From positions 4,354-68,353 of the forward strand of contig CANJBO010000006.1 of NCBI GenBank assembly GCA_947472995.1: a DNA stretch of 64,000 nucleotides, read 5' to 3'. Of this stretch, positions 1 to 64,000 are shown one piece after another. The DNA comes from Chloroflexota bacterium (GTDB lineage Bacteria; Chloroflexota; Dehalococcoidia; UBA2979). Within the stretch, counting starts at the first letter, position 1. The number at the start of each line of letters is the position of its first letter. The notes beneath the pieces were generated by a model, which was not told where the DNA came from, did no database searches, and saw only the letters and a list, made by a program, of their open reading frames with translations. Both the position numbers and the translations under genes were made by a program.

Positions 1-198
1 ACGTTCGTCGGCCTCGACGCCGCCACTGGCGCCGAGAAGTGGTCACGCACGTTCGAGGGCGTCGAGATCGACGCGAACGGCCTGATGCTCGACAACGCGA
101 TCTTCTTCACCACGCACACGTACCGCCTGCTGCGCCTCGACCCGGCGACCGGCGAGATCCAGCCCGTCAACGTCCAGCCGCCTTCGAGCGGCAACTAA
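1..198 (+). CDS. 3' end of a PQQ-like beta-propeller repeat protein (partial)
   Basis: Frame 1 is open to TAA at 196-198: TFVGLDAATGAEKWSR...LLRLDPATGEI, containing two LDxxTG propeller-blade motifs. Confidence 0.7.
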   Translation, partial: TFVGLDAATGAEKWSRTFEGVEIDANGLMLDNAIFFTTHTYRLLRLDPATGEIQPVNVQPPSSGN

Positions 199-215
199 CC
201 GCGGAGTAGCCGAGC

Positions 216-1202
216 ATGCCGCAGATCACCGCCATCTGGCAGATCGCGCTCGAGACGCCGCTGATCAACATCATGGTCCTGCTGACCGTGGTGCTCGGCG
301 GGTCGTACGGGCTGGCGATCCTCGCCTTCACCGTCATCTCCCGCGCGCTGATGTTCCCGCTCACGCTCCGCATGCTGAACTCCATGAAGGGGCTGCAGGA
401 GATCCAGCCCCAGATGGCGGAGATCCAGAAGAAGTACACGGATCCCAAGCGGCGCCAGGAAGAGGTGATGAAGCTCTACCGGGAGGCCGGGGTCAACCCG
501 CTCGGCTGCCTCGGCCCGCAGCTCGTCCAGTTCCCCATCTTCATCGCCGTCTACCAGGTCATCCGCATGACCCTCGGCTCCACCCCGGAGGGCATGCTCG
601 CCCTCTCCGGCCGCCTCTACGACTACCCGATCATCCAGAACGCCATCCCGCTGTCCTCGACGTGGCTCGGGATGGACCTCGCGGCGCAGGGGAACTACTT
701 CCTCGTCGCGGCCGTGTTCGCCTCCATGTGGCTCCAGCAGCGCATCTCCAGCAGCCGGCCGATGGCCACCACGCAGGCCGCCAGCGACCAGCAGCGCCAG
801 ATGAACACGATGATGCAGTGGCTGATGCCGGCCATGTTCGCGTGGTTCGTGATCGCGACGCCGGCGGGCGTGGGCCTCTACTGGGCCTCCAGCACCATCA
901 TCGGCATCATCCTGCAGTGGATCTTCGTCGGCCCCGGTGACTTCACCTGGGGCTCACTGATCCCGAACGTCGTGCGCGAGCGGCTGGGCATGCCCCGCCT
1001 CGCCACCCCAGACCAGCGGCGCCTTGCGTCGCGAGCGGCACTCACCCAGCACGCGGAGGTCCCCGGCGGGGACCGGACCGAATCGAGGACCACAGATGAG
1101 GGTAGCGGAGACGAGCGGGAAGACAGTCGACGAGGCAATCGGGCGGGCGCTCGACCAGCTCGACCTGCGCCGAGACCAGGTCGACGTCGACGTAATCACT
1201 GA
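216..1202 (+). CDS. yidC: YidC/Oxa1 membrane protein insertase
   Basis: YGLAILAFTVISR, EIQKKY, KLYREAGVNPLGCLGPQLVQFPIF, PAGVGLYW; Arg-rich C-tail. Confidence 0.95.
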   Translation: MPQITAIWQIALETPLINIMVLLTVVLGGSYGLAILAFTVISRALMFPLTLRMLNSMKGLQEIQPQMAEIQKKYTDPKRRQEEVMKLYREAGVNPLGCLGPQLVQFPIFIAVYQVIRMTLGSTPEGMLALSGRLYDYPIIQNAIPLSSTWLGMDLAAQGNYFLVAAVFASMWLQQRISSSRPMATTQAASDQQRQMNTMMQWLMPAMFAWFVIATPAGVGLYWASSTIIGIILQWIFVGPGDFTWGSLIPNVVRERLGMPRLATPDQRRLASRAALTQHAEVPGGDRTESRTTDEGSGDEREDSRRGNRAGARPARPAPRPGRRRRNH

Positions 1203-2442
1203 GGGTAAGGCGGGCTTCCTGGGCTTCGGCTCGGAGGACGCGATCGTCCGCGTCACCGCGAAGGACTCCGTGATGACCACCGGCGGCGGCAACCGCTCGC
1301 GCGGCGGCCGGGGTGGTCGCGGCGGCGGCGGTGCTGGACGCGGCGGACGCCCCGAGGCGGACCGCAACCGCCAGCCGGAGGTCGCGCGTCCGCGTGACTT
1401 CGACGACGAGGACGACCACGAGGACGACGGCGACGACGCGCCCCCGAGCCTGGGCCCGAACGACGCGCCCCGCGCGGGCGGCCGACGTGACGACGCGACG
1501 ACCGGCGACGGGACGACTGGCGAGGCGACCGGTGGCACTGGCGAGGGCGGCGACGAGGCACGCCGACGCCGCGGCCGTCGTGGTGGCCGTGGGCGGCGTG
1601 GCGGTGGTGGCGAGGGCGGCGGCGAGGGTGGCGAGCGCGCTCCCGAGGCCGGTGCCGCAGTGGGAGCCGCCTCGAGCGCCCCGCGTGGCGGACGCCGCGA
1701 CGACGGCGCCGGCGATGACCGCGCCCCGCGCGAAGACCGAGGTCCCCGTGACGACCGTGCCCCCCGCGAGGACCGCGGCGGCAGCCGTGGCGGACGCGGC
1801 GGGCGTGGTGGCGGGCGAGACCGCGACGACGGGCCTCGTGGCGAGCGCGTCGAGCGACCGCGCGGCTACAGCGTCCCCGCGAACGAGGAGGTCCGCATCC
1901 CGGACGTCCCGGAGGACGCCCCCGACCGCCCCGCGGCGGAGTACGCGGACGAGCTGGACCTCGCCGGGAGCGCGCTGCGCGACCTGCTGAACCTGCTCGG
2001 CCTCACGCACACGGAGATCAGCGCCCGCGACCCGGAGACCCCCGGCGACGGCGCCGGCCTCGTGGCGCAGGTGCTGGACGTGTACGGCGAGGACGACGCG
2101 ACCTCGGACGAGCTCGGCCTGCTCATCGGACGCCGCGGCGAGACGCTCTCGTCGCTGCAGTACCTGGTGAACACGATCGTCGGCCGGACGGGCGAGGACG
2201 CCCCGGTCTACGGCCTGGACATCGAGGGCTACCGCCGCCGCCGCGAGCAGACGCTGGTCGACCTCGCGCACGAGGTGGCACAGGAGGTCCGCGAGACCGG
2301 CGACGTGATCACGCTGGAGCCGATGCCGGCCTCCGAGCGACGCATCGTCCACCTCGCGCTGGAGACGGAGGCCGGCGTGCGCACCGAGAGCGTGGGCTCC
2401 GGCGACCGCCGCCAGGTCGAGGTCCTGCCCGCAGACGAGTAG
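1096..2442 (+). CDS. jag: Jag/EloR RNA-binding protein (Jag_N, long disordered linker, KH, R3H)
   Basis: ETSGKTVDEAI..GFLGFG N-domain; LIGRRGETLSSLQYL KH; LEPMPASERRIVH R3H; follows yidC. Confidence 0.92.
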   Translation: MRVAETSGKTVDEAIGRALDQLDLRRDQVDVDVITEGKAGFLGFGSEDAIVRVTAKDSVMTTGGGNRSRGGRGGRGGGGAGRGGRPEADRNRQPEVARPRDFDDEDDHEDDGDDAPPSLGPNDAPRAGGRRDDATTGDGTTGEATGGTGEGGDEARRRRGRRGGRGRRGGGGEGGGEGGERAPEAGAAVGAASSAPRGGRRDDGAGDDRAPREDRGPRDDRAPREDRGGSRGGRGGRGGGRDRDDGPRGERVERPRGYSVPANEEVRIPDVPEDAPDRPAAEYADELDLAGSALRDLLNLLGLTHTEISARDPETPGDGAGLVAQVLDVYGEDDATSDELGLLIGRRGETLSSLQYLVNTIVGRTGEDAPVYGLDIEGYRRRREQTLVDLAHEVAQEVRETGDVITLEPMPASERRIVHLALETEAGVRTESVGSGDRRQVEVLPADE

Positions 2443-2486
2443 CATTCGACAGCAGAGCGCGGCACTCGACGCCACTACCAACGGTC

Positions 2487-3407
2487 ATGGCCCGAGAGCA
2501 GCCGACGATGCCTGAGAACGCCTCTCCCGAGCCCGTGCTGATCGTCGGCGCGGTGACGTGGGACGTCGTGGGTGACGAGCGCCGCGCGGGCGGGGCGGCG
2601 ACCTTCGCCGCCCGCGTCGCGACCGCGCTCGGCGTGCGCGCGCACGTGCTCGTCCTGGCCGGGCCTGACGCGGGCCTCGACGCGTTCTTATTGCACGAAT
2701 GTGCAGTGGTGCCGGTTGCGCGCACGCTGACCCTCGAGCACCGCTTCGTCGAGGGTGAGCGGCACCAGCGCGTGCTCGTCGGGCCGGAGCGCGCGCTCAC
2801 GCCCGGCGATCTGCCTGCTGGCTGGCCCGCCGCCTATCGCACGATCGTGCTGGCACCGCTGCTCCCCGACGATATCGACGTCCCCGCGTTCCTCGACGCC
2901 TGCGCGGCGGGCCCGACGATCGAGGTGGCGCTGCTCGCGCAGGGACTGGGCCGCCAGGTCGCCGCTGACGGCGCGATCACCGACCGCGCGAGCCCGTCGC
3001 AGGTGTTCTTCGACGTCGCGCGCCCGAACGTCACGCTGTTCCTGTCCGCCGAGGAGACCGCCGGCTGGGCGCCGGGCGACCTCGACGCGCTGGTCGCGCG
3101 ATCGAAGCGCGTCGTGCGCACCTTCGGGCGTGACGGCGCGGAGATCCGGACAGCCGCGGGCGTCCACGCCATCGAGGCGCTCCCGGCGACGCTGGTCGAT
3201 GCGACCGGCGCGGGCGACGTGTTCGCGACCGCCCTTATACTCGCGATGCGTGCGGGGGATGACGTGGCCGGCCGGCTCGCTGCCGCCTGCGCGGCTGCGT
3301 GCGTGGAGCGCATCGGCTCCGCGCCCCTTCCTGCACGCACGGAACTCGAAACCCGGGCTGGCATCGCCGCCTCGGATAGATCGCGTGCGCAGGGGGAACG
3401 AACGTGA
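2487..3407 (+). CDS. PfkB/ribokinase-family carbohydrate kinase
   Basis: GGAATFAA N-motif and VDATGAGDVF PfkB signature. Confidence 0.85.
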   Translation: MAREQPTMPENASPEPVLIVGAVTWDVVGDERRAGGAATFAARVATALGVRAHVLVLAGPDAGLDAFLLHECAVVPVARTLTLEHRFVEGERHQRVLVGPERALTPGDLPAGWPAAYRTIVLAPLLPDDIDVPAFLDACAAGPTIEVALLAQGLGRQVAADGAITDRASPSQVFFDVARPNVTLFLSAEETAGWAPGDLDALVARSKRVVRTFGRDGAEIRTAAGVHAIEALPATLVDATGAGDVFATALILAMRAGDDVAGRLAAACAAACVERIGSAPLPARTELETRAGIAASDRSRAQGERT

Positions 3408-4324
3408 GCGTCGTGATCGCGCTGGCGAACCAGAAGGGCGGCGTCGGCAAGACGACGACCACGGTGTCGCTCGCCGCCGCACTCGCCGCGCGTCACCTGC
3501 GCGTGCTGATCGTCGACGCCGACCCGCAGGCCAACGCCACCTCCGCCGTCGGCGCGACGAAGGACGACGAGGGCGGACTGTACGAGGCGCTCGTCGACGA
3601 GCGCCCCCTCGGCGACGCGGTGCGCGACACGAACATCGCGAACCTCGCCGTGCTCCCGACGACGCCGGCGCTCGCGGGCGCGGAGGTCGAGCTGGTGTCG
3701 GTGATGGCGCGCGAGTACCGCATGAAGCGCGCACTCGACGCATTGCGCCCGCGGTTCGACGTGATCCTCGTCGACTGTCCGCCGTCGCTCGGCCTGCTGA
3801 CGGTGAACGCGCTCGCCGCGTGCGACGAGGTGATCATCCCCGTGCAGTGCGAGTACTTCGCGCTCGAGGGGCTGAGCCACCTGTCGCACACGATCGAGCT
3901 GGTGCAGCGGAACCTCAACCCCCGCCTGGTGATCCGGGGTGTCGTGCTGACGATGTTCGACGGCCGCACCAACCTCTCGCGCGAAGTGGAGACCGAGGTG
4001 CGCACGCACTTCAAGCAGACGTTCCGCGCCGTCATCCCTCGATCGATCCGCCTCGCGGAGGCGCCGAGTCACGGCGAGCCGATCAACGTCTTCGATCCGC
4101 TGAGCGCCGGCGCGAAGGCGTACGACGATCTCGCGGACGAGCTGATCGAGGCACTGCGCGCGCGCGACCTGCTGCCGCCGCTGCCCGTGAAGGTCACGCC
4201 GCCCGGCCTGCCCGTCGCGATCACCGCGACGCCGACCGCGATCATGACCACCCCCGCGCCGACCTCGACGGCGATCACCTCGACGCACAACTCGCAGACG
4301 GAGCAGGCACATGGCGGCGCGTAA
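3404..4324 (+). CDS. parA: ParA/Soj ATPase
   Basis: NQKGGVGKTTT deviant Walker A, DADPQANAT, DCPPSLG, IPVQCEYFALEG, RLAEAPSHG. Confidence 0.96.
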   Translation: MSVVIALANQKGGVGKTTTTVSLAAALAARHLRVLIVDADPQANATSAVGATKDDEGGLYEALVDERPLGDAVRDTNIANLAVLPTTPALAGAEVELVSVMAREYRMKRALDALRPRFDVILVDCPPSLGLLTVNALAACDEVIIPVQCEYFALEGLSHLSHTIELVQRNLNPRLVIRGVVLTMFDGRTNLSREVETEVRTHFKQTFRAVIPRSIRLAEAPSHGEPINVFDPLSAGAKAYDDLADELIEALRARDLLPPLPVKVTPPGLPVAITATPTAIMTTPAPTSTAITSTHNSQTEQAHGGA

Positions 4325-5204
4325 GGGCGGACTGGGACGCGGGCTGTCGGCGCTGATCCCGGACGCGGAGCAGGCGCCACGCGACGAGCGCGTGCCCACC
4401 TCGGAGGTCGCGCTCGCGGACATCGTCCCGAACCCCCAGCAGCCGCGCACGGTCATGGACCCGGCGCGCCTCGAGGAGCTCGCGGCCTCGATCCGCATGT
4501 ACGGGATCATCCAGCCGCTGCTCGTCACGCAGGAGACCGGCGTCGACGGACGCACCGTGTACCAGCTGATCGCCGGCGAGCGCCGCTTCCGCGCCGCGAA
4601 GGCGGCCGGCCTGGAGACGGTGCCCGTCACGATCCGCCAGACGACGCCGCAGGAGCTGCTCGAGATCGCGATCGTCGAGAACGTGCAGCGCGCCGACCTC
4701 AACCCCATCGAGGAGGCGATCGCCTACCAGCGGCTGATGGAGGAGTTCGGCCTGACGCAGCGCGAGGTCGCCGAGCGCGTCGGCAAGTCGCGCACCGCCG
4801 TCGCGAACACGCTGCGTCTCACCGAGCTGCCCGCCGACGTGCGCGCCTCGATCACCAACGGCGAGATCAGCGAGGGCCACGGCCGCGCGCTGCTCGGCCT
4901 GCCGACGGAGGGCGAGCGGATCGCCGCGTGGCAAGTGGTGGTGAAGCAGGAGTTGAACGTCCGCGAGACGGAGCGCATGGTACGCGAAGGCGTGAAGCCG
5001 AAGCGGACGACCGCACCGGCCCCGCCCGAGCGCGGCCCCGCCGCGATCACGTCGGGGTTCGAGGCGGCGCTCCAGCGCAGCCTGGGCACGAAGGTCGCGT
5101 TGAAGCGCACCCAGAAGGGGCGCGGCACGCTGACGATCCACTTCTACAGCGACGAGGAGCTGACCGGCGTCCTCGAGCGGATTCTCGGAGAGGACGCACT
5201 GTGA
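4311..5204 (+). CDS. parB: ParB/Spo0J partition protein
   Basis: GLGRGLSALI, PNPQQPR, LIAGERRFRA, ENVQRADLNPIEEA, HTH. Confidence 0.96.
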   Translation: MAARKGGLGRGLSALIPDAEQAPRDERVPTSEVALADIVPNPQQPRTVMDPARLEELAASIRMYGIIQPLLVTQETGVDGRTVYQLIAGERRFRAAKAAGLETVPVTIRQTTPQELLEIAIVENVQRADLNPIEEAIAYQRLMEEFGLTQREVAERVGKSRTAVANTLRLTELPADVRASITNGEISEGHGRALLGLPTEGERIAAWQVVVKQELNVRETERMVREGVKPKRTTAPAPPERGPAAITSGFEAALQRSLGTKVALKRTQKGRGTLTIHFYSDEELTGVLERILGEDAL

Positions 5205-5662
5205 GCACTGTCGCGGACCGCCTGAAGGAACTCGGGATCGAACTGCCGCCCGTGCCGCAGCCGCTGGCGATCTACCGCCCCGCGGTGCGCACCGGGAACT
5301 ACGTCTACATCTCCGGGCAGCTCCCCACCGTCGACGGCAAGATGGGCGTCACAGGCCGCCTCGGCGCGGGCGTGAGCATCGAGGACGCGAAGGAGAGCGC
5401 GCGCATCGCCGCGATCAACGCGCTCGCCGCCGCGAACACGCTGCTCGGCAGCCTCGAGGGATGCCGCGTGATCCGCACCGTCGGCATGGTCGCGTGTGCG
5501 CCGGAGTTCACCGACCACCCGCAGGTGGTCAACGGCGCGAGCGAGCTGTTCCGCGACGTCTTCGGCGAGGAGCGCGGCATCGGCGTGCGCCTCGCGTACG
5601 GCATCGCATCGCTGCCGCTGAACTCCCCGGTCGAGGTGGAACTGCTGCTGGAGATCAGCTAA
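5201..5662 (+). CDS. RidA/YjgF family protein
   Basis: GTG overlaps the parB stop; LKELGIELP, YISGQLP, VVNGASELF, LPLNSPVEVE. Confidence 0.9.
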   Translation: MSTVADRLKELGIELPPVPQPLAIYRPAVRTGNYVYISGQLPTVDGKMGVTGRLGAGVSIEDAKESARIAAINALAAANTLLGSLEGCRVIRTVGMVACAPEFTDHPQVVNGASELFRDVFGEERGIGVRLAYGIASLPLNSPVEVELLLEIS

Positions 5663-6177
5663 TGCCCGGCCAGGGGAACCGCATCGACTTCGTGACCGGC
5701 GCGCCCGAGAAGTACGCCGCGCTGGTCGACGCGCTCTCCGTGGCGCCGAACCAGTACCGCGCCGCCCTCGGCCGCGTGTCCGACGCCGTCATGCGGCAGG
5801 AGCCGGCCGAGCCGGCGGGCGCGTGGGCGCCGCAGCGCATCCTCGCGCACGTCGCGTTCATCGCGGAGGCGAACGACGTGTTCATCCGCCAGATGGCGAC
5901 GATGACCGAGCCGGTGCGCGCGCCCTTCCCCTCCGGCTTCGAAGCGATCGACCTCGAGCCCCTGTCCGTCGAGGCGCTCCTCGATCGCATCGAGGAAGCC
6001 GTGAGCCGCACCGTGGAGCTGCTGGGCCACACCCCCGACGCCGCATGGGGCCGCCCCGGCTACGCGCGCGGGATGCGTCGCTCGCTGAAGCAGATGGTGG
6101 CGACCCACGCCGCGCACTTCGACGAGCACCTCGCCGAGATGCTCCGCCTCCTCGGCGCCCCGGTCACCTCGAGGTAG
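5662..6177 (+). CDS. DinB-like family protein
   Basis: TAATG coupling to the RidA gene; W..RILAHV...H..HFDEH metal-binding His pattern. Confidence 0.75.
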   Translation: MPGQGNRIDFVTGAPEKYAALVDALSVAPNQYRAALGRVSDAVMRQEPAEPAGAWAPQRILAHVAFIAEANDVFIRQMATMTEPVRAPFPSGFEAIDLEPLSVEALLDRIEEAVSRTVELLGHTPDAAWGRPGYARGMRRSLKQMVATHAAHFDEHLAEMLRLLGAPVTSR

Positions 6178-6234
6178 ACTCGGCCGCCGACCGAGCACGC
6201 GCGGCAGTGCGCGCTCCTCTCCCCTTCGCTCTGG

Positions 6235-6272
6235 CCCCCTCTCCCCTTGCGGGAGAGGGTTGGGGTGCGGGG
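6235..6272 (-). repeat. REP-like palindrome, family A (CCCTCACCC..CCCTCTCCC-N-GGGAGAGGG)
   Basis: Single copy between convergent genes. Confidence 0.8.
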
Positions 6273-6310
6273 TTCCGGATCCTGGCCACGGCCCACTGAG
6301 GGGCTCGGGG

Positions 6311-7165
6311 CTAGGACTTGCCGCCGGCCTCGATCGGGAGGTCGGTGCGGACGGACCACTCGGCCCATGAGCCGTCGTAGTTGCGGGCGTCGAGCCAGCC
6401 GAACAGCTCGTACATGACGAACCACGACACCGCCGAGCGGATGCCGCCGCCGCAGTACGGGAACACCGGCTTCGAACCGTCGAGGCCCGCCGCCGCGTAG
6501 AGCGAGCGCAGCTGCTCCATCGGCAGCAGCCGGCCGTCGCCGTCCACCAGCAGCTCCCAGTTGAGGTGCACCGCGCGCGGGATGCGGCCGTTCCGCGCCG
6601 CGGCGTGCGCACCGGGCAGCCCGGCGAACTCGTCGTCCGTGCGGCAGTCGAGGACGCTCGCACTGTCGTCGCCCTGCGCGACGGCGAGCACGTCCTGCCA
6701 CAGCGAGATCACGTTCACGTCGCCTTCGTCGAGGTGGCACGTGGCGGGCGTGACCTGCGGTGCCTCGAGCGTCGTCGGGATGCCGGCGCGGCCGAGCGCG
6801 GCGACGGAGCGGTCGGCGATGTGCACGTTGGGGAAGCGGTAGTACCGCAGCACCCAGTAGGCGCGGTAGGGCCACATCGACTTCGCCGAGGCCATGAGGA
6901 CGACCGTCTTCGTCTCGCCGATGCCGAGCCGGCCGAGCGTCGCCTCCATCTCGTCGCGCAGCGGCACCAGCGCGCGGATGCCGTCGCGCTCGACGGTGAA
7001 GTCGCCGTAGCCGTCGGCCCACACGGCGCCGTGCAGGTGACCGCTCTCGTACTCCGCGCGTGCGCCGCCGACGTGCACGAACACGACGCTCGGATCGTCG
7101 AGGTGCGCGCGCACCCACTCGAGGTCCACGATCGCGCGCGGGTTGACCGGTTCGCGTGACGTCAT
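6311..7165 (-). CDS. Tandem-domain rhodanese/sulfurtransferase
   Basis: EYESGHLHGAV, GRIPRA, YCGGGIRS active-site loop, YDGSWAEW signature. Confidence 0.92.
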   Translation of the reverse strand: MTSREPVNPRAIVDLEWVRAHLDDPSVVFVHVGGARAEYESGHLHGAVWADGYGDFTVERDGIRALVPLRDEMEATLGRLGIGETKTVVLMASAKSMWPYRAYWVLRYYRFPNVHIADRSVAALGRAGIPTTLEAPQVTPATCHLDEGDVNVISLWQDVLAVAQGDDSASVLDCRTDDEFAGLPGAHAAARNGRIPRAVHLNWELLVDGDGRLLPMEQLRSLYAAAGLDGSKPVFPYCGGGIRSAVSWFVMYELFGWLDARNYDGSWAEWSVRTDLPIEAGGKS

Positions 7166-7190
7166 GCGTGTCTCCTCGTGCGTGCGGGCT

Positions 7191-8528
7191 CTACTCGGTC
7201 GCGGGCGTTCCGCCGGCGGGCGCGCCGCCCTCGCCATCGCCGCGTCCACGCCCGCCGCGACGGCCACGACGACGGCGGCGACGCTCCGGGTCGCCCTCGC
7301 TGTCTGGTCGAGGCGACTCGTCAGCGGTCGCCGGGCGCGGCGGGCGAGGTGATCGTGCGGCACTGTCGGCGCGCGGCGCACCTGCGGCATCGCCGGCTGC
7401 GGCACCGGGGCGCGCGGGACGACGGCCGGCGACGCCGGGGCGGCCGGGGCGTGCCGTCGAGGATGCGTCGGGCGCGGCGCGTTCGCCGCGCGGGGCGGTG
7501 CGGCCGCGCGTTCGCGGGGGGCGCGCAGGGGCCTCGGCGTCGTCGCGCGCGGGGCGCGGGCGATCCGGACGGCCCTCGGTACGACGGGGCGCGGTGGGGA
7601 TCGACACCGGCTCGAGGACGGCGAGCAGGTTGTCCTTGCGGTCGCGGTCCTGCGCGTGCAGCGCCTCCTCGAACTGCTCTTCGAGGTCGACGGGACGCAC
7701 CGCCGTGCCGTACTGCGCGCGCAGTGCGGCGGCCGGCATCTCGACGATCTCGTTGGTGTCGTCCATGCGCATGCGCACGGTCTCCGCGATCGCGTTGATC
7801 GAGATCACGCGCGCGCGGCCGACCGGCGTGCTGATGCGCTTGCCGACCTTCGGCAGCGTGCCGAGGATCTCGCGGTACGCGTCGATCTCGAACGACAGGC
7901 AGCAGAGCAGCCGCCCGCACACGCCCGAGATCTTCGAGGGGTTCGGCGCGAGGCCCTGGTCCTTCGCCATCTTGATCGAGATCGCGGGGAACTCCACCTG
8001 CCATGACGAGCAGCACAGCGCGCGCCCGCACTGGCCGAGGCCGCCGAGCGACTTCGCGCGGTCGCGGTCGCCGACCTGCTCCAGCTGCACGTTCGCGTTC
8101 AGCAGTCGCGCGGCGTCGCGGCGCAGCCACTCCGCCTCGTCCTGATCGCGCGAGACGAAGGTGATGTCGGCGTGACGCGCGTCGAGGTCGTACATCAGGC
8201 TGGCGATGCGGATGCGAGCGTCGCGCTGCGTGGCGATCGCCTGCACGCGCGTCATGTCCTCGGCGGCGCGCGCCTGCTGGTCGCGGTACGCGAGCACGTC
8301 CGCCTCGCTCGCGAGCCGGTCGACGACGCGGATCGGTCCGTCGAACACGGTGGCGAGCACCTGGTCGGCGGCGAGCACGACCCAGCCGAGGCGCTCGCCC
8401 CGGTCGGTGCGCACGACGACGTAGTCGCCGGTGCCCAGCCGCAGCGCGGCGGGCGAGCAGTAGGAGATGCGGCCCGCCTCGACGAAGCGGACGCCCACGA
8501 TGGCGGTGTCGGTGGTCATGTTGGTCAT
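7191..8528 (-). CDS. PSP1-domain protein RicT/YaaT with a disordered Arg/Gly-rich C-tail
   Basis: VGVRF, GDYVVVRTDRG, GGLGQCGRALCCSSW, MAKDQGL..NPSKISGVCGRLLCCLSFE; follows holB as in Firmicutes. Confidence 0.9.
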   Translation of the reverse strand: MTNMTTDTAIVGVRFVEAGRISYCSPAALRLGTGDYVVVRTDRGERLGWVVLAADQVLATVFDGPIRVVDRLASEADVLAYRDQQARAAEDMTRVQAIATQRDARIRIASLMYDLDARHADITFVSRDQDEAEWLRRDAARLLNANVQLEQVGDRDRAKSLGGLGQCGRALCCSSWQVEFPAISIKMAKDQGLAPNPSKISGVCGRLLCCLSFEIDAYREILGTLPKVGKRISTPVGRARVISINAIAETVRMRMDDTNEIVEMPAAALRAQYGTAVRPVDLEEQFEEALHAQDRDRKDNLLAVLEPVSIPTAPRRTEGRPDRPRPARDDAEAPARPPRTRGRTAPRGERAAPDASSTARPGRPGVAGRRPARPGAAAGDAAGAPRADSAARSPRPPRPATADESPRPDSEGDPERRRRRRGRRGGRGRGDGEGGAPAGGTPATE

Positions 8529-8568
8529 CTGTCTGCGCGTCGCCCGTCCAGGGTGGACGCCGCCGGTG

Positions 8569-9714
8569 CTACCCGGCGGTCGCGGCGATGCGGTCCTCCG
8601 TGTTCTCTGTGACCGCACCTGCTGTCACCGCACCGGGCGGAAGCAGCGGCAGGTCGAGCATCATGATCTCCAGCGCGAGCTGCGCGCTGGTGTTGGCGAG
8701 CAGGTGCTCGCGTGCCGTCTGCACCGCGCGCAGCGCGCGCAGGGCGTCTTCGGCGGTGCAGTCGATGGGCGAGCGCGCGCCGGCCGCGCCCTCGACGCCC
8801 GCGCCGGCGAGGAGCGCACCGCGCCACCACTCGCGCCACAGGTCGATCGTCGCGAGCACGCTCTCGCGCTCGCGGTACCACGCGTTGCCGAGGCGATCCG
8901 CGACGTCGAAGCGCTCGTTGCGGTCCGCGGTCGCGAGGCGCCCGGCTTCGGCCTCGGCCGACTCGCGCAGGACGGCCATCGTCGGGTCGGCGTGCATGCG
9001 CATCGCGAGCCCGTACCGCCCGTGCGCGAGGTGCGCGAGCGTCGCGGCCTCCTCGGCGGGCAGTCCGGCGTCCTCGACGAGCGCGGCGGCGAGCGCGGCG
9101 TGGGGCAGCGGGCGCAGCGTGAACTCCTGGCAGCGCGAGCGGATCGTCGGCAGCAGCGCGTCGACGTCCGCGGCGACGAGGACGAACAGCGCGCTCGCCG
9201 GCGGCTCCTCGAGCGTCTTCAGGATCGCGTGCGCGGCCTCGGGCTGCAGATCGTCGGCGGCGTCGATGATGAACACGCGGAACGGCGCGCCGAACGGGGC
9301 GAGCGAGGCGACCCGCTCGAGGCGACGCACCTGGCAGATGCGGATGCGCGTGGAACGGTCACCGGCGTGGTCGTGCGAGGTCTCGTCGCAGACGCCGCCG
9401 ATGGTGATGCGCTCGATGTCGGGGTTCGTCCCTGCTTCGATCTGGCGCACGGCGCGCGACTCGAAGTCCGGCACCGTAGAGTCATCGGCGCTCGGCGCGG
9501 CGAGCGTGGCGGCGAGGCGACGCGCGAGCGCCGTCTTGCCGACGCCCGGCGGCCCGCCGAGCAGGAACGCGTGCGCGAGGTGCCCCGATCGCATCGCGCG
9601 GCGCAGCGCCTCGACGGTCGGGTCGTGCCCTCGTAGGCCCCACGCGTTTCGTCCCCCCTCCCCCTCGACGGGGGAGGGCTGGGGTGGGGGCGCTCCGCCG
9701 ACCTCGCTCGTCAT
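8569..9714 (-). CDS. holB: DNA polymerase III subunit delta'
   Basis: HAFLLGGPPGVGKT, LKTLEEPP, LLPTIRSRC. Confidence 0.9.
   Translation of the reverse strand: MTSEVGGAPPPQPSPVEGEGGRNAWGLRGHDPTVEALRRAMRSGHLAHAFLLGGPPGVGKTALARRLAATLAAPSADDSTVPDFESRAVRQIEAGTNPDIERITIGGVCDETSHDHAGDRSTRIRICQVRRLERVASLAPFGAPFRVFIIDAADDLQPEAAHAILKTLEEPPASALFVLVAADVDALLPTIRSRCQEFTLRPLPHAALAAALVEDAGLPAEEAATLAHLAHGRYGLAMRMHADPTMAVLRESAEAEAGRLATADRNERFDVADRLGNAWYRERESVLATIDLWREWWRGALLAGAGVEGAAGARSPIDCTAEDALRALRAVQTAREHLLANTSAQLALEIMMLDLPLLPPGAVTAGAVTENTEDRIAATAG
9653..9690 (-). repeat. REP-like family A copy in-frame inside the holB 5' end
   Basis: Encodes PPPQPSPVEGEG. Confidence 0.75.
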
Positions 9715-11058
9715 CTACTCGTCCACGTCCAGCGCGCCGAGGTCCTCGAACGTCTGGCGGCGGCGGATGAGGCGCGCGACGCCGTCCTCCACCATCACGA
9801 CGGCGGGGCGCAGCGCGAGGTTGTAGTTCGACTCCATCGCGACCTGGTACGCGCCGGCGGCCGGCATCGCCAGCAGCTCCCCCGCGCGCAGTCGAGGCAG
9901 CGCGATGTCCTTGATCAGGATGTCGCCGGACTCGCAGTACTTGCCGGCGATGGTGACGGTCTCCTCGGCGGGGGCGAGCGGGCGGTCGGGCAGGACGGCC
10001 TCGTACTTCGAGTCGTACAGCGCGACGCGGGGGTTGTCCGCCATGCCGCCGTCCACGCTGACATAGGTGCGGATGCCCGGCACCTCCTTGCGCGCGCCGA
10101 CCGTGTACACGGCCATGCCCGCGCGCGCGACGATGCTGCGCCCCGGCTCCAGCGAGATCCGAGGCAGCGCGAACCCGCGCGTGTCCGCCTCGCGCTGGAG
10201 GGTGGTGGCGATGACGTGGGCGTACTCGGCGTAGGCGGGGGCCTGCTGGTCGTCGCGGTAGGCGACGGCGAAGCCGCCGCCCGGCGAGAACTCCGGCACC
10301 TCGACGCCGATCTGCTTCCGCACGACCTCGTCGATGAACTCCGCCATCACCTCGATCGCCTGCCCGTACGGCTCCATCTCGAAGATCGGCGATCCGAGGT
10401 GCATGTGGATGCCGCGGAAGTCGAGGTGCGGCGCGGCGACGATCGCGCGGATGGCGCGCTCGGCGGCGCCCGTGACGATCGGCAGCCCGAACTTGCTGTC
10501 GAGGATGCCGGTGGTGGTCTTCTCGTGCGTGTGCCCGTCGATGCCGGGCGAGACGCGCACCAGCACGCGCTGGGTGACGCCCGCCTCGGCGGCGACGCGC
10601 TCCAGCAGCTCGATCTCCCACTCGCCGTCGATGACGATGCGGCCGACGCCGGAGGTCACGGCGTAGCGCAGCTCCTCGGGCGTCTTGTTGTTGCCGTGCA
10701 AGTACACCCGCCCCAGGTCCACCCCCGCCGAGGCGAGCGTGGCGATCTCCCCGCTGGAGACGGCATCGAACCCGAACCCCTCGGAGGCGATGAAGCGCGC
10801 GAACGGGCGGTTCAGGAACGCCTTGGAGGCGTAGAGCAGCTCGCTGTCCGGGTAGGCCGCCGTGAACGCCTCGCGGTACCCGCGCAGCTGGGCGCGCAGG
10901 GTGGCGGTGTCGTAGACGTAGAGGGGCGTCCCGAACTGGTCGGCCAGGTCGCGCAGATCACACCCGCCCACGGACAGCCGCCCGGCGGCGTTCACCTCGG
11001 CGGTCACAGGCAGGACGTGCGCCAGCGGCATCGCCGAGGCTCCAGGAGCAGTCGTCAC
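9715..11058 (-). CDS. lysA: Diaminopimelate decarboxylase
   Basis: FGTPLYVYD, YASKAF (PLP Lys), SKFG, EPGRSIV, GKYCESGD, GAY..MESNYN. Confidence 0.96.
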   Translation of the reverse strand: MTTAPGASAMPLAHVLPVTAEVNAAGRLSVGGCDLRDLADQFGTPLYVYDTATLRAQLRGYREAFTAAYPDSELLYASKAFLNRPFARFIASEGFGFDAVSSGEIATLASAGVDLGRVYLHGNNKTPEELRYAVTSGVGRIVIDGEWEIELLERVAAEAGVTQRVLVRVSPGIDGHTHEKTTTGILDSKFGLPIVTGAAERAIRAIVAAPHLDFRGIHMHLGSPIFEMEPYGQAIEVMAEFIDEVVRKQIGVEVPEFSPGGGFAVAYRDDQQAPAYAEYAHVIATTLQREADTRGFALPRISLEPGRSIVARAGMAVYTVGARKEVPGIRTYVSVDGGMADNPRVALYDSKYEAVLPDRPLAPAEETVTIAGKYCESGDILIKDIALPRLRAGELLAMPAAGAYQVAMESNYNLALRPAVVMVEDGVARLIRRRQTFEDLGALDVDE

Positions 11059-11194
11059 GTGTCACAACCCCGCGAGATGCGGGTGCGTCAGTCCTCGAGG
11101 ATCGCCGGGCCCCGCCGCGACGCACCAAGCGGCGCGAGGCGCGATCGGTGACCAGTATCGCATGGGGAGGGGAGAGGCGGAGGGGCCGGCTCGG

Positions 11195-12122
11195 TTAGCT
11201 CCGATGGATATCGGTCTGAAGGAACTCGATGACCGCTTGGTTGAATTCGATCATCGTGTCATTGGTGACGCCGTCGCGTTCTCCGCGATGCACTATGCGA
11301 TTGCGGAGGCGATATGCCTCCCTGAACGTCGTGAGCATGGTCGCGCGCCTCGTTGGAGAGACCGGAAGCAAGGAGAGGTAATCCTCAACATGCTCCATCT
11401 GGGTACGGGTAGCGTCCGACGCATGACCGAACCGCTCGGACGAGTAGCCGGAGTCGACCACAACTACAACCGCAAACCAGAGATTGACGAGTCGGATGGG
11501 AAGAGTGTCGCTAAGTACGCGCCTCCGCGAGCCACTCCAGCGCGAGTTCGTGCTTCGGCTCGAGCGAACCAAGTGCCATCTCAGCAGTTGCGTCGCGGCT
11601 CTTGATGAGGCCCGCGTCACTCACTCGTAGTTCGTATCGAGTGGCTCCAGCGCCTACCAATAGCGTCCCATCGAGGCGAATAATTGCTGGGCCTTCCCAT
11701 ACCAGCCGAGAACCGGTGAACAGATCCGTCCGAAGATGCATGTACCCGACGAGCGCTCGAACTCGATTTCGACCGATATCCCGCGCGCCAGACACTGTGG
11801 TGGCGTGTGTCTCCACTTGGACGGCCGCCAATGGTGCACCGCTCGCCCTCAGTGGCTCTTTGGCTCCAGCTAAAACGGGAGCATCAAAACTCTCGGGGAA
11901 CCCGATCATCCAGTCCTTGCCACCCCAACCGGGATTGGGCGCAGGACCTGGTTGAGCCAGTTCGTAGACACCAATCCACACGATCGGCGAACCATCAGCG
12001 AAATCAGGGAATGCCGCGTCCAAATCGGTTCTCGCAAGGGCGTCAGCTCCGACCCCATCGAATGGAATTTCCGTTCGAGTTGCCGTTTGTCGCTCGCGAT
12101 CGGCTTGGTCACCGTTGGTCAA
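11195..12122 (-). pseudogene. Frameshifted HEPN (Apea-like) domain protein, lower-GC insert
   Basis: ORF 12122-11511 (TTG start, GAGGAGG RBS) ends ...LALEWLAEART*; the adjacent frame continues LSDTLPIRLVNLWFAV...YRLRNRIVHRG (Rx4H) to 11195; base composition visibly less GC-rich than the flanks. Confidence 0.6.
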
Positions 12123-12191
12123 AGGCAGGCCTCCTCGCAGATATTACCCGCGCGGAGAGTTGCCCTGTTTCGAATTCGCCTCGTTCATCCC

Positions 12192-13607
12192 TCACCCACA
12201 CCCGCTTTGCCCCACGAGCAGGTGCCCGCCGTCCGCGAGCCAGCGGAGCGTGATCGCGCCGCACGAGGTGCTGGCCGCGACGATCGAGGTGGTGCGGGCG
12301 GTCGAGGGGTCGAGGGTGTGGACGGTGGCGAGGCCACCGTCGTAGGTGGCGTAGGCGAGGCGGGTGGCGTCGGGGGACCAGGCGGGGGATGCGCCGCCGG
12401 GGACGCAGAGCTCGCCGCTCGCAGCGCCGTTCGAGGCGCGCGCGGCGGGGTGGATGACGAGCATGCCGGCGCAGCCGTGCCTCGGCGGGGTGCGCAGCGT
12501 GGCGAGCGTGGCGGCGAGCGCGACGACCGGCTCGTCGCCGGCGAGTGACAGCGCGTCGTCGGGGCCGGCCGGGAGGTCCCAGCGGCGCACCTCGTGCCCG
12601 TCGAGCGCGCTGACGACGCGCGTCGAGGCGCCGTCGCTCGCGAAGACGGCGCGCCCACCGTCCACGAAGCGCGCGTATCCTCGAGGCCCCGCGAGCACGA
12701 CGGGCGCGCCCCCGGTCGGGTCGACGAGCCGCACGCCGCGATCCTCGACGAGCAGGAGATCGCGCACGCCCCACGGGGCACCGCCGCGCAGCACGCTGCC
12801 GACCGTGCGCACCACGTTGGTGGTGGTGTCGTAGACCCACGCGGTGGACTGGCCGGCCGGGCCGGCCTCGTACAGCAGGAAGCGCCCGCTCGGCGACCAC
12901 GTCACCGGCGAGGGCGCCGGGCCGCAGCGGCACAGCGCGAAGTGCTGCGGCACCACGGTCTCCGCCCCCGTCACGACATCGCGCACGACGATCCGTCGAG
13001 GCGCGGGCGCGGGGTCCTCGGGCAGGTCGATGGCGACGCGGCGGCTGTCGGGCGCGAACGCGACGTTCGTCCACGGCGGCAGCACGCGGTCCACGACGCC
13101 GCCGACGCTGAGCACGGTCTCGCCGGAGATGCGGCGCAGCAGGCGGATGCGGCCGTCGGGCGACTCCTCGACGCGGGCGAGCGTGCCGGCGATCGAGGTC
13201 TCCCGCGCGACATGCTCGACGACGCGCCCGTCGGCTGCGCGGCGGTCGACGCCATCGCCGGCGGGGATCCAGAGCGTCGCCCCATCGCGCGCGACCGTCG
13301 CCGCGTAGCGCACGCCACCCGCATCGACGCTCGGCACGGTGACGACCGCGCACGTCGCGACGTCGATGACCAGCGTCGCGCGGCCCACGTCGGCGCGCGT
13401 CGCCGCGCACGGCGGCGTCGAGGATGCCGCGACGATCTCGGGCGGCCTCGACGGCACGCCCGCGGCGGCGGTCGCCGTCGCGGGCGCGGTGCCGCGCGGC
13501 GGGGTGGCGCGAGGGGCGGTCTCGCGCGTGCACGCGACGAGCGCGCTCGCGAGGAGCGCGGCGATGAGCACGATGCTGCGCGCGCGGACGTTGGGCATCC
13601 TCGACAC
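12192..13607 (-). CDS. Putative lipoprotein with TolB/WD40-like beta-propeller
   Basis: Signal peptide with lipobox ALVAC; AFAPDSRRV, WSPSGRFL, PAWSPDATRLAY repeats. Confidence 0.7.
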   Translation of the reverse strand: MSRMPNVRARSIVLIAALLASALVACTRETAPRATPPRGTAPATATAAAGVPSRPPEIVAASSTPPCAATRADVGRATLVIDVATCAVVTVPSVDAGGVRYAATVARDGATLWIPAGDGVDRRAADGRVVEHVARETSIAGTLARVEESPDGRIRLLRRISGETVLSVGGVVDRVLPPWTNVAFAPDSRRVAIDLPEDPAPAPRRIVVRDVVTGAETVVPQHFALCRCGPAPSPVTWSPSGRFLLYEAGPAGQSTAWVYDTTTNVVRTVGSVLRGGAPWGVRDLLLVEDRGVRLVDPTGGAPVVLAGPRGYARFVDGGRAVFASDGASTRVVSALDGHEVRRWDLPAGPDDALSLAGDEPVVALAATLATLRTPPRHGCAGMLVIHPAARASNGAASGELCVPGGASPAWSPDATRLAYATYDGGLATVHTLDPSTARTTSIVAASTSCGAITLRWLADGGHLLVGQSGCG

Positions 13608-13618
13608 CTCGTTCCGGA

Positions 13619-13713
13619 GGCCCTCACCCTGCCCTCTCCCATGAATGGGAGAGGGTTCTGAGTCTGCACCCGGCCCCCTCGCCCATGTATGGGAGAGGGC
13701 TGGGGTGAGGGCC
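13619..13713. repeat. Family A inverted doublet (REPIN-like)
   Basis: GGCCCTCACCC...GGGAGAGGG-TTCTGA...GGGAGAGGG..GGGTGAGGGCC. Confidence 0.85.
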
Positions 13714-13772
13714 TCTGCCGCCGAAGATACGGACGCTTTCGATCCGCCACGTTACTGACCTACGCTCACCGC

Positions 13773-14738
13773 ATGTCTCCCGTATCCGCGCCCCGATCCA
13801 CGAAGGCCGCGCCCCCGACCGACCTCGGCCTCACGCCGGGGCGCATGCGCACGATCCGCTCGCGCCTCCTCGAGTGGCACGAGGCGCACCAGCAGCCGTT
13901 CCCGTGGCGCACGGCGCGCGACCCGTACTCCGCGCTGGTGGCGGCGGTCGCCGCGCAGCAGACCCAGATGGCGCGCGTCATCGAGATCCACGAGCGGTGG
14001 ATGCGCGCGTTCCCCACGCTGGGCGACCTCGCCCGCGCCGACCGCGCCGACGTGCTCCGGGTGTGGGGGCGCGCGGGCTACCCGCGCCGCGCGGTCGCGC
14101 TGCACGAGACGGCCCTGCGCTGCATGAGCGAACACGACGGCGCGCTGCCTCGCGACCCGGTCGCGCTGCTTGCGCTGCCGGGCGTCGGGCCGTTCACGGC
14201 GGCGATCGTGCGCACCTTCGGCTGGGACGACGACGCCCCCGCCGTGGACACCAACGTCGTGCGCGTCCTCGGCCGGTTGGTCTGCGGCGACCTGCAGCCG
14301 GCGCGCGAGACCTCGCCCGCGGCGATCGAGGCGATCGCGGCGCGGCTGTTCCCGCCCGGCGACGGCGCGCGCTGGAACCCCGCGCTGATGGACTACGGCG
14401 GGCGGGTCTGTCTGCCTCGACCGAAGTGCGACGAGTGCGTGGTCGCGTCGCTGTGCGCGGCGCGTCCGCGCTTTGCCGCTGGCGAGGTCGCCGAGCCGGT
14501 GCGCGCACAGGGGCGCTGGGCCGGCTCCGACCGCGAGGGCCGCGGCCGCATCATGCACGCGCTGCGCACGTCGAACGACGCCGAGGTGCGCGAGACGACG
14601 CTGCTGCGCCGCCTCGACGGCGGCGACGCCGAGGAGCGCGCGCGGCTGCGCCGGCTGCTCGGCACGCTCGTCGCCGACGGCCTCGCGTGGCGCGCGGGCG
14701 GTCGCTGCGGGCTGGGGACGGCGCGGGCAACGGAGTAG
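13773..14738 (+). CDS. MutY-like HhH-GPD DNA glycosylase (short form, atypical active site)
   Basis: FPWR..DPY..QQTQ, GYPRRA, LPGVGPFTA, AVDTNVVRV, MDYG..C-x5-C-x2-C-x5-C Fe-S motif. Confidence 0.85.
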   Translation: MSPVSAPRSTKAAPPTDLGLTPGRMRTIRSRLLEWHEAHQQPFPWRTARDPYSALVAAVAAQQTQMARVIEIHERWMRAFPTLGDLARADRADVLRVWGRAGYPRRAVALHETALRCMSEHDGALPRDPVALLALPGVGPFTAAIVRTFGWDDDAPAVDTNVVRVLGRLVCGDLQPARETSPAAIEAIAARLFPPGDGARWNPALMDYGGRVCLPRPKCDECVVASLCAARPRFAAGEVAEPVRAQGRWAGSDREGRGRIMHALRTSNDAEVRETTLLRRLDGGDAEERARLRRLLGTLVADGLAWRAGGRCGLGTARATE

Positions 14739-14762
14739 GCTTGCACCGCAAGGCACCACCGC

Positions 14763-14800
14763 GGGCGGCCCCCTTGCCCCTCCCGGCGCGGGAGGGGTTC
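14763..14800 (+). repeat. REP-like family B single unit (GGGCGGCCCAYCCCTGCCCCTYCC..CGCGGGARGGG)
   Basis: Matches the 48275 and 58181 left arms. Confidence 0.75.
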
Positions 14801-14839
14801 TCAGAAGAGCGCGCTCAGCACGCTCCGGGAGTGACGAAC

Positions 14840-15487
14840 ATGAGCGAGATCGTCTACGACGCAACGCCGTACCTCGTCGAGGTCGTGGCGAACATCGGCT
14901 CGTACGGCAACAACGCGTACATCCTCAGCGGCGCGGACCGCGACCGCGTCACGATCGTCGATGCGCCCGAGGGCGCCGAGGCGATCATCGACGCCGTCGG
15001 CGCGCGGACGATCGAGCGCATCGTCGTGACGCACGCCCACTTCGACCACTGGCTCGGCTTCGACGTGCTGCGCGCCGCGACCGACGCCCCGGTCCACGCC
15101 GGCGCCGACGAGGACGGCCTCGACGTCACGCGCGGCGCGCTGCCGCTCGTCCACGGCGACACGATCAGCGTCGGCGGCACGGACGCAACGGTGGTGCACA
15201 CCCCGGGACACACGCCGGGCTCGATCTGCATCCGCTTCGGTGACGTCGTGCTGACCGGCGACACGCTGTTCCCCGGCGGCCCCGGCCGCACGCGCGATCA
15301 TGCCGCGCTGCTCCAGGAGATCGAGTCGATCACCTCGAGGCTGCTCACGCTCCCGCCCTCGACGCTCGTCCTGCCCGGCCACGGCCCGACGACCACGATC
15401 GCCCGCTCCGTCGAGGAGCACGCCGCGTTCGCGCGCAGGCCGCACGACCCCGATCTGCACGGCGACGTGCTGTGGCTGGAGTCGTAG
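14840..15487 (+). CDS. MBL-fold metallo-hydrolase (glyoxalase II-like)
   Basis: THAHFDH, HTPGHTPGS, TGDTLF, PGHG. Confidence 0.9.
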   Translation: MSEIVYDATPYLVEVVANIGSYGNNAYILSGADRDRVTIVDAPEGAEAIIDAVGARTIERIVVTHAHFDHWLGFDVLRAATDAPVHAGADEDGLDVTRGALPLVHGDTISVGGTDATVVHTPGHTPGSICIRFGDVVLTGDTLFPGGPGRTRDHAALLQEIESITSRLLTLPPSTLVLPGHGPTTTIARSVEEHAAFARRPHDPDLHGDVLWLES

Positions 15488-15568
15488 CCACCGCCGCGAC
15501 CGCGTTTGAATCCCGGATAGCCGAGGACTACGATCCCTCGAATATCCCGCAATCACCATTGGAGACCC

Positions 15569-16864
15569 GTGGCGACGACTGACGCCCCTGCCCTTGCGCC
15601 GGTCGCGCACACCCTGAGCAACGGCCTGCGCCTCCTGGTGACGCCGATGCCCTACGCGCGATCCGTCTCCATCTCCGTCTACTTCGCCGCGGGCTCGCGG
15701 TACGAGCCCGCCGAGGCCGACGCGGGGCTGTCGCACTTCCTGGAGCACCTGTGCTTCAAGGGGACGACGCGGCGGCCGAAGCCCCTCGACATCTCGATGG
15801 AGCTGGACGCGACGGGCGGCAACATCAACGCCGCCACGCACCGCGAGCTGACGGTCTACTACGCGAAGGTCACGCCGGAGCACCTGGAGCAGGCGACCGA
15901 CGTGATGGCGGACATGCTCCGCAACTCGCTGCTCGCCGACTCCGAGATCGAGCGCGAGCGCGGCGTGATCCTCGAGGAGCTCGCCGCCGTCGAGGACTCC
16001 CCGACGGAGCAGGTGAGCGTGCTGCTCGACGGGCAGCTGTGGCCGGGCCAGCCGCACGGCCGCGACGTCGCGGGCACGGAACAGTCCGTCACCGAGCTGC
16101 CGAACGCGCGCATCGTCGACTACTACCACCGCCAGTACGTGCCCAACGCGACGGTCGTCTCGCTCGCGGGCGCGATCACCGTCGAGGCGGGCCTCGACCT
16201 GATCCGCCGGCACTTCGACGACTGGGCGCCGGGCACGCCGCTCGACTGGGTGCGCAGCGTGGACGCGCCGCGCGGGCCGCGTCTCGCGCTGCTGGAGAAG
16301 GACACGGAGCAGGCGCACGTCGCGTTCGGCATGCGTGCGCTGTCCTCCGGCGACGAGGACCGCTACGCGCTCGACCTGTACTCGGTGATCCTCGGCGAGG
16401 GCATGTCGTCACGGCTGTTCTCGCGGCTGCGCGAGGAACTCGGGCTCTGCTACGACATCCACTCGTACATGTCGACGCTGCTCGACACGGGGATGTTCGG
16501 CGTCTACGCCGGCGTCGATCCCGACAACACCACGGAAACCGTGCGCGAGATCTCGCGCGAGCTGGCGCGGTCGCTGACGACGATCGGCGACGACGAGCTG
16601 GCACGCGCGAAGGCCGTGTCGCGCTCGCGCACGCAGCTGCGGCTGGAGGACACGCGCTCCGTCGCCGCGATGTACGGATCGCTCGCGATCCTCGGCCTGC
16701 CGATGCGCACGCCGGAGGAGGCGCTGGCGCGATCGCAGGCGGTGACGGTCGAGGACGTGCAGCGCGTCGCCGAGCGCGTGATCACCGAGGACGCGCTGCA
16801 GCTGGCGATCGTCGGGCCGGTCGACGGCGATCCCCTCGACGCCGCGCTCTCGCTCGGCGCATGA
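15569..16864 (+). CDS. M16 family zinc peptidase
   Basis: LSNGLR, inverted zinc motif HFLEH, GMSSRLF..LREELGLCY. Confidence 0.92.
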   Translation: MATTDAPALAPVAHTLSNGLRLLVTPMPYARSVSISVYFAAGSRYEPAEADAGLSHFLEHLCFKGTTRRPKPLDISMELDATGGNINAATHRELTVYYAKVTPEHLEQATDVMADMLRNSLLADSEIERERGVILEELAAVEDSPTEQVSVLLDGQLWPGQPHGRDVAGTEQSVTELPNARIVDYYHRQYVPNATVVSLAGAITVEAGLDLIRRHFDDWAPGTPLDWVRSVDAPRGPRLALLEKDTEQAHVAFGMRALSSGDEDRYALDLYSVILGEGMSSRLFSRLREELGLCYDIHSYMSTLLDTGMFGVYAGVDPDNTTETVREISRELARSLTTIGDDELARAKAVSRSRTQLRLEDTRSVAAMYGSLAILGLPMRTPEEALARSQAVTVEDVQRVAERVITEDALQLAIVGPVDGDPLDAALSLGA

Positions 16865-17325
16865 ACCCGCGCTTCGACGTTCCGGGGTTCTACGCCGGAG
16901 AGGCCGCGTCGCCGCGCGATCCCGAGCGCCTGATCATCGTCCCCCGTCGCGTCGAGGACGGCCGCTTCCTCTTCGCGCGCTGGGGCGACTGGCCGCACCC
17001 GACGATGCTCTCCACGCTCGTCCCGTCCGAGGACGAAGGGCTCGCGGACGGCATCGAGTCGCTGCTCTACGCGCGGATGCGCGTGCGCGTCGCCGGCACG
17101 CCTCGACCGGCCGAGGAGCGCGTGACGGTGCGCATGCCGCACCCCCGCGGCGGTGGCCCGATGCTCGGCTGGCTGCGCCCCGTCGCCGTCGAGGTCTCCG
17201 GCGACCCCACCGCCGACGCGCTGCTCGAGGGCGTCGACGCGCTGACGCGACAGGAGGCGCTCGCCGGCCTCGCGACGGACGTGGAGCGCGCAGCGTTCCG
17301 CGCGGGCGCCGACGCGTTCGCGTAG
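16861..17325 (+). CDS. Hypothetical protein, possibly a degenerate NUDIX fold
   Basis: ATGA overlap with the M16 gene stop; GC3-biased codons. Confidence 0.6.
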   Translation: MNPRFDVPGFYAGEAASPRDPERLIIVPRRVEDGRFLFARWGDWPHPTMLSTLVPSEDEGLADGIESLLYARMRVRVAGTPRPAEERVTVRMPHPRGGGPMLGWLRPVAVEVSGDPTADALLEGVDALTRQEALAGLATDVERAAFRAGADAFA

Positions 17326-17348
17326 CCACACCCGACGACGTCCGCCGC

Positions 17349-17437
17349 CCCCATCCCAGCCCTCCCCCGCGAGGGGGAGGGGGCCGGAAGCAGATCAGAA
17401 CCCTCTCCCCGTTTGGGGAGAGGGCAGGGTGAGGGCC
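17349..17437. repeat. Family A inverted doublet
   Basis: Same architecture, opposite orientation. Confidence 0.85.
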
Positions 17438-17468
17438 TCGGCCTGCTGCCTCCGCTACACTCCCCCGC

Positions 17469-18239
17469 ATGACAACCACCGACACCACCCCCTCCAACTT
17501 CGCCTGGGGCGCCGAGGCGTCCGCCGAGACCGGCGTGCGCGAGCGCGACTTCACCGTGACCGTGGACGGCGAGGCGATCCCCGGCGTGCTGTGGAGCCCG
17601 GAGGGCGCGACCGGCCCGTTGCCGCTGGTGCTGATGGGCCACGGCGGCCAGTCCAACAAGCGCGCCGACCGCATGCAGTCGATCGGCCGGCGGCTCGCGC
17701 GGCGGCAGGGGTTCATGGCCGCCTCGATCGATCAGATCGAGCACGGCGACCGCGGGACGATCACCCTCGACGATGACACCGACTACCGCGCGATGTGGAA
17801 GCGCGACGGGCTGATGGCCGCCTCGACGCGCGGGTGGCGCGGGGTCGCCGCGGCGCTCACCGCGCTGCCCGAGGTCGACGCGGACCGCCTCGGCTACTGG
17901 GGCCTGTCGATGGGGACGATGTTCGGCATGGCGTTCGTCGCAGAGGAGCCGCTGATCCGCGCGGCGGTCCTCGGCCTCGCGAGCCTGACCGGGCCGAGCG
18001 TGGACCGCAGCGGCATCCGCCCGACGTTCGAGGCGTACGCGCCGCAGGTGACGTGCCCCGTGATGTGGGTCGTGCAGTGGGACGACGAGCGCTTCGACCT
18101 CGACGGCTCGATCGAGCTGTACAAGCTGCTGGGCAGCAAGAACAAGCGCCTGATCGCGTTCCCCGGCCTCCACGCCGAGGCCCCCGACGAATCGACCGCC
18201 CTCACCCGCGAGTTCCTCGGCCGCGAGCTGACGCGGTAG
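17469..18239 (+). CDS. Alpha/beta hydrolase (dienelactone hydrolase-like)
   Basis: LVLMGHGG, GYWGLSMG nucleophile elbow, QWDDE, FPGLH. Confidence 0.85.
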   Translation: MTTTDTTPSNFAWGAEASAETGVRERDFTVTVDGEAIPGVLWSPEGATGPLPLVLMGHGGQSNKRADRMQSIGRRLARRQGFMAASIDQIEHGDRGTITLDDDTDYRAMWKRDGLMAASTRGWRGVAAALTALPEVDADRLGYWGLSMGTMFGMAFVAEEPLIRAAVLGLASLTGPSVDRSGIRPTFEAYAPQVTCPVMWVVQWDDERFDLDGSIELYKLLGSKNKRLIAFPGLHAEAPDESTALTREFLGRELTR

Positions 18240-18274
18240 GCGAGCCTCCTGTGCGCCGACCTCGACGCAAGTAG

Positions 18275-18700
18275 CGATCGAGGCACCACGTTGGCGGCCC
18301 ATCCCCTGCCCCTTCCCTGCGCGGGAAGAGGTTGTTTCTGATGGGGTTGCACCCCATCAGGGCGTTGCCCCGCTTGAGTGAACAGGCCCGGTCATCGCCC
18401 CTTGCAGCATCGAGAGCGACATCAGCGTCGCGAGCTCCGCCGGTGTCACGACGCGCGAGGCGATGCAATGAGTTGTGTTCGTGCGCGACTGCCGCGCGTA
18501 GCCCTCGGTCGAGATCGGTCAGGACGCGCGAGACGAGTGCGTCGCGATCACGCCGACGAACGTGCGTCGGGATCGGCGACGCCACACAAGTTCGTTGGTC
18601 TGCATCATGGATGTTTGAAGGACGAAGTCCTTCAATGTTCATCCCCTTCCCGCGCAGGGAAGGGGCAGGGGATGGGCCGCCCCACGTGGTGCCTCGATCG
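18275..18700. mobile_element. Family B MITE/REPIN-like element with ~57-bp terminal inverted repeats
   Basis: Arms 18275-18331 and 18643-18700 are near-perfect reverse complements; non-coding interior. Confidence 0.7.
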
Positions 18701-18752
18701 GAACTGGCTGCAGCGACGCCACTCAGGACGCACTCGCACCGCCGCCTCACGA

Positions 18753-19871
18753 CTACTGCTCGATGCGCTGCCAGAGGACGCGGTCGTCGATCTCCATGCG
18801 GCGCACGCGGCCGTCCTCGACGAGCACCTGCAGGTGCGACAGCGTCTCGCCGAGAGCGGCGCGGCGCTTGTAGATGCTGAACGTGTTCCACGGCTTGCTC
18901 CACGTCACGCCCTCGGCGACCTCGGTCGCGGAGAGGCGCGAGACGCCGAGCGCCGTGTCGACCTCGTCGAGGCGCTGGTCGTGGTGCTCGAGGATCTCGA
19001 GACAGCGAGCGGGCAGGTTCTCGATCGTGTCCTGGTGCGCGGGCAGGCCGAGCACAGTATCGAGCGCGGCGACCTTCTGCAGCGACTCGCGGAACTCGCG
19101 CAGCGGCGAGCGGGCGATGTCCTCGTCCTCCGCCGACACCGAGACGTTCGGGGTGATGCGCGAGAGCACGTGGTCGCCGGTGAACGTGAACTTGCGGTTG
19201 GGCTCGTGCAGGCAGAGGTGGCCGGGCGTGTGGCCCGGCGTCCACACCGCCTGCAGCGTCCACCCGTCGAACGAGTACTCCTCGCCGTCGCGCAGCCGCA
19301 CGTCCGGCTCGATGCGGCCCATCGCGCGCGTCGCCATCTCCGACTCGGTCGCGGTGTCGGACGTTCCGGCCGCGCGGCGCGCCGCCATCTCCTGCTCGAC
19401 CTCGCGCTCCTCGCGGAAGCGCTGGTTGAAGCCGTCGTCGATGTCCGTCTCGCGCACCGACATGTCGAGGCCGTGGCGGAACGCCCACGCGTCCCCGCCT
19501 CGACGTGCCGCGTCCGGGTCGGTGTAGTGCGTGTGGGGGAAGCGCTCCTGCCCCATCATCACCAGCTCGCACCCGGGCGACTGCGACTTGATCCAGCGCG
19601 CCATGCCGAGGTGGTCGCCGTGTGCGTGCGAGACCAGCAGCCGCTTGATGTCGGAGACCTCGCCGCCGATCTCGCGCACCTGCTCGGTCAGCGCGTCGAT
19701 CGCGCCTCGCGTCCCGTAGCCGCAGTCGAAGAGCGTCAGCCCGTCGTTGCCGCGGAACACGTACGGCGTCGTCCAGCCGAGGCCGCCGGCGACCATGGGG
19801 ATGCTGAGCCGGAACAGGCCGGGAATGATCTCTTGCACCACGGGACGGGCCTTTCCAGTCGACGCGCTCAT
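18753..19871 (-). CDS. MBL-fold metallo-hydrolase with C-terminal winged helix
   Basis: SHAHGDH, TPGHTPGH, TGDHVL..ITPNV, PAH. Confidence 0.88.
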   Translation of the reverse strand: MSASTGKARPVVQEIIPGLFRLSIPMVAGGLGWTTPYVFRGNDGLTLFDCGYGTRGAIDALTEQVREIGGEVSDIKRLLVSHAHGDHLGMARWIKSQSPGCELVMMGQERFPHTHYTDPDAARRGGDAWAFRHGLDMSVRETDIDDGFNQRFREEREVEQEMAARRAAGTSDTATESEMATRAMGRIEPDVRLRDGEEYSFDGWTLQAVWTPGHTPGHLCLHEPNRKFTFTGDHVLSRITPNVSVSAEDEDIARSPLREFRESLQKVAALDTVLGLPAHQDTIENLPARCLEILEHHDQRLDEVDTALGVSRLSATEVAEGVTWSKPWNTFSIYKRRAALGETLSHLQVLVEDGRVRRMEIDDRVLWQRIEQ

Positions 19872-19960
19872 GCATCGCCGCTGCGGGAGGTTCGGCCTTC
19901 CTTATAGCAGATGCCCTGTTACGAACCTCCGCGCGCGATCTGAGCGATCGCCGGACAAGC

Positions 19961-19986
19961 AGCAGGGCCGCCTTGCGGCGGCCCTG
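19961..19986 (-). terminator. GC hairpin downstream of groEL
   Basis: cagggccgcc-ttgc-ggcggccctg inverted repeat; weak U-tract. Confidence 0.55.
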
Positions 19987-20013
19987 TGCGAATCAACGGA
20001 CTGAGCGAGGTGG

Positions 20014-21645
<1,632 letters not shown>

Positions 21646-21709
21646 TCAGGTCCTTCGTTCACCGCCCCGCGCATGACGCGGGGCGGGCTCGCGTGCGGTC
21701 GCGCGCTGA

Positions 21710-22039
21710 CTAGCGGCGCTTGGAGGCGGCCGCCGGGGTCTTCACGTCCTCGAGCTTCGCGAGCACGTCCTGGAAGCGGATCACGATGTACTCGACGGAG
21801 TCGACCGTGACCTCCTGGCCCGTGTACTTCTGGTACAGGACGTGGTCGCCGGCCTGCAGCTCGATGGTCTCGAGCTTGCCCTGCTCGTTGACCTTGCCGG
21901 GGCCGACCGAGATCACGTTGCCGTGCTGCGGAGCCTCCTTGGCGGAGTCCGGGATCACCAGCCCGGAGGCAGTGACCTCTTCGGCTTCCACGGCCTTGAG
22001 CACAATGTGATCCGTCATCGGGACAACGTTTGTCGCCAC
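21710..22039 (-). CDS. groES: Co-chaperonin GroES
   Basis: TASGLVIPDSAKEAPQHG..VGPG; upstream of groEL. Confidence 0.96.
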   Translation of the reverse strand: MATNVVPMTDHIVLKAVEAEEVTASGLVIPDSAKEAPQHGNVISVGPGKVNEQGKLETIELQAGDHVLYQKYTGQEVTVDSVEYIVIRFQDVLAKLEDVKTPAAASKRR

Positions 22040-22162
22040 AGCACCAGTCTCCTCGTTGCGTCGGGGTTGATTGTGTAGGGGTCGATTGCGCGCACCAGGA
22101 CCGCCGTGGCCCGCGCGAGCGCCCGCACCCGTGGATGCGGCATCTCTCCGATGGGCGGGATG

Positions 22163-22189
22163 TTAGCACTCACCCGGGGAGAGTGCCAA
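22163..22189. promoter_or_regulatory. CIRCE element (HrcA operator) overlapping the groES promoter
   Basis: TTAGCACTC-N9-GAGTGCCAA (1 mismatch to consensus); on the minus strand it coincides with TTGGCA-N18-TAACAT. Confidence 0.9.
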
Positions 22190-22239
22190 CCCCTTTTTTC
22201 TTGGGACGGTCGATACCTGAAATCGTGTAACCTCCCGGC

Positions 22240-22545
22240 ATGCCAGAACGTATCGACGAGGACTGGACACCCGACGAGGTGCAGCGGCTGCGCTCCTACC
22301 TCGACGTGTCGCAGGCGGAGCTCGCGGCGCGGGTGGGGACGCGGCAGCAGACGATCTCGGAGTGGGAGACCGGCACGCGCGCGCCTCGTCGCATGTCGCG
22401 ACGCCTGCTCCACCTCGTCGCCGAGGCGTCCGGGTTCTACGCAGTCGTTCAGGAGGCGAACGCCGGGATACCCGGCACGCCTCCGGCGGACCTGCGGGCG
22501 TCGAGCGGCACCGACAGCACACCCCCCGCACCCCCGACTGCATGA
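22240..22545 (+). CDS. XRE-family HTH transcriptional regulator
   Basis: LRSYLDVSQAELAARVGTRQQTISEWETG; TAACCT -10 lies 6 nt before the ATG. Confidence 0.85.
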   Translation: MPERIDEDWTPDEVQRLRSYLDVSQAELAARVGTRQQTISEWETGTRAPRRMSRRLLHLVAEASGFYAVVQEANAGIPGTPPADLRASSGTDSTPPAPPTA

Positions 22546-23684
22546 CCGCCGCGATGATCCGCGTCGTGCGCGAGGACGCCGCCGAGTACGCGCCGGGCGT
22601 CGCGCACGGCGTCGCCTCGCCCGGCTCGTCACCGTTCCCGGAGCACGCGCTGGTCGCGCTGTGGCTGCTCGGGCGGACACCGGCGGCGGCGTTGCCGTGG
22701 CCGCTGCTGCGCGCCGGCCGGGCGGGACCCGGCCCCGGCCCCGACGTGCGCGAGGCGACCGTGCTGCTGCCCAGCGGCGTGACGCGCACCGGGGACGTGG
22801 AGATGCACCTGCGCGCCTCGGACTTCGCGCGGCACGGGCACGCGACGGACGCCGCGTACGCGGGCGTGATCCTGCACGTCGTGTGGGAGGACGACCGGCC
22901 GCCGGGCGAGCGCGGCACCCCGACCGTGCTGCCACCCGCACCGGGCGCCGCGCCGGGACAGCCCGGCGGCAGCGCCGCGATCGTCGAGGTCGCGCCGCAC
23001 CTGAGGCACGACCCGGCGCGCCTGGAGGCACTGGTCGCGCGCGGGCCGACGGGCGCCGAGCCGTGCGCGGAGATCGCAGCGATGCGCGGCGTCGAGGCGA
23101 CCGCCGCGCTCGTGCGGCGCGAGGGGCAGCGGCGGCTCGCCGAGCGGGCGTGGCGCGTGGGCCACCTCGCCGCGCGCTACGACTGGCCGGGCGCGTGGGC
23201 GCTGCTGCTCGACCGCGCCGTGCGCGCGACCGCAGGACGGCGACGCGAGAGCGAGGCGGCACACGCCGCGCACCTCGCGGCGATCGAGGTGCGCCTCCGT
23301 GCGGAGCCGCTCGCCGGGCTGATCGCGGCGGCGCGGCTCGCGCGCCCGCACGCGCTGATCGAGGCGGTGCGCGCGCCGGGGATGGGCGCCGGACGCGCGG
23401 CGGAGATCGCGTGGAACGCGGCGCTGCCGCTGCTGATCGCTGCCGCGGCGGAGTTCAGCGACCTCGACCTCGCGCGCGCGACGGCGACGCTGGCCGGGGC
23501 GTGGCCGACGCCGCGGCCGTACGGGCGCACGCTCGCACTCGCGCGGCTGCTCGGTCCGGCGCCGGCGCGGCCGGGGGCGCTGCATGCGCAGGGGCTGCTG
23601 CACCTGCAGGACCTGTGGTGCATGCGCGGCGGCTGCGGGGCGTGCCCGCTGTCCTCGACGAGCGGGGAACCAACGGGCGACTAG
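22542..23684 (+). CDS. DUF2851-family protein
   Basis: GPD...GDVEMH...DF..HGH..D.AY..VILHVVW; C-terminal QGLLHL..WC..GGC..CP; ATGA overlap with the HTH gene. Confidence 0.8.
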   Translation: MTAAMIRVVREDAAEYAPGVAHGVASPGSSPFPEHALVALWLLGRTPAAALPWPLLRAGRAGPGPGPDVREATVLLPSGVTRTGDVEMHLRASDFARHGHATDAAYAGVILHVVWEDDRPPGERGTPTVLPPAPGAAPGQPGGSAAIVEVAPHLRHDPARLEALVARGPTGAEPCAEIAAMRGVEATAALVRREGQRRLAERAWRVGHLAARYDWPGAWALLLDRAVRATAGRRRESEAAHAAHLAAIEVRLRAEPLAGLIAAARLARPHALIEAVRAPGMGAGRAAEIAWNAALPLLIAAAAEFSDLDLARATATLAGAWPTPRPYGRTLALARLLGPAPARPGALHAQGLLHLQDLWCMRGGCGACPLSSTSGEPTGD

Positions 23685-23729
23685 CGCGGCGGGGAACATC
23701 GAGGATCGGGGCGGGTAAGTCGACCCCGA

Positions 23730-23852
23730 GCCCCCACCCCAGCCCCTCCCCCGCGAGGGGGAGGGGCTGGACGCCCCAGGATCACCGGCCGACGCGCGAG
23801 TAGCGCCCTTCAGAACCCTCGTCCATTGATGGGAGAGGGCAGGGTGAGGGCC
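23730..23852. repeat. Family A inverted doublet
   Basis: Two family A units flanking a ~45-bp spacer. Confidence 0.75.
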
Positions 23853-23931
23853 GCTTCAACTCGAGATCGGCACGAGGAACACCGCGAGATCGCACGAGCA
23901 GCGGCAGCCCGAGGAGCGGCGTGCCGCCCGA

Positions 23932-24954
23932 CTAGGAGAAGCGGCGGCCGCGGCGGACGGCCGTCGGGGTGATGTCGAGCGGGGACTCCGGCGCGACCGC
24001 GTCGTCGAGGTGGCGGAAGGCGGCGGCGGCGATCATCGCGGCGTTGTCCGTGCAGAGCACGGGCGGGGGGATGTGCACCGGGACGGGGGAGCGCTCGACG
24101 ACGCGCTCGCGCAGGCGGCGGTTCGCGGCGACGCCGCCGGCGACGAGCATCGAGGCGACACCCTCGCGCTCGGCGGCGCGCGCGGCCTTCTGCGACAGCA
24201 CGTCGACGACCGACTCCTCGAACGCCCACGCGATCTCGGCGGGGGGCGGCGCGTCGCTGGACTGGACGAGGTGCAGGACCGCGGTCTTCAGCCCGGAGAA
24301 CGAGAAGTCGTCGCCCGTGCGGAGCCACGCGCGCGGGAGGCGCAGCTTGCGCACCTCGGCAGTGGCGGCGAGGTGCGAGATCGGCGGGCCGCCGGGGTAC
24401 GGGAGGTCGAGCAGCCGCGCGACCTTGTCGAACGCCTCGCCCGCCGCGTCGTCGCGCGTGCCGCCGAGGCGCTCGAAGCGGCCGTGCTCGCGCATCAGCA
24501 GCAGCTCGGTGTGCCCGCCCGACACGACGAGCGCGAGCGCCGGCAGCTCGGGCGGGGCGCCGTGGCCGCTCGGCGCGCCGGTCGCGGCGTCCAGCCAGTT
24601 CGCGCAGACGTGGCCCTCGATGTGGTCGACGGGGATCAGCGGCAGGCCGCGCGCGTAGGCGAGGCCGCGCGCGCCGTTCAGGCCGATGACCAGCGCGCCG
24701 GGGAGTCCGGGGCCAGCCGTCGCCGCGATCGCGTCGATGTCGTCCCACGTGCACTCGGCGTCGGCCAGCGCGCGACGGACGACCGGGACGAGCGCGCGCA
24801 GGTGGGCGCGCGCAGCGACCTCGGGGACGACGCCACCGGTCTCCTCGTGCAGCGCGGTCTGGGAGGCGACGACGTTGGAGAGCATGCGCGTGCCATCCGC
24901 GACGACCGACGCGGCCGTCTCGTCACACGAGCTCTCGATGCCGAGGATGCGCAT
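23932..24954 (-). CDS. tsaD: tRNA N6-threonylcarbamoyltransferase
   Basis: ILGIESSCDET, GGVVPEVAARAH, HIEGH, VSGGHT, DDAAGEAFDK, CTDNAAMI. Confidence 0.97.
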   Translation of the reverse strand: MRILGIESSCDETAASVVADGTRMLSNVVASQTALHEETGGVVPEVAARAHLRALVPVVRRALADAECTWDDIDAIAATAGPGLPGALVIGLNGARGLAYARGLPLIPVDHIEGHVCANWLDAATGAPSGHGAPPELPALALVVSGGHTELLLMREHGRFERLGGTRDDAAGEAFDKVARLLDLPYPGGPPISHLAATAEVRKLRLPRAWLRTGDDFSFSGLKTAVLHLVQSSDAPPPAEIAWAFEESVVDVLSQKAARAAEREGVASMLVAGGVAANRRLRERVVERSPVPVHIPPPVLCTDNAAMIAAAAFRHLDDAVAPESPLDITPTAVRRGRRFS

Positions 24955-25033
24955 CGGTCGAGTCTAGCGCGCGGGCGGCGCAGCGGCTTCGGGGGTGCGT
25001 GCAGGGTGCTGTGTGGTTCGGATCGGGATCGGA

Positions 25034-25215
25034 CCCTCCCCCTTTACGGGGGAGGGCAGGGTGGGGGTTCCGCTTCGGCGAGTCGGCGACGAGGACCACG
25101 TCACCGCCCCGCCGCCGTCGACGCCGTGCGGTCCGCGCGGGCCGACAAGCGGCATGTGCGAGTCGGTGGGGTGAGCGCCCCCCACCCCAACCCTCCCCCG
25201 CGAGGGGGGAGGGGG
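25034..25215. repeat. Two family A units (outward-facing)
   Basis: 25034-25067 and 25178-25215. Confidence 0.75.
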
Positions 25216-25242
25216 CGGAGCACGCTGCGAGATGGGGTGCCG

Positions 25243-27384
25243 CTAGCGCGCGGGCGTCGCAGCGGCGCCTGCCCCGACGGGGGTGCTCGCGGCGACGGGC
25301 GGCGTGGGGCTCGAGGACGCGCCGTTGGCGGGCGTGCCGGAGGGGGACGCAGACGGGGAGCCCGAGGGCTGGACCGGCGGCTGGCCCGCCGGGGCGACGT
25401 CGAAGTAGCTGATGCCGTCGCCGCTCAGCAGGAACAGCCGCGATCCGTCCGCCGAGATGGCGAGGCCGCGCAGGTCGCCGAAGCTCGGGTTGCGGTACTG
25501 CCGCACGAACCTGCCCTCGCGGTCGCCGACGACGATGCGCTTGTTGCCGCGGTCGGCGAGGAACAGCAGCGAGCGCTGGAGGTCCTCGACCAGCGCGACC
25601 GGGCCCTTCGGCGGCGTGTCGATGCCGTCGAGGAGCGGGGCGGTCTCCTTGCCGGAGCGGAAGCGCCGCAGCCGGCCCTGGTCGACGACGTACACATCGC
25701 CGTCGACGACGAGCCCGGTCGCGGTGCCGAGGTCGACACCACCGAGCATCCCGGTGCGCTCCGAGTCGTAGCCCTCGGACGCCGGGAAGTATTTCCAGAT
25801 CTCACCCTTGCCGGGGTCGAGGATGTAGAGGCTGCGCTGGTAGACGGCGATCGCGTTCGGCGAGCCCAGCTCGGGCGCGCCGCGCAGCACCACCGGCACC
25901 GGCGTCTTCGCCGTCTCCGACATGGTGAACAGGCTGCGCCCCTCGTCGAGGAGCAGCAGGCGTCCGCTCTGCGCGTCCCACGCGATGCTCTTCGGGTCGC
26001 GCGCCGGCGTGCCGCCGTAGGTCGATCCGGCGCGGTACACCTCCTCCGGCGTCGAGGGCTGCGCGGCGTCCATGCGGAAGACGCGGCCGCGGTCCGACTC
26101 CACGAACCAGATCGAGCGGCCGCCGACGACGACGGTCTGCGGGTTCACCGGCGCGGTCACCGTGCCCTCGAACTTCAGCAGCTGCGTCGCGGTGCCGACG
26201 TCGCTGACAGCGTCGAGCTTCGACAGCTCCGCCTGCGCCTGTGCCGCGTACGTGCGGACGCGCGCATCGTCGGGCGCGATGGCGCGCGCCTTCTCGGTCG
26301 CCGCGAGGACGGCCTGCAGCGCCTTGCGTCGATCGTCCGCGCGCTGCGCCGCGGTGGCGGTGGTGAGCTGCTGCTGGGCCGTCGCGAGCACCTTGTCCAG
26401 CTCGGCGGCGCGGTCCTGCGTCAGCAAGCCGGGGCCGATCGTCCACGAAAGGAGCCCGACCGCCAGCAGCGCGCCGACCGCGAGTGCGATCCAGCGCCAG
26501 GGCAGCTGCGCCTCCAGCGGCGTGCGACCGACGGTGCGCGCGGGCCGGCGGATCGAGGGGAACGGGATCGGCTGCGAGGACTGCGGCCCCCAGCGCCGCC
26601 GCGCCGTCGGCTCCGGCGCGCGCTCCGCCTCGAAGCGCGGGGCGGCCGTGCGGTGGCCGGAGTCGATGTCCGGCAGCACGACCTCGCGCCCCTCGATGTC
26701 GTCGAGGTCCATGTCCAGCGGGGCGGGCATGCCGCCGTCCTCGATGTCGAGGTCGGCGACCAGCACGGCGGTCATGTCCGTGACGTCGCGCGTGCGGCGG
26801 AACAGCTCCGCGAGCGCGCCCTCCGGCCCGGCGGCGAGCGACTCCTCGACCTGGCGCAGGCCGATGATCTCCTCGACGGTCGAGGTGAGCAGCAGCACCT
26901 CGCGGCCGGAGATGTCGGTCGCGGTGAAGCGCGGCTCGATCTCGTCGGGACCGCCGAGGGGCGCGGCGGCGGGGAGGCCCTCGGTGGAGAGGCGCGTCAT
27001 GCTGTGCTGGCCGGAGACGTAGGCGAGGCCGGGGCCGACCTGCACGATCGTCGCCTCGCCGTCGCGGATGACCACGCACGTGACGCCGACGGCGACACGG
27101 TGCTCGCGCAGGGAGCGGCGGTTCCACTCGGCGAGGTTCGTGTGTGCCTGCTGGAGCGCGCGGAGCAGGCCGCCGGTGATCGAGAGCGACTCCCGCGCGA
27201 ACAGCGCGGCGACCGCCTCGGCGACCTCGGAGCAGAACTCGGCGGAGCGGCGATCGGCCGGCTCGGCGAGGACCAGCAGGCGGATCGTCTCGTCCTCGCG
27301 CTCGCGGCGGCGATCCACGAGCCACGGCCCGTGCTCGCGCACCTGCCCGTCGACGATCGCGTAGCGGCCGACCCACGTGCCCAC
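25243..27384 (-). CDS. Membrane protein: PP2C-like N-terminal fold, TM helix, NHL-like beta-propeller
   Basis: GLLRALQQAHTNL, VQVGPGLAY, LLLTST (PP2C-like); WRWIALAVGALLAVGLL TM; LYILDP, GDVYVVD, LFLADRGNKRIVV blades. Confidence 0.65.
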   Translation of the reverse strand: MGTWVGRYAIVDGQVREHGPWLVDRRREREDETIRLLVLAEPADRRSAEFCSEVAEAVAALFARESLSITGGLLRALQQAHTNLAEWNRRSLREHRVAVGVTCVVIRDGEATIVQVGPGLAYVSGQHSMTRLSTEGLPAAAPLGGPDEIEPRFTATDISGREVLLLTSTVEEIIGLRQVEESLAAGPEGALAELFRRTRDVTDMTAVLVADLDIEDGGMPAPLDMDLDDIEGREVVLPDIDSGHRTAAPRFEAERAPEPTARRRWGPQSSQPIPFPSIRRPARTVGRTPLEAQLPWRWIALAVGALLAVGLLSWTIGPGLLTQDRAAELDKVLATAQQQLTTATAAQRADDRRKALQAVLAATEKARAIAPDDARVRTYAAQAQAELSKLDAVSDVGTATQLLKFEGTVTAPVNPQTVVVGGRSIWFVESDRGRVFRMDAAQPSTPEEVYRAGSTYGGTPARDPKSIAWDAQSGRLLLLDEGRSLFTMSETAKTPVPVVLRGAPELGSPNAIAVYQRSLYILDPGKGEIWKYFPASEGYDSERTGMLGGVDLGTATGLVVDGDVYVVDQGRLRRFRSGKETAPLLDGIDTPPKGPVALVEDLQRSLLFLADRGNKRIVVGDREGRFVRQYRNPSFGDLRGLAISADGSRLFLLSGDGISYFDVAPAGQPPVQPSGSPSASPSGTPANGASSSPTPPVAASTPVGAGAAATPAR

Positions 27385-27634
27385 GGGCTAGCGACCCACC
27401 GCGTGCGACGCGCGATGGAAGCAGGGTGCGAGGAGGCAACGCGGACGATGAGCCACGGGTGGTCCTGGAATCCCCGCCCGGGGAGGCGCCGTCATGATAG
27501 CGACCGCCCGGGACGGGCGTCGATCCGCGAGCCTCGTGTGGACGTGATGCAGCGTGCGTGACGCGCGGGCGGGAGCAGGCGGCACGCTCTCAGAACGAGC
27601 ACGCACCGCCCGACGTTCGCGGCTGGCCGGCGTG

Positions 27635-28117
27635 CTAGCTGGCTTGATAGTCGCCCGAGCGGCCGCCGGACTTCGCGACGAGGCGGATGGCCTCGATCGC
27701 CATGCCGCGCTCGACGGCCTTGCACATGTCGTAGACGGTCAGCGCGGCGACGGAGACAGCGGTGAGCGCCTCCATCTCGACGCCGGTGCGCGAGGTGACG
27801 CGGACGGTCGCCTCGATCTCGATCGACGTGCCGTCACCGGACGGTTCGAGGTTCACCTCGACGCCGGAGATGGGGAGCGGGTGGCAGAGCGGGATCAGCT
27901 CGTGGGTGCGCTTCGCCGCCATGATGCCGGCGATGCGCGCGGTCGCGAGCACGTCGCCCTTCGGCAGACGTCCCTCGACGATCAGCGCGAGCGTCGAGGG
28001 CTCCATGACGACACGCCCGCGTGCGGTCGCCTCGCGCTGCGTGACGTCCTTGTCGGAGACGTCGACCATCCGCGCGTGGCCCTGCGCGTCGAGGTGCGAG
28101 AGGGCGTCAGAGGTCAT
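27635..28117 (-). CDS. moaC: Cyclic pyranopterin monophosphate synthase
   Basis: [44 protein letters not shown]. Confidence 0.97.
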
Positions 28118-28121
28118 CTCG

Positions 28122-29195
28122 CTAGCCTCCGATGTACGACATCTCGACGCGGCGGAGGCCGGCGGTCGAGGCGGAGCGCTGCTCCGAGTAGCGATCCTCG
28201 CGCGCCGTCCACGTGGCGTCGATGAGCGCGAGGAGATCTTCATCGGTCGCGCCGCTGCGCATCGCGGCGCGGAAGTCGGCGCCGGCCTCGGCGGCGAAGA
28301 GGCAGGTGTAGATCGATCCCTCCGCGGAAAGGCGGGCGCGGGTGCAGGTGCCGCAGAACGGCTGCGTCACGGAGGTGATGACGCCGATCTCGCCGGCGCC
28401 GTCGCGGTAGCGATAGCGCCGCGCGACCTCGCCCTCGTAGCTCGCCTCGATCGGCTCCAGCGGGAACTCGGCGTCGATCTGGCGCACGAGGTCGGCGGCC
28501 GGGACCACCTCGTCCATCTGCCAGCCGTTGGTGCTGCCGACGTCCATGAACTCGATGAACCGCACGATGTGCGGCGTGCCGCGGAAGTGCCGCGCGAGGT
28601 CGAGCAGCGTGTGGTCGTTCACGCCGCGGCGCACGACCGCGTTCACCTTCACCGGCAGCCCGGCGGCCTCGGCGGCGTCGATGCCCTCAAGCACCATCGC
28701 CACCGGGAAGTCCATGTCGTTCATCGAGCGGAACACCGCGTCGTCGAGGGAGTCGAGGCTCACGGTGACGCGATCGAGGCCGGCGCGGGCGAGCGGCTCC
28801 GCCATCGTCTTCAGCAGCGTGCCGTTGGTGGTCATCGCAATGTCCATGCCGGGGATCGCGTCGAGCATCTCCACCAGCGCCGGAAGCTGGGCGCGCAGCG
28901 TCGGCTCGCCCCCGGTGAGGCGGAGCTTCCTCACGCCGCGCGAGGCGAACAGGCGGGCGATCCGCGCGATCTCCTCGAACGTCATGATCTCGGCGCGCGG
29001 GAGGAAGGCGAAGTCCGCGCCGAAGACTTCCTTGGGCATGCAGTAGCGGCAGCGGAAGTTGCAGCGGTCGGTGACCGAGATGCGGAGATCGTGCAGCGGC
29101 CGCCCGAGCCGGTCCACGAGGACAGGCGCGCCCGAGGATGCCTCGAGGGGCGCGTGCCCCTCGATCTCCGAGGAGTCGAGGTCTGGGTGGGGCAT
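28122..29195 (-). CDS. moaA: GTP 3',8-cyclase (radical SAM)
   Basis: [29 protein letters not shown]-terminal MSYIGG. Confidence 0.97.
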
Positions 29196-29254
29196 GCATC
29201 CAGTGTAATCCCTGTCGTGCGCTGGACCGGAGGCGGGAGGGACGGAAGCGGAAG

Positions 29255-29292
29255 CCCTCACCCCAGCCCTCTCCCACAGGTGGGAGAGGGGG
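29255..29292 (+). repeat. Family A single unit
   Basis: CCCTCACCCCAGCCCTCTCCCACAGGTGGGAGAGGG. Confidence 0.85.
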
Positions 29293-29322
29293 CCGGATGC
29301 TCGTTCCCGCTACGATCACCTG

Positions 29323-30153
29323 ATGGACGACCTGACCGAGGCCTCCGAGCGCGCAGTGGTGGTCGTCGTCACCTCGACCGACCCGGCGCTGCGCGCGACG
29401 GCCGCCGCCCGCGCCGAGGCGCTCGGCCTGTCGTTCGTCAACGACGCCGCGGGGCTCCCCGCGGGGACGCTGCTGCTCACCCTCGACGCCGACGGCTGGT
29501 CGCTGGCCGACCCGGCGCCGGGCGCACCGGGGGCGGTCCGCGCCGATCTGATCGGGGGCGGGCTGGGCGAACGGCTGCGGCAGGGGGGGCGCGGCGAGGG
29601 CCGCCTGGCGTCCGCGCTGGGCCTGAAGCGCCACCCGGGCGCGCGCGTGCTGGACGCGACGGCCGGCCTCGGGCGGGAGAGCGCGCTCGCGGCGGCGCTC
29701 GGCTGCACGGTGATCGCCTGCGAGCGCTCGCCGATCGTCGGCACGCTGCTGCGTGACGGCTTCGACCGCGCCGCCGAGGAGCCCGGCCTCGCGCTGGTCC
29801 TCGATCGCATCGACCTGCGCGTCGAGGATGCGCGCGACGTGCTGGCGTCGCTCGCCGCGGGCGACGACGAGGCGCGCCCGGACGCGGTGATCGTCGACCC
29901 GATGTTCCCCGAGCGCAGCAAGGCGGCACGCGCGAAGAAGGAGATGCAGCTGCTGCAACGGCTGCTCGGCCCGGACGACCCGCGCGACACGATCGCGCTG
30001 ATCGAGGCGGCGCTCGCGACGGCGCGGCGACGCGTGATCCTCAAGCGCCCCGCGCACGCGCCGCAGGTGGCCGGCGTGCGCGCGCCCGACCTCGAGGTGC
30101 CCGGGCGCTCGGCGCGCTACGACGTGTACCTGATCGCCCCGCCGCGGCTGTAG
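29323..30153 (+). CDS. rsmJ: 16S rRNA m2G1516 methyltransferase RsmJ-like
   Basis: VLDATAGLGRE, ERSP, DPMFPER.K.A..KKEMQ, KRP, RYDVY. Confidence 0.85.
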   Translation: MDDLTEASERAVVVVVTSTDPALRATAAARAEALGLSFVNDAAGLPAGTLLLTLDADGWSLADPAPGAPGAVRADLIGGGLGERLRQGGRGEGRLASALGLKRHPGARVLDATAGLGRESALAAALGCTVIACERSPIVGTLLRDGFDRAAEEPGLALVLDRIDLRVEDARDVLASLAAGDDEARPDAVIVDPMFPERSKAARAKKEMQLLQRLLGPDDPRDTIALIEAALATARRRVILKRPAHAPQVAGVRAPDLEVPGRSARYDVYLIAPPRL

Positions 30154-30159
30154 CGGTCG

Positions 30160-30699
30160 CTAGGACAGCGCGCGGCGCATGCGGAACTCGCGGTACGCGG
30201 GACGGCCGGGCAGCGGCTCCACGTACCCGGTGAACGCGAACCCGCACGACTCGTACAGCGCGATCGCCGGCGCGTTGCCTTCCGTCACCATCAGCTGCAA
30301 CGCGCCTGCGCCGCCCTCGACGGCCCACGCCGTGACGGCGTCGAGGAGCCCGCGCGCGATGCCGAGGCGGCGGGCGGGCGGGTCGATCCACATCGAGATC
30401 ACGTCCCACGGGGCGGCCGGGTCGAGCGGCGCGTCATCGATCAGCCCGCCCTGCGCGCCGCCGATCAGCCCGCACCAGCCCTCGGCGGTCTCCGCGATGA
30501 ACAGCGCCGAGGCGCTCCCGGTCGCGCAGTCACGCACCCGCTCCTCCCACCACTCGGGTGGGCGGGCCAGCGCCTCCTCGATCGTCGAGCCGAACGCGAG
30601 CGGCTCGCCCTCCAGTGCGCGCAGCCGGATCGCGCGGTAGGGCACAGCCTCGCCGGCGCGGATGCGGCGGATCGTGACGCTCGGCATCTCGCCGGCCAT
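30160..30699 (-). CDS. GNAT N-acetyltransferase
   Basis: SMWIDPPARRLGIAR motif A; N..AIALYESCGF. Confidence 0.9.
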   Translation of the reverse strand: MAGEMPSVTIRRIRAGEAVPYRAIRLRALEGEPLAFGSTIEEALARPPEWWEERVRDCATGSASALFIAETAEGWCGLIGGAQGGLIDDAPLDPAAPWDVISMWIDPPARRLGIARGLLDAVTAWAVEGGAGALQLMVTEGNAPAIALYESCGFAFTGYVEPLPGRPAYREFRMRRALS

Positions 30700-30705
30700 C
30701 GAGGG

Positions 30706-31314
30706 CTACGCCTGCGCGCGCAGCTCGGCGAGCAGCGGACGCAGTGCCGCCAGCGCGAGCGCGCGGTGGCTGATGCGGTCCTTCTCCTCGCCGATCTCGG
30801 CGGTGGAGCGGCCGTCGGGCAGCAGGAAGATCGGGTCGTAGCCGAAGCCGTTCGCCCCCTGCGGCGCGAGCGCGATGCGCCCCTCGATCACCCCTTCGCG
30901 CGTGAACACGCGGTCGCCGGGGAACGCCAGCGCGACGACGGCACGGAAGCGCGCGGTGCGCTTCGCCGCCGGCACACCCTCCAGGCGGCGCAGCAGCAGC
31001 GCGTTGCGGTCGAGGTCGTCGCGCATCGAGGGGCCGCCGAAGCGCGCGCTGGTCACGCCGGGCTGCCCGTCCAGCGCGTCCACCTCGATGCCGGAGTCGT
31101 CTGCGATCGCGGGGAGGCCGCTGGCGCGCGCCGCCGCCACCGCCTTCGCGATCGCGTTCTCGCTGTACGAGCGCCCGCTCTCCGCGACGGGCGCCAGCGC
31201 GACGCCTGCCTCGGCCGGCGTGACGATGCGCCACCCCGCGTCGCCGAGGATCGCGCGTATCTCGCGCACCTTGCCCGCGTTGCCGGTGGAGAGCATGAGC
31301 GTGGGGTCGGTCAT
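30706..31314 (-). CDS. rdgB: Non-canonical purine NTP pyrophosphatase
   Basis: STGNAGKVRE, ENA..KA, ADDSG, GFGYDPIF, ISHR. Confidence 0.95.
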   Translation of the reverse strand: MTDPTLMLSTGNAGKVREIRAILGDAGWRIVTPAEAGVALAPVAESGRSYSENAIAKAVAAARASGLPAIADDSGIEVDALDGQPGVTSARFGGPSMRDDLDRNALLLRRLEGVPAAKRTARFRAVVALAFPGDRVFTREGVIEGRIALAPQGANGFGYDPIFLLPDGRSTAEIGEEKDRISHRALALAALRPLLAELRAQA

Positions 31315-31338
31315 CGTGTCCTCGTTCGTTGCGCGGAG

Positions 31339-31430
31339 GGCCCTCACCCTGCCCTCTCCCCAAACGGGGAGAGGGTTCTGATCTGTTCCGACCCCTCTCC
31401 CCGTTTCGGGGAGAGGGTTGGGGTGAGGGC
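31339..31430. repeat. Family A inverted doublet
   Basis: Closely resembles the 13619 and 52993 copies. Confidence 0.85.
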
Positions 31431-31442
31431 TTCTGCTTCTGC

Positions 31443-32537
31443 CTAGATCTCGCTCCAGCGGCTGGCCATCTTCGCGGCGACCGCGGGCATCGTCGTGTAC
31501 TCCATCTCGTCGAGCGGGAGGCGGTGCGGCTCGAAGGGGCCGTGCAGCCGCAGGAAGTCCGCGATGTCGTTCGCCTTCTGGCGCGCGTTGTCATACGACG
31601 GGTCGTCGAAGAGGTCGCGCGGGCCGATGAGCTTGCCGTTCGCGAGCTGGAACCCGAGCGCGACGATGCGCGGCGGGCCGTCGAAGCGCGCCGGGTGCGC
31701 ATCGCGCTGCGCGGTCGGCATCCACGGGCCGATGTGCGAGCCGCGCATGAAGCCCTCCACGAGGTACGGCGTGGTGAACGGCTCGATCACCTCGCCCACC
31801 GCGGGGAACTGGTTCTGGCAGCGCACGATCGCGGTCGGGTCGTCCTTGCCGACGTAGCGACCGGCGATCAGCGAGAGCTTGTCCGTCGAGGACACCGCGG
31901 CGACCTCGCCGGTGGAGCGCGCGATCACGCGCTTGACCGCGTAGCGCGAGGGCGATCCGATGAACGCGAGCAGGTCGTACAGCTCCTCGGGCGCGGTGAA
32001 CATGATCTTGCGGTGCTGCTTGAGATCGTGCACCTCGAACGCGAAGCCCGCGTGCAGCGACTCCGCGATCACGAGGCCGGCCGTGTTGAAGGGGTCCGCG
32101 AACATCTTGTAGAGGGGGAGGTTGAACGACCCCGACGAGGTCTTGTCGCCCATGAACACGACGATCGGCTCGGACGGCCGCTCGACCAGCTCCAGCTCCG
32201 CCGAGCCGGGCCCCATGCCGCGGATGTTGCCGGAGAACGCGTCGACGAGGAGGTCCTGGCCGGCGCCGTAGAGCTTCAGCTTCTTCGCGACCTCCGTGCC
32301 GGCGGTGAACGTGTCCCATGCGTACTCGTGCAGCGTCGGGTCGTCCTGCCCGTGCTCGTGCGACATGACGAGGAACAGGTCGTCGCCGCAGGCGTGCGCC
32401 TGCCCGTCGATCAACAGCCCGCTCTGCACGGCCTGCGCCATGCGCTCGCGGCCGCGGTCGAGGACCTCGGGGTGCATCGCAGAGTGGCCGACCCACCCGC
32501 CGACGTCGGCCTTGATCACGCTCAGGGTCTGGGGCAT
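31443..32537 (-). CDS. fbp: Bifunctional fructose-1,6-bisphosphate aldolase/phosphatase (class V)
   Basis: TLSVIKADVGG..GH, GDD, YGAGQDLL.DAFSGN, FADPFNTAGLVI, YVGKDDP, MRGSH, FDGPPR, HGPFEPHRLP..MEYTT. Confidence 0.95.
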   Translation of the reverse strand: MPQTLSVIKADVGGWVGHSAMHPEVLDRGRERMAQAVQSGLLIDGQAHACGDDLFLVMSHEHGQDDPTLHEYAWDTFTAGTEVAKKLKLYGAGQDLLVDAFSGNIRGMGPGSAELELVERPSEPIVVFMGDKTSSGSFNLPLYKMFADPFNTAGLVIAESLHAGFAFEVHDLKQHRKIMFTAPEELYDLLAFIGSPSRYAVKRVIARSTGEVAAVSSTDKLSLIAGRYVGKDDPTAIVRCQNQFPAVGEVIEPFTTPYLVEGFMRGSHIGPWMPTAQRDAHPARFDGPPRIVALGFQLANGKLIGPRDLFDDPSYDNARQKANDIADFLRLHGPFEPHRLPLDEMEYTTMPAVAAKMASRWSEI

Positions 32538-32547
32538 CGGGTCTCCT

Positions 32548-33315
32548 TCATGCGCGGCCGTTCGTCGACGGGCCGTTCGCGAACGGACCCTCGGGCACGT
32601 CGAGGCGCTCGCGCAGCACCGTCACCGCGGCGTCGGCGAGCGGGCGCACCAGCGCCTGCACGCCCCAGTCGAGATCGCGCGTCGCGGGGATGAACGCCTC
32701 CAGCGCCGCGAGCATCTCGCGGCCGCGGCGATCCTCGTGCGCACCGTTCGCCGCACGGAAGCCCTGCAGCTTGCGCGCGCCCTCGCGGCCGCCCTCGGCG
32801 ATGTACCAGTCGGTGAACGCGACGCCGCAGCCGGCGGCGAACATCATCGCGCCGAGGGGCGTCGCGACCGGCGGGACGTTCGCCATCAGCGCGCGCGCGG
32901 TGCTGTCGCGGTGCGGCGCGTCGTACTCGATCATCAGGTGCCCGCCGCGCGGGACGAGCGAGGCGAGCGCATGGACGATCTGCAGCTCCACGCCCTCCGG
33001 CACCTCGACGGCGTCGCCGCTCTCCAGCGTGACGCGGTTGGTGGAATCGGTGACCTCGACCCAGTTGTAGCCGGGGAACGGGCCGCGGTTGATCAGCCCG
33101 CGCAGCACCGGCTCGGCGGTGCGCCCGAGCGAGTCGCTGACGAGGAACGCACAGAAGTAGTCGCTGCCGACGGCGTTCTTCGGGCCGACCTCGACCGCCA
33201 GCCGCACGCCGTTACCGACCTCGACGCCGTCGATGGCGCACAGCGGGTGGCCGGGCGCGGCCGACAGCGGTCGCCACGGGGTGTTGGTGTTGTCGCTGGA
33301 GCGGGGGATGGTCAT
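32548..33315 (-). CDS. DUF1122-family protein
   Basis: GYNWVEV, GGHLMIEY, PPVATPLG, FTDWYIAEGGREG.RKLQG; family recognised from memory. Confidence 0.7.
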   Translation of the reverse strand: MTIPRSSDNTNTPWRPLSAAPGHPLCAIDGVEVGNGVRLAVEVGPKNAVGSDYFCAFLVSDSLGRTAEPVLRGLINRGPFPGYNWVEVTDSTNRVTLESGDAVEVPEGVELQIVHALASLVPRGGHLMIEYDAPHRDSTARALMANVPPVATPLGAMMFAAGCGVAFTDWYIAEGGREGARKLQGFRAANGAHEDRRGREMLAALEAFIPATRDLDWGVQALVRPLADAAVTVLRERLDVPEGPFANGPSTNGRA

Positions 33316-33344
33316 CGTCCGCACAGATTACACGCCTGTATCGT

Positions 33345-33407
33345 GCGAGCCGCAGGTCGGGATACCCGGCCCGGCCTCCGGGAGGTCGCGAGGCGTTTCG
33401 GCCACTC
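33345..33407 (+). repeat. Family C structured repeat (GGGATACCC core)
   Basis: GCGA..CGGGATACCCG..CCTCCGGGAGGTCGCGAGGCG..GCCACTC. Confidence 0.65.
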
Positions 33408-33484
33408 GTTGCTCGCGCGCTCGCGAAGACGAGGCGGTAGAGTCGCGGGGCGTGGTGCGCGCCATCGAGAAGGGCAACCGTCGA

Positions 33485-34900
33485 GTGACCACTGCTCCCT
33501 CCGAGGCTGACCTCGCCGCGTACGCCGACGTGATGCGGCGGCTGCTGGCGCACGGCGGCTACGAGCGCACCGGTCGCACCGCCGAGGCCGCGCGCTGGGA
33601 CCTGGACCACGTCGTGGCGTACCTCGACGCGCAGGGGCGGCCGGACCGGCGCAGCACGGTGCACGTCGCCGGGTCGAAGGGCAAGGGCTCGGTCGCCACG
33701 ATCACGGAGGCGATCCTGCGGGCCGCCATCTCCGAGACGGGCGCGCACACGCTGCTCATCACCTCCCCCGACCTGCACTCCGCGCGCGAGCGGATCGCGA
33801 TCGACGGGCAGCCCGTCGCCCCCGCGACGTTCGCGCGCGCGGCGTCGAGGCTCCTCGGCGACCCGGCCACCGCGAGCTGGTCGTACTTCGAGCTGCTGAC
33901 GGTGATGGGCTGGCTCGTCGGGGCGGAGGCGCAGTGCGACTGGCAGGTCGTCGAGGTCGGCCTCGGCGGGCGGCTCGACACGACCAACGCAATGGCCGCG
34001 TCGAGCAAGGCCGCGACCGTGATCACGCCGATCGACCTGGAGCACACGGAGATCCTCGGCGACACGATCCCGCTGATCGCGGCGGAGAAGGCGGGGATCA
34101 TCGTCAGCAACGCCCCCGTGATCGCGGCGCCGATGCGCGCGAGCGCGCTCGAGGTGGTGTGCGCGCGCGCCCTCGAATTCGGTGCGCCGCTGCACTCCGT
34201 GCCGGACGAGTGCGCGATGCGCGTCACCGCGCACAGCCTCGAGGGGCAGACGCTCGACCTGAAGACGCCGGTGCGGACCTACCGCGGGCTCAAGTCGCCG
34301 CTGATCGGGCCGCACCAGTCGGAGAACATCGCCACCGCCGTGCGCGCCGCCGAGGAAGCGTTCGCGTTCCGGGCGCGTGGTGGCGCATCGGCGGGGAGCG
34401 AGGGGGACGCCGCGATCGCGATCCCCGAGGCGGCCGTGATGCGCGGCGTCGCGGGCGCGCGGATGCCCGGACGCTTCGAGGTGGTGCGGCAGCGTCCGCT
34501 CACGATCCTCGACGGGCTGCACACGCCGCTGGCGGCGCGCCGGTTCCGGCAGGCGCTCGACGGCGTCTCGGTGCCGCGGCACCGCGTGTGGGTGATCGGC
34601 ATGCTCGCGGGCAAGGACGCCCCGGCGATCCTCGAACCGCTCGTGGGCGAGGGCGACGAGGTGATCGTCGCGCCGCCGCCGACCCAGCGCGCCGCCGACG
34701 TCGCCGACCTCGTGCGGGCCGTCCGCGATCGCGGCGCCAGCGCGCAGCGCGCGAGCACGATCGGCGCCGCGATCGACCTCGCCAGCGAGCAGGCGGGCGA
34801 GCGCGGCGCGGTGATTGTCGCGGGCAGCCTGTACACCGTCGCCGCCGCGCGCGAGCATCTGCTGGGGATCACCGGCGACCGACTGCTCGGTCTGCGCTAG
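33485..34900 (+). CDS. folC: Folylpolyglutamate/dihydrofolate synthase
   Basis: HVAGSKGKGS, TSP.L...RERI, VEVGLGGRLDTTN, EKAGII, PGRFE, LDG.H, GSLY. Confidence 0.93.
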   Translation: MTTAPSEADLAAYADVMRRLLAHGGYERTGRTAEAARWDLDHVVAYLDAQGRPDRRSTVHVAGSKGKGSVATITEAILRAAISETGAHTLLITSPDLHSARERIAIDGQPVAPATFARAASRLLGDPATASWSYFELLTVMGWLVGAEAQCDWQVVEVGLGGRLDTTNAMAASSKAATVITPIDLEHTEILGDTIPLIAAEKAGIIVSNAPVIAAPMRASALEVVCARALEFGAPLHSVPDECAMRVTAHSLEGQTLDLKTPVRTYRGLKSPLIGPHQSENIATAVRAAEEAFAFRARGGASAGSEGDAAIAIPEAAVMRGVAGARMPGRFEVVRQRPLTILDGLHTPLAARRFRQALDGVSVPRHRVWVIGMLAGKDAPAILEPLVGEGDEVIVAPPPTQRAADVADLVRAVRDRGASAQRASTIGAAIDLASEQAGERGAVIVAGSLYTVAAAREHLLGITGDRLLGLR

Positions 34901-34920
34901 CCCGAATCGAGGAGACCGCC

Positions 34921-35328
34921 ATGACCGAGGAACTGAAGAGCATCGCGCGCCGCTACGTCCTCGACGTGTGGGGCCGGGGCGACTACGACACGGAGCGCGA
35001 GATCATCGCGGTGGACGCGATCGACCACCACCCGACCTCCGGCGGTGCGGGCGGCCTCGAGGGTCACCACGCGACGGTGGCGGCGGTACGCGCGGCGTTC
35101 CCCGACATGACGATGACGATCGACGAGATCCTCGCGGAGGGCGACCGCGTCGTGGACTGCTGGACGGCGACCGGCACGCACCTGGGCGACTTCTTCGGCA
35201 TCCCGCCGACCGGGCGCTCGTTCTCCTTCACGGGCATCGACGTGCTCCGCGTCGCGGACGGCAAGATCGTCGAGTTCCGGCACGTCGAGGACATCTACGG
35301 CCTGGTACTCCAGCTGACCGCGGACTAG
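34921..35328 (+). CDS. SnoaL-like ester cyclase family protein
   Basis: GAGGAG RBS; AFPD...AEGDRV, GTHLGDFFGIPPTGR, DGKIVE. Confidence 0.88.
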   Translation: MTEELKSIARRYVLDVWGRGDYDTEREIIAVDAIDHHPTSGGAGGLEGHHATVAAVRAAFPDMTMTIDEILAEGDRVVDCWTATGTHLGDFFGIPPTGRSFSFTGIDVLRVADGKIVEFRHVEDIYGLVLQLTAD

Positions 35329-35417
35329 CCGCGCGACCGCGACGGGAGCGGGCGCGCGCGCCTGCGGTACGATCGACCAGGTTCAATCGTCGACGAGTCC
35401 GGATGGGGTGCAGCGTG

Positions 35418-36674
35418 GTGAATCCAGCGGACCGTCGACGTGTCGTGATCACCGGCATGGGCGCGATCACTCCGCTGGGCGTGGGCGTCGAGCAGTTCTG
35501 GGAGAACGCGGTCGCCGGGCAGTCCGGCATCCGCCGCATGACGCTCGCCGACCCCTCCAACTACCCGTGCCAGGTCGCCGGCGAGGTGCCCGACTTCGAC
35601 TACACGCAGTTCATGGACCGCAAGGACGGGCGGCGCATGGCGCGCTTCTCCCAGTACGCGGTCGCGGCGACCAGGATGGCCGTGGACCACGCCGCCCTCG
35701 ACCTCGACCACGTCGACCGCGAGCGCGTCGGCGTCATCATCGGCAACGGCGGCGGCGGCATCCCGAACGATGACGAGGCGATGCGCACGCTGTTCGAGCG
35801 CGGCGGCATGAAGGTCGACCCGTTCTACATCTCGAAGCGGCTGAACAACATGGCGGGCGGGAACATCTCGATCCAGTTCGGCCTGCTCGGCTACAACAAC
35901 ACCGTCGCGACCGCGTGCGCCGCCGGCACGCAGGCGATCGGCGACGCGACCGAGGTGATCCGGCGCGGTGCCGCGGACGTGATGATCGCGGGCGGTGCGG
36001 AGGCCGGCGTGTGCGAACTGGGCCTCGCCGGGTTTGCCTCGATGCGCGCGCTGGCGTCGGCGCACAACGGCGACCCGGCGCACGCCAGCCGCCCGTTCGA
36101 CCGCGACCGCGACGGCTTCGTCCCCGCCGAGGGCGCGGGTATCCTCGTGCTGGAGGCGCTGGACCACGCGCTCGCGCGCGGCGCCGTGCCGCTGGCGGAG
36201 CTGATCGGCTACGGCGTCAGCGCGGACGCCGCGTACCTCGTCGCGCCGGCGGACAACGGCAGCGGCGCGGCCCGCGCGATCAAGACCGCGCTCCGCGACG
36301 CCGGCATCACGCCCGACGAGGTGGACTACGTGTCGGCCCACGCCACCGCCACCGACGTCGGCGACGTCGCGGAGACCGGCGCGCTGAAGACCGTCTTCGG
36401 CGAGCGCGTGTACGAGGTGCCGGTGTCCGCGCTGAAGTCGCAGATCGGCCACCTGCTGGGCGGCTCGGGCGGCGTGGAGACGATCGCCGCGATCCAGACG
36501 ATCCGCACCGGCATGATCCTGCCAACGCTGAACCTCGAGCACCCCGGCGAGGGCTGCGACCTAGACTACGTGCCGCTGACGGCGCGCGCCGCCGACGTGC
36601 GGACGGTCGTGAAGAACTCGTTCGGCTTCGGCGGACAGAACGCCGTGCTGGTGCTGCGCCGCTACGACGCGTAG
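35418..36674 (+). CDS. fabF: Beta-ketoacyl-ACP synthase II
   Basis: RRVVITGMG, TACAAG, SRPFDRDRDGFV, AHATAT, KSQIGHLLG, NSFGFGG; start approximate. Confidence 0.93.
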   Translation: MNPADRRRVVITGMGAITPLGVGVEQFWENAVAGQSGIRRMTLADPSNYPCQVAGEVPDFDYTQFMDRKDGRRMARFSQYAVAATRMAVDHAALDLDHVDRERVGVIIGNGGGGIPNDDEAMRTLFERGGMKVDPFYISKRLNNMAGGNISIQFGLLGYNNTVATACAAGTQAIGDATEVIRRGAADVMIAGGAEAGVCELGLAGFASMRALASAHNGDPAHASRPFDRDRDGFVPAEGAGILVLEALDHALARGAVPLAELIGYGVSADAAYLVAPADNGSGAARAIKTALRDAGITPDEVDYVSAHATATDVGDVAETGALKTVFGERVYEVPVSALKSQIGHLLGGSGGVETIAAIQTIRTGMILPTLNLEHPGEGCDLDYVPLTARAADVRTVVKNSFGFGGQNAVLVLRRYDA

Positions 36675-36696
36675 CGCACGCGATCCGTTCGAGGGC

Positions 36697-36766
36697 CACG
36701 TGGGGCGGCCCACCCCTGCCCTCCCGGCGCGGGAGGGGTTGAGATTGATGAGCTTCCACCCTCATC
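36697..36766 (+). repeat. Family B single unit
   Basis: CCACGTGGGGCGGCCCACCCCTGCCCTCCCGGCGCGGGAGGGG plus inner hairpin. Confidence 0.75.
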
Positions 36767-36855
36767 GGCTCCCGGATCGGTACCCGAGAGCCCCCGCGGA
36801 CACTGAGAACGAAGCGCCGGGGTAGCCCGCGGGGAGAGCGGGCTCCTCGACGTCT

Positions 36856-37110
36856 CTACGCGACCGCGGCGGCCTGCTCACGTCGCATGCCGGTGCCGTC
36901 GAGCATCACCTCGAGGGCGATCGTGTGGGCGCAGGCGCGGTGGAGCTGGTAGTAATCGCAGTCGCAGGACCACCGGTCGCCGTCGAAGTGGACGGTGTGG
37001 TCACTGTTGTTGCCGTGCACGGTGACGACCATCGACTGGAACTCGAAGCGGCTGCGCTCCTCGGCGTAGCGGTGCGCCTTCTCGATCTTGCCGATCATGC
37101 CTGACTGCAA
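36856..37110 (-). CDS. Small SWIM zinc-finger protein
   Basis: TTG start after a GGAGGAGG RBS; MQSGMIGKIEKAHRYAEE...W.CDC-x8-CAH SWIM motif. Confidence 0.8.
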   Translation of the reverse strand: MQSGMIGKIEKAHRYAEERSRFEFQSMVVTVHGNNSDHTVHFDGDRWSCDCDYYQLHRACAHTIALEVMLDGTGMRREQAAAVA

Positions 37111-37167
37111 TCGAAGCCTCCTCCCCGCGACGCGGTCGCGGGTACTGCGAGGGGCCGTCCCACGAAC

Positions 37168-37196
37168 ACAAAATCGCCGCGGCAAGCCGCGGCGAT
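37168..37196 (-). terminator. Intrinsic terminator in the 5' leader of the SWIM gene
   Basis: Minus strand ATCGCCGCGG-CTTG-CCGCGGCGAT-TTTGTGTT. Confidence 0.7.
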
Positions 37197-37240
37197 CAAC
37201 GTCGTGAACGGTCTCGAATGCTGGAAGGAAGTGCGTCCAT
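37196..37240 (-). CDS. Putative leader peptide MDALPSSIRDRSRR
   Basis: AGGGGTGG RBS, ATG; stop codon overlaps the terminator 5' arm; downstream of TTGACG-N18-TAGGTT. Confidence 0.4.
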   Translation of the reverse strand: MDALPSSIRDRSRR

Positions 37241-37257
37241 CGACCACCCCTGCGCGC

Positions 37258-37287
37258 AACCTAGACCTGCCCTCGGCGGCCCGTCAA
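37258..37287 (-). promoter_or_regulatory. Sigma70-type promoter
   Basis: TTGACG (37287-37282), N18, TAGGTT (37263-37258). Confidence 0.55.
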
Positions 37288-37364
37288 CTTCGTGCGCCGG
37301 CGCACAGACCGCACTCCTGCGCACTCCCGTCATACCTCGCAATACCGGGCGACAGAACGCGGAA

Positions 37365-37398
37365 CCCCCACCCAACCCTCCCCCGCGAGGGGGAGGGG
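37365..37398 (+). repeat. Family A single unit
   Basis: CCCCCACCCAACCCTCCCCCGCGAGGGGGAGGGG. Confidence 0.8.
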
Positions 37399-37414
37399 CC
37401 AGAGTCCGCGCCCG

Positions 37415-37984
37415 CTACGGGTGGCGCGAGAGCACCTCGTAGCGCGGCGACGGGCCGTCGAGGTGGGAGCGCACGAGCAGCAGCTGCGACGCGATGAACG
37501 GCGCGAGCGGCGGCGGCTCCAGCGACTGCACGGCCTCCGCGACCAGCCGGCGCTCCTCCGGCGTCGCGCCGCGGGCGAGGCGAGCCAGCGTGAGGTGCGC
37601 GGTGAACGGGCGCTCCTCCGCGCGCATGCCGACGAGCCGGACGGCGCGCTCCACGTCCCGCGCGAGCACGCGCAGCGCGCGCATCTCGCCCTCCACACCG
37701 AGCCACGCGACGCCGGTGCGCGCCGGCGGGCCGAACGTGCCGGCGCGGTCGAGCGACAGCGTGATCGCGAACGGCAGCACGACGTCGAGCGCCGCCTGCA
37801 GCGGCATCAGCGCGGCCTCGTCCAGCTCGCCGAGGAAGCGCACGGTGAGGTGCATCAGGTCGCCGCGCACGGGACGCAGCACGCGACGCACCTCCAGCGG
37901 CAGCAGCTCCTCGAGCGCCTGCTGCTGGATCGCGGCGGCGGCGCGCCACGCGTCCGGGACGTCGATCGCGATGAAGAGGCGCAT
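37415..37984 (-). CDS. thpR: RNA 2',3'-cyclic phosphodiesterase
   Basis: MRLFIAI, HLTVRFLG and HLTLAR 2H motifs. Confidence 0.93.
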   Translation of the reverse strand: MRLFIAIDVPDAWRAAAAIQQQALEELLPLEVRRVLRPVRGDLMHLTVRFLGELDEAALMPLQAALDVVLPFAITLSLDRAGTFGPPARTGVAWLGVEGEMRALRVLARDVERAVRLVGMRAEERPFTAHLTLARLARGATPEERRLVAEAVQSLEPPPLAPFIASQLLLVRSHLDGPSPRYEVLSRHP

Positions 37985-37993
37985 CGCGACGCG

Positions 37994-38800
37994 CTACTCG
38001 CGCCGCAGGTCGAGGAAGCGCACGGCGTTGCCGCCGAGCACGGCGGCGCGCTCCGCGGGATCCGGCAGCGCCGCCTCGATCAGCGCGCGGTCGGCGGCCT
38101 GGTCACGCAGCGGGAAGTCCGACCCCCAGCACACGGCGCCGGCCCCCGCGAGGTCGAGGCCGCGGCGCACCGCCTCCGGCGCGTACAGCAGCGACGACGC
38201 GGCAGTGTCGAACACCAGCCGGCCCGCCTCGATCACCGTGCGCACCTCGGGCATCAGCGCGTAGAACGGGAAGCCGCCGCCCCAGTGCGCCGCGATCACG
38301 CGCGCCCCGGGCTGCGCGTCGAGCAGCCGCCACAGCGCGCCCGGCGTGAGCCCGCCGGGCTTGCCGGGGTACGCGTGGCCGACCTCCTCCGAGCAGTGCA
38401 CGAGGATCGGCAGATCGTCGACGTCGAGGCTGGCGGGATCGGCCACACGGACCTCCCCGCGACCGGCGGCGCCGGGCAGCGCGTCGCCTGCGGACTGCGG
38501 CACGAACGGGACGATGCGATCGGGGTAGCGCAGCGCACTGGCGAGGAGGTACGCGGCGTGCTCGCCTCGGCGGGCGCGGTCCCGCCACCAGAAGCCGGCG
38601 GCGACCGCCACGTCCACGCCCGCCGCGTCCATCGAGGCGATCAGGTCCTCGGCCGTCGCCATCTGCGCCCGCGCGGATCCGTACATCTCGCCGAACGCGG
38701 CGTCGGAGCCCGACAGGCGCGCGCGATCCTCGATGAAGTGTGGCGGGAAGATGTGCGTGTGGATGTCCACGACGAGCGGGTTCGGGGTGGTGGATGCCAT
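37994..38800 (-). CDS. Amidohydrolase_2 family metallohydrolase
   Basis: DIHTH, HCSE.VGH.YPGK, AHWGGG, FDTAA, GSDFP. Confidence 0.88.
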   Translation of the reverse strand: MASTTPNPLVVDIHTHIFPPHFIEDRARLSGSDAAFGEMYGSARAQMATAEDLIASMDAAGVDVAVAAGFWWRDRARRGEHAAYLLASALRYPDRIVPFVPQSAGDALPGAAGRGEVRVADPASLDVDDLPILVHCSEEVGHAYPGKPGGLTPGALWRLLDAQPGARVIAAHWGGGFPFYALMPEVRTVIEAGRLVFDTAASSLLYAPEAVRRGLDLAGAGAVCWGSDFPLRDQAADRALIEAALPDPAERAAVLGGNAVRFLDLRRE

Positions 38801-38883
38801 GCTCGAATCGTACGACCGCGGCGGCCCGGGCGTGCCCGTGCGGCTCACGCGCGGGCATGGGACGATGCGCTCGACGGGTGTCG

Positions 38884-39876
38884 ATGACCGGGAGCGAGCG
38901 GATGACGACGGACGACGAGGCACGCGACGCGCAGGACGGCGAGCCGCAGGAGCGCCCGCGCATGACGCCCCCGCGCGCCTTCGACGAGGAGCAGGCCGAG
39001 GCCGCCGCGCCCGCCGTCGCGGAGCCCGAGGCCGATGAGCCGCCCGCCGACGAGCTCACGTTCGAGGTGCTCGCGGAGGGCGTGGAGCCGGAGCAGGCCG
39101 CGCTCTTCGACGACTTCGCCGGGCTGCCGATGGTGATCGAGTCGCTGCTGTTCGTCGCCGACCACCCGATCGAGGAGTCCTACCTCGCACGTGCGCTTGA
39201 CGTCACGTCCACGCGCATCGAGCGCGCGCTCGACGACCTCGGCGAGACGCTGCGCGCCGGCGACCGCGGCATCCGCCTGCAGCGCGGCCCCGAGGGCGTG
39301 CAGCTGGTCACCGCGCCGGAGGCCGCCGGGCGCATCGAGCACTTCCTCGGCCTCGAGGCCAGTCGCAAGCTCAGCACGGCGGCGCTGGAGACGCTCGCGA
39401 TCATCGCGTACCGCCAGCCGATCACGCGCGGCCAGATCGACACGATCCGCGGCGTCAGCAGCGACGGCGCGGTCGCCACGCTGCGCGCACGCGCGCTCAT
39501 CGCGCCGGCCGGCTATGCGGCTGGGCCGGGCCGCCCGATGCTGTTCCAGACCACGCAGCGCTTCCTGGAGCACTTCGGGCTGGAGCGCGCGGGCCAACTG
39601 CCGCCGCTCCCCGAGGACATCGACCTGCCGCCCGGCGAGATCAGCGAGCAACTCGGCCTCGCCGAGCAGGACGTCCTCGACGCGCTCACGCCGCTCGAGC
39701 CGGAGCCCTCCGGCGACGAGCCGGTCGTCGAGGCGGGCGCGGACGACGAGGTGCGCGACGACGAGCGCGTCGAGATCCCCGCGGACCTCCAGGCGCTGAG
39801 CGAGGCCGCGGAGGCCGCGCTCGCGCACCCGGCCGAGACGCCCGACCTCGACGACGACGACAACGCCGAGGCGTAG
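38884..39876 (+). CDS. scpB: SMC-Scp complex subunit ScpB with acidic extensions
   Basis: IESLLFV, LSTAALETLAIIAYRQPITR..I..IRGV, GRP.LF.TT..FLEHFGL. Confidence 0.93.
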   Translation: MTGSERMTTDDEARDAQDGEPQERPRMTPPRAFDEEQAEAAAPAVAEPEADEPPADELTFEVLAEGVEPEQAALFDDFAGLPMVIESLLFVADHPIEESYLARALDVTSTRIERALDDLGETLRAGDRGIRLQRGPEGVQLVTAPEAAGRIEHFLGLEASRKLSTAALETLAIIAYRQPITRGQIDTIRGVSSDGAVATLRARALIAPAGYAAGPGRPMLFQTTQRFLEHFGLERAGQLPPLPEDIDLPPGEISEQLGLAEQDVLDALTPLEPEPSGDEPVVEAGADDEVRDDERVEIPADLQALSEAAEAALAHPAETPDLDDDDNAEA

Positions 39877-39891
39877 CGCGCCGCGGTCGCG

Positions 39892-40188
39892 ATGATCACG
39901 GTCAGCGTCCTCGTAACGATCGATATCCCCTGGGCACGGTCGTTGAAGGACAAGCGGGGCGTCGTGCGGTCGCTGGTCGAGCGGTTGCGGCAGCGCCTCC
40001 ACGTCGCGGCGGCGGAGACCGGGATGCAGGACGACGTGCGCGCGGGCGAGGTCGGCTTCGCCGTCGTCTCCGGCAGCCGAGCCGCCGCGCGCCACCAGGT
40101 CGACGAGACGCTCCGCTTCATCGAGTCGGAGCTCCTCGGCCGCGCCGAGGTCCGCGACGTCGCGCAGGACGAGACCGAACTGGAGTAG
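39892..40188 (+). CDS. DUF503 (YlxP-like) protein
   Basis: SLKDKRGVVRSL..RLR....AAE...QD. Confidence 0.88.
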   Translation: MITVSVLVTIDIPWARSLKDKRGVVRSLVERLRQRLHVAAAETGMQDDVRAGEVGFAVVSGSRAAARHQVDETLRFIESELLGRAEVRDVAQDETELE

Positions 40189-40202
40189 GGGGGAGCCGGA
40201 GG

Positions 40203-40240
40203 CCCTCACCCCAACCCTCTCCCCGAACGGGGAGAGGGGG
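40203..40240 (+). repeat. Family A single unit
   Basis: CCCTCACCCCAACCCTCTCCCCGAACGGGGAGAGGG. Confidence 0.85.
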
Positions 40241-40312
40241 CCGGAGCAGGTACCTCGACACGGCTACGCGCCTCGACATCGCCGGGCGCGGGCAGCCATC
40301 GATGGTCTCCGG

Positions 40313-40405
40313 AGGTGGCAGAGGCGCCCCGCGACCTCTCGCCAGCCGGGTATCCCGGCATCGCAGAGATGCTGCCGGCGCGGGTATCCCGCGCTTCGGC
40401 CGCAA
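40313..40405 (-). repeat. Family C structured repeat (two GGGATACCC cores)
   Basis: Reverse complement reads TTGCGG..CGGGATACCCG..CGGGATACCCGG..GAGGTCGCGGGGCGCCTCTGCCAC. Confidence 0.6.
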
Positions 40406-40423
40406 GAAGAAAAGCACAGACGC

Positions 40424-40455
40424 GAAGAGCGCCCCGCGGGGACGGGGCGCTCTTC
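40424..40455 (-). terminator. Hairpin terminator downstream of the small ORF
   Basis: GAAGAGCGCCCCG...CGGGGCGCTCTTC 13-bp stem. Confidence 0.6.
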
Positions 40456-40516
40456 AAAGGGTTCGACCGGGAATCCCGCGGCGGGGGAGGGGTCCCTCCG
40501 CGAGCGGCCTACCGTG

Positions 40517-40657
40517 CTAGGCGCGAGCCTCGAAGCTGACGCGGTCGAGGATCTCGCTGCGCGTCTCGCGCTTGACCTCGGCGTACGTCGGCACCGAGCG
40601 GGTGCCGCGGGCGACGATGGCGTTATAGAGGCGCTGTACCTGGTTGGTCTCAATCAT
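40517..40657 (-). CDS. Small hypothetical protein (46 aa)
   Basis: MIETNQVQRLYNAIVARGTRSVPTYAEVKRE...; GC3-biased codons, own leader and terminator. Confidence 0.6.
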   Translation of the reverse strand: MIETNQVQRLYNAIVARGTRSVPTYAEVKRETRSEILDRVSFEARA

Positions 40658-40903
40658 CTGTCGTTCCAACTCTCTCCGGTTCGGCAAGGGCCTACACCCC
40701 GACCGCCCAGACTTCGCTCGAGATTCGGGTTCAGTGGTGAATCTCGATGTCTGTAGTTTCCCCCTGCCGGGAGGCCTTCGCAAGTGAATGTGCGCACAAT
40801 CACGTAAATTCGACGTTAAATCGCGGCGAAACATCCCGGCAGCGTCAGGGGCCACCCTGACACCGGGACGGGAGATCACCTAGCGGGCAATGGCACGAGG
40901 GGG

Positions 40904-42211
40904 CTAGGAGCGGGCGAGGGCCTCGACCGGCGTGCAGAGCAGGTCGTACGGGAGCGCGCCATCGATGTGGACGCGCACCATCGAGCCCATCGGGTAGGTG
41001 CCCTTCACGAGCGCGAGGCCGTCGACCTCCGGGGCGTCGCGGGCGGTGCGGCCGACGACGATCGCCTCGCCGGTGGCGGACTGGCCGGGCTCGCGTGACT
41101 CGATCAGCACGTCGACCTCGCGACCGACCTGTGCGCGGTTCGCGGTGTGCGAGATGCCCTGCGCCAGCTCCATCAGGCGGCCGTAGCGCTCCTGCTTCAC
41201 CGCCTCCGGCACCTGGTCGGCGTACGCGGCCGCGGGCGTGCCGACCTGCGGCGAGTACGTGAACGCGCCGACGTGGTCGATGCGCTCCTCCTCGACGAAG
41301 CGCAGCAGCTCGCGGAACTCCTGCTCCGTCTCACCGGGGAAGCCGACGATGAACGTCGAGCGCAGCGTCACGTCCGGGATCGCGCGGCGGATCGTCTCGA
41401 TGCTCCGGTAGGACTTCGCCAGCGTCGGCCGCTTCATGCGCCGCAGCATCGAGTCGCTGCCGTGCTGGAGCGGCATGTCGAGGTACGGCACGACGTTCGG
41501 CAGCGACGCCATCGCCTCCGCGAGGCGCGGCGTGACGCGGCCGGGGTACGCGTACATCAGGCGGATCCACGGCACTTCCGGCACGCCGGCCGAGAGGTCC
41601 TCGAGCAGCGCGGCGAGGCCGTCGCGCATGCTCTCGTCCTCGGCGTACGCGGTGGAGTCCTGCGCGACCAGCACCAGCTCCTTCGCGCCGGCGGCGGCGT
41701 ACATGCGCGCCTCGGCGACGAGGCGACCGACGGGCGCCGAGTGCATGCCACCCTTGATCGTCGGGATGATGCAGAACGTGCACGGCCGGTCGCAGCCGTC
41801 GGAGATCTTGAGGTACGCGCTGGGCGCGCCGAGCACCGGCAGCGCGACGGCCGGGATGTCGTACGTCTCGCTCGCCGCGCCGATCGAGGCGGAGATCTCG
41901 TCCCACTGCTCCACGCCGAAGGTCGCGTCGATGTTCGGGACGGCGGCACGCACCTCGTCCTCCGCGATCTGCGTCATGCAGCCGACGACGTAGAGCTTCT
42001 GGTCCGCGCGACGGTTCGCATCGAGCTGGCGAACGACGTCGACGGACTCGTCCTTCGCGGCGTCGATGAAGCCGCAGGTGTTGACCACCAGCAGGTCGGC
42101 ATCCTCGGGCGTGGTGACGCCGACGTGGCGGCCCGTGCGCAGCGCGTGCTCCAGTCGCATCGAGTCGACGGTGTTCTTCGCGCAGCCGAGGGTGACGAGG
42201 TGGTACTTCAC
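40904..42211 (-). CDS. rimO: Ribosomal protein S12 methylthiotransferase
   Basis: LGCAKNTVDS, NTCGFIDAAKDES, YLKISDGCDRPCTFCIIP, APEVDG TRAM domain. Confidence 0.95.
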   Translation of the reverse strand: MKYHLVTLGCAKNTVDSMRLEHALRTGRHVGVTTPEDADLLVVNTCGFIDAAKDESVDVVRQLDANRRADQKLYVVGCMTQIAEDEVRAAVPNIDATFGVEQWDEISASIGAASETYDIPAVALPVLGAPSAYLKISDGCDRPCTFCIIPTIKGGMHSAPVGRLVAEARMYAAAGAKELVLVAQDSTAYAEDESMRDGLAALLEDLSAGVPEVPWIRLMYAYPGRVTPRLAEAMASLPNVVPYLDMPLQHGSDSMLRRMKRPTLAKSYRSIETIRRAIPDVTLRSTFIVGFPGETEQEFRELLRFVEEERIDHVGAFTYSPQVGTPAAAYADQVPEAVKQERYGRLMELAQGISHTANRAQVGREVDVLIESREPGQSATGEAIVVGRTARDAPEVDGLALVKGTYPMGSMVRVHIDGALPYDLLCTPVEALARS

Positions 42212-42289
42212 AGAACCACCAGTCTACGGCCGCACGGGTTCAGGGCGCGATTCGGGTGCGCGAGGACAATCGCGGGTCGTCAGAGGGAA

Positions 42290-42331
42290 CCCCCTCACCC
42301 TCACCCTCTCCCCCGTGAAGGGGGCGAGGGG
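42290..42331 (+). repeat. Family A single unit
   Basis: CCCCTCACCCTCACCCTCTCCCCCGTGAAGGGGGCGAGGGG. Confidence 0.8.
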
Positions 42332-42372
42332 ATCAGAGCGGAAGAATCGAGCAGAACAGCAGCCCTTCGAAG

Positions 42373-43140
42373 CTACCGGGCGGGCGTTGCGCTCGGCGTG
42401 GGCGTCGAGGCGCCGCCGGCGGCCTGCGAGATGAACAGCGTGATCACGTCGCCGCGCTTCACCGGCTGGCCGGCACCCGGCGACTGCCGGAAGACCGTCC
42501 CGGCGGGGGCGCTGTTCTGCGACTCGAAGATCAGCGGGGTCAGGCCGGCGCTGGCGAGCGTGGCGGTCGCCGCCTCGCGCGTCGCACCCACGAGGTTCGG
42601 CGCGTCGAGGTCGACCTGGAGCGCGGCGGTCGCGGTGGGCGTCGGGGCGCTGTCCGTGCCGGTCGTGCCGCGGAGCCGGGGCACCACCACGAAGCCGGCG
42701 ATCAGCAGCACGGCCGCCGCGGCGAGGCCGATCAGCATCGGCGGGCTGAGCGTGGGCAGCGTCGGCAGCGAGGCGGGAGCCGAGCGGCGCAGGCCGGGCA
42801 TCGGGTCGAGCTCGGTCGGGCGTGGTAGGTCGCGCGGGACGGCCCGCACGGCCTCGTCCGGGTCGAGGCCGAGGTAGCGCGCGTAGGAGCGCATGAACCC
42901 GCGCGCGTAGACCGGCGCCGGCAGCGCGTCGAAGCGCGCGTTCTCCAGCGCCTCGATGTACGTGCGGTTGATGCGGATGTCCTGCTCGACGTCGGACAGC
43001 GTGATGCCGCGCTCCGTGCGCGACTGGCGCAGGACGTCGCCGGTGCGGCGAGCACGCTCGCGCGCCTCGCCGGCGCTGGCGGCCGCGCGCTCCTCGGCCT
43101 CCGCGCGCTGCGCCCGCTCGCCGCGTCCCGGCCAGTTCAT
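42373..43140 (-). CDS. RodZ-like HTH membrane protein with C-terminal PASTA domain
   Basis: GDVLRQ.R, ALE..FDALPAPVYARGFMRSYARYLGL, TM helix, PNLVG...GTVFRQSP.AG PASTA. Confidence 0.85.
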   Translation of the reverse strand: MNWPGRGERAQRAEAEERAAASAGEARERARRTGDVLRQSRTERGITLSDVEQDIRINRTYIEALENARFDALPAPVYARGFMRSYARYLGLDPDEAVRAVPRDLPRPTELDPMPGLRRSAPASLPTLPTLSPPMLIGLAAAAVLLIAGFVVVPRLRGTTGTDSAPTPTATAALQVDLDAPNLVGATREAATATLASAGLTPLIFESQNSAPAGTVFRQSPGAGQPVKRGDVITLFISQAAGGASTPTPSATPAR

Positions 43141-43165
43141 CGGATCTGCCTCGACAGGAGCGTCA

Positions 43166-44215
43166 CTAGGCGGGGTCGACGCCGGCGAACTGCACGAGCG
43201 ACTTCAGCCCGTTCATCGCGAGACGCGCGGTGTAGGCCTCGGGCGACGTCTCGACGGTGTAGCGGTTCGTCACCACCTCGTCGATGTGGGGGGTCGTGCG
43301 GAGCAGGCGCAGCGTGCGGCGGTACTGGTCCGTCGTCGCGTTCTGGCTGCCGGTGAGCGACACCTCGGAGTAGTGCACGAGGTTCGGGTCGAACGGCACC
43401 GCCGCACCGCCGCGCGGGAAGCCCGCGAACAGGTTGATCACCGCTTGCGGTCGCGCGAGATCGAGGGCCGGCGCGACCAGCTCGGCGATCCCGACCGAGA
43501 CGATCACCGCGTCCGCGCCCAGCCCGCCGGTCGCGGACTTCACGGCGCCCTTCACGTCGTCCGTCGCCGGGTCGAGCACGAGGTCCGCGCCCCAGCGCTT
43601 CGCGATCTCGCGGCGCTCCGCGATCGGCTCGCTGACGATGATCGGGCCGGCGCCCAGCGCCTGCGCCATGATCAGGTGCAGCAGCCCCATCGGCCCCGCG
43701 CCGACGATCGCCATCGAGGTGCCCGCGCCCACCTGGCACAGCTCCAGTGAGGCGAGCGTGCACGCGGCGGGCTCGGTCAGCGCCGCGATGTCCAGCGGCA
43801 GGTCCGACGAGACCTCGAACACCTGCCCCGCGGAGACGATCGACGCCGGCACGACGAGGTAGTCGGCGAACCCGCCGTCGAGGTCGTAGCCGAGCGTGAG
43901 CCGCTTCGAGCAGCGGTTGCGCCGGCCGAGCTGACAGTAGAGGCACTGGTTGCATGCGACGATCGGGCAGACGATCACCCGCTGGCCCTCGCGCAGCCCC
44001 GCGACGCCCTCCCCGACCTGGTCGATGACGCCCGACACCTCGTGACCGGGGATGACGCCCGCGGCGGCGTACTTCTCGCCGCGGTACACGCGCACGTCCG
44101 AGGCGCAGAGCGAGGCCGCGGCGATGCGCATCCGGATCTCGCCCGGCCCGGCGGTCGGCTCGGGGCGATCCTCGACGGTGACGTTGCCGGGGGCGTTGAA
44201 GATCGTGGCGCGCAT
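43166..44215 (-). CDS. Zn-dependent (MDR) sugar/alcohol dehydrogenase
   Basis: CASD, GHE, CxxCxxCx7C, GAGPMG. Confidence 0.9.
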   Translation of the reverse strand: MRATIFNAPGNVTVEDRPEPTAGPGEIRMRIAAASLCASDVRVYRGEKYAAAGVIPGHEVSGVIDQVGEGVAGLREGQRVIVCPIVACNQCLYCQLGRRNRCSKRLTLGYDLDGGFADYLVVPASIVSAGQVFEVSSDLPLDIAALTEPAACTLASLELCQVGAGTSMAIVGAGPMGLLHLIMAQALGAGPIIVSEPIAERREIAKRWGADLVLDPATDDVKGAVKSATGGLGADAVIVSVGIAELVAPALDLARPQAVINLFAGFPRGGAAVPFDPNLVHYSEVSLTGSQNATTDQYRRTLRLLRTTPHIDEVVTNRYTVETSPEAYTARLAMNGLKSLVQFAGVDPA

Positions 44216-44315
44216 GGGTACCTCGTCGAATGGCAGGGGGGTGAAGCGCAGTATCGCAGTCCGCGAACGCCCGCGCATCGTGGGCCTGAGCATGGCGCGG
44301 TGAACAGCGCCCGGG

Positions 44316-44753
44316 CTAGCCGAGCTTCTCGGCCAGCTCGACGATGATCCCCTCGGGACCGCGGACGTAGCAGAGGCGGTAGCTGTCCTCGTACTGCTCG
44401 ATCTCGCCGACGAGGTCTCCGCCGTGGGCGCGCACGGTGGCGACGGCGGCGTGGACGTCATCGACGCCGAACGAGAGGTGCCGCAGGCCGAGGGTGTTCG
44501 TGGGCGCGCCCGGGTCACCGGGAAGCGTCACCGGGCTGTGGAACTTCGAGAGCTCGAGGCGGCTGTGGCCATCCGGCGTCTCGAGCATCGCGATCTCCGA
44601 GCGGACATCCTGGACGCCGATGATGCGCTCCACCCAGCCACCCTCGACGGTGGCCCGATCCACGAGCCGCAACCCGAGCGCGACGAAGAACTCGATCGCC
44701 GTGTCCATGTCGTTGACCACGATGCCCACGTGGTCCATGCGTTGAATCGTCAT
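44316..44753 (-). CDS. VOC/glyoxalase family protein
   Basis: MDHVGIVV.D, LGLRHLSFGVDD, YVRGPEGIIVELAE. Confidence 0.9.
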   Translation of the reverse strand: MTIQRMDHVGIVVNDMDTAIEFFVALGLRLVDRATVEGGWVERIIGVQDVRSEIAMLETPDGHSRLELSKFHSPVTLPGDPGAPTNTLGLRHLSFGVDDVHAAVATVRAHGGDLVGEIEQYEDSYRLCYVRGPEGIIVELAEKLG

Positions 44754-44842
44754 GCTGCCTCCAGCGCGAAATGGTGCTGCCTCGACGATACCGCCCGTCG
44801 AGGCACTCCCGCGTGCGCATCACCTCGCAGCGTCCGGACACG

Positions 44843-44868
44843 AAGAACCCCCGCTCGCGCGGGGGCTC
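44843..44868 (-). terminator. rpsT terminator
   Basis: Minus strand GAGCCCCCGC-GCGA-GCGGGGGTTCTT. Confidence 0.55.
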
Positions 44869-44893
44869 ATCGACGTCTTGCGGAGGTCGCGGA

Positions 44894-45169
44894 CTAGGCC
44901 GCGACGGCCGTCTGCTTCGCCTTCAGCTGCTGCGCGAGGCGCGACTTGCGGCGGGCGGCGGCGTTCGCGTGGATGACGTTGCGGCGCGCGGCGCGGTCGA
45001 GCGCGGACTGCGCGGCGCGGACCAGCTCGGTCGCATCGTCGGCGTTGCGCTGGATCGCGGTGCGGGCGTCACGCACGGCGTGGGCCGCGCGGGTGCGGAA
45101 CGGCTTGTTGCGCTCCGTGTGGGTAATGGTCTGACGGACGCGCTTGCGCGCCTGAAGCGAATGAGCCAT
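44894..45169 (-). CDS. rpsT: 30S ribosomal protein S20
   Basis: ARKRVRQ..RN, LDRAA...IHANAAARRKSRL. Confidence 0.95.
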   Translation of the reverse strand: MAHSLQARKRVRQTITHTERNKPFRTRAAHAVRDARTAIQRNADDATELVRAAQSALDRAARRNVIHANAAARRKSRLAQQLKAKQTAVAA

Positions 45170-45265
45170 CGAGCAATCCTCCTGAAGACGGACGAACATC
45201 GTAGGCGAGCCGCGCGGGCTGCGTCTATCCGCCCCCGCCCCGGGCCTGGAGCAGCGCCGAGGCTC

Positions 45266-45457
45266 TTACCGCTCCCGGCCGTCGAGGGTCGCCACGAAGG
45301 TATCCCACTCCGGGATGTCGAAGACGATCTGGTTGTCGCGGGCGGTGCGGCCGTGCTGCGTGCGGATGTGCACCTCGTGCCCGGCGGCGATGTACGAACG
45401 CAGGGCGTCGCAGAGGCCCATGAGGTACTGCTGCCGCAGCTCATCCCTCCTGGACAT
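45266..45457 (-). CDS. Small hypothetical protein (63 aa)
   Basis: GGAGGG RBS; MSRRDELRQQYLMGLCDAL...FDIPEWDTFV. Confidence 0.6.
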   Translation of the reverse strand: MSRRDELRQQYLMGLCDALRSYIAAGHEVHIRTQHGRTARDNQIVFDIPEWDTFVATLDGRER

Positions 45458-45668
45458 CGCGCCCTCCACGTCTGGACCGCACCCGTGATGCGGTGGTTCA
45501 CCCTGCCTATCGAGGCTATCGCCTCTCCCGGTCCGGTCCGGCGACCGTCACCCACGTGTGCGATGCAGATCGATGGCAGACGCGGAATCGCCTTGCAGAG
45601 ACCTTTCGCGGAACGGCGAACACGCATCATCGACGCCCGGTTTGCCCCCCCGACGGGCGAGGTCGATC

Positions 45669-47456
45669 ATGGCGGACATGCCGGACGTGCCGCCCCTCGA
45701 CTCCTCGCCGCGCTCGCGGGACCCGTTCGACGACGGCACGCCGACGCCCGGAGAGCAGCCCGGTGACCGCCGGCGCGACCTGCTGCGGCCCGCCGAGATC
45801 CCGGACGCCCCCGATGGCCCGACGCCGTACGAGGAGCACCAGCGTGACCGCGGCCGCCTGCGCCGCTACCTGATCGGCGAGCCCGCGGCGCCGCAGCGCG
45901 GACGGCTGGGGATGCTCGCCGGCGCGGCCGGCATCGTCGCCGCGGGGTTCCTGCTGTCGAGGCTGCTCGGCGTGGCGCGCTCGGTGGCGATCGCGAACGC
46001 CTTCGGCACCGACCCGGAGCTGTCCGCGTACTGGGTGGCGTTCCGCCTGCCCGACCTCGTGTTCCAGCTGCTCGCCGGGGCCACGCTGTCGTCGGCGTTC
46101 ATCCCCACGTTCAGCCGCCTCCGCCTCGAGCGCGGGTCGCGCGAGGCGTGGCGGATGGCGTCCAGCGTGCTGCACCTGGTCAGCGTGGCGACGTTCGTCG
46201 CGACCGGCCTCGCGTTCCTCGCCGCGCCGACGATCGTGCCGTGGCTCGCGCCGGGCCTCGGCCAGGCGACGGGGCGCGAGGTGGAGCTGACGGCCGACGC
46301 GGTGCGCCTGACGCGGCTGATGCTGCTGTCGCCGCTGTTCTTCGGCATCTCCGGGATGCTCACGGGCATCCTGAACGCGCGGCAGCACTTCCTCGCGCCG
46401 GCGCTCGCGCCGCTGATCTACAACCTCAGCATCATCTTCGGCGCGGTGTTCCTCGCGCAGCCGTTCGGCGTGACGGGGCTCGCGTGGGGCGTGGTGATCG
46501 GCTCGGCGGGCCACCTGCTGGTGCAGCTCCCCGCGCTGTCGAGCGTGGGCATGCGCTGGACGCCGAGCCTCGACGTGTTCGCCGAGGGCGTGCGGGACGT
46601 GATGGCGCTGATGGCGCCGCGCGTGATCGGCCTCGCGGCGTCGCAGGTGAACTTCCTCGCGGTGATCTTCTTCGCCTCGTTCGTCTCGGACGAGGCGATC
46701 AGCGCGATGAACTACGCGTTCCTGATGATGATGCTGCCGGTGGGCGTGATCGGGATGGCGATCTCGACAGCGGTCTTCCCGACGCTGGCGCAGCACGCCG
46801 CCGCGCGCGAGACGATGCTGCTGCGCAACGCGCTCACGCACGCGCTGCGCACGATCCTGCTGCTGGCGATCCCCGCGTCGGTGGGCCTGATCCTGCTCGC
46901 CGGCCCCGCCGTGCAGCTCTTGCTCGAACGAGGCGCATTCGATGACCGCTCGGCGGACCTCGTGGTGAGCGCGCTGGTGGTGTACGGGGTCGGCATCTTC
47001 GCGCACAGCGGCGTCGAGATCCTGAGCCGCGGCTTCTACGCACTCTCCGACACGCGCACGCCGGTGGCCGCGGCGGTCGTCGCGATGATCCTCAACGTCG
47101 CGCTCGCCGCGCTCCTCGTGAGGCCGTTCGAGCTGCGCGGCCTCGCGGCGGCGGCGACGATCACCGCGATCATCGAGTTCGGGCTGCTGGTGCTGGCGCT
47201 GCGCGGTCGCATCGGCGGCCTCGACGCGCCGGTGCTCACCCGCTCCGTGCGCAGCACGCTGATCGCGAGCGCGGTGATGGGCGGCGCGATCGTCGCGACG
47301 CGGTTCGGGCTGGGGTACCTTGGCGTGCGGGCGGACGGCACGCTCGGCGCGTTCGCCGTGCTGCTCGTCGCGGGCAGCCTCGGCGCCGTCGTCTTCGCCG
47401 CCGTCTCGTACCGCCTCAACCGCCAGGACTTCGAGGCGCTCCTGGCCCTCCGCTAG
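45669..47456 (+). CDS. murJ: Lipid II flippase MurJ/MviN
   Basis: SRLLG..R, AFRLPD, GATLSSAFIP, RGAFD, RGFYALSDTRTPV. Confidence 0.93.
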   Translation: MADMPDVPPLDSSPRSRDPFDDGTPTPGEQPGDRRRDLLRPAEIPDAPDGPTPYEEHQRDRGRLRRYLIGEPAAPQRGRLGMLAGAAGIVAAGFLLSRLLGVARSVAIANAFGTDPELSAYWVAFRLPDLVFQLLAGATLSSAFIPTFSRLRLERGSREAWRMASSVLHLVSVATFVATGLAFLAAPTIVPWLAPGLGQATGREVELTADAVRLTRLMLLSPLFFGISGMLTGILNARQHFLAPALAPLIYNLSIIFGAVFLAQPFGVTGLAWGVVIGSAGHLLVQLPALSSVGMRWTPSLDVFAEGVRDVMALMAPRVIGLAASQVNFLAVIFFASFVSDEAISAMNYAFLMMMLPVGVIGMAISTAVFPTLAQHAAARETMLLRNALTHALRTILLLAIPASVGLILLAGPAVQLLLERGAFDDRSADLVVSALVVYGVGIFAHSGVEILSRGFYALSDTRTPVAAAVVAMILNVALAALLVRPFELRGLAAAATITAIIEFGLLVLALRGRIGGLDAPVLTRSVRSTLIASAVMGGAIVATRFGLGYLGVRADGTLGAFAVLLVAGSLGAVVFAAVSYRLNRQDFEALLALR

Positions 47457-47489
47457 GGGCGCTGCGGCAGGACTGCTAACGTCGTCGGC

Positions 47490-48227
47490 ATGCACGACGA
47501 TGGCTACTTCGACGAACGCATCGCCGCCCGCTACGACGAGTCCTCCGCCGAGATGTTCGAGGCGGCGAGCGTCGATCCGGTGGTCGATTTCCTCGTGCCG
47601 CTTGCGGGCGACGGCCGCGCGCTGGAGCTGGGCATCGGCACGGGGCGGATCGCGCTGCCGCTCGCGCGTCGCGGTGTGCCCGTGCACGGCATCGACCTGT
47701 CGAGCGCGATGATCGCGCGGCTGCGCGCGAAGCCGGGCGGCGCGGACATCGGGGTGACGGTCGGCGACTTCGCGACCGCGCGCGCGGAGGGGACGTTCGC
47801 CCTCGCGTACCTCGTCTTCAACACGATCATGAACCTCACGACCCAGGAGACGCAGACCGCGTGCTTCCGCAACGTCGCGGCGCACCTCGAACCCGGCGGC
47901 ACGTTCGTGATCGAGACGATGCTGCCGGACCTCCAGCGCCTCCCGCCCGGCGAGACGGTCCGCCCCTTCCGCGTCGCCGAGGACCGCTGGGGCTTCGACG
48001 AGTACGACGTCGCAAACCAGGGCCTGACGTCGCACCACTTCGCCGTCGTGGACGGCCGGCTGGAGCGCTTCTCCGCTCCGTTCCGCTACGTGTGGCCCGC
48101 CGAGCTGGACCTGATGGCGCGCCTCGCCGGGATGACGCCACGCGAGCGGTGGTCGGGCTGGCAGCGCGAGCCGTTCACGAGCGACAGCCGACGCCTCGTG
48201 GCGGTCTGGGAGAAGCCCCGCGACTAA
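47490..48227 (+). CDS. Class I SAM-dependent methyltransferase
   Basis: ALELGIGTGR motif I, GIDLS..M, HLEPGG. Confidence 0.9.
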   Translation: MHDDGYFDERIAARYDESSAEMFEAASVDPVVDFLVPLAGDGRALELGIGTGRIALPLARRGVPVHGIDLSSAMIARLRAKPGGADIGVTVGDFATARAEGTFALAYLVFNTIMNLTTQETQTACFRNVAAHLEPGGTFVIETMLPDLQRLPPGETVRPFRVAEDRWGFDEYDVANQGLTSHHFAVVDGRLERFSAPFRYVWPAELDLMARLAGMTPRERWSGWQREPFTSDSRRLVAVWEKPRD

Positions 48228-48274
48228 GCGACGGCGGTGCGCAGCGTTCTTCGAGTACCGACGGGAGACTGCGA

Positions 48275-48471
48275 GGGGCGGCCCACCCCTGCCCCTCCCG
48301 GCGCGGGAGGGGTTCTGAACTTCAGAGATGATGCGAGGAGCTGCGCCCTCACACTCCCGGCGGATTGGTCAGACTCCGACTCTGCGTTCGGATCAGGATG
48401 CTCGAAGGGGCTACGCCCCTTCGAATCTCATCCCCTTCCCGCGCAGGGAAGGGGCAGGGGATGGGCCGCCC
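48275..48471. mobile_element. Family B inverted doublet
   Basis: Left and right arms inverted, each followed inward by a GAGG/GAAGGGG-CTRCG-CCC hairpin. Confidence 0.7.
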
Positions 48472-48667
48472 TGCGGTTGAACTTCGACCGCTCTCGTAGC
48501 CACGCCATCCACCGACCGGCCCGCTGCACGGCTGTGACGGCGTCGCACTTCGACGGGCTGCTATACTGACAGCGCCCCCACCTTCACAAGGGAGCATCGG
48601 AAAGCGGACGCGCGGTGCGTCCGCTTCTTGGCGTGTGCTTCCGCGTGAAGCGCGATAGGAGCCTCGA

Positions 48668-49195
48668 ATGGCATTCAACGACCGCGAACTGGCATGCCGC
48701 GACTGCGGGTCGACGTTCGTCTTCACCTCCGGTGAGCAGGAGTTCTACGCGACGAAGGGCCTCCAGCACGACCCCGTGCGCTGCCCGTCCTGCCGCCAGA
48801 CCCGCAAGCTGCTGCGCCCCGAGGACCGCGAGGAGTCGCCGACCTTCGGCGTGTACGTCTCGTGGGGCGGGCGCACGCCGCGCCAGCTGCACGTCGCCGC
48901 CTGCCACCAGTGCGGCCAGACGACCGAGGTGCCGTTCGTGCCTCGTGGCGACCGCCCGGTGTACTGCTCGAACTGCTACAACGACGTCCGCCAGAAGCTC
49001 GAGGCGCAGGAGGCTGTGGAGGCCGAGGCCGCCGCGGCCCGCATCTCCGCCGCCGCCGGCCACGCCGCTGCCGCCCTGGAGGGCAACGGCCCGCCGCGTG
49101 TCGTCGTCATGGACACCGACGCCGACCGCATCGAGGTGAGCAGCGCGTCGGTCGCCGTCGTTGATCCGGAAGAAGCCGAAGACCTAGACTCGTAG
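48668..49195 (+). CDS. Double zinc-ribbon protein (zf-trcl plus CxxC-x17-CxxC)
   Basis: CRDCG..FVFT.GEQEFY..KG..P.RCPSCR; C..CG..TEVPFVP...RPVYC..CY. Confidence 0.9.
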   Translation: MAFNDRELACRDCGSTFVFTSGEQEFYATKGLQHDPVRCPSCRQTRKLLRPEDREESPTFGVYVSWGGRTPRQLHVAACHQCGQTTEVPFVPRGDRPVYCSNCYNDVRQKLEAQEAVEAEAAAARISAAAGHAAAALEGNGPPRVVVMDTDADRIEVSSASVAVVDPEEAEDLDS

Positions 49196-49218
49196 CCAGC
49201 AACGCAGACACAGACAAC

Positions 49219-49545
49219 AGCGACGACGGAGACAAGTAGTCCTGCAGCGACCGGTGAGCGAACCCGGGACGGTGTGAGCCGGGGACGAGCCGCGCAGGAC
49301 GAAGATCCCTCCCGAGCTGCCGCCCGAACCCCTCGACCGCTCCCGGAGTCATCGCTCCCCGGAGCCGTCGAGGACAGTAGACGCGGCCGGAGCGCCCACC
49401 GTTACCAGGGGCAGCGCGGTGACTGCCGCGCAGTGAGCGGCGCGATGCACGAGAGTGCGCGCGCAACGCGGGTGGTACCGCGGGTGTTCGATCTTCGAGC
49501 GCTCGTCCCGCACCAGACATGGTGTGTGGACGGGCGCTTTTTGTT
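49219..49545 (+). ncRNA. T-box riboswitch (Ile) with intrinsic terminator
   Basis: AGTAG and GGTGTGAG stem I motifs; ATC specifier at 49305-49307; T-box AACGCGGGTGGTACCGCG at 49465-49482; GCGCTCGTCC...GGACGGGCGCTTTTT terminator; precedes ileS. Confidence 0.92.
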
Positions 49546-49624
49546 GCGCGCATTTCATCGGGCGAAGGCCGGGATACCCGGCCCGCCCGAAACAGACCTA
49601 CGGGCTACGAGGATCGAGGGTTCG

Positions 49625-52992
<3,368 letters not shown>

Positions 52993-52993
<1 letters not shown>

Positions 52994-53087
52994 GCCCCTC
53001 GCCCTGCCCTCTCCCGACCGGGAGAGGGTTCTGAGTTCGGAAGTCTGGCCCCCTCTCCCCGTTCGGGGAGAGGGCTGGGGTGAGGGC
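52993..53087. repeat. Family A inverted doublet
   Basis: Between convergent ileS and yihY. Confidence 0.85.
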
Positions 53088-53098
53088 ATCCCCGCTCG

Positions 53099-54214
53099 CT
53101 ACCGCCGCATCCCCGGATCGGCCTCGTGCGGCGCGGGGGCGCCGGGGGCGCCGACGGGCGGCAGGCCGACGACGGAGCGGTCGTCTGCGAAGACGAGGCC
53201 GCGCAGCAGCGACAGCGCAGACATGCGCCAGTCGCCCTCGCCGTCGGGGCCGCTGCCCCAGCGGCCGTGTCGCGGCTCGCCGCGCAGGACGTGGGGCACC
53301 TCGGCGGCGACCTCGCCACCGAAGATGACGAGGTTCGCGACGAGGTAGACCCAGAACAGCAGCACGATCACGGAGCCGAGCGACCCGTAGATCAGGTTGA
53401 ACGAGCCGAACTGCTCCACGTACCAGGCGAATCCGGCCTTCAGCGCCTCGAACCCCACGGCGGCGAGGAGCGCGCCCGGCCACATGTCGCGCACGCGCAC
53501 GCGGCGGTTCGGCAGCAGCCGGTACATCAGCAGGAACGCGACGAACGACAGCGCGAACGGGACGACCAGCGCGCCGATCGCGGAGGCGATGCCCGTGTCC
53601 GCGAACGGCACCTGCACCGGGCTGTCGAGGTACGCCCACGCGCGGCCGAACTCGGTGCGGACGACGCGCCACGCGGCCGTCAGCACCACGCCACCGAGCA
53701 GCGGCAGACCGATGATCGGCAGCAGCGCGTAGTCGATCAGCTTCGCGCGCAGCCACGGCCGCCCCACGGTCACATCGAACGCCACGTCGAGCGCGGAGCG
53801 CACCGCCGCGGAAAGCGCGCCGGCGGTCCAGATCGAGCCGAGCGCGGAGACGATCGTGAGCGTCGGGCCGAGCTTGGCGACGTTCCGCAGCGAGTCGGCG
53901 ATACTCTGGTCCTGCGTCGGGAGGAACGTGATGATCGCGTTCAGCACCTGCTCCTGCACCCCGGGCGCGCGCAGCACGATGCCGAAGATCGAGACGGCGA
54001 GCAGGGTGATCGGGAAGAGCGAGAACAGCGCGTAGTAGGAGATGGCCGCCGCCATCCTCGACCCGCCGTCATCGATGAAGTTGGTGAGGGCGCGGCCGAG
54101 GATCCGCAGGGGGACTCGCCACTGGGCGCGGATCAGGCGCACGATCGGGATCGGTCGGGTCTGACCCGGCTCGGTCGGGCTCGGTCGGAGCAGCGTCGGC
54201 CTCCCGCGGTTCAC
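53099..54214 (-). CDS. YihY/BrkB family membrane protein
   Basis: AAAISYYALFSLFP, YRLLPN, IYGSLGSVIVLLFWVY; start uncertain. Confidence 0.88.
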   Translation of the reverse strand: MNRGRPTLLRPSPTEPGQTRPIPIVRLIRAQWRVPLRILGRALTNFIDDGGSRMAAAISYYALFSLFPITLLAVSIFGIVLRAPGVQEQVLNAIITFLPTQDQSIADSLRNVAKLGPTLTIVSALGSIWTAGALSAAVRSALDVAFDVTVGRPWLRAKLIDYALLPIIGLPLLGGVVLTAAWRVVRTEFGRAWAYLDSPVQVPFADTGIASAIGALVVPFALSFVAFLLMYRLLPNRRVRVRDMWPGALLAAVGFEALKAGFAWYVEQFGSFNLIYGSLGSVIVLLFWVYLVANLVIFGGEVAAEVPHVLRGEPRHGRWGSGPDGEGDWRMSALSLLRGLVFADDRSVVGLPPVGAPGAPAPHEADPGMRR

Positions 54215-54278
54215 CGGCCCGTTCCGCCGGAACATCGTAGCCGGTCGCATTCCAACGCTCCCGAGGGGGGAGCGCGCC

Positions 54279-55442
54279 ATGACGGGACAGCGCCTCCAGC
54301 CACAGCACGTCGCCTATCGCCGCGTCGTGGTGAAGGTCGGCTCCAACGTGCTCACGGGCGGCACCGATCAGATCGACACGGTCGCGATCGCGGCGATCGT
54401 CGAGCAGATCGCGGGCCTCGTCGGGCGCGGCGTGCAGACGATCGTCGTCACCTCGGGCGCGGTCGCCGCGGGGCGGCATCGCGTGCGGGCGCACCACGAG
54501 GCGCGCGCGCTCGCGCTGCGCGAGGCGCAGTCGAGGCAGGCGCTCGCGGCGATCGGGCAGTCGCGACTGATGGCGCTGTGGGACCAGCTGTTCGAGCAGC
54601 ACGACGTGCCCACCGCGCAGGCGCTGCTGACACGCCGTGACCTCGCGGACCGCCTCGGCTACCTCAACGCGCGCAACACGCTGCTCGAGCTGGTCGAGCT
54701 CGGCGTCGTGCCGATCGTCAACGAGAACGACGTCGTCTCCGTCGAGGAGCTGCGCGAGCTGACGGTGATCGGCGACAACGACAACCTCTCCGCGCAGGTC
54801 GCGAACCTCGTCGACGCGGAGCTGCTGCTGATCCTCTCGGACATCGACGGCCTCTACACCGCCGACCCGAACCGCGACCCCGCCGCGCGCCGGATCGAGG
54901 AGGTCCCCGTCATCGACGACGCGATCCTCGCGGCGGCGCAGGGCGGCACCGGGAGCAGCCGCGGCACCGGCGGGATGCTGACAAAAATCCAGGCGGCGCG
55001 CATCGCGACGCAGGGTGGGACGCACGTCGTGATCGCGGCGGGCGCGGCGCGCGAGGTGGTGCTGCGCGCCGTCGCCGGCGAGCCGATCGGCACGCACTTC
55101 CTCCCCGTGGGCGACCGCCTCGAGAGCCGCCGGCGCTACCTGCTCTCCGGCCTCCAGTCGCGCGGCTCCGTGACCGTGGACGACGGCGCGGCGGGGGCGC
55201 TGCTGCGCGGGGGCTCCTCGCTCCTCCCGGCCGGCGTGACCGGCTGCGACGGGACGTTCGTCCGAGGCGACGTGGTGCACGTGATGACGCAGGCGGGCCG
55301 CCACCTCGCCAGCGGCATGGCGAACTACTCCCGCGAGGAGGTCACGCGGATCCTCGGCCGGAAGTCGGATCAGATCGCGGAGCTGCTGGGCTACGAGTTC
55401 GGCGCGGAGGTCATCCACCGCAACAATCTCGTGCTCGTGTAA
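54279..55442 (+). CDS. proB: Glutamate 5-kinase
   Basis: VVKVGSNVL, VTSGAV, PIVNEND, GDNDNLSA, GTGGMLTK, PUA domain. Confidence 0.97.
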   Translation: MTGQRLQPQHVAYRRVVVKVGSNVLTGGTDQIDTVAIAAIVEQIAGLVGRGVQTIVVTSGAVAAGRHRVRAHHEARALALREAQSRQALAAIGQSRLMALWDQLFEQHDVPTAQALLTRRDLADRLGYLNARNTLLELVELGVVPIVNENDVVSVEELRELTVIGDNDNLSAQVANLVDAELLLILSDIDGLYTADPNRDPAARRIEEVPVIDDAILAAAQGGTGSSRGTGGMLTKIQAARIATQGGTHVVIAAGAAREVVLRAVAGEPIGTHFLPVGDRLESRRRYLLSGLQSRGSVTVDDGAAGALLRGGSSLLPAGVTGCDGTFVRGDVVHVMTQAGRHLASGMANYSREEVTRILGRKSDQIAELLGYEFGAEVIHRNNLVLV

Positions 55443-55451
55443 CCTTCTTCA

Positions 55452-55568
55452 TGCGGGCGCAAGCGGGGATACCCCGCCCGCCCTCCGAGAGGTCGCATCT
55501 CTCTTGCGGGCCTCATGCGAGGAATACCTCGCCGGCCCTCCGGAGGTCGCGAGGCGCCTCAGCCACTC
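55452..55568 (+). repeat. Family C structured repeat, tandem pair between proB and proA
   Basis: Two copies with GGGG-ATA-CCCC and GAGG-AATA-CCTC stems. Confidence 0.65.
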
Positions 55569-55606
55569 TCGGATCTCGCTTGCGGTCTCACGCAGAGGAA
55601 CGACCG

Positions 55607-56902
55607 ATGACCAGCACCATCTCCCGCCCCCAGGACACCGCGGAGTCCGAGGCGACCCGCAAGGCAGCGCTGGCACGCGCCGCGAGCCGCCGCATGTCCG
55701 CCGTCACCAGCGACCAGCGCAACGACGCGCTACGCCGCATCGCCGACGCGATCGAGGCGGAGACGCCGCGCATCCTCGCCGTCAACGGGCCGGAGGTCGA
55801 GCGCGGGCGCGCGAACGGGATCATGGCGGCGTTCATCGACCGCATGGAGTTGAACGAGGCGCGCCTGAAGGCGATCGCGAACGACACGCGCGCGGTCGCC
55901 GCACTGCCCGATCCGATCGGCGTGATCGAGGAGATGGTGACGCGCCCCAATGGCCTGCAGATCGGGCGCATGCGCGTGCCGCTGGGCGTGATCGCGACGA
56001 TCTACGAGTCGCGACCCAACGTCACCGTCGACATCGCCGCGGTGTGCCTGAAGTCCGGCAACGGCGTCGTGCTGCGCTCCGGCACCGACGCACATGCGAC
56101 CTCGGCGGTGTTCGCCGAGATCATCGCGCGCGAGGCGGTCGCCGCCGGGCTGCCCGACGGCATCGTGCAGTTCATCGAATCGACGGACCGCGAGGAGGTC
56201 GGCGCGCTGCTGAAGGCGGGCGCGCTGGTCGACCTGATGGTGCCTCGAGGCGGCGCGGACCTGATCCGGCGCGTGCAGCAGGAGGCGACGATGCCCGTCG
56301 TCGCCGGCGGCATCGGCGTATGCCACACCTTCGTCGATGAGGACGCGAGCCTCGACATGGCGCGCGACATCGTGATCAACGCGAAGACCGTGCGCCCCTC
56401 GGTGTGTAACGCGATGGACACGCTGCTCGTGCACGCGGCCGTCGCAGAGCGCTTCGTGCCGATGATCGCGGAGGCGCTGGGCGCGAAGGGCGTGACGCTG
56501 CACGCCGACGCGCGCGCACTGCCGCTCGCGCAGTCCGCGCGCGGCGTCGACGTCGTGCCGGTGCGCGACGAGGACTACGACCGCGAGTGGCTCTCGCTCG
56601 ACTGCTCCGTGCGCATCGTCGACACCCTCGACGACGCGCTCGGCCACATCGAGGTGCACGGCAGCGGGCACTCCGAGGCGATCGTGACGGACTCATGGGC
56701 CGCGTCGCAGCGCTTCCTGCGCGACGCCGATGCCGCCGCGGTGTTCGTGAACGCCTCGACGTACTTCAACGACGGCGCGCAGTTCGGCCTCGGCGTGGAG
56801 GTCGGCATCTCGACGCAGAAGATGCACGCGCGCGGGCCGATGGGCCTGAAGGAGCTGACGTCCTACAAGTGGATCGTGCTCGGCAACGGCCAGACGCGGT
56901 AA
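55607..56902 (+). CDS. proA: Gamma-glutamyl phosphate reductase
   Basis: VPLGVI..IYESRPNVT, RPSVCNA, GSGHSEAI, NAST.F.DG..FG.G.E.GISTQKMHARGPMGL. Confidence 0.97.
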   Translation: MTSTISRPQDTAESEATRKAALARAASRRMSAVTSDQRNDALRRIADAIEAETPRILAVNGPEVERGRANGIMAAFIDRMELNEARLKAIANDTRAVAALPDPIGVIEEMVTRPNGLQIGRMRVPLGVIATIYESRPNVTVDIAAVCLKSGNGVVLRSGTDAHATSAVFAEIIAREAVAAGLPDGIVQFIESTDREEVGALLKAGALVDLMVPRGGADLIRRVQQEATMPVVAGGIGVCHTFVDEDASLDMARDIVINAKTVRPSVCNAMDTLLVHAAVAERFVPMIAEALGAKGVTLHADARALPLAQSARGVDVVPVRDEDYDREWLSLDCSVRIVDTLDDALGHIEVHGSGHSEAIVTDSWAASQRFLRDADAAAVFVNASTYFNDGAQFGLGVEVGISTQKMHARGPMGLKELTSYKWIVLGNGQTR

Positions 56903-57031
56903 CGGCAGACGCGGTAGCAACCGCCGCCAGCAAGCAGCCCGCGACCGCCTCGGCGGTCCGCACACACCACCCACCGCACAGCCAGCCACCCGCATATCCC
57001 ACCCACCGCCGAGAACGAAGCGAGACGCACC

Positions 57032-57427
57032 GTGCCCTACACCTTTGAACGCATCGCCCGCACGCCGCACTCCGAGGAGTGGCGCGTGGACGCCGAGGCC
57101 GGCGCGATCGGCCGCGTCGACCTGCACTTCACCGGGTCGAAGGTCTACGGGACGCTGGTCGTCCAGACCGCGATCGCGGAGGACGAGATCGAGGACCTGA
57201 TCGGCGAGATCGACGCGCGTCTCGTCTCCACCGCCGACGAGTACCGCGAGGACTTCGTGGTCACCGTCTGGCGCGGCGTCGAGTTCGGCACGTATGCCGA
57301 GGACGGCCCGCGCGTGCTCGACGACTTCGAGGACGACGCCGTCACGGTCGACGATGTCGATGACGAGCTCGACGAGGAAGACATCGACGACGACGAGCTG
57401 GACGAGGACGACGACGCCCGGCGATAG
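57032..57427 (+). CDS. Hypothetical protein with highly acidic C-terminus
   Basis: YTFER..RT..SE, GRVDLHF, REDFVVTVW.G; D/E-rich tail. Confidence 0.75.
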   Translation: MPYTFERIARTPHSEEWRVDAEAGAIGRVDLHFTGSKVYGTLVVQTAIAEDEIEDLIGEIDARLVSTADEYREDFVVTVWRGVEFGTYAEDGPRVLDDFEDDAVTVDDVDDELDEEDIDDDELDEDDDARR

Positions 57428-57440
57428 CGCGCGCCTCGAC

Positions 57441-58172
57441 TTGCCCGCGTTCGACGCGGGGCGCATCGAGGTCGTCTCGTTCGACCTCGACGGCACGCTG
57501 CTCGACTCACGCTCCGCATGGCGACGCGGGTTTGAGGCGCCGTTCGCGCGCCTCGCCGAGCGACACCCCTCGCTGCTGACGCTGGGCGACTTCGCGCACG
57601 TGCACGACCACGTGTTCCAGCCGTTCCTCATGGCGCTCTGGGAGCGCGACCGCGGCGAGTGGACGCCCGACTACGTGCGGGACGGCTGGCGCCTGCTCCT
57701 CGATCACCACGCAACGACCGACCACGCCGCGGCCGACGCCGCGTTCGAGGAGTACGAGTCGACGTGGCCCGGCCTGATGCAGCTGTTCGAGGAGTCGCTC
57801 GCCGTCCTCGAGGCGGTGCAGGCGCGCTACCCGATGGTGCTGCTGACGAACGGCAACACCACGCAGCAGCGCATGAAGATCGTCGCGCACGACCTCGAAC
57901 GGTGGTTCCGGCACGTCGTGGTGTCGGAGGAGGTCGGGCTGCTCAAGCCGGACCCGGCGATCTTCGCGCACGCGATCGCGCCGCTCGGCGCGCTGCCGCA
58001 TGCAGCGCTGCACATCGGCGACACGCGATCGCAGGACATCGCGGGCGCGCGCGCGGCGGGCTGGCAGTCCGCGTGGATCAACCGCAGCGGCACCCCCGCC
58101 ACCGACGAGGATCACCCCGACGTCGAGATCACGTCGCTCGATGAGCTGGTGGTGTTGCTCGGGTTGCGGTAA
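57441..58172 (+). CDS. HAD-family hydrolase
   Basis: FDLDGTLLD, LTNG, KPDPAIF, HIGD...DI.GA; start uncertain. Confidence 0.88.
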   Translation: MPAFDAGRIEVVSFDLDGTLLDSRSAWRRGFEAPFARLAERHPSLLTLGDFAHVHDHVFQPFLMALWERDRGEWTPDYVRDGWRLLLDHHATTDHAAADAAFEEYESTWPGLMQLFEESLAVLEAVQARYPMVLLTNGNTTQQRMKIVAHDLERWFRHVVVSEEVGLLKPDPAIFAHAIAPLGALPHAALHIGDTRSQDIAGARAAGWQSAWINRSGTPATDEDHPDVEITSLDELVVLLGLR

Positions 58173-58180
58173 CCCGTGCA

Positions 58181-58423
58181 GGGCGGCCCACCCCTGCCCC
58201 TCCCGGCGCGGGAGGGGTTCTGAATCAGAAAGATGTTGTGAGGAGCTGCGCCCCTCACACTCCCGGCGGAGCCAGAACCGGGAGCCAAATACCGCCGGAA
58301 TCGGTCGTTCACAACGAGCGACCGGGTCCTGAACAGCGGGGCGCAGTGCTGATGGGGTGCAACCCCATCAGAGAACCAAACCCCTTCCCGCGCAGGGAAG
58401 GGGGGCAGGGGGATGGGCGCCCC
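58181..58423. mobile_element. Family B inverted doublet
   Basis: Left arm nearly identical to 48275 for ~90 bp; right arm shares GATGGGGTGCAACCCCATC with the 18275 element. Confidence 0.7.
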
Positions 58424-58441
58424 GCGATACCTCGACGGTGG

Positions 58442-59392
58442 TTAGCGCTTGCGGGCGACGACGCGGCGGACGGCCTGCTCCACGCCCTCGGCGGTGAGGC
58501 CCATGATCTCCAGGACCTCGTCCCACGTGCCCGACTCGCCGTAGCGGTCGTTCACGCCGACGAACTCCATCGGCACGGGCTGCGTGCTCGCGGCGATCGC
58601 CTGCGCGCACATCGCGCCGAGGCCCGAGTGGGTCAGGTGCTCCTCCGCGACGACGATCGCGCCGGTGTCGCGCGCGGCCGCCTCGAGCGCCGCGACGTCG
58701 AGGGGGCGGATCGTGCCCATGTTCAGCACGCGCACGGAGATGCCCGCGCGCTCCAGCACCTCGGCCGCGTCGAGCGAGCGGCCGACGAGCAGCCCGCACG
58801 CGACGATCGTCACGTCAGAGCCGTCGCGCAGCATGTTCGCCTTGCCGACCTCGAAGCGCGGGCCGTCCGTGTAGATGACAGGGATCTTGGGGCGGCCGGT
58901 GCGGATGTACCACGGGCCGGGCGTCGCGATCGCGGCCTCGACCATCGCCTGCGCCTCGACGACGTCGGCGGGGACGCACACCGTGAAGTTCACGAGCGAG
59001 GAGAAGAGCGCGTAGTCCTCGACGGACTGCGCGGACGCGCCGTCCTCGCCGGTGGAGACGCCGCCGTGGCTGGCGACGATCTTCACGTTGAGGCGGGGCT
59101 GCGCGACGGACATGCGGAGCTGGTCGAACGCGTGCTCCGCGAACACCGCGAACGTCGAGGCGACGACGGTGTGCCCGGTGGTCGCGAGGCCGCCGGCGGC
59201 GGAGATCATGTTCTGCTCGGCGACGCCGAACGAGAAGAAGCGCTCGGGGAACACGTCGCGGAACGTGCGCGCCGACGTGGACTTCCCGAGGTCCGCATCG
59301 ACGACGACGATGTCGGCGCCCTCCTGCTGCATGCGGACGAGCGTGGGGCCCAGGGCCTCGCGGGTGGCGGCGGAGGGGAGCGTGGTGGTCAT
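58442..59392 (-). CDS. Transketolase, C-terminal subunit
   Basis: ADLGKST, GVAEQNM, GEDGASAQ, EEH...GLG. Confidence 0.92.
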   Translation of the reverse strand: MTTTLPSAATREALGPTLVRMQQEGADIVVVDADLGKSTSARTFRDVFPERFFSFGVAEQNMISAAGGLATTGHTVVASTFAVFAEHAFDQLRMSVAQPRLNVKIVASHGGVSTGEDGASAQSVEDYALFSSLVNFTVCVPADVVEAQAMVEAAIATPGPWYIRTGRPKIPVIYTDGPRFEVGKANMLRDGSDVTIVACGLLVGRSLDAAEVLERAGISVRVLNMGTIRPLDVAALEAAARDTGAIVVAEEHLTHSGLGAMCAQAIAASTQPVPMEFVGVNDRYGESGTWDEVLEIMGLTAEGVEQAVRRVVARKR

Positions 59393-60216
59393 CAGTCAGC
59401 CAGTTCCTGCATCGCGAGCGCGAACTGCTCGGCGTTCGGGGCGGCGCCGTGGAACCCCGGGTTGTTCTCCATGAAGGAGACGCCCTTGCCCTTCACGGTG
59501 TCGAAGATCACCAGCGCCGGCTTGCCGCGCACGTCGCGCGCCCAGGCCAGTGCCTCCTCGATCGCCTCGTGGTCGTGGCCGTCGATGCCGGCGCGCACTT
59601 CCCAGCCGAACGCGCGGTACTTCTCGTCCAGCGGCTCGGTGCGCATCTGCGCGGCGGTGAAGTCGTCGTTCTGGATGCCGTTGCGATCGATGATCGCGAC
59701 GAAGTGGTCGACCTCGTGGTGCGCGGCGGCCATCGCGGCCTCCCACACCTGGCCCTCGTCCTGCTCGCCGTCGCCCATCAGCACGTACACGTGCGCGTCC
59801 GTCTGGTTCAGCCGCATGCCGAGACGGATGCCGAGGCCGAACGAGAGGCCCATGCCCAGCGCGCCCGCGGAGTTCTCGACGCCGGCCGGCTTGCCGAGGA
59901 CGGAGTGGCCCTGCAGGCGCGTGCCCTTCTTGCGGAACGTCGCGAGCTCCTCCACGGGGAGGTAGCCGTTCTCCGCGAGGATCGCGTACTGGACGGGGGT
60001 GCAGTGGCCCTTGCTCATGATGAAGCGGTCGCGCTCGGGCCAGTCGGGGCGCTGCGGATCGTGGCGCATGATGCGGCCATACAGCACCGCGAGGATGTCC
60101 GTCGCGGACAGCGAGCCACCGATGTGCCCGGACTGCGCGCCGTTCACCATCTCCACGACGTGTCGACGCACGCGCCTGCTCAGCGCGCGCAGATCAGTAC
60201 CCGCTCCTGCGACCAT
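59392..60216 (-). CDS. Transketolase, N-terminal (ThDP-binding) subunit
   Basis: SGHIGGSLS, RDRFIMSKGH, LQGH, GDGE..EG..WEA, KGKGV. Confidence 0.92.
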   Translation of the reverse strand: MVAGAGTDLRALSRRVRRHVVEMVNGAQSGHIGGSLSATDILAVLYGRIMRHDPQRPDWPERDRFIMSKGHCTPVQYAILAENGYLPVEELATFRKKGTRLQGHSVLGKPAGVENSAGALGMGLSFGLGIRLGMRLNQTDAHVYVLMGDGEQDEGQVWEAAMAAAHHEVDHFVAIIDRNGIQNDDFTAAQMRTEPLDEKYRAFGWEVRAGIDGHDHEAIEEALAWARDVRGKPALVIFDTVKGKGVSFMENNPGFHGAAPNAEQFALAMQELAD

Positions 60217-60321
60217 GCTCGCCCCCCGCGTAACCGGCGATAGGGCGTGAGTATACGGAGCGAATGCGGGCGGGTCGAACGGGCCCTCGCGACGACGTGC
60301 CTCGATGAGTCCCGGAGGCGC

Positions 60322-60492
60322 CTAGACGGAGCAGGACGAGTGGCCGCACACCGGGCAGAGGCTGCACCCCTCGCCGAAGACGAGCGGGCCGGCGCACTGC
60401 GGACAGCGCGGCCCGGCGTAGGCCCACCGCCGCCGTCGAGGCGTCGGGAGCTGATCCACGTCGGCCACCGGGAACGTCGTGTCGGGAGTCAT
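60322..60492 (-). CDS. Small zinc-ribbon protein resembling the NrdJ C-terminal zinc finger
   Basis: GAGGTG RBS, ATG; ...RCPQCAGPLVFGEGCSLCPVCGHSSCSV*. Confidence 0.7.
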   Translation of the reverse strand: MTPDTTFPVADVDQLPTPRRRRWAYAGPRCPQCAGPLVFGEGCSLCPVCGHSSCSV

Positions 60493-60511
60493 CTGGCACC
60501 TCACGAGGTAC

Positions 60512-60525
60512 AGAACAACCGTTCT
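60512..60525. promoter_or_regulatory. LexA (SOS) box
   Basis: AGAAC-AACC-GTTCT, perfect Chloroflexota/Gram-positive-type GAAC-N4-GTTC. Confidence 0.75.
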
Positions 60526-60544
60526 TACTGCTCTACCGTATGTG

Positions 60545-60558
60545 AGAACGCATGTTCT
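60545..60558. promoter_or_regulatory. LexA (SOS) box between the -35 and -10 of the minus-strand promoter
   Basis: AGAAC-GCAT-GTTCT lying within TTGACT (60564-60559) N18 TACGGT (60540-60535). Confidence 0.8.
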
Positions 60559-60617
60559 AGTCAAGCGCCGCTAGGATGCACCTCGACACCCCGCGCATCG
60601 AGGAGAACGACCCACCG

Positions 60618-60833
60618 ATGACTGCTCTCGTCCGCGGGCTGTTCATCGTGATCGCGATCGTGATCGCCTACGGCGTGTTCATGCAGGCGCGCGAGCCGGG
60701 GCCGCCGGGGCTGCGGGGCGTCTGGATGCACATGAAGCGCCTGGGCGGCAAGGTGCGGCTGGTCCTGCTCATCTACATCGCCGTCATCGTGATCAGCGCC
60801 GCGCTCCGCGTGATGGGCTGGGGCATCGGATGA
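60618..60833 (+). CDS. Small two-TM membrane protein
   Basis: GAGGAG upstream; two hydrophobic segments; ATGA overlap with glxK. Confidence 0.7.
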   Translation: MTALVRGLFIVIAIVIAYGVFMQAREPGPPGLRGVWMHMKRLGGKVRLVLLIYIAVIVISAALRVMGWGIG

Positions 60834-61981
60834 CGGCTGCCGGCAGCGTTCCGCGCCGCATCCTCGTCTGCCCGCAGGAGTTCAAGGGCTCCCTGACCGC
60901 CGTCGAGGCCGCCGCGACGATCGCCGCGGCCGTCCGCCTCGCGCTCCCCGAGGCCGAGGTGACCGAGCGCGCGATGGCCGACGGCGGCCCGGGGACCGTC
61001 GCGATCGTCGCGCGGGCAACCGGCGCGCGGCTCGTCACGCACGCGGCGACCGGCCCGCTCGGCGACCCGGTGCAGGCGACCTACGCGCTCCTCGAGCGGC
61101 CCGGCGAGCCGGCGCTCGCGGTGATCGAGGCGGCCTCGGCCGCGGGGCTCGTGCTCGTGCCGGCCGAGCGCCGCGACCCGGCGGTCGCCACCAGCGCCGG
61201 CGTCGGCGAGCAGATCCGCCACGCTCTCGCCGCCGGAGCGCGGCGCGTGATCGTGGGCGTCGGCGGCACCGGCACGAACGACGGCGGCGCGGGCGCGGCC
61301 ACCACGCTCGGCGTGCGGCTCCTCGACGCGAACGGCGCGCCGCTCCCGCCCGGCCCGCGCGCACTCATCGAGCTCGCGCGCGTCGAGGCCGGCGACGACG
61401 CGATCGTGCGCGACCTCGACCTGCGGATCGCCGTGGACGTGCAGAACCTGCTGCTCGGCCGCACCGGCGCGACGGCCGTGTACGGCGCCCAGAAGGGCGT
61501 CGCCGACTGGCAGGCCCCCGCCTTCGACGCCGCGCTCGCGCACTGGGCCGGGCGGCTGCGCGACGACCTGCACCTCGACCTCGCGTCCATGCCGGGCGCC
61601 GGCGCGGGAGGCGGGCTGCCGACGGGGCTGCTCGCCGCGTGCCCGCGCGGGCGCATCGAGTCTGGCGCCGCGCTGGTCGCCGACGCGATCGGGCTGTCCG
61701 AGGCGATCGCCGCCGCCGACCTCGTCATCACCGGCGAGGGCGCGATGGACGGGCAGACCGCCTACGGGAAGGCCGTCGCGCACGTCGCCGCGCTCGCCGC
61801 CGCCGCCGGCACGCCGTGCCTCGCCGTCGCCGGGATCGTCGAAGGCTTGCCCGCGGGCATCCTCGACGCCGAGCCGCTCGCCCGCGACGAGGCGGAGCGC
61901 CCCGCCGCGATCGCGCGCGCCGCGGATCACGCCGCCGCCGCCACGACGCGACTCATCCACAGGCACGTCGCGCCTCGGTAG
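60830..61981 (+). CDS. glxK: Glycerate kinase (GlxK type)
   Basis: FKGSLTA, MADGG.GT, GGTGTNDGG.G, YGAQKG, GAGAGGG, ITGEG..D.QT..GK. Confidence 0.92.
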   Translation: MTAAGSVPRRILVCPQEFKGSLTAVEAAATIAAAVRLALPEAEVTERAMADGGPGTVAIVARATGARLVTHAATGPLGDPVQATYALLERPGEPALAVIEAASAAGLVLVPAERRDPAVATSAGVGEQIRHALAAGARRVIVGVGGTGTNDGGAGAATTLGVRLLDANGAPLPPGPRALIELARVEAGDDAIVRDLDLRIAVDVQNLLLGRTGATAVYGAQKGVADWQAPAFDAALAHWAGRLRDDLHLDLASMPGAGAGGGLPTGLLAACPRGRIESGAALVADAIGLSEAIAAADLVITGEGAMDGQTAYGKAVAHVAALAAAAGTPCLAVAGIVEGLPAGILDAEPLARDEAERPAAIARAADHAAAATTRLIHRHVAPR

Positions 61982-62208
61982 CCTCGTCGCCGCGATCAGC
62001 GCCGGATCGCCGCGCGCAGCATGACAATCGCCCGACCTCGACCGCGATCCCCTGCAATTCGGGGCGTTGCGGCATGGTCATGACCGCAATGCCAGTAAAT
62101 ATCTGGCATTCTTGGTCGTAGACCCTTGACACCGGATGCGTGATGTCAAATGATGATGCGCATAGGCGCTTCGATAGATCGCGGGGGTTCCTCCCCAGGA
62201 GGTTTGGA

Positions 62209-62517
62209 ATGACGAAGGCAGAGCTGGTTTCCCTGGTGGCCGCGCAGGCCGGCACCACGAACGCCGACGCGGAGCGCGTTCTGGACGGCTTCCGCGACGT
62301 GATCCAGGCGAAGGTCAAGAACGGCGAGGATGTCGCGTACCCGGGCCTCGGCAAGTTCAGCCGCACCGCGCGCAAGGCGCGCATCGGCCGCAACCCGCAG
62401 ACGGGTGCCGAGATCAAGGTGAAGGCCTCGAAGGCCCCGAAGTTCTCGGCGGCCGCCGGGCTCAAGGCGATCGTGAACGGCCTCGCGCCGGCTCCGAAGA
62501 TCGCGAAGGCGAAATAG
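62209..62517 (+). CDS. hup: HU family DNA-binding protein
   Basis: AGGAGG RBS; MTKAEL, GLGKF..RKARIGRNPQTG..I..KAPKF. Confidence 0.95.
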   Translation: MTKAELVSLVAAQAGTTNADAERVLDGFRDVIQAKVKNGEDVAYPGLGKFSRTARKARIGRNPQTGAEIKVKASKAPKFSAAAGLKAIVNGLAPAPKIAKAK

Positions 62518-62644
62518 CATCCCGACCCGCCGCCCCGGCGCTCATTGAGCGTCGGGTGTCGGGACTGCTATCCGTTGGAGTGCCGCCCGCCCGGGCGGCA
62601 CTCCTGTGTCCGGGGCTCTCGTGTCGGGCAGGCTCGCCTCGACG

Positions 62645-63007
62645 CTAGCCGAGGCCGAGGGCGTCGAGGCGCTCGTCGTCGATGCCGAAGAAGTGCGCGA
62701 CCTCGTGCGCCACGGTGCGGCGGATCTCGTCCTCCAGCTGGTCGGGCGGGAAGGCGCGCTCGTGCGGGCCCTGGAAGATCAGGATCCGGTCCGGCAGCAC
62801 CATGTGGTAGTCCAGCCGTTCCGTCAGCGGCGTCCCCACGTACAGCCCGAACAGGTCGTCGCCGTCCTCGAGCTCGGCCTCCTCGCGGTCGTGCGCGGAG
62901 GGTTCGCGCTCCACGACGATCGCCACGTGCTCCACGAGGCGGCGGAACTCGGGCGGCAGGTCGTCGATCGCGCGGTGGACGAGGCGCCGGAACCGGTCGC
63001 GCTGCAC
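62645..63007 (-). CDS. Zincin-like metallopeptidase (Zincin_1)
   Basis: LFGLYVGTPL, PDRILIF, TVAHEVAHFFG (HExxH). Confidence 0.88.
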   Translation of the reverse strand: MQRDRFRRLVHRAIDDLPPEFRRLVEHVAIVVEREPSAHDREEAELEDGDDLFGLYVGTPLTERLDYHMVLPDRILIFQGPHERAFPPDQLEDEIRRTVAHEVAHFFGIDDERLDALGLG

Positions 63008-63024
63008 GCTACGAGTCCCGCACG

Positions 63025-63483
63025 CTAGGAGTCGGAGTCGCGCGCGCCCACGGGGCCGGGCCAGATCGTGCGGTAGCCCTCGCCGGTGATCGCGTGGCGC
63101 ATCTCCTCGCGCTCGGCGCGGACGAGCTCGGCGAACACGCGGTCGAGGTCGCGCAGCTGGTCGAACGCGTCCATCGAGGCGAGCCGCTGGCGCGCCGCCT
63201 CGAGGAAGCCGAGGCGATCGAGCGCGGCGACGCGCATCGGCCAGGCCATGACGTACAGCTTCGGCGGGCGCGGGAAGCCCGGGCGGGCCGCGGTGATGCT
63301 CGCCAGCCGCTCGTGGATCGTCTCGGCGCTGGGGAGGACGAAGACGCCTGGACCTTCGCCGTCGCGCGTGCGGAAGTCCACGAAGAGGCGCTGCGACAGC
63401 GTGGAGAAGCGGACGATCACGTGATCCGTGCGCTGGACCGCGCGGAGCAACCCCTCCACATCCACGTCGTACGAACTGTCCAC
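63025..63483 (-). CDS. Conserved hypothetical protein
   Basis: RLFVDFR...GP, RPGFP.P, E...AITGEGYRTIW; leaderless TAGACT promoter. Confidence 0.75.
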   Translation of the reverse strand: MDSSYDVDVEGLLRAVQRTDHVIVRFSTLSQRLFVDFRTRDGEGPGVFVLPSAETIHERLASITAARPGFPRPPKLYVMAWPMRVAALDRLGFLEAARQRLASMDAFDQLRDLDRVFAELVRAEREEMRHAITGEGYRTIWPGPVGARDSDS

Positions 63484-63675
63484 ACGTCGAGTCTACACAG
63501 CCGTTCACGCCCGCCCATCGCAAGGCTGCGTCTTTCCTGAAAAGACACCCGGCCGTGCTGGTGAGTGCCGGGATGCCGCCGATGATTGGCGTAAGGGTTT
63601 CCCCGCGCCGCGGGGGAACCGGTTGTGGCCGACTGGGCCGCCGCAGACACGCGATGTGCGGAGAGGGGGGAACCG

Positions 63676-64000
63676 ATGTTGAGCACGCTGCTCCGCCGCT
63701 TCCGTCCCGATCCCCTCCGCGCCCGCGTGGAGGACTCGATCCGGCGCGGCACCGGCCTCTCCAAGCAGGAGTGGCTGATCGAGGCGCGCCTCGAGCCGGC
63801 GGACGTCGAGGCCCTCGCGGAGCAGATCGTGCACTGGGTGCGCGGCCGGATCGCGGCGACGCGGCGGCCGTACGGCATCGACCAGATGGCGCTGGCGATC
63901 GCGTGCGCCGAGCCGGGCGGGCAGCCGCTCGCCTCGACGACGTTCGGCGTCTTCCGCCCGGTCGAGTTCTACGAGGAGTCCGGCGTCGAGCAGCGCGTCC
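63676..64000 (+). CDS. Hypothetical protein (partial, runs off the window)
   Basis: GGAGAGGGGGG RBS; MLSTLLRRFRPDP...PYGIDQMALAIAC... open to the window end. Confidence 0.65.
   Translation, partial: MLSTLLRRFRPDPLRARVEDSIRRGTGLSKQEWLIEARLEPADVEALAEQIVHWVRGRIAATRRPYGIDQMALAIACAEPGGQPLASTTFGVFRPVEFYEESGVEQRV

Follow-up and report, generated by a model that had tools for sequence, protein, structure and literature searches.

A 64-kb stretch of Chloroflexota DNA, hereafter the window, carries an open reading frame for a microprotein of only 56 residues behind two copies of AGAAC-N4-GTTCT, which we take to be the published LexA box of Dehalococcoides. The shorter form of this motif, GAAC-N4-GTTC, is given as the Gram-positive LexA motif in the available text of PMC3323433. 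The microprotein ends in six cysteines arranged like those of the C-terminal finger of NrdJ, the class II ribonucleotide reductase (RNR). The question raised by this locus is whether so small a gene is real and under SOS control, and what a free copy of an RNR tail might do there.

Translation of the ORF at 60492..60322 on the reverse strand gave a 56-aa protein ending in CPQCAGPLVFGEGCSLCPVCGHSSCSV, and both the frame and its GAGGTG ribosome-binding site were found at the coordinates given in an earlier sequence-only reading of the window (Table 1). The six cysteines (C30, C33, C43, C46, C49, and C54) lie in the zinc-ribbon part, which is preceded by a basic patch (RRRR, residues 19-22) and by a variable, probably disordered N-terminus (residues 1-17). 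The GC3 value was 0.91 in the microprotein frame compared to 0.66 and 0.64 in the overlapping frames. Short homologues were found at 80 species-level loci, almost all from Dehalococcoidia MAGs, and stand-alone homologues numbered 34. The six-cysteine pattern was present at 80 of 80 loci with all six residues invariant, an R-R-x-R-R patch ahead of the finger was conserved in the homologues, and a GGAG-like ribosome-binding site stood at the equivalent place in aligned relatives. Differences from the window's sequence at codon positions 1, 2, and 3 numbered 304, 189, and 713, the third position dominating. The microprotein gene is real, conserved, and under coding constraint. In four complete genomes (G009, G012, G158, and G221), a long distance also separated it from nrdJ, and in the host the two genes were on different contigs (C6 for the microprotein, C19 for nrdJ). 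A decayed nrdJ fragment, a prospect raised in the sequence-only reading, was ruled out because the gene is conserved, constrained, and remote from nrdJ in these four complete genomes. The locus was present in 20 DNA sequencing runs from freshwater and lake metagenomes, with no RNA run among those listed.

Table 1. Features of the microprotein locus, in window coordinates.
Feature	Position	Strand	Basis or remark
Transketolase promoter-like element (T)TCGACC-N17-TATACT	60250..60278	-	in window and all 20 aligned relatives
Microprotein CDS including stop codon	60322..60492	-	56-aa ORF, homologues, GC3
Ribosome-binding site GAGGTG	60497..60502	-	4 nt upstream of ATG
LexA box 2 (predicted), AGAACGGTTGTTCT on the gene's strand	60512..60525	.	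9 nt after -10; PWM 24.7 bits
-10 hexamer TACGGT (inferred)	60535..60540	-	sequence
LexA box 1 (predicted), AGAACATGCGTTCT on the gene's strand	60545..60558	.	within 18-nt -35/-10 spacer; PWM 25.2 bits
-35 hexamer TTGACT (inferred)	60559..60564	-	sequence

The promoter proposed in the earlier reading, TTGACT-N18-TACGGT with two perfect AGAAC-N4-GTTCT palindromes, was recovered as described. The palindrome occurs twice in the window, both times at the microprotein promoter, and was absent from 100 dinucleotide-preserving shuffles of the window. Across the whole 1.78-Mb assembly there were 8 such sites and none of a control pattern, and both boxes at the locus ranked among the genome's 12 best PWM sites. 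On the inferred transcript, box 2 would span roughly +4 to +17. Most aligned relatives have TTGAC(T/A) immediately abutting box 1, and the combination of TTGACTA and box 1 is kept in most relatives; TA-rich hexamers take the same place after box 1, and the second box lies 23-36 nt from the first in most relatives. An Rfam search of 59900-60900 gave no match.

Conservation of the boxes was assessed among the relatives. At least one perfect GAAC-N4-GTTC was present within 200 nt upstream at 61 of 77 microprotein loci, against a background of 4 sites per 414,781 nt of flanks. When boxes with up to one mismatch were counted at the 74 evaluable loci (6 of the 80 were dropped, their upstream DNA being too short), 71 had at least two, three had one, and none had zero, the background being 0.07 per 240 nt. 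The relatives therefore do hold the orphan homologues with upstream boxes that the earlier reading had suggested looking for, and with 80 loci and a class-wide double operator its worry that neither gene nor boxes might be conserved was dispelled. The host genome has a lexA gene, whose own promoter carries a one-mismatch box, and the same box motif stands ahead of recA, ruvB, dinB, a second Y-family polymerase gene, and nrdJ. As the motif precedes recA, ruvB, and the two Y-family polymerase genes, the motif of the host LexA appears to be of the same type, which answers the earlier concern that the host protein might recognize a different one. LexA control of the microprotein gene, as predicted from these motifs, is strongly supported, and we count the microprotein as a new predicted member of the SOS regulon.

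The relationship of the finger to NrdJ was examined by profile comparison, as the earlier reading had proposed. Residues 27-55 matched positions 731-759 of the 759-position NCBIfam model NF006417 (vitamin B12-dependent ribonucleotide reductase) with an E value of 1.8e-6. Alignment with hhalign of the microprotein family profile against 13 NrdJ tails gave a probability of 98.1 and an E value of 7e-14 over 31 columns, and the family profile found NrdJ C-termini in relatives with E values of 1e-4 to 1e-11. The spacing C-x2-C-x9-C-x2-C-x2-C-x4-C is identical in the microprotein and the host NrdJ tail, and the common positions other than cysteine include P after the first cysteine, L, F/Y, E-G before the third cysteine, and G-aromatic-S/T. 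The basic patch was without counterpart in the 13 NrdJ tails aligned. The six invariant cysteines include the two assigned to the redox pair in the NrdJ tail; four would suffice for a zinc ribbon with a structural role alone. A Pfam search of the microprotein returned nothing significant and no IscU/TSCPD match. Pfam and NCBIfam gave no thioredoxin-family match and, besides NF006417, no DNA-binding or other family signal; the sequence has no transmembrane segment or hydrophobic stretch. We regard it as strongly supported that the sole folded part of the microprotein is a paralogue of the NrdJ C-terminal six-cysteine zinc finger.

In the AF2 model, the finger formed a zinc ribbon with three short strands, at a pLDDT of about 85 for residues 31-56 and 52-64 for the N-terminus. 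Foldseek against the PDB found only zinc ribbons of a generic kind, from ribosomal and transcription proteins, including TFS4, none of them significant (best E 0.89), and a PDB sequence search with the family profile found nothing below an E value of 0.03. Prediction of a complex of NrdJ(1-722) with the microprotein, both supplied as alignments and run without controls, scored 0.00 and counts neither for nor against an interaction. The ESM Atlas yielded unnamed small-protein clusters and one viral cluster, which serve as leads only; one viral-contig candidate was rejected because its GPLVFGEG proved to be a chance match, a longer ORF on the other strand overlapping that frame. A RiPP precursor, to which a short peptide with six cysteines might point, was ruled out on the basis of the conserved C-terminal finger, the variable N-terminus, the lack of a SCIFF-type NCBIfam match, and the absence of a maturase among the neighbors seen (glyK, tkt, membrane protein, and HAD).

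We then considered the nrdJ genes themselves. The earlier reading had asked whether the host NrdJ keeps its own zinc finger; it retains a complete six-cysteine finger, as does every NrdJ examined, and there is therefore no missing part for the microprotein to supply. In the family to which the window belongs (f1), nrdJ is of a short, 759-aa type with a LexA box: among 12 loci, a perfect box lay 37-70 nt before the start in nine, a one-mismatch box in the same place in two, and none in one. The second, short NrdJ of this one Dehalococcoidia family is thus predicted to be LexA-controlled too. No box preceded nrdJ in any of six NrdJ genes from families other than f1, in any of eight from five microprotein-bearing genomes of families f24, f43, f47, and f52, or in any of five long-type genes. 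With the nrdJ box confined to f1, co-regulation with the microprotein is not general. Among 19 f1 genomes, 14 had both short NrdJ and microprotein, three had the microprotein but yielded no short NrdJ (one of them the single-contig genome G011), and two had neither, so that the two show a loose phyletic pattern in this family. The short type was found in 25 of 31 genomes in the sample of relatives and the long type in five of five further genomes searched; as NrdJ is near-universal in this sample, a test of co-occurrence is without power. Two further sequences, P0069 and P0070, match NF006417 at positions ~598-759 and look like NrdJb-type forms.

From the homology, together with the LexA box of the f1 nrdJ, we infer an action of the microprotein in trans on ribonucleotide reduction. 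The two LexA operators, one in the -35/-10 spacer and the other just past the start site, would keep the microprotein promoter shut; with such a double operator, the gene is expected to stay off in undamaged cells and to come on upon RecA-stimulated cleavage of LexA. The free finger would then act on NrdJ through the chemistry of the tethered tail, in which four cysteines hold zinc and the third and sixth form the dithiol/disulfide pair that re-reduces the active site. In the available text of Loderer et al. 2017 (PMC5704485), the third and sixth cysteines of the finger in the cysteine-rich domain (CRD) of NrdJ are assigned to the redox pair, and electron transfer from the tail to the active site of another subunit is documented. 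The preferred direction of the effect is that of an auxiliary electron shuttle, which may raise dNTP output during repair, and co-induction of the enzyme and the free finger would be expected in f1, whose nrdJ has its own box. We favor this reading, an SOS-induced free finger acting on NrdJ in trans with shuttle function, only tentatively, and place it a little short of an even chance. Its most ambitious form remains on the doubtful side: the microprotein would be the first free, damage-inducible "redox tail" of an RNR, diffusible copies of which, made in quantity after LexA cleavage, would link the physiological reductant of CRD-type class II enzymes to the active sites and boost dNTP synthesis for repair.

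The genomic neighborhood was weighed as a source of other explanations. The split transketolase genes tktN-tktC lie downstream of the microprotein gene and in the same direction, as Pfam matches bore out, and the sequence-only reading had seen in this an SOS link to pentose supply. A conserved promoter that belongs to the transketolase genes themselves lies between the microprotein gene and tktN, in the window and in 20 of 20 aligned relatives; the remainder of this spacer is not conserved, and the promoter-like element sets the downstream boundary of the microprotein's own unit. On this account, the idea that the arrangement serves to put transketolase under SOS control is not supported. Of the earlier interpretation, then, the stand-alone relative of the NrdJ finger under predicted LexA control stands, and the transketolase link is left unsupported. 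It is also conceivable that the operators serve the neighbors, either the divergent membrane-protein gene and glycerate kinase or transketolase by read-through, with the small ORF incidental or a remnant. The boxes do lie in an 83-nt divergent spacer adjoining a conserved gene for a 71/85-aa two-helix membrane protein, read-through into transketolase is possible in that the small ORF is followed by no recognizable intrinsic terminator, and gene order is kept among the relatives (glyK, then the small gene, then tktN-tktC, with glyK at 59 and tktN at 54 of 80 loci). However, the membrane-protein gene is the direct neighbor at only 27 of 80 loci, and at all six loci whose gap was examined, out of the 30 where it is more distant, another ORF fills the gap to the membrane gene. 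This ORF starts (V/L)(R/H/Q)YRRLG in four gaps, where by our reading of the residues it is perhaps aldo-keto-reductase-like, and other ORFs occupy the remaining two. The boxes, by comparison, accompany the small gene at 74 of 74 evaluable loci, and the small ORF has coding constraint and a conserved ribosome-binding site of its own. Together with the separate transketolase promoter, these findings leave a neighbor-serving role for the operators very improbable, and they strongly support a single-gene unit conserved across at least a dozen Dehalococcoidia families.

Two further explanations accept the gene and its control and differ over the target. The microprotein may be an SOS protein independent of NrdJ, its zinc ribbon borrowed from NrdJ and, with the arginine patch, now binding nucleic acid or another protein, such as a replication, repair, division, or translation factor, with the cysteine pair perhaps a redox switch. 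Checkpoint proteins and error-prone polymerases are SOS products that must be kept off, and the double operator suggests a product of that kind. Such a role would fit the conserved R-R-x-R-R patch that NrdJ tails lack, the variable and predicted disordered N-terminus, and the best structural matches, non-significant as they are, to ribosomal-protein zinc ribbons and to that of the RNA polymerase factor TFS4; LexA control is, moreover, class-wide for the microprotein and not for nrdJ, and G011 has the microprotein without short NrdJ. Against it, the cysteine pair not needed for zinc is as invariant as the other four at 80 of 80 loci, several positions other than cysteine are common with NrdJ tails, Pfam and NCBIfam hold no signal for another family, and the transmembrane segment that many small SOS division inhibitors carry is absent. 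We consider this explanation a distinct possibility, though clearly below an even chance. Alternatively, the free finger might be a brake or decoy that competes with the tethered tail for the active site, the reductant, or oligomer contacts, so that dNTP synthesis is lowered or reshaped in the SOS state. In studied systems, cells raise their dNTP supply after DNA damage rather than lowering it, and co-induction of an enzyme and its inhibitor would be odd, given that the f1 nrdJ itself appears SOS-induced from its predicted box; an inhibitor also has no obvious need of an invariant redox pair. A brake is improbable for these reasons, even though the homology (NF006417, hhalign) shows mimicry of the tail, tight repression by two operators fits a product harmful in growing cells, and yeast offers a precedent in Sml1, a functional analogue of opposite regulatory sign, described in the available text of PMC6382339 as a small protein blocking large-subunit reduction.

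The free finger under predicted SOS control suggests that the SOS response is tied to the synthesis of DNA building blocks in a way not described so far. A search of article texts, mostly from outside subscription journals, found no paper on such a LexA regulon in Chloroflexota or on a stand-alone NrdJ finger; a prior mention is possible. With the microprotein, bacterial SOS regulons would gain a member of a new type, one derived from an enzyme's own regulatory tail. A free finger also bears on how CRD-type class II RNRs regain their reduced state in the cell. According to the available text of PMC5704485, the physiological reductant of the NrdJ finger is unknown, thioredoxins and glutaredoxin having failed with the only enzyme tested; the same text reports, as "data not shown", that separately expressed CRD combined with truncated enzyme gave no TCEP-dependent activity and that the CRD aggregated. 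A finger that is naturally free, conserved, and tied by prediction to the SOS response offers a small expressible reagent for finding binding partners and the reductant. Being tiny, soluble, and separately encoded, the microprotein could, if it does act as a redox tail, serve as a handle for trapping the finger's reductant.

Comparison with known systems sets the microprotein apart from each of them. SulA, YneA, SidA, and DinI are small LexA-controlled proteins of bacterial SOS regulons, and like them the microprotein is a short product behind LexA operators, predicted in its case. It has, however, no transmembrane segment and no match to their Pfam/NCBIfam families, and its paralogy with an RNR tail distinguishes it from SOS proteins of this sort. 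NrdH-redoxin, thioredoxin, and glutaredoxin are small proteins that deliver electrons to RNR by a redox-active cysteine pair. They have the thioredoxin fold and a single CXXC, whereas a zinc ribbon is predicted for the microprotein; background on these reductants is also found in the available text of PMC5704485. Sml1 of yeast couples RNR to the damage response by blocking large-subunit reduction (available text of PMC6382339, citing Zhang et al. 2007). Sml1 and the microprotein are both small and largely disordered, and Sml1, as that text has it, ties RNR turnover to damage at the step of active-site re-reduction. The two are unrelated in sequence, and Sml1, an inhibitor, is removed after damage, which is when the microprotein is predicted to be produced.

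The closest parallels are within the NrdJ enzymes. The CRD is a separate polypeptide in the NrdJa+b subclass, as described in the available texts of PMC5704485 and Burnim et al. 2022 (PMC9669993), and in NrdJb, for example that of Pseudomonas aeruginosa, the CRD finger is thus detached as it is in the microprotein, from which it follows, as far as these texts go, that a finger need not be covalently joined to the catalytic barrel in order to function. NrdJb consists of an IscU-like domain plus the finger and has as its partner NrdJa, which has no finger; the microprotein, in contrast, is finger only, its gene is not beside nrdJ, and the host NrdJ, unlike NrdJa, has a finger of its own. With the CRD zinc finger, the microprotein has in common the six-cysteine spacing and the P, L, F/Y, E-G, and G-aromatic-S/T positions, and its cysteines fall within the array that defines the NrdJ finger, CX2C-X9/10-CX2CX2C-X4/5-C. 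The NrdJ finger sits at the C-terminus of a class II RNR or of NrdJb, after an IscU-like region; the microprotein does not, and where the CRD has a hydrophobic, IscU-like part of 150-220 aa, the microprotein has the basic patch and a variable N-terminus. We conclude that it is a stand-alone form of a known domain, one that the literature searched does not describe as a separate SOS gene: a 56-aa polypeptide of its own, encoded far from nrdJ and under predicted LexA control.

Re-reading of the window bore out all that the sequence-only reading had stated on the 56-aa ORF, its ribosome-binding site, its promoter hexamers and the two palindromes. The product of the ORF is MTPDTTFPVADVDQLPTPRRRRWAYAGPRCPQCAGPLVFGEGCSLCPVCGHSSCSV. 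The 14-nt palindrome AGAAC-N4-GTTCT occurs twice in the 64-kb window, both times at the small-gene promoter, and 100 shuffles yielded none; the looser GAAC-N4-GTTC occurs three times versus 0.44 expected, the third copy sitting within a HAD-type gene. With one box in the -35/-10 spacer and another at the start site, the promoter has the layout classically associated with tight repression. The small-gene region had no family match in Rfam. The window (C6:4354-68353) forms part of a 1.78-Mb assembly of 55 contigs (72.8% complete, 71% G+C), and the DNA runs containing this stretch are freshwater and lake metagenomes.

Coordinates of the small gene, its promoter and neighbours in the window, and of the dinB sites elsewhere in the host genome
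Feature	Position	Strand	Remarks
Split transketolase, two halves	59392-60216 and 58442-59392		co-directional, downstream of the small gene; Pfam
Microprotein ORF	ATG 60492, end 60322	-	56 codons
GAGGTG	60502-60497	-	
Box 2, AGAACGGTTGTTCT	60525-60512	- (reading)	9 bases beyond TACGGT
-10 hexamer TACGGT	60540-60535	-	
Box 1, AGAACATGCGTTCT	60558-60545	- (reading)	within the 18-nt spacer
-35 hexamer TTGACT	60564-60559	-	
Membrane ORF	60576-60833, or 60618-60833 from second ATG	+	85 or 71 aa; divergent, upstream
Glycerate kinase	60830-61981		start overlapped by membrane ORF
Two matrix sites before dinB	L001:1499-1582 (C4:79036-79121)		identical boxes CCAGAACGAGCGTTCTAG, 68 nt apart

The G+C content of the small-gene frame is 0.65, 0.65 and 0.91 at codon positions 1, 2 and 3, respectively; the neighboring genes have third-position values (GC3) of 0.94-0.97, and two longer ORFs overlapping the frame have 0.66 and 0.64. 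When 5.8 billion proteins were searched with a word index, 34 homologues of 55-72 aa were returned (E 5.8e-11 to 7.9e-21); phmmer, run exhaustively on 1.84 billion representatives, gave 39 matches at E <= 1e-3, of which 35 were at most 114 aa long. In the alignment, the N-terminal ~20 residues are free to vary in sequence as well as in length; they are followed by a basic patch (R-R-x-R-R), and the final 30 residues, GPRCPxCxGPLVFGEGCxxCPxCGxSxC, are almost invariant.

One genome per species was scanned for relatives across 185,579 species; 108 were confirmed, nearly all in MAGs labelled Dehalococcoidia or Chloroflexota, and 80 were retained as loci. In all 80 the finger ends the open frame and the pattern C-x2-C-x9-C-x2-C-x2-C-x4-C is kept. 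Most of these frames are shorter than 130 aa, the longer ones (up to 631 aa) reflecting read-through upstream of the open frame, and the printed sequences of the loci held no NrdJ sequence upstream of the finger. Compared with the 25 finger codons of the window, the loci differ 304, 189 and 713 times at codon positions 1, 2 and 3 (579 synonymous and 330 non-synonymous codon differences). By these several lines of evidence, the small gene is a conserved gene under coding constraint. The orphan homologues for which the sequence-only reading had proposed a search exist. Decay of the gene was ruled out by the dominance of third-position changes and the persistence of the six cysteines at every locus.

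The distribution within the class was estimated from 301 evenly spread genomes of at least 80% completeness, of which 87 matched the family profile (E <= 1e-9). The match lay within an open frame of under 300 aa in 55 genomes, two of them doubtful (G213 and G167) and one flagged as unpublished (G245; 54 of 300 without it), within frames of 416-630 aa in three, and in 29 only at the end of frames of at least 800 aa, which are NrdJ tails. The stand-alone form occurs in at least 12 family labels (f1, f2, f7, f11, f19, f24, f29, f43, f47, f52, f54 and f66), including 17 of the 18 genomes sampled from the window's own family, f1.

A Pfam search of the microprotein gave no significant match. The 759-position NCBIfam model NF006417 (vitamin B12-dependent ribonucleotide reductase) matched residues 27-55 over its last 29 positions with an E of 1.8e-6. 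When the profile of the 35-member family was compared with that of the tails of 13 NrdJ proteins from relatives, the probability was 98.1 (E 7e-14, 31 columns), upholding the likeness to the NrdJ C-terminal zinc finger noted in the sequence-only reading. Besides the six cysteines, both groups have in common P, L, F/Y, E-G and G-aromatic-S/T. The host NrdJ (759 aa, C19:21878-24157, minus strand) retains its own finger, a point that the earlier reading had left to be checked; its C-terminus is CPDCGQQLAYLERCLTCQSCGYSKCG, with cysteine spacing identical to that of the microprotein.

In NrdJ this finger belongs to the cysteine-rich domain (CRD), which Loderer et al. (2017) found in 70% of the NrdJ sequences they examined and which terminates in six fully conserved cysteines (PMC5704485). 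In their model, zinc is held by four of these, and the redox pair that re-reduces the active site consists of the third and sixth; TCEP-driven activity required all six, electrons may cross to another subunit, and in the assays described there thioredoxins and glutaredoxin did not reduce the CRD (PMC5704485). Zinc ligands and redox pair are both conserved in the microprotein family. According to Burnim et al. (2022), 71% of dimeric class II enzymes are predicted to carry this finger, and in split enzymes it is found on NrdJb together with an IscU-like domain (PMC9669993). Since the homology of the microprotein covers the finger only, it is by this comparison the "business end" of the CRD alone. 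An AF2 model consists of a zinc-ribbon hairpin only (pLDDT ~85 for residues 31-56) following a disordered N-terminus; the model had no significant structural neighbors, and no solved homologue of the microprotein was found. In seven of the 80 loci (L066, L075, L077, L078, L082, L086 and L087) TQLRL(R/K)(L/M)F stands in place of the arginine patch, ~40 nt ahead of the first cysteine codon. We take this stretch to be a candidate likeness of the QLxLxL form of the beta-clamp-binding motif.

The host genome encodes lexA, whose promoter (L009, C29:11417-11428) carries a one-mismatch box, GAACATATGTAC, after TTGACG; this box is weaker than either operator at the microprotein gene. The perfect boxes found upstream of the small gene in relatives, 82 in all, were used to build a weight matrix, which detected 12 sites of at least 16 bits in the host assembly: two at the small gene, two before dinB, one each 58 nt upstream of recA, 7 nt upstream of ruvB and 47 nt upstream of a second Y-family polymerase gene, one before nrdJ, and four before unknown genes or no clear gene. 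None of the eight other perfect GAAC-N4-GTTC sites of the genome, mostly within ORFs, was among the 12. The presence of recA, ruvB and both polymerase genes in this regulon identifies the GAAC-N4-GTTC-type motif as the putative LexA operator of the host, as had been supposed. AGAAC-N4-GTTCT is also reportedly the LexA box in a Dehalococcoides study. In Bacillus, Mycobacterium and, more broadly, Gram-positives, the LexA motif is GAAC-N4-GTTC (PMC3323433).

Other boxes of the host genome were also observed. The dinB promoter is another double operator. Judged by GC3, neither strand shows a clear gene downstream of the top-scoring box (26.5 bits, ATAGAACACACGTTCTAC, L005:1499-1516, C7:9252-9269), which may control a small ORF or RNA. 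Two paralogous, very acidic proteins (L006:915-1520, minus strand, and L008:85-804, plus strand), both ending in SAEKIAAGLSER, each lie behind a LexA box (26.1 and 22.7 bits) and had no match in Pfam or NCBIfam; they are candidate new SOS genes of the lineage. A 317-aa protein (L094:1504-2457, minus strand), likewise without a Pfam or NCBIfam match, has the box AGAACGCACGTTCG 31 nt ahead of its start.

At least one perfect box was found within 200 nt of the guessed start in 61 of the 77 relatives' loci with enough upstream DNA, the background being four sites per 414,781 nt of flanks. When up to one mismatch was allowed in the eight core positions, and the count was confined to a window of fixed length (240 nt) whose end was set 60 nt ahead of the first cysteine codon, 71 of 74 evaluable loci had at least two boxes, three had one, and none had zero (six of the 80 were left out for too short upstream DNA); in the background, 385,610 nt held 113 boxes, equal to 0.07 per 240 nt. 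In 64 of these 71 loci, the last two boxes start 23-36 nt from each other. Nearly all printed promoters of relatives share one layout: TTGAC(T/A)A abuts box 1, which is followed by a TA-rich hexamer, then by box 2, and finally by a ribosome-binding site of GGAG type ahead of the ATG. The double operator is thus conserved, and its strong association with the small gene argues for LexA control.

The window's family possesses two NrdJ types, a short one of ~759 aa, the host's kind, and a long one of ~1200 aa whose tail bears a more divergent six-cysteine finger, CPECGQLMMVRSGTCLKCMACGTTTGCS. The host's short-type nrdJ has the box GGAACGTATGTTCC 37 nt ahead of its start (L095:3700-3900; G000 C19:24180-24197). 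Twelve short-type f1 genes were compared (L095-L106; L111 and L114-L124, whose matches are partial or split, were excluded): nine carry a perfect box 37-70 nt ahead of the start, in most cases directly behind a TTGC motif, two carry a box with one mismatch in the same place, and one has none. No box preceded nrdJ in six genes from other families, and no perfect box was found before five long-type genes or before eight NrdJ genes of five microprotein-bearing genomes (f24, f43, f47 and f52). Because boxes precede 11 of the 12 short-type genes of f1 and none was found in the genes examined from other families, we predict that the short enzyme and the free finger are co-induced in f1, and that outside it the free finger alone is induced. 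The same boxes predict, for f1, a lineage-specific LexA-controlled class II reductase beside the box-less long-type NrdJ. Among 19 f1 genomes, 14 have short NrdJ and microprotein, two have neither, none has short NrdJ alone, and three have the microprotein and, as far as detected, long NrdJ alone (G001, G003 and G011, the last a single contig), counts that are descriptive only, as the genomes are akin and incomplete. In the complete genomes G009, G012, G158 and G221, hundreds of kilobases separate the small gene from nrdJ.

The gene order around the small gene is widely conserved, with the transketolase halves tktN and tktC downstream in 54 and 50 of the 80 loci and the glycerate kinase gene upstream in 59, and it is conceivable that the operators really serve these neighbors. 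The membrane ORF (two predicted transmembrane helices, GC3 0.94) was found in 57 loci. It is the immediate divergent neighbor in only 27, and lies 345-2763 nt away in 30; four of six such gaps inspected contain a putative aldo-keto-reductase-like ORF starting (V/L)(R/H/Q)YRRLG, and two contain different ORFs. The 105-nt gap before tktN in the window was aligned with its counterparts in 20 of the 54 loci, chosen by hand, and (T)TCGACC-N17-TATACT (window 60250-60278, minus strand) was present in all 21 sequences in an otherwise unconserved gap, which argues that transketolase has its own promoter. The co-directional transketolase genes noted by the sequence-only reading are therefore confirmed as to position, but not as a link by shared control. 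With a separate transketolase promoter, a membrane gene adjoining in only 27 loci and boxes accompanying the small gene in all 74 evaluable loci, the operators by this reckoning target the small gene, and service to the neighbors is very improbable. No intrinsic terminator was found 3' of the small gene, so some read-through into the transketolase genes may occur after damage. The boxes could dampen the divergent promoter in loci arranged like the window, where the membrane ORF and both boxes share an 83-nt spacer and co-repression is possible. Small SOS membrane proteins are often division inhibitors.

What the free finger does is the more tentative part. We infer an action on NrdJ and lean, at somewhat less than an even chance, to the finger taking part in re-reduction of NrdJ in trans, in which it would most likely provide an additional electron shuttle while repair proceeds. 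Pointing this way are the two cysteines that are dispensable for a zinc ribbon and yet invariant, the documented transfer from the tail to another subunit, the separate CRD polypeptide that nature already provides in NrdJa+b, and the predicted co-regulation of nrdJ in the window's family. Against it, every NrdJ examined keeps its own finger, the microprotein lacks a docking (IscU-like) part, the co-regulation is not general, and the arginine patch has no NrdJ counterpart; in the sole published attempt a free CRD gave no activity, although that CRD aggregated and the data were not shown (PMC5704485). The main alternative, only a little less probable, is that the microprotein serves the SOS response as a zinc-ribbon or redox protein independently of NrdJ. 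A decoy or brake acting on NrdJ seems unlikely. The microprotein would add an unusual member to SOS regulons, and it offers a direct experimental handle on how CRD-type class II reductases are re-reduced.

The NrdJ-finger domain and the LexA regulator were both already known; the part of the literature that was searched yielded no description of a stand-alone LexA-controlled NrdJ finger. Free forms of the finger exist outside the microprotein family as well. P0064 (64 aa) is another minimal finger, nearer to NrdJ tails and with the C-terminus CGYSKCN, and P0069 (206 aa) and P0070 (142 aa) resemble NrdJb, both matching NF006417 over its final stretch (position ~600 onwards), the last ~160 positions of NrdJ.
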